A stretch of 64,000 nucleotides of DNA from NCBI GenBank assembly GCA_020137815.1, contig CM035353.1, positions 4,030,001 to 4,094,000 of the forward strand. Direction: 5' to 3'. Of this stretch, positions 1-64,000 are shown piece after piece. Below the pieces are notes generated by a model. The model saw nothing but the letters and a program-made list of their open reading frames with translations, ran no database searches and was not told the origin of the DNA. The position numbers and the translations under genes are program-made. How positions within the stretch are numbered: the stretch's first letter is position 1; each line of letters begins with the position of its first letter. Source of the stretch: Hormiphora californensis (lineage: Eukaryota > Animalia > Ctenophora).

Positions 1-487
1 TAAGTCAATGTTGTATTTTAGCTCTTTATTAACTTTTGTATTAGAACACAAGGAAAGTTTCTATTCAGAATTTTGATTTTCGTTAAAAAAACACAAGGAT
101 TGTTTCTATCCCAAATTTTAGGATTAAAATTTTTCCTTTCTATGAGATTTTGTGAGAAAAATTTGCGCTTTTGCCTGGAAAAATCGCAGATTTGCCTCAA
201 AAATCTCATTAATCTCACGCTTTTTGGCCGAAAATCGAAAATCTCAAAACTCACAGCTATCCTAAAAATCGCCAATGAGGCATGAGATTCTTGCGGCAGC
301 CCCCCCCCCCCCCCCCCCATATATTGCAGTAGATCCAGTCTATATAATAAACTACCCTCATGTAGATCCAGTCTATATAATCAATTACCCTCGTGTAAAT
401 ACAAGCAATTACCCTCGTGTAAATTATTGGAAGTTGAGGTGTGCGTGGGCGACACATCATGTCCCCTGCATCAATATTCCCGAGTCT

Positions 488-560
488 TGATTGGTTTGGT
501 TAGGTTTGATAGACTGTACCTCGCACTGCGCCCAGAGGTTTGTTACGAAGTCACTCCCTG
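488..560 (-). mobile_element. 3' end of a retroposon (SINE/LINE) with an (AAACC)n tail
   Basis: The reverse complement matches 43157-43213 (CAGTGCGAGGTACAGTC...AACCAAACCAAACC). Confidence 0.5.
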
Positions 561-833
561 TTATTATCATTACCAAGCCCAGAGGACGCCTGGCTAAAAT
601 GGTACCGTTGTATCCGTCTGTGATCTGCGGCGTCATTGCCTTGAGCATAGCTCACCCAGTCTGGTATTTGTACTAATATATCTACGCTTACGTGTACTTG
701 CTTGATCCTCTCTCATCGGCCCCTGTTGTCAAATAGGGTTAGAACAACATTGCACAGCACTCCTGATTTCACTATCTGTCTTATGTAGCGTTAGATTGAG
801 TGACATTGAGGATCACCAGCTCGGTGCGGAACG

Positions 834-3800
834 ATGAAAACTACTAATATCCAGAAGCTCATCATCACATGTATAGGTAAGATTTATTTTTGTGATAATC
901 TCTATAGTAACAACAGTCAAACCTTTATATATATTAGTTACCGGAACTCTATTTACGGTCAATTGGGGGGGGGGCGACATGTTAATTGTTAATAAATCAC
1001 CTCTTTTTTTCGATTTTGTTAATTAACGTTAATTAACAAAATTAACAAAGTTAACAAATGCTAAAAGACTGTTCTTATTGGTTGATAATACGACTTTAAC
1101 TGGTTTAATTTTATAGTTTAATGACTTAGGGTAAACCGGGGCAATTCGAACAACCGGGGCAATTCGAACAATGTACTGCCCGTCTCTCACCTAGTTAAGC
1201 TATCATAATGACGTCATCCTATCTCCAGAAGAAAACTGCTCGTTCGAGCCTGCCCGTTACCACTAAATAGGCTCTAGATCCGGTTTAAGTTGGTCAATTT
1301 CCGATTTGAAAAAACCAGCTGAAAGCTAATAATATCAGCTTTCAGATGGTATAAAAATTATTTAAATATTCGCATGTTTTCATTCCAAATTCTGGTAAAT
1401 TAAGATTACCGGGGCAATTCGAACAACCGGGGCAATTCGAACAGGGGCAATTTGGTTAACACCCGGGCCAATGATGTGCAGTTCTTTGTACCACGTGATC
1501 ACGCGTGATACCGGGGCAATTCGAACAAGAACGACCAGCGTTGAGCGTGTAGATTGCGTGTAGATTACATTGTTCGAATTGCCCCCACCTCTAACAACAC
1601 CAGGCGGAAATCTTCTTCTGGTGTTGTGAGGACGTTCACGTGACGAAATAAAGCACTCCTATTGGTGTTGTCCGAATTGCCCCGGTACCATTTTTTCCGA
1701 CCAAAATTTTTAAATTAGTTATTTAGTTAAGTAAATGATGGTCCCTAGAGTTGAAATTTATCTTATTTGAAAGATAAAATAATGAACTTTAATCCTATAT
1801 AATTTTTTTCATTGTATCTTTTTTTAAATGGGAGTGAGAACCGATTAAGTAGAAAGTTAACCATTTTGCCCCGGTTTACCCTACCTAACACATACATACC
1901 CAAACAAGGCCTTTTCCGATAACCAAAGTCCGACATACAGATTTTTGGCTCAAAATCGATGAAAATCCAAAAGTTGCAAATATTTCAATTTAGCGTATAA
2001 AATCTCACTTTAACGTATTTTTTTCATTGGTAATAGATTCTTTGAACTTAATAAGATGAAATACAACGTTTCTGTTGGAAAAAGAAATACAATTTTTCCA
2101 AAATCAATTTTTTGGTCAAAGATTGAAAATTTGCTTCGCTACAAATCCTTGTGTTTTTTTAGAAAAATATATTTTTGGGATATTTTTCGTTTTAAGGTAA
2201 ATTAATGAGTCTTATTTAAGTTTTAGGGTTGGAAAATGTGGATTAGGGTCATTTGACTTCAATTGCCGTTTACTTTGGCTAGTTTTTGTTAAAATTTACA
2301 CAGTGGAACAAATCGCTGTAAAAAGGCCGTAGTAGAGGTAGTGGTGGTATGTAAATCGTGCAGAAGGAACAACTTTGCTCGCAGAACAAGTGTTAAATAC
2401 CAAAAATACGTGCTAAAGGGGATTTAGATGGCATAAATGGCACTTGTTAACGTTTGTTAACTTTTTGTTAATTTTGTTAATAAATCACCTGTTTTCTCGA
2501 TGTTAATATTAACAAAGTTAACAAAATTAACATGTCGCCCCCCCCCGGTCAATTTTATTCTAAGAGTTTCTTACACACTTCTAACTCCATTTTCTATTTT
2601 CAGTATTTGCAATCTTCGCCGTTGCAACCTTCTTCTTCTGCGACTATGACGTGGCCTTAACAGTGGAAGTCATGAAAAGTATGGGGGCACCGGGGCTCAT
2701 ATTGGTGGCGTCCATTAGTTGGTGTATCGCTCATACCTGGTATGTCTTCGAACAGCACAAAACGTACAAGGACTTCCCCCAGCCGCCCCGTGCTGACTTC
2801 TTTCAAGGGAACTGGCCACAGATGAAGGCGGCCCAAGATAAAAACACACTCTTTGATCTTTTCGGAGAGTGGGTTGATACGTATGGCGAGACCATTCTCT
2901 TTTGGAGGCAGTCAGCTCCCAAGTACTTCACCTCCGACCCAGACCTGGTCAAGGCCATCCTTACCGAGATTTCCCTCTTTTCAAAGACCCACGCCATCCC
3001 CAACCGGACCCTCTTTGGCCAGAGAATGACGGGTACATCCAGCTTCCTCACGGTCCAAGATGGCGAAGTTTGGGCGATCAAACGAAGGGCCATGTCACCC
3101 TACTTCTCTAAAATCCACATGACTGGAATGTTCGACAAGTGCCACGATTACATCGCACGGGGGCTTGAGAAGCAGTTCTCAGAGGTGGCCTTGGGCAAGA
3201 CACACGTGGACATTGTCGAGTTTTATGGTGAGCTCTATCAGTTCTTCCTGGGTGCTCTTGGCTTTGATCTCGACTGTAACTACGTCTCCGATAACGCCAA
3301 GTTCCACAATGAAGTCATCCAGGGAGTGCTGAAGTGGGCTCCACAGCAGTTTGGTAACACCACAGACGTGCTGAAGATGCGAGTTAGCAAGGATGTAAAC
3401 TCGGTTATCTGCGGTGTAAGCAAACTCCGGACCATCTGTCGTTACATCTTGGATGAGAAGATTAAGGAATACACGGAGAAGGGTCCACAACCGGATGACA
3501 TTTTGCATCATGTTATCACGGCCAACCAGATGTACCTTGAGCACGTCGACACGGAGTTTGACAATCACTATAAGGAGAAACTAATGACATACATGACGGA
3601 CGATGTCTTGACCATCTTCCTTGTCATCGATAACATGGCAAAGACGATGTCTAACTTATTGGTGCGAGTCATGCGGGAACCACGAGTTTACGCAAAAATG
3701 GTGGCGGAGATTCGAGAATCACAGATTGGAGACTTACAAACGATGGACAAAACCCTGCGGTACACTGAGATGGTGATCCTGGAGACTCTGCGACTCCACC

Positions 3801-4207
3801 CAACATTGATGAGGGGTATCCGGGTCACCAAGAACCCGAACACCGAGCTGAACAAGGGCCTCAAAATCAAGGGCAAGGGTATGATCTTCTTTGGACAGCT
3901 CGTCCTCCATCGGTCCACCAAGTACTGGAAGGACCCCTATGAGTTCATCCCAGAGCGATGGGAGACCGGCTCCAAGAACATCACGCCCTTCACATATCTC
4001 CCATTCGTGGCCGGACCTCGAGTGTGCATGGGAAAACATCTGGCTATGTTGAGTATGAAGTTAGCCTTGGCGTATACCTTTAAAAAGCATGACATGAGGC
4101 CGGTACCAGGAGAGGAAAAAGATATGGACTGGGATTATCGGTTTACTATTGTTAGGCCCAGTGCAGGATACAACGCGGTTTTTACGAAGGCCGAAACTGA
4201 AAGTTAA
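834..4207 (+). CDS. Cytochrome P450 (CYP46-like), two exons 834-876 + 2604-4207, about 548 aa, nested in a CKAP5 intron
   Basis: The ORF has WxxxR (WAIKRR), ExxR (ETLR), PERW and the heme motif FVAGPRVCMG, plus CYP46-like segments PPRADFFQGN and LFGQRM. Exon 1 (ATG 834, MKTTNIQKLIITCI) ends G|GTAAG at 876 in phase 1 and joins tttcag|TA at 2604 in frame. Confidence 0.9.
965..2546. mobile_element. Non-autonomous DNA transposon with G-run TIRs (MULE-like) in the P450 intron
   Basis: TIRs GGGGGGGGGGCGACATGTTAATT / AATTAACATGTCGCCCCCCCCC; flanking direct repeat (C)GGTCAATT at 956-964 and 2546-2554 (8-9 bp TSD). Confidence 0.8.
1129..1881. mobile_element. Tc1/mariner(pogo)-like MITE nested inside the MULE-like element
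   Basis: TIR GGGTAAACCGGGGCAA / TTGCCCCGGTTTACCC flanked by TA on both sides; internal CCGGGGCAATTCGAACA repeats; a solo end of the same family occurs at about 36472-36535. Confidence 0.8.
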
Positions 4208-4951
4208 TGATGAATTACATTTGAAAATATTTGTTTGAAAGTATTTTTAATTTTTGGGGGGTAGGAAGAAAATTGTGATAGTTTTCTGTTATTTATTTAC
4301 TGGATAGCAAAGACTTTCGTGACCTATGATTTGTAGAGATCGTCGTGTTTAGGTTTTAAACCTTACTTATTCTGCAGAATGTAGATGTATGACTTTGCTT
4401 TTTTAACTTAAAATGTGCTTTTGTTTTGAAATTTGTTCACAAAAACTAACCCTTATTCATACTGAACTGTTCTATGCTCAACCCTGCTTCACTGCGCCCC
4501 ACACAAATGTAAAAGAGGGCTAGGGTTTTAACACAACAAAACTGCTAGACAGTTTCTTATAAACATAAGAGAGCAAATGGTTGGGCAGTCATAAAGGGGA
4601 GGAATATTTTATTCGTAAGGGAAATACTAGTGCCGGGCTTTATAAGTGAGATTCTCACGGCTTCGCGAAATAGGTTGGAGGCTATTGTTAGGGAAATGGC
4701 TGGGGTAGTTTTATTTAGTTGAGTAGTCTAATAATCCAACCACGCCTTGGTCTCATCCTATTGTACTACTATGTATTGTGTCTAGTCAGTGATTTGTCTT
4801 GAAAACATCCATTTTCACTGATTTACAGCTACCCAAAAAAGCTAATCGTACAAATCTCAAATCATGGAGTTATGCTAGTCTCATCACTTATTCACGTTCA
4901 AAACAGTCCTATATTATGACCAGATAATTGATCACCCCCTCCTCCCCACAG

Positions 4952-6639
4952 CCATTATTCCAACACATCTCCAAGAAATTAAACAATCCTTGGACATCCT
5001 TCTAAAATGGATTTCCCTCCGATTCTTTGATACCAATACCTCCGTACTCCTCGCCTCCCTTGACTGGTAAGTTTCGTACAGAAAAGATGGTGGCGGCAAG
5101 TGCTAAATTGCCACCCTTGTGTTGTACCCCACACTGAATCTGATTTCTCTGTGAGGGTTCGGCAGACCAAATTGCCACCCCTCCCAAAAGTGGGTGTGTA
5201 TCTTTCCAATATTTTATGCCCCTTGTCAGGCTATCAAAATGTTTTCGGGCACTCCTGGACGATGGTTACATCCTGTTAGAACAGGAAGCCAGTGCCTTTA
5301 TGCCATATCTCGTTACAAAACTGGGAGACAGCAAGGAGCCTGTACGGAAGAGTGTCCAGGCGCTCTTCAGTGATATTGTCTTTATTTACCCCGCTTCGAG
5401 GACTTTCCATCATCTTAGTGAAGGTAATTAATTATTAATTAATTAACCATAATGTGAAGGTAATTAATTAACCGTAGTAAGATGAAGTAATTGTTCTATA
5501 CTTACCACTAACAGTCTAAAACGTGCTTATAATATGGGGTGGGGGCACGGCCAAAAAAGCCAAAACCGCCCTATAATCCGGGATTAATCTGGATTTTTTG
5601 GCCTTGCCCCCCCCCCCCTTTGATATTCGTGTGCCAACCCATCGCCCGTATCATTCCGTATTGTAAACATGGATTTATTATTGATTGTATCCTGAATAAA
5701 ACTTTTGTAATTCTCAACAAATCATTACCACCCTGGGTAGGACTAAAAACGAAGAACAGCCGACAAAGAACTGGTGTGTTGGAGCAAGAGACAAAGCTGA
5801 TACATGAACACGGAATTGATGTGTGTCAACCGTCCCCAAAAAAGGCATTTGAGTTTGTAGCGACATTCATCGGTTGGTTGATAAAGTATAGTTCATGCTT
5901 AGTTGATACATATTAAAACCAATTACTAATATTATTTCTGCATGGTGGTCAGTGGTCACTCACAGCAATTTTCAGGTGACAAAGACAACTCGGTAAGAAC
6001 GGCAGCCCTGAATTGTGTGGTAGCAGGGTGGAACTATATCGGAAAAGATATTTATAAGATGGTGGGGAGACTCTCAGACAAGGATATGGGTATGTTGTTA
6101 GACTTTCTCAGACAAGGATATTATATGGGACGTTCTCAGACGTTCTTTCCTCGGATGAGAGAATTAGGGAGGGGGAGATATAGATAGAACTAATTGATAG
6201 CTGATCCTATCATGATCAGTGATCTATATCTAATATAATACCTCTATTAGGAATGCTGGAGGAACGTGTTAAAAGAGCTGGTAAACGTGTCGATACATCT
6301 CCTAAAGCTAAGGTAAGAAACCAGGGCCCGGTCCGCTTGATATAATACCTGATCTTAAATCTTTTTATTTTTCATAATAAACGCTGTGTATCCGAGTTCG
6401 ACACTTTTAACAGTCAAAAGTGTGGTACTCTATGCACTTACGAATTAACCACTAATTGGTCGTGTAAACATGGACGACTCTTCTGCTCTCTCCTATCGCG
6501 AGAGAAGAGATCTCGAGAAGAGCGCGAGAAGAGAGAGCGAGAGATGAGAGAGCTAGGAGAGACGAGAGAAGAGAGAGAGGAGCTAGAGAAGCGCTCTCTT
6601 GTCGCTAGACGAGAGCTTGCCTCTTCTCCGCTCTCTCTC

Positions 6640-6715
<76 letters not shown>

Positions 6716-6992
6716 AATCTCAATATAAGATGAAAACCGCTGACTACACAGAGTCTTAACGTTTTGTAGCATTGGTTGATATGATAATAGCCGCGCCGTC
6801 CTTCTAAATCCGTATTATCTTTCAATATTTCTTTTACGAAATTTTGGAAAAACAGATAATTCTTCTCGGAGAAGAATTATCTGTGCTGTTATTTTGTCAA
6901 AAACACTGATTTCTTGGGTATCTTCCAGGAAAAAACACAGTCTCAGAAATCTGAGGAGGAAGAGGTATTATACAGTGCTGCCTGTATGAGAA

Positions 6993-7060
<68 letters not shown>

Positions 7061-10000
7061 GAGAGAGAGAGAGAGAGAAAAATGATGACTTATAATTGAG
7101 GTAGAAAATAAGGGCATGCCCACATCTTGATATGTATGTCTTTAATCATTTAACTTTCTAATTAAACAGTTTGCCAAGGATGTCACACCTCAAAATTATT
7201 TTGATTGACTGCAACAATTTGTTAGATATTTGTTAGATAATAATATTCTCGTCTTCCTGTTACATGATCACACCTCCCTCTAGGCAGCAGCAGCAGCAGC
7301 AGCAGCAGCGGCTAAACAGGCTGAGCAGCAGGCCCCTACTGCAGCTGTGTCTGTTGACGATATTGACATGGAGCTAGAGCCCGAGGAAGTGGCACGAGAA
7401 CCCTCCCCACCCCCACCACCTCCAAAAAGGAGGGGAGAATTCCAGATGGATTACAAGGTACCGAGACCATGGTCCCAAATTGGGATCAATAAATGTTGGT
7501 TGCGTGAATCCTGTCTGTGTTTCGGGTTTTAGAAGTGTCCAGATTTAGGTGTCCGGATCATATTTCCCCTTCCATGATATATATCCGTTATCTTATAACG
7601 AATCTCCTTCTTATCTCTCATTTCTTCTTTTCTGCTTTCTCTCCTGTCACAAAGTCTGATCGTTCTTCTTTTTCTTGTTCTGATCGTTAGTACTGCTTGG
7701 TTGTTTATTGCCGCTGCCGTTGTATGATAATCTAGACCCCACCCCACTCTTAGATAGGTTACTATTGCTATGTTAATCTTGTTCTGATTATTTTCTAGCC
7801 AGCTCATGAGAGCACCCTCCTTTGTAATCAGTGGCCCGGACCAGGATCCTCCTTCAACACCACCACCTCGGACCTCCAGGCGACATTCCCTAGCAACCAC
7901 AGCAGCCTTCACCAGACAATCCACCCCTCGCCCGCACAAACAGCTCAGTCCAAATGTAGATAGCAATCGGAGACGGTCTGTTTCAGTTGACTTTGTGTAT
8001 CGACCTATCGCTGGGAAGAAGACTCCCGGGAGGAAGGAGGGGAGAAAGAGGACAGATAGTGGTGGTACTAGTAGAAAGAGGACAGAGAGTAGAGGTACTA
8101 GTAGAGAGAGGACAGAGAGTGGTGGTACTGGTAGAGAGAAGACAGAAAGTGGCAGTACTAGTAGAAAGAGGACAGAGAGTGACAGTACTAGTAGAGAGAG
8201 GACAGAGAGTGGCAGTACTAGTATAGAGGTATCTGTTGATAAACCTGTCCCAGAAGTGGCTATAAAGAGAAAGTATCCCGGGGAGTTAGTAAGACAAGAT
8301 ACCTACACGATTTGTAAGGGACGGAGAGAGGTGAGGTCGGAGGAGGATGATATCAAAAGTAGAGAGAGAAGCCCCCGTATCACTGCTAACACTTTACTTC
8401 CGGGCAGTGTAGTAAAAACTCCGAGTCCTCGGCATCTTAGTGCTAGCTGTACAACGCCTAGTCCCCGACATCTAGGTTCTACCGAACGAAGGGCGTCCAT
8501 TACTGTTACAACTCCAAGCCCCCGTACCTCTGAACGAAGGGCGTCTATGAGCTATGACATTACAACTCCAAGCCCCCGTACCTCTGAACGAAGGGCCTCT
8601 ATTGCAGTTACAACTCCAAGCCCACGTACCTCTGAACGAAGGGCGTCCATTACTGTTACTTCTCCAAGCCCCCGTACCTCTGAACGAAGGGCGTCCATTA
8701 CTGTTACAACTCCAAGCCCCCGTACCTCTGAACGAAGGGCCTCTATGAGTTATGTTGTTACAACTCCAAGCCCCCGTACCTCTGAAAGAAGGGCATCCAT
8801 TGCAGTTACAACTCCAAGCCCCCGTACCTCTGAACGAAGGGCCTCTATGAGTTATGACATTACAACACCAAGCCCCCGTACCTCTGAACGAAGGGCCTCT
8901 ATGAGTTATGTTGTTACAACTCCAAGCCCCCGTACCTCTGAACGAAGGGCGTCCATTGCAGTTACAACTCCAAGCCCCCGTACCTCTGAACGAAGGGCGT
9001 CCATTACTGTTACAACTCCAAGCCCCCGTACCTCTGAACGAAGGGCCTCTATGAGTTATGTTGTTACAACTCCAAGCCCCCGTACCTCTGAACGAAGGGC
9101 ATCCATTACTGTTACAACTCCAAGCCCCCGTACCTCTGAACGAAGGGCGTCTATGAGTTATGTTGTTACAACTCCAAGAGAGAGGAGGTGCTCCGTTGGT
9201 AGTTTGACACCCAGTCCTCGGAACGTGAGTGGTGGGAGGAGGGCATCTGTGAGTGGTAGTGTAGGTACCCAGAGGAAGGTTGTATCTCCGTTGGTTGAGA
9301 AAAGTTCAATTGAATCTCGAAAAATATCCGGTGCTGTTGTAAACCGCGAGAAAAGGAAAGTATCGTTCGCGGCTGCTAGGAAGGGTGTAGAGCTCCAGGG
9401 GGACGTATCCAATGAGAGTTATTCTTCAGATGATTCTGATCAGGCCGGCTCCAGGAAAACTCCCTCGTCTGGTGTTCTTAAAATGGTATCCTGTGCCCCA
9501 CCTGATAGTAGTAGGCCATCCCCATCATCTCCTAGAGCGGAGTCTAGAAAGATGCCCGGTACCCCATATCCCCGCGGAGATGGTGAGACGATCCCCGGTA
9601 CCCCATATCCCCGCGGTTCTGAGACGATCCCTGGTACCCCATATCCCCGCGGAGCTGCTGAGACGATCCCCGGTACCCCATATCCCCGCGGAGCTGCTGA
9701 GACGATCCCTGGTACCCCATATCCCCGCGGAGCTGCTGAGACGATCCCCGGTACCCCATATCCCCGCGGAGCTGCTGAGACGATCCCCGGTACCCCATAT
9801 CCCCGCGGAGATGCTGAGACGATCCCCGGTACCCCATATCCCCGCGGAGCTGCTGAGACGATCCCCGGTACCCCATATCCCCGCGGAGCTGCTGAGACGA
9901 TTGGATCACCTAATTCCTTATCCTCGGACTCCTTCACAACTCCACCTCATACAGGGGAAGATAACGTCTCCATCTACTTTTCCACTGCTAAATCATCGAG

Positions 10001-13000
10001 GAGATACAGTGAGGTTGACGTGGAGGAGCTGGCGGAGGTGAAGGTGACCCTGCATTACTCGCAGGGTGGTCGAAAGGAGGCTAGGGCTGAGCAGCAAGAT
10101 GACACCAATATTGAGACAATCGATTGTCAGAACAAGATAGCTGGTGACCTCCACCATGACAGTAATAGTAGTGACATTAGGAGTGATAGTTTCTCCGTTA
10201 AACAGTCTTGTTGCAGTATCTATGAGGAGGTAGAGAACTCTTCTCCCACATCATCATCATCCCCTGACTCATGTCCTGGTGTCAGTGGTAACCTCCTTTC
10301 CTCCCCGCCAACCAGAGATTGTGGACCAAGCTCATCCATGGTTACACCGAGTCACCCAAATACCTCGAAATGGGGCCTCCTCTCGCCCCTCCCTCCACCC
10401 CTCCCTCCACCACCTACACCTGCTACTCCCGAGGATGCCAGAAGAAAGAAGGAACCCAGGACAACAGCTAATTCTGGTACTTTCCAAGCCCTCTCTCATG
10501 GTGGTGCTGAAGAACCGGTTTTCATGCCACTCGAGTTTGAATCACTTGAAATTGGGGCTCCTCCTCCAAGGAAGAGACATGAGGGACCTTTGGCGGCTGA
10601 GATAGAACGACTTGAAAAGTATAGAAGTGATATTTGGAATCACGAACGATTAACTTTGATGCGGATTCGAACTAAGCCTCCCGATGTTTTTAGTGGAATC
10701 GAGGGTGCCATTCAGGAAAGAATCGAGCGAAGGTTTAAGGAGACCATTAACACTGATGCAAGAGATGTATCAGAAATATATAATTTGGAATCAGAAATAT
10801 ATTTTCCACCGTTTGAGGAGGTTTTGGGAGACCACTTGGACAAGTTTAGAGACATCTTGAACACTGCCAATGCCAGGAGGATATCGGAAAAACATTTCCC
10901 ACCTCCCTCTCCTCGACCAACACAACGACTCACAACACCTTCCCGGCTACCCTCAAAGGAGGGTATTTGGAAACTCAACCTCACCCCTGAAGTAGCAGCC
11001 CTCCCTATTTCCTACAATATCAGGTCATCCGATCCTAACTTGTTGCAACCCGAGGAGATATCACCTACCTCACGACGGTTTGATCATGTACGTAGTATGT
11101 CTCTCACAATGTCTCTCACAATGTATGAAAGTGTCCGTTCGCGTTGTCCAAATGTTGATGGTTGTGATTTGTGTTAGGGGTCCGGACATTTTCAAGTTTG
11201 TGTATTGGTGGTGGGACGAAATACAAAACACGGGATCATTTGGTTGTTGTTTGTTTTCCGTGTGAAATAGCAAGCACTATACACGTCTCTCACCGTCCCC
11301 CCTCTCTTGTTTAGAACCTCAAGCCGCTGAATGTTCGACCGTACGAGCGGCTCGGGCAATTGGACATGTCAGGCCTTGACGATTTCGCTGTACCTGAAAC
11401 TAGCCTCAAGGTTAGAACATGATACACGCTGTTTTTAGTTTGATGCCTGGGATTTCTAATATATACATATTTACGATTATAATAAGCAGCCCTACCACCC
11501 CACCTCTCTCCAACCCCCAACCCCACCTCTCTCTCCAACCCCCAACCCCACCTCTCTAACCTCCACCCCCACCTCTCTCCAACCCCCAACCCCACCTCTC
11601 TCCAACCCCCAACCCCACCTCTCTAACCTCCACCCCCACCTCTCTCCAACCCCCAACCCCACCTCTCTAACCTCCACCCCCACCTCTCTCTAAACCCCCA
11701 CCCCACCTCTCTCTAACCCCCAACCCCACCTCTCTCTCTCTAAAACCCACCTACCCAACTTTCTATCCAACCCCCTTCCCATCTCTTTCTAACGCCCCCC
11801 CCACCTCTCTATCTAACCCCCACCTCTCTCTAACCCCCCACCCAACCTTTATATCTAACCCCCCACCCCACCTCTCGAGAGAGCTCTCTCTAACCCCCCA
11901 CCTCTCTCTCTCTAACCCCCACCCCACCTCTCTATCTAACCCCACCTCTCTCTAACCCCCACCCCACCTCTCTCTCTAACACCCGCCCAACTCTCTCTAA
12001 ACCCCCACCTCTCTCTATAACCCCCACCCCACCCCACCTCTCTATCTAACCCCACCTCTCTCTAACCCCCACCCCACCTCTCGCTAACCCCCGCCCAACT
12101 CTCTCTAAACCCCCCCACCCCACCTCTCTAAACCCCCGCCCTCCACAGTACGCTCCCGTTGAACAGAATATGGATGGAATCAATCTAAACGCAGCCGACT
12201 TGGATTCAATTGACAATGAAATAGTCGATATGATCTGTAAGTACCACGTTGGCAGTTACCCATTTCCCAGTCGGATCCCGATTCACTGGGATGCTCGGGA
12301 GGGGGGAATATATATCAGGGTCGGTAAATTGGGTTACGACTGTTATAGCCAATACACTATTTGAATCTCGCATATCTAACTGTCTCACACATGTATTCAG
12401 GTAACATCAGGCACCCCTCTCTGAGTGTCGTGATTGAAACTGTCTCCTGGTTTAACTTACGTCTACAGGATCCAGCGGAGGCACTTACACTTAAGAAGTA
12501 AGAAATGTGTTGCGTCCTAAATACAGCTGTATTATTTCGTTGTGAAGTAATATAAGGAATTATTAAGATTTTACGCCAAGTGGTATGTGTGTTGATGTCA
12601 CGCTAAAGAAGTATTATAGGAATATTAGTGTTGTAGCTCACACTGTATTTTGCCTATGAGGGTTTGGCAGATCATGGAATTATTTTAGTCATGCAATTGT
12701 AGCTCGATCAAATGAAATATTAGCCAGGAATTATAACATGAACTCAAGCAACCCCCCCCCCACGCTAAATAACGGTGCCCTTCTTGCAGCTACGTGAACA
12801 ACATTGTGGGATCTGCGATGACTCAGCTGACCCATTATCCTGCGGGAGTGGATGAAACTGCCCAACAGGAACAGATCTTGTATCGGGCTATTAGCAGCGT
12901 CGTTCTACAACTTATCACCAACATTCAACTTTGTACCGAGGTAACTATTAGTGATAATAGCCAAACTATTCCATTTGGACCAAACCCCGAAAGTGACTTT

Positions 13001-16000
13001 TTAGAAACCTCGACCCCCCCCCCCTCCTCTGGCCTTAAATAATCAATAATTACATAATTATAATACCCCCATCTAGGTAAAAGAGGCGGCAGTGTTCAGG
13101 GTATGTGATACCTTCCTAAAGATCCTGGCAGTCGAAAACGAGCACCACAAGAGTTATAAGCCACTCGAGGATATCTTTAGAGGTATGCGGCAGATCTCCT
13201 AGAAGTTGCGATTTTATATGTTGGAGAATTAGGACTTGTGGTAAATTGATTTATTAAAATCGATGCATACGCAATTAAGAGTTGACCGAATCGTGGCCAT
13301 TGTGGGTGGGGGGTATGCCCAACACGCAACGGTGTATACGCCGGTGTGAACGGTGTAAACATGTAACGTTGCCATCGTGTTTATAAACACAAATAATGTT
13401 ATGAAGTTACAAATAAAGTTGATTTTAACAGGATTGAACGCTATCGTGGTACGACTGATAAGCAACTGCCGAGCAGGCCAGGCCACACCTGCACTAGTCC
13501 ATGTCATGGACACCCGTCTAACAGACACAGGTATTATAGGAGTTAAGAGTGGCGTGCCGTGTTTTCTCACAAAACTTAGTGGATGAACGGGGAGTACCAT
13601 CAGGACCATTGGTACGGTATAGAAAATTTCCAATTCTGTCTCATTTATTAGTTTAAATGATGTAATAATAATCTCACACACACACAAGGTAAAGCGGTTA
13701 AGGGAACTGAAAAAGAGATGGAAATAATTCTGAAATGTCTGTGGAAGGCGATGAAGAAGATTGATGATAATTTCGATCTATCAATTGGGGAACGCCACGC
13801 CATCTTGGAAAGATGTGCCATATTTCTACAAAGGTAAGAACAGAAACAGAATAGGAAAATGGATAATATTCTCTACTACATACCTACAACAATAGTGTCC
13901 AATTCATTTATCATTATGTTTCTGTCCTCTTCAAAGAATTCCAAATAGTTGATTGGTGGTGAGGTTTGACCAAATAGGTGAGGTTTGACCAAATAATATG
14001 AAGTTTCGATTCAATATCGGATGTAACGGCAGATGGTTAATTACGATTTTAAGTGTTGCGTGAGACCAATTTACAGTATATTATATGTTCCAACTCAGGT
14101 TACCCAGTCCCATTTGGAAGGATGGTGGAGATAATGATAAGCCATACCGGACAATAAAAACTCTGCTTCACAAGCTGTGCCTTAAAAATGGAGCCGAGGT
14201 ATAAATAGTTTAGTACCAGGAACCGACCGAATCAGGAAATACTGGTCCCTGATTGGCTGATAACCAGTCACGTGATCTAAATAACGAGTTCTGATTGGCT
14301 GTTTACTTGTTTCGGTCGGTTCCTGTTTAGTACTATGTATATTCTTTGGGTCCTATAAGAGTCTTGTCAATTGAGGTCACGAGAAATCCCACGATAGGCC
14401 GGGCTATATATATTGCTTTTGTATCTGTGTTTTAATTTTGAGGCTGATCTTTCCAAACTCTCATTAGCCATATTCCTTGAAGCTCCAGTTAACCATGTAT
14501 TCCCGTAGGTGCTACAAGATCTGCAGTGTCTACGGGTGGAGCATGCGAACATCCTGAAACCCATAGTTGACTCAATTCTTACAATTCTTGGTATCGCAAC
14601 CACCAAAGACTCTCAAATATTTGGTGGTAAGAAATATATTACTGCACTTCCGATTTATTTGACTGACAACTTGGAACTAGTCAATCAGTTTCGCAAAACT
14701 ATTACAATAAATGGGTTACTTTCAGGCAACGTGGAGCCGAATGGGGAACAGAAAACTCAGCTTGAAGGAATATTCGACAAGCTCAAATGCAAAGATCTTA
14801 TCCGGTAAAATTAGCAATTAATTAACAAATTATTAATTACAACTTTTGTTAAAAATCACACTGGACTCTTGAGATATAACCCTGAACCCCCATGAAACTG
14901 GGTTAGAACTTGAATCTTGAATCTAACAAGGATTTCTACAGGTCCGCACTGGATGATCTGTATTATTTCATTAAAGGAAACCCTTCTGTTAATGTTAACA
15001 CGCACCTGGACACCCTCCAACCCGTCAAAAAGAGTTAGTTAATTAATTAATGAATAATAGGTATATCAATATATCCATCATTTCTGGATATCAAAAACTG
15101 TATGACTCCGTATGACTGGTCATTAACGTCTGATCTAATCAGTTAAATTGTAATATTTCTCTAGATTTGGTTGAAAAGATTCTCGCTGACTGTGCCAATA
15201 AGGATCCCTCGTGGTGTGTACAAAGACGAAAACTCAACTGTCCTTCTGGAGAGTGAGGGACTAAGCGAATTAGAGGTAAGCTACAATCACACTAGAGTGA
15301 TCAGGGACTAAGCGAATTAGAGGTAAGCTACAATCACACTAGAGTGATCAGGGACTAAGCGAATTAGAGGTAAGCTACAATCACACTAGAGTGATCAGGG
15401 ACTAAGCGAATTAGAGGTAAGCTACAATCACACTAGAGTGATCAGGGATTAAGCGAATTAGAGGTAAGCTACGATCACACTAGAGTGATCAGGGACTAAG
15501 CGAATTAGAGGTAAGCTACAATCACACTAGACTGATCAGGGATTAAGCGAATTAGAGGTAAGCTACAATCGCACTAGAGTGATCAGGGACTAAGCGAATT
15601 AGAGGTAAGCTACAATCACACTAGACTGATCAGGGACTAAGCGAATTAGAGGTAAGCTACAATCGCACTAGAGTGATCAGGGACTAAGCGAATTAGAGGT
15701 AAGCTACGATCACACTAGAGTGATCAGGGATTAAGCGAATTAGAGGTAAGCTACAATCGCACTAGAGTGATCAGGGACTAAGCGAATTAGAGGTAAGCTA
15801 CAATCACACTAGACTGATCAGGGACTAAGCGAATTAGAGGTAAGCTACAATCGCACTAGAGTGATCAGGGACTAAGCGAATTAGAGGTAAGCTACGATCA
15901 CACTAGAGTGATCAGGGATTAAGCGAATTAGAGGTAAGCTACAATCACACTAGAGTGATCAGGGTACTAAGCGAATTAGAGGTAAGCTACAATCACACTA

Positions 16001-17855
16001 GACTGATCAGGGACTAAGCGAATTAGAGGTAAGCTACAATCACACTAGAGTGATCAGGGACTAAGCGAATTAGAGGTAAGCTACAATCACACTAGAGTGA
16101 TCAGGGACTAAGCGAATTAGAGGTAAGCTACAATCACACTAGACTGATCAGGGACTAAGCGAATTAGAGGTAAGCTACAATCACACTAGAGTGATCAGGG
16201 ACTAAGCGAATTAGAGGTAAGCTACAATCACACTAGAGTGATCAGGGACTAAGCGAATTAGAGGTAAGCTACAATCACACTAGAGTGATCAGGGACTAAG
16301 CGAATTAGAGGTAAGCTACAATCACACTAGAGTGATCAGGGACTAAGCGAATTAGAGGTAAGCTACAATCACACTAGAGTGATCAGGGACTAAGCGAATT
16401 AGAGGTAAGCTACAATCACACTAGACTGATCAGGGACTAAGCGAATTAGAGGTAAGCTACAATCACACTAGAGTGATCAGGGACTAAGCGAATTAGAGGT
16501 AAGCTACAATCACACTAGAGTGATCAGGGACTAAGCGAATTAGAGGTAAGCTACGATCACACTAGAGTGATCAGGGACTAAGCGAATTAGAGGTAAGCTA
16601 CAATCACACTAGAGTGATCAGGGTACTAAGCGAATTAGAGGTAAGCTACAATCACACTAGACTGATCAGGGATTAAGCGAATTAGAGGTAAGCTACAATC
16701 ACACTAGAGTGATCAGGGACTAAGCGAATTAGAGGTAAGCTACAATCACACTAGAGTGATCAGGGACTAAGCGAATTAGAGGTAAGCTACAATCACACTA
16801 GAGTGATCAGGGATTAAGCGAATTAGAGGTAAGCTACAATCACACTAGAGTGATCAGGGACTAAGCGAATTAGAGGTAAGCTACAATCACACTAGAGTGA
16901 TCAGGGACTAAGCGAATTAGAGGTAAGCTACAATCACACTAGAGTGATCAGGGATTAAGCGAATTAGAGGTAAGCTACAATCACACTAGAGTGATCAGGG
17001 ATTAAGCGACATTCCTGTCGCGGCGCCAGACCCCCTAAATTACCTTGGTGACATATAGACACCTGGCGCGACCCCCGCTCAATCTTGGTCGCGCACGGTG
17101 TCTATGTCACCAATAAATTACCCTCTCTCTGAGTCAGGGGACATTTTGTTACCATTTTGCTGCAAGCTCAACATTATATCTTGTTGAGACTCAACAAATT
17201 ATATCAGGACCTATATTCCCATATATTCGGGTCAATAATACCATATATGTTCAGCAGGGTACAGATAGACGTCACGAGAGTGCAAGAGCAAGGCCCCTCT
17301 CTGAGCTAGTGAGCGAAACCAAGATATTCTGCGTCGTCATAAAAGGCAGTTTCCAGATGGGGACAGCGCTGATGTTGATCATCTGTTAAACTCTTATCCA
17401 AAGGTAAGATATATATCATATCTCTGTAAGGGTGGTAGCTGAAGTTTAGGAGCCCCCACTGGGCCGGAGGTAATATAACGAGATAGTTGACGTATTATAG
17501 TTGATAAATTCTCCTAGTATACTGTATATATATATTCTCACCCGGTCCTCAACAGATGAAGTCGAAGAATGAGAAGGAAAATCAGAAGCGTTCCAATCTG
17601 CCAACTTCCTCCATACCCCGCTCATCGGCATCCCCTACTCGATCCCCAACCAGGTATTTTGTTTTCTTCTTCTGTGGGGTTGATATAATTGCGTGCGAAA
17701 ACCGTGATCGGAGCATTGACAGTTAGGACACACACGTAAACTCTTCCTCTCCCTTTTTAGATCTGGTTCGGGAATACCCTCTCGCTCCATGGATGATTTG
17801 AAGAAGCGCCTGGAAGATGATAAAGAAACGGTCCCACATGATGCATCAAACGTGA
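4952..17855 (+). CDS. CKAP5: CKAP5 / ch-TOG / XMAP215 microtubule polymerase, 3' part (TOG5 to C-terminus); the 5' part lies upstream of the window
   Basis: Phase-consistent GT-AG exons at 4952-5066, 5230-5423, 5741-5872, 5976-6089, 6251-6312, 7284-7457, 11315-11410, 12149-12236, 12401-12497, 12790-12940, 13077-13182, 13432-13530, 13689-13833, 14099-14198, about 14509-14626, 14726-14803, 14942-15031, 15165-15275, about 17257-17403, 17557-17652 and 17761 onward. Translations LDILLKWISLRFFDTNTSVL, KTKNSRQR, DKDNSVRTAALN, KCLWK, RTIKTLLHKLC and DDLKKRLE match ch-TOG. The terminal exons contain apparent indels. Confidence 0.93.
5536..5618. mobile_element. Small G-run-TIR MITE in a CKAP5 intron
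   Basis: Inverted ends GGGGTGGGGGCACGGCCAAAAAA ... TTTTTTGGCCTTGCCCCCCCCCC. Confidence 0.5.
7803..11087 (+). CDS. Putative giant cassette exon of CKAP5 (1,095 codons, low complexity, S/T/P/R-rich). Alternative: a nested single-exon gene 7806-11177
   Basis: Uninterrupted 1123-aa ORF within the CKAP5 intron 7458-11314. Acceptor tttctagccag|CTC ATG (phase 0) and donor GAT CAT|GTACGT at 11087 (phase 0) match the phase-0 flanking exons. Confidence 0.65.
8480..9175 (+). repeat. Coding tandem repeat, 14 x (T)TPSPRTSERRAS(ITV/IAV/MSYVV/MSYDI), 48/54-bp units
   Basis: Visible in the DNA and the translation; unit lengths are multiples of 3. Confidence 0.9.
9552..9900 (+). repeat. Coding tandem repeat, 9 x PGTPYPRG(AA)ETI, mostly 39-bp units
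   Basis: Visible in the DNA and the translation. Confidence 0.9.
11490..12145 (+). repeat. C-rich minisatellite (CCCCACCTCTCTCTAACCCC) running up to a CKAP5 acceptor
   Basis: Degenerate about 23-bp units ending at ctccacag|12149. Confidence 0.85.
14217..14325. mobile_element. 109-bp hAT-type MITE (CAGGAACCGACCGAA TIR)
   Basis: Perfect 8-bp TSD TTTAGTAC; TIR CAGGAACCGACCGAA / TTCGGTCGGTTCCTG. Confidence 0.9.
15257..17009 (+). repeat. 47-bp tandem satellite (about 37 copies) containing the CKAP5 exon end and splice donor
   Basis: Unit GGGACTAAGCGAATTAGAG|GTAAGCTACAATCACACTAGAGTGATCA, highly homogeneous. Confidence 0.95.
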
Positions 17856-17899
17856 TCAAAGGAGGATATACTATCACAATTTTACAAATTTTACTGGGA

Positions 17900-18515
17900 A
17901 GAACTATTTTAGGTATACTTACAAAGGCAAAGAAATCAATACACACATCAGAACCGTACACACTAAGGACCCCACACAGCGTCTGCTGCAGCTAAGGGGC
18001 CCTGAAATCTAGATAGAAGGCTAGTAAAATACTGCAAAAGCCTCGTCACGGTAATTGAAGTACTAAAGAGAGGGGGTAGAAAATACCTGGTGGACTGGGC
18101 GGCTATCCCGAGGGTGGAGCAGCCTCATATCTCGGACTGTGAACATGAACAGAGTGGGGAGGGGTAGGGCCGTAGGGGGAGGGGTAGGGGGAGGTGTATT
18201 GTGTACTAGAGAACGTTACTGGGTACAATGGACTCAATCAGGTGTTTCTTAGTGAGACGGACAAACTCAGTCAGTGAATCACTCTGTCTGATAGAGTAGG
18301 GCAGCTTATTCCACAAATCAGTGACTCGGTGAAAAAAGCTAGCCCTAAGAGCCCTATGAGTGTTCGTGTGGTAGGCAGACATGAACACTAGAGTCGTTTT
18401 GTCACGACCCTCACGAATGTCACTATTCTGACGGGTGGCTCTGAGTGTGCTGGGGTTGATCGGTTGAATGTACTGAGGGACAGTGATATATACGGATAAT
18501 ACCTTTCTCATCTTG
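17900..18515 (-). mobile_element. 5'-truncated CR1/L2-type LINE (ORF2 C-terminus and 3' UTR)
   Basis: ORF 18206-18511 contains SFFHRVTDLWNKLPYSIRQSDSLTEF, the typical C-terminal motif of CR1/L2-group RT ORFs. Boundaries are approximate. Confidence 0.7.
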
Positions 18516-18829
18516 ACAAAAATTACGACATAAATTGGGACACTTGTTCCAGATTAGAAGATGGTATCACGTCCCCATATTAATTAGAAGATGGTATCAC
18601 GTCCCCATGTTAATTAGAAGATATGGTATCACGTCCCCATGTGATGATGTCATACAATGTTTGAGATGTGAGTGATGGTGCGATTACATATTATATTGAT
18701 ATTGATATTTGTTTAGTTTGAAGTTGAAAACTTGTAAAATTAAAGAATGTTTATATGAAACTAAGAATTGGGTACAAGCATCGCATCTCCATACTCCAAT
18801 AACTGTGATATAATATCTTGTTGGGTATA

Positions 18830-18916
18830 ACGGTCGGACCCCGATATACCGGGCATCCCGACTTACCAGGCAAACCCCTTTTCCCCCGAGCATCCCGGTA
18901 AATCGGGGTCCGACTA
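18830..18916. mobile_element. Short mariner-type MITE (CAGTCGGACCCCGATTTACCGGG family)
   Basis: Inverted ends GTCGGACCCCGAT / ATCGGGGTCCGAC; related copies at 61622-61689 and about 36693-36754. Confidence 0.7.
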
Positions 18917-19194
18917 TACTATAATTACCAACTCAACAAGTGATCTTGATGTTCTCACCTTTTCATTGCTTGTACCCAAACTTGAAACGATTTTATGGGG
19001 CCGGAACAGGTAACACTAGTCACTATAGTGTGTCCTAGTGTCGAGTGTGTCCGAGTGTGTCTAGTTTCTAGTGTTTCTTACTCCTAGTCCTAGACCCTAG
19101 TGTCTGTCCCAACCGACTTGTCTTCTAGAACATTTTACAATTTACATTCTAGTGGTGCTACAATCTGTCCTACCCCTTTATTGTGTCACGAACC

Positions 19195-20136
19195 TGTCCC
19201 GAATATGTCCTCAATGTGTCCACAATGTGTCCCGAATATATGTCCTGAATGTGTCCACAGTGTGTCCCGAATATGTCCTGAATGGGTCCTCAGTGTGTCC
19301 CGAATCTGTCCTGAATGTGTCCACAGTGTGTCCCGAATTTGTCCTGAATGTGTCCACAGTGTGTCCCGAATATGTCCTGAATGTGTCCTGTATGTGTCCC
19401 GAATATGTCCTGAATGTGTCCACAGTGTGTCCCGAATATGTCCTGTATGTGTGTCCTGAATATGTCCTGAATGTGTCCACAGTGTGTCCCGAATATGTCC
19501 TGAATGTGTCCACAGCGTGTCCCGAATATGTCCTGAATGTGTCCACAGTGTGTCCCGAATATGTCTTGTATGTGTCCACAGTGTGTCCCGAATATGTCCT
19601 GTATGTGTCCACAGTGTGTCCCGAATGTGTCCTGAATGTGTCCACAGTGTGTCCTGAATGTGTCCACAGTGTGTCCCGAATATGTCCTGAATCAGAATGT
19701 GTCCCGAATATGTCCTGAATCAGAATGTGTCCCGAATATGTCCTGAATCGGAATGTGTCCCGAATATGTCCTGAATCAGAATTGAGAATGTGTCCTGAAT
19801 GTGTCCTGAATCAGAATGTGTCCTGAAGGCTGAATGTGTCCTGAGTCTGATTGTGTCCTGAATGTGTCCTGAATCAGAATGTGTCCTGAATGAGTCCTGA
19901 ATCAGAATGTGTCCTGAATCAAAATGTGTCCTGAATATGTCCTTAATCAGAATGTGTCCCGAATGTGTCCCGAATGTGTCCTGAATGTGTCCACAGTGTG
20001 TCCCGAATATGTCCTGAATCAGAATGTGTCCCGAATCAGAATGTGTCCTGAATGTGTCCTGAATCAGATTCAGAATGTGTCCTGAATGTGTCCTGAATCA
20101 GAATGTGTCCTGAATCAGAATGTGTCCTGAATGTGT
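19195..20136. repeat. Minisatellite built from 11-bp subunits (TGTGTCCCGAA/TATGTCCTGAA/TGTGTCCACAG)
   Basis: Directly visible; it explains the Cys- and Val-rich spurious ORFs here. Confidence 0.9.
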
Positions 20137-20146
20137 CGGTGTTGAA

Positions 20147-20703
20147 CCTGTCTGGCGCCGCCGACCCCATCTGAGAATTTGAGAATCAAATTGGGGTATG
20201 GGCGCCGCCATACAGTGTTGATTGTTGAACCGATACTGTATTCTCACTACAACAAGCACCCATGTGAGACGATCTGGTGGTGATTCCGGCACTATGCGGC
20301 ACTATGCTGTCTCGCCTGTTCGGCAAAACTTGTATTGGCTGTGTGACTGTTGACAGTCCCAGATGAGCGGCCCAAACCAAACCAAACCATGTGAGACGTG
20401 CCGTTTTATTTAGACTGAAACGATCTCTACCCGTTTAAACTTAAAGTTAGACGGAATTGGTCGAAATCAGACGAAAAGGCACGTCTCAATCCCGTTTGAC
20501 TCCGTCTAGACGCAAAACCCGTCTAGACGGGCACCGTCTAGACATCGTCGGAACGCGAACGGCGTCTAGACGACGTCTAGTCAGCGGCAAGCCCATCCGA
20601 CTCCGTCTCGAGCCCGATAAACCCTGTCTGGCGGCGCCAGACCCCAATTTAATTGACAGCTACAGTGCGCTCAGATGAGGTCGGCGGCGCGGCGCCAGAC
20701 AGG
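20147..20703. mobile_element. TIR element (CCTGTCTGGCGCCGCCGACC family)
   Basis: Inverted ends CCTGTCTGGCGCCGCCGACCCCATCTGAG / CTCAGATGAGGTCGGCGGCGCGGCGCCAGACAGG; related fragments at about 17013-17035 and 25861-25912; no clear TSD. Confidence 0.55.
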
Positions 20704-20749
20704 ACAAGCCTGTCTTGGAGTTGGAACGACGTCTAGAACTTGGCCACAT

Positions 20750-21400
20750 TGATGCCTGAGTGAGATCGAGGTCGCGCAGCGACCGAGATCGATCTCACAT
20801 CTAGGCCTCCGGCGCGTTATTGATTTTAGAGCAAACTTTTTCAAAGACCTGGCTGCAAGGAACTACTGAACCGATTTGCATCTCGTTTGTTGCTCCTGGC
20901 AGATAATTGTCTCTAGTTTTACGGAAAATACCCGCGAATATCAGCATTTGAGGAATAGTGGGTCAAAATTGACGCTAAACATGAGCAATTCTTTAAAGAC
21001 CTGGCTGCAAGCTCCTACTCGGTCCTGGGACAATCTGCGGGTACTGTGTGAATCGTCATGGCCTTGTGAGTATGGGAAAATACCCGCCGATACATCAAAG
21101 TGCCAATTGAGGCGGTAATTGGGGTTTTGGTAGTGCTATGTCGGCTAAAAATGCCTGCTAAAACAGTATATCGCGCGCGATTTGATAGTCCCACTGCTGA
21201 AAACGTGCTTTACATCGCGCGCACGTGAGTTCTTGCTGTCCACAGGCCGGGAGCCTATTCTCCGCGGAGCGAGAATAGGTTGCAATGGAGCCAAGTCTAG
21301 AACATGCACTATGCAGTGATACAAATTGGTATTCCGTCATATTTGCCGCCCGCTTTTCTGCCGCTCTTTTTTGAAACAACAAAATGAAAGGCAATTTTTA
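20750..21400. mobile_element. Possible non-autonomous Helentron/HINE-like repeat
   Basis: Terminal hairpin GATCGAGGTCGCGCAGCGACCGAGATC, an ACTGAACCGATTT core, an internal duplication (TTTCAAAGACCTGGCTGCAAG twice) and short ATGCCT/AGGCA sub-terminal inverted motifs. Confidence 0.35.
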
Positions 21401-21709
21401 AAAGCTGGAAAAGTAATTGAGAATGTTACAAATAGTACGCTGATAAACAAAAACTAAGTAATGTAATAACTATTTAATCTAATATAGTAGTAATGATGAA
21501 ATCTCTCAGAACTGCTGCAATTACTGTATTTATATTTACAACACACATCCCTTGTTTAACGAAATTGAACAAACTGCAACAACTACCTGGTAAATTTACA
21601 AAACTAGTGCACACTGAATTGCACCATTGGTTACCATGGTTACCATCTCAACAGCAACTATAAACGGTTGCCATGGTAACTCAATAAAGTCTATATATAC
21701 TGTTACTGT

Positions 21710-63016
<41,307 letters not shown>

Positions 63017-63122
63017 CTGGAAAAGGGGTGATTATATATACAGGCTCCTAGCAGCTTGTATTGGGCTGTGCGACGTGTGAGTGTTCGAAGTATTGAGGGG
63101 AATAAGTTTGTGCCGGGATTAA

Positions 63123-64000
63123 GGGTACACCTGGCGTTTTTCATCATCGAGTGCCCAACCAAATGACTTCACCAAGGTTTAGGTCATACAAAATGGACCT
63201 CAAATATGCAATTTTAGCCCTAAAGTCGAATTCATATTTTTGCTACAGCCTATTTTCAAAGTGGCGTTTTTTCAATTTTTGTTGGAATTTTTAACCTCAG
63301 GACCACTTTTTTTGAGATAGAAACATTAAATTCTTGGAATTTGAAGAGAATATAACGGTAAATAAGCCCAAAGAAGGATTTTTGAAAGGGAGCTTATTTC
63401 TGGCCATGAGAACGGTTTACTTTTTTGCTTCTTTGACACGCTGGCTGAGAATGTTCCCATGCTTCATTAGAGATGAAAATCTGGAAATAGTTGCTCAAAA
63501 CGATTATCTATGTGGCCCAAAAATTTTGGAACTTTCCCGCCAAAGATGCGGTGTACAGAGCTTGTTTTGTGAAACCCGTCTTTTTGAAAAAGAGGGAAAT
63601 TCCCTGTATCTCAAAAACGGATGATCGTAGAGACCTGGGACCAAGCTTAATCGATTCAGAAGGTTCGATTTTGGGGGGGTCTTCTGAGAGACATTTTGCT
63701 CCTACTCCAACCGTTTTTGCTGTAACTGCGAAAAAGGTATCGGCAAGTAAGGGGAAATCAGCCCGAAGCAGGCTACTGGAATAGAGTTGTTTCCCCTTTT
63801 CATAGAATTGGTTTTTTGCAATTACAGCAAAAACGGTTGGAGTAGGAGCAAAATGTCTCTCAGAAGACCCCCCCAAAATCGAACCTTCTGAATCGATTAA
63901 GCTTGGTCCCAGGTCTCTACGATCATCCGTTTTTGAGATACAGGGAATTTCCCTCTTTTTCAAAAAGACGGGTTTCACAAAACAAGCTCTGTACACCGCA
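63123..64000. mobile_element. Foldback (Kolobok-like) element, truncated by the window end
   Basis: Starts TTAA|GGGTACAC; a near-perfect about 190-bp inverted repeat 63547-63735 / 63812-64000 surrounds a short spacer. Confidence 0.65.

Follow-up and report, generated by a model that had tools for sequence, protein, structure and literature searches.

A giant open frame within the CKAP5 gene of the ctenophore Hormiphora californensis: a likely optional exon and candidate alternative first exon

Introduction

Does a stop-free frame of more than a thousand codons, lying on the sense strand of a CKAP5 intron, belong to that gene, and if so, how is it joined to it? XMAP215 proteins are usually viewed as an invariable string of TOG domains that differ only in minor ways, such as the small developmental insert variants of Xenopus. 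Literature searches turned up neither a giant isoform nor one lacking TOG1-5 for the XMAP215 family; both are candidates here. In Hormiphora californensis, the stop-to-stop frame (7788-11177 on the plus strand, 1,129 aa) lies between CKAP5 exons 7284-7457 and 11315-11410 of the window, the window being the whole 64,000-nt stretch of DNA that was analysed. A preliminary description of this DNA had proposed a giant cassette exon creating an enlarged isoform; the coding behaviour of the frame, the donor at 11087 and a skipping form in a relative speak for this proposal, yet a trans-spliced first exon accounts no less well for the features at the 5′ end.

Results

The host gene

The host gene is a member of the XMAP215/Dis1/ch-TOG (CKAP5) family. 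The protein P0008, encoded by an intronless 2,239-nt contig (L001) of another organism, matches the window exons in the same order (tblastn). Against PDB chains, P0008 shows an XMAP215-type TOG domain, matching TOG5 of Xenopus CKAP5-A (E=1e-37), fly Msps (3e-29) and worm ZYG-9 (6e-18), while its matches to CLASP reach E=2e-5 or weaker. Four of the five TOG5 exons match P0008 with 68-81% identity (tblastn), and a long C-terminal region follows; the TOG1-4 array is likely located before window position 1. The C-terminal frame is open as far as 15033, with apparent frame breaks in the last four exons. No PDB or Pfam match names TOG6 or the four-helix bundle in the C-terminal exons, and both names were assigned from position and from PMC13376574. 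The other modelled CKAP5 exons are all 62-194 nt long (n=21), and the other modelled introns (n=19) contain 21-38% T and 21-39% A. Coordinates of all features are collected in Table 1.

Table 1. Features of the CKAP5 locus and of the giant open frame (window positions)
Feature	Position	Strand	Remarks
Five CKAP5 exons, most of TOG5	4952-5066, 5230-5423, 5741-5872, 5976-6089, 6251-6312	+	Frame open through all five
CKAP5 linker exon upstream of giant exon	7284..7457	+	Phase 0-0
T-rich stretch	7458..7802	+	345 nt, T 41%, A 19%; intron if cassette, outron-like if first exon
Two AGs four bases apart and ATG at 7806	7797..7808	+	A start at 7803 keeps the frame, one at 7799 does not
Giant exon (predicted)	7803..11087	+	3,285 nt, 1,095 codons without stop, 119.5 kDa, pI 10
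Repeat A	8043..8223	+	30-nt unit, ~6 copies
Repeat B	8484..9178	+	48/54-nt units, ~14 copies
Repeat C	9551..9901	+	39-nt unit (one 36), ~9 copies
Second conserved block	10581..10751	+	Partly predicted helical, common to P0004
Last 45 codons of giant exon	10953..11087	+	Strongly conserved
Donor GTACGT (likely)	11088..11093	+	Phase 0; homologue identity stops here
Read-through past donor into likely intron	11088..11177	+	29 codons and TAG, unconserved
CKAP5 exon downstream of giant exon	11315..11410	+	Starts phase 0; acceptor rank 3/295 AG; likely donor partner
CKAP5 C-terminal exons (likely TOG6, four-helix bundle, tail)	12149..17860	+	tblastn of P0008

Coding nature and composition of the frame

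The 1,123-codon stop-free ORF of the preliminary description was recovered and runs from ATG 7806 through TAG 11175-77. As far as the DNA can tell, this frame is likely coding, because every repeat unit has a length divisible by three and its homologues share the last residues. All 26 of the 26 repeat spacings are divisible by three, and the differences among repeat copies comprise 10 synonymous versus 8 non-synonymous ones (expected share ~0.27, p ~0.01), with Repeat A by itself showing no synonymous excess (2 vs 6). The ORF is beyond chance: even the last 394 codons, which are non-repetitive, would be free of stops with a probability of only ~4e-9. Among the plus-strand frames, the sense frame scores best on codon use in five of five segments; an antisense frame outscores it in three of the five.

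The predicted protein is rich in Ser, Pro, Arg and Thr (S+E 22.3%, S/E/T/D/K/P 52.1%, Arg 11.6%), is basic in its first half (residues 1-500 carry a net +53) and is likely mostly disordered; a structure model of the last 159 aa was of low confidence (pLDDT 53). Tandem repeats make up about one third of the frame, and every unit of Repeat B carries RRxS plus tandem T/S-P motifs. The kinase and phosphatase motifs of the protein are pattern matches only. No Pfam family, those of mobile elements included, scored above cut-off against the protein, and the exon has neither a terminal repeat of at least 10 nt nor a second copy within the window.

Homologues and the donor at 11087

The last 45 residues are identical at 42 of 45 positions with P0003 and at 35 of 45 with P0004-P0007, all five homologues lying on short contigs (568-1,310 nt) on which a location in a CKAP5 intron would not be visible. 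Directly past the donor all five have Val (a GTN codon) followed by Arg or Cys, and identity beyond that Val is 3/25, 0/28, 0/28, 1/26 and 1/2. P0003 retains four of the first five residues beyond the donor, P0007 stops three residues past it, and P0004 and P0006, members of one 90% cluster, have tails that translate the same DNA in two different frames for 17 codons, a length that none of 300 shuffles equalled (best 10). When read in phase 0, the modelled CKAP5 introns also begin with Val and then Arg, Ser or Cys in 12 of 20 cases. The donor is therefore likely real, since identity collapses directly after it and the homologue tails are mutually frameshifted, as expected of an intron. We strongly infer, from the sequences compared, that this donor is used, and the exon at 11315 is strongly indicated as its partner. 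The duplication reported past the donor was found as a 12-nt duplication at 11097-11124.

The acceptor at 7803 and the donor are both phase 0, as are the end of exon 7284-7457 and the start of exon 11315-11410; inclusion would thus keep the frame, as had been proposed. No motif-bearing protein of 358-2,000 aa was found; among proteins of 98-2,000 aa the motif picked out P0003 and P0004 alone, and so did a search of cluster representatives with no length window. None of the 86 pattern matches to the conserved end in metagenome contigs and none of the 148 in viral contigs is a relative, and 20-aa matches in Methanothrix (2 of 62 prokaryote-genome matches) were rejected as chance. In the ESM Atlas, the best feature score for P0004 was 0.86, without a family.

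Splice-site strength and optional use

Splice sites were scored with a matrix built from this window's own sites (21 donors, 22 acceptors). The donor ranks 17th of 241 GTs and is outscored by 17 of the 21 training donors; the acceptor at 7803 ranks 43rd of 295 AGs and is outscored by 18 of the 22 training acceptors. From DNA alone, neither site of the giant exon is beyond chance. In L001 the equivalents of 7284-7457 and 11315-11410 are joined directly, and the giant exon is likely optional because this spliced cDNA of a relative skips it. One RNA run, compared with 7200-15250, gave three pieces that were less than 90% alike, contained no joints and lay on neither the giant nor the flanking exons, which is uninformative on expression.

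The 5′ end

The neighbouring out-of-frame AG outscores that of 7803 (2.1 vs 0.9), which would be costly for a cassette exon but harmless for trans-splicing. Joins to the AGs at 7754, 7758 and 7799 were rejected for their early stops. ATG 7806 sits 3 nt past the acceptor, the next Met coming only at residue 249, and this position counts for little by itself, since a Met also falls within the first two codons of 2 of the 21 internal exons of CKAP5. An intronless transporter gene of the same window has its ATG 5 nt past a similar acceptor. In the 30 nt upstream, the giant exon has 16-17 T, compared with 4-14 at CKAP5 cis acceptors (n=21), 14 at a cis acceptor of the P450 gene and 16 at the transporter, a comparison chosen post hoc and including only two putative trans acceptors, with 13 and 16 T. 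The window contains no match to a 17-nt piece of the published leader. A join from the upstream exon into the acceptor at 7803 would preserve the reading frame, something that a cassette needs and a first exon does not. The ATG, the T-rich upstream sequence and the competing AG hint that the giant exon may start at 7803 as a first exon.

Discussion

By whichever route, the giant frame is probably an exon of CKAP5 that is spliced to its C-terminal exons. For its upstream side, our leading explanation, which we put forward tentatively, is an alternative first exon begun by spliced-leader trans-splicing, giving an isoform without TOG1-5. It is slightly favoured over a cassette exon because of the ATG 3 nt past the acceptor, the T-rich upstream sequence and the same-strand nested genes. 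The message would start at the acceptor just before ATG 7806, by a spliced leader or an internal promoter, and the donor at 11087 would be spliced onto the CKAP5 C-terminal exons. The product would have about 1,600 aa, in which 1,094 largely disordered residues replace TOG1-5 and are followed by the TOG6/four-helix-bundle/tail region. Having no TOG1-5, such a short isoform would be no polymerase, and it would retain the part that binds gamma-tubulin complexes and TACC in vertebrates. TOG6 binds gamma-tubulin and not alpha/beta-tubulin (PMC13376574), and TACC3 has its site on the C-terminal side of TOG6 (PMC11921806). Plausibly, the basic residues 1-500 would grip the acidic microtubule surface and phosphorylation of the repeats would switch this grip off; perhaps the short isoform serves in some cell type at microtubule-organising sites, as an anchor or a competitor controlled by phosphorylation. 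Any such function is conjectural.

Trans-splicing is frequent in this animal: in Hormiphora, at least 56% of long reads carry the leader, and parallel nested genes are common (PMC8527503). In Schistosoma, internal sites account for 43% of leader acceptors and are U-richer than cis acceptors (PMC5832876). Against a first exon, only 345 nt lie upstream, leaving scant room for a promoter, the acceptor matches the frame of the upstream exon, and the test of T-richness was post hoc.

The possible, somewhat less probable alternative is the giant cassette exon, joined 7457 to 7803 and 11087 to 11315 and inserting 1,095 residues between TOG5 and TOG6. This would give a polymerase with all its domains, in which a long phospho-regulated spacer separates the TOG1-5 array from the end binding gamma-TuRC and TACC. 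Both sites are in phase 0 and inclusion brings no stop, the homologues support the donor and a relative has the skip form, the flanking introns (345 and 227 nt) are ordinary for CKAP5, weak splice sites suit a regulated exon, and the amino-acid composition approaches that of the giant exons of ankyrins (S+E 22%, the six residues 52%). Regulated cassette exons may also show U-rich upstream introns. However, the acceptor is weak with a better out-of-frame AG four bases upstream, an ATG stands right past it behind a T-rich sequence like that of a nested-gene start, and the 21 other modelled exons are only 62-194 nt. The enlarged isoform depends on the upstream join 7457-7803. That the exon is used both ways, trans-spliced into a polymerase-less anchor and cis-spliced into a giant polymerase of ~3,000 aa, is unlikely.

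It is improbable that the frame ends at its own stop at 11177, either as a single-exon nested gene (1,123 aa) or as an alternative last exon with intronic polyadenylation. The frame is complete from ATG to stop, P0003 remains similar a few residues beyond the donor, and the same-strand P450 and transporter genes suggest that nesting is usual here. As previously stated, no AATAAA precedes the next exon (none in 11080-11320), but the variant AATACA at 11220, followed by a G/T-rich stretch, had been overlooked. Yet in two other lineages conservation halts precisely where a GT stands whose phase agrees with that of the following CKAP5 exon, and the tails within one homologue cluster are frameshifted or cut early. 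A wholly independent nested gene, the case that would have overturned the earlier proposal, is thus unlikely, because the ORF behaves as coding, the homologues support the donor and a relative has the skip form.

We consider very improbable a mutually exclusive exon, in which 6251-6312 is joined to 7803 and the giant exon replaces 7284-7457. Exon 6251-6312 also ends in phase 0, the join has no stop, and a proline run and a faintly similar motif lie near the ends of both the giant exon and 7284-7457; but the likeness of the motif is borderline or not significant (318 and 225 of 5,000 shuffles) and is not the best match over the whole exon. That the frame is foreign to the host, whether as a chance product of repeats, as a mobile element or as an artefact of the assembly, is hardly credible: its repeat-rich third, the frame breaks in the last CKAP5 exons and the antisense codon scores would allow it, but against it stand protein-level conservation, unique segments without stops, the top plus-strand codon score in every segment, and the lack of mobile-element families, terminal repeats and a second window copy.

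Among known systems, big tau is a giant-exon isoform. Bilaterian giant ankyrins resemble the CKAP5 frame in having a single long, low-complexity open exon with repeat arrays in a cytoskeletal gene, short and long forms, and fast divergence; they differ in the host, in length (mean 8.1 kb vs 3.3 kb) and in being Ser/Glu-led where the CKAP5 exon is Arg-rich and basic (PMC5135030). The same paper gives S+E ~25% and S/E/T/D/K/P >55% for giant-ankyrin exons; the CKAP5 exon comes near to, but falls below, these values. A further difference is that the upstream join in CKAP5 is only predicted. Ankyrins are described there as absent from comb jellies (PMC5135030), so any likeness would be convergent.

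If dual use is true, the XMAP215 family would gain its first giant isoform as well as its first one without TOG1-5, and the locus would represent a giant-exon cytoskeletal strategy independent of bilaterian ankyrins, in a lineage reported to be without ankyrins. An addition of 120 kDa, or a disordered, phospho-regulated arm in place of the polymerase half, would uncouple plus-end growth from the binding of nucleating complexes, making the isoform a candidate builder of unusual microtubule arrays in an early-branching animal. If the first-exon reading is true, trans-splicing would make a new protein architecture out of an old gene. In Schistosoma mansoni and in C. elegans sma-9, a leader added at an intronic U-rich acceptor gives an N-terminally shortened isoform, as proposed here (PMC5832876; PMC2904332), but there a standard exon is reused, whereas the internal start in CKAP5 would bring its own 3.3-kb coding exon, missing from the standard form.

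Parallel nested genes of pleurobrachiids likewise consist of an ORF on the strand of the host whose intron contains it, with an acceptor immediately ahead of the ATG (PMC8527503), and the window contains two likely cases. In contrast to these, the giant ORF of CKAP5 has a conserved donor that likely leads back to host exons, and hence would not be self-contained. The P450 and transporter genes of this window are likely nested on the same strand, and nesting is likely usual in it.

A conserved, probably coding frame within CKAP5

The giant exon, lying in an intron of CKAP5 (ch-TOG/XMAP215), is likely a real, conserved and optional exon of this gene. As the preliminary description held, its + strand frame is free of stops (7788-11177), and exons 7284-7457 and 11315-11410 are both in phase 0 at the ends facing it; splicing in at AG 7803 and out at GT 11088 leaves the reading frame of the CKAP5 exons intact. 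Joining the upstream exon to AG 7754, 7758 or 7799 instead runs into early stops.

Features of the giant exon and of the remaining window
Feature	Position	Strand	Details
Giant exon	7803-11087	+	1,095 residues
Repeats A, B, C	8043-8223, 8484-9178, 9551-9901		tandem arrays within the giant exon
Cytochrome P450 gene, two exons	789-876, 2604-4207	+	ATG 834, 549 aa; Pfam p450 E=4e-44
MFS/sugar-transporter gene, intronless	31902-33422	-	ATG 5 nt behind T-rich acceptor
Alpha carbonic anhydrase coding exon	54550-55233	+	Pfam E=7e-27
47-nt unit array	15256-17009		37 copies, 97% identity
Dispersed 106-nt element	14217-14322 and six other places		7 near-full copies in the window, 91-98% alike

The three repeat arrays make up about one third of the frame, with spacings of 30 nt (5/5), 48 or 54 nt (13/13) and 39 or 36 nt (8/8); in intronic arrays close by the periods are 22-23 and 47, and in two arrays past the CKAP5 end they are 30 and 33. 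Distinct codon variants among repeat copies are synonymous in 10 cases and non-synonymous in 8, against an expected synonymous share of ~0.27 (p ~0.01), with no synonymous excess in repeat A alone. The unique last 394 codons would lack a stop by chance with P ~4e-9. Among 1.84 billion representatives, the last 226 residues matched two proteins, P0003 (E=7e-35) and P0004 (4e-24, cluster of 4 members), and a second block, at about residues 927-983, is common to the giant exon and P0004. These homologues are unnamed proteins on ENA contigs of 568-1,310 nt, presumably placed in a CKAP5 intron as well. A Pfam search of the giant exon gave no family above cut-off.

The form without the giant exon

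Searching with one TOG5 exon retrieved a 712-aa protein of a relative (P0008), encoded without introns on a 2,239-nt contig (L001). Among solved structures, its matches to the TOG5 chains of Xenopus CKAP5-A (E=1e-37), of Msps and of ZYG-9 are far stronger than those to CLASP. It follows the window exon by exon from 5300 to 17815; our exon model, open from 4952 to 15033 (653 aa), is 52% identical to it. On L001 the equivalents of exons 7284-7457 and 11315 are joined directly; therefore the skip form exists in a relative, which makes the optional inclusion proposed earlier likely. The last four modelled exons (15165-17403, +) carry apparent frame breaks, due to assembly indels or wrong exon boundaries, and the matching part of P0008 also aligns poorly. 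The modelled inclusion and first-exon products are consequently too short, and the length of the part following the giant exon (~520 aa) was taken from P0008. Separately, 12403-12456 is matched by an 863-nt contig (record 1 of run X1) whose loose ends translate to adjacent CKAP5 exon sequences, which marks it as spliced cDNA from a close relative.

The 3' end: probable donor at 11087

From DNA alone this donor is mediocre (rank 17 of 241 GT); the homologues decide in its favour and make it well supported at sequence level. The 45 residues before it are identical at 42 positions in P0003 and at 35 in P0004-P0007, and in all five homologues the conserved end is directly followed by Val and then Arg or Cys; 12 of 20 modelled CKAP5 introns, read in phase 0, begin with Val and Arg, Ser or Cys. 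Beyond Val, identity falls to 3/25, 0/28, 0/28, 1/26 and 1/2. Over 17 codons the tails of P0004 and P0006 correspond to one DNA read in two frames (none of 300 shuffles reaches this; best 10), and P0007 stops three residues past the conserved end. Such tails fit an intron, because frameshifts differ inside one cluster, as intron sequence allows. Against this, 4 of the 5 residues right after the donor are retained in P0003, although a close relative's donor sequence would give the same. The closest downstream partner, exon 11315, has an in-phase acceptor ranking 3 of 295.

The 5' end: first exon or cassette

Tentatively, we read the giant exon as an alternative first exon, which would receive a spliced leader by trans-splicing and give an isoform lacking TOG1-5. 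An ATG (7806) lies 3 nt behind acceptor 7803, and the next Met comes only at residue 249; however, an early Met also begins 2 of 21 internal CKAP5 exons. An out-of-frame AG four bases upstream of AG 7803 outscores it (2.1 vs 0.9). The preceding 30 nt hold 16-17 T, vs 4-14 at 21 CKAP5 cis acceptors, in a post hoc test, and the 345-nt stretch upstream exceeds every other modelled CKAP5 intron in T skew. Weak singly, these clues jointly lean modestly toward the first exon. The leader was reported on at least 56% of Hormiphora long reads (PMC8527503); in Schistosoma, trans-spliced acceptors are described as U-richer and internal cis acceptors as making up 43% of leader acceptors (PMC5832876).

A giant cassette exon, spliced on both sides as first proposed, is somewhat less likely; in its favour, AG 7803 continues the frame of the exon before it, and the flanking introns are ordinary in size. 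Of that proposal, the likely optional exon and its donor are supported, while the start leans to a first exon; both uses may occur.

Past the donor the frame stays open for 29 codons, up to a TAG (11175-77), and the AATAAA said to be missing before the next exon is indeed absent, but a variant AATACA lies at 11220; with conservation ending at the donor, a stand-alone gene or alternative last exon is unlikely. That TAG might double as an acceptor, with 30 same-frame open codons after it (11178-11270, +), likely by chance. A mutually exclusive exon is very improbable, and an artefactual frame scarcely credible.

Product and possible function

The segment encoded by the giant exon (119.5 kDa, pI 10) has a net charge of +53 over residues 1-500 and is acidic or neutral past residue 600. 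R[RK]x[ST] occurs 25 times in it and [ST]P 64 times; further motifs are of RVxF type (residue 518), PxIxIT-like (residue 5) and SxLP (1047), the last present in P0003 and absent from P0004. We take these patterns to be putative PKA, proline-directed kinase, PP1, calcineurin and EB1 sites. The CKAP5 tail itself carries several Sx[IL]P motifs (17556-17815, +; P0008 residues 656-703), presumably a sign that it may bind EB1 directly.

Xenopus TOG6 is reported to bind gamma-tubulin and gamma-TuRC rather than alpha/beta-tubulin, its deletion lowering nucleation with growth rate unchanged (PMC13376574), and the TACC3 site is C-terminal to TOG6 (PMC11921806). A first-exon isoform would thus retain the end that binds the nucleator and TACC and lack the polymerase; the basic arm that it gains could be freed from microtubules by phosphorylation. 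A cassette isoform would instead carry a long regulated spacer separating the two CKAP5 halves.

Giant ankyrin exons are described as 8.1 kb on average, Ser/Glu-led and detected only in bilaterians, with ankyrins not found in comb jellies (PMC5135030). The CKAP5 giant exon would work alike only if its upstream join is used and, being shorter, basic and in another gene, is not of their family. The literature searched, comprising few subscription papers and no supplements, yielded no giant or TOG1-5-less XMAP215 isoform, and comb-jelly annotation could already include one.

Likely nested genes, and repeats

Nested genes running parallel to the host are reported to be many in Hormiphora (PMC8527503). 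The window likely holds two: the P450 gene, likely nested in a CKAP5 intron since it shares the strand and lies directly upstream of a mid-TOG5 exon, and the transporter gene, apparently inside a putative same-strand gene with RCC1 repeats that we assume to be HERC-like. The 47-nt unit includes an exon end and donor, so that the donor at 15275 is repeated throughout the intron. The 106-nt element, which in translated form is typical of Pleurobrachia gene models and, with the gene layout, suggests a comb jelly as the preliminary description assumed, is also matched by one contig of run X1.
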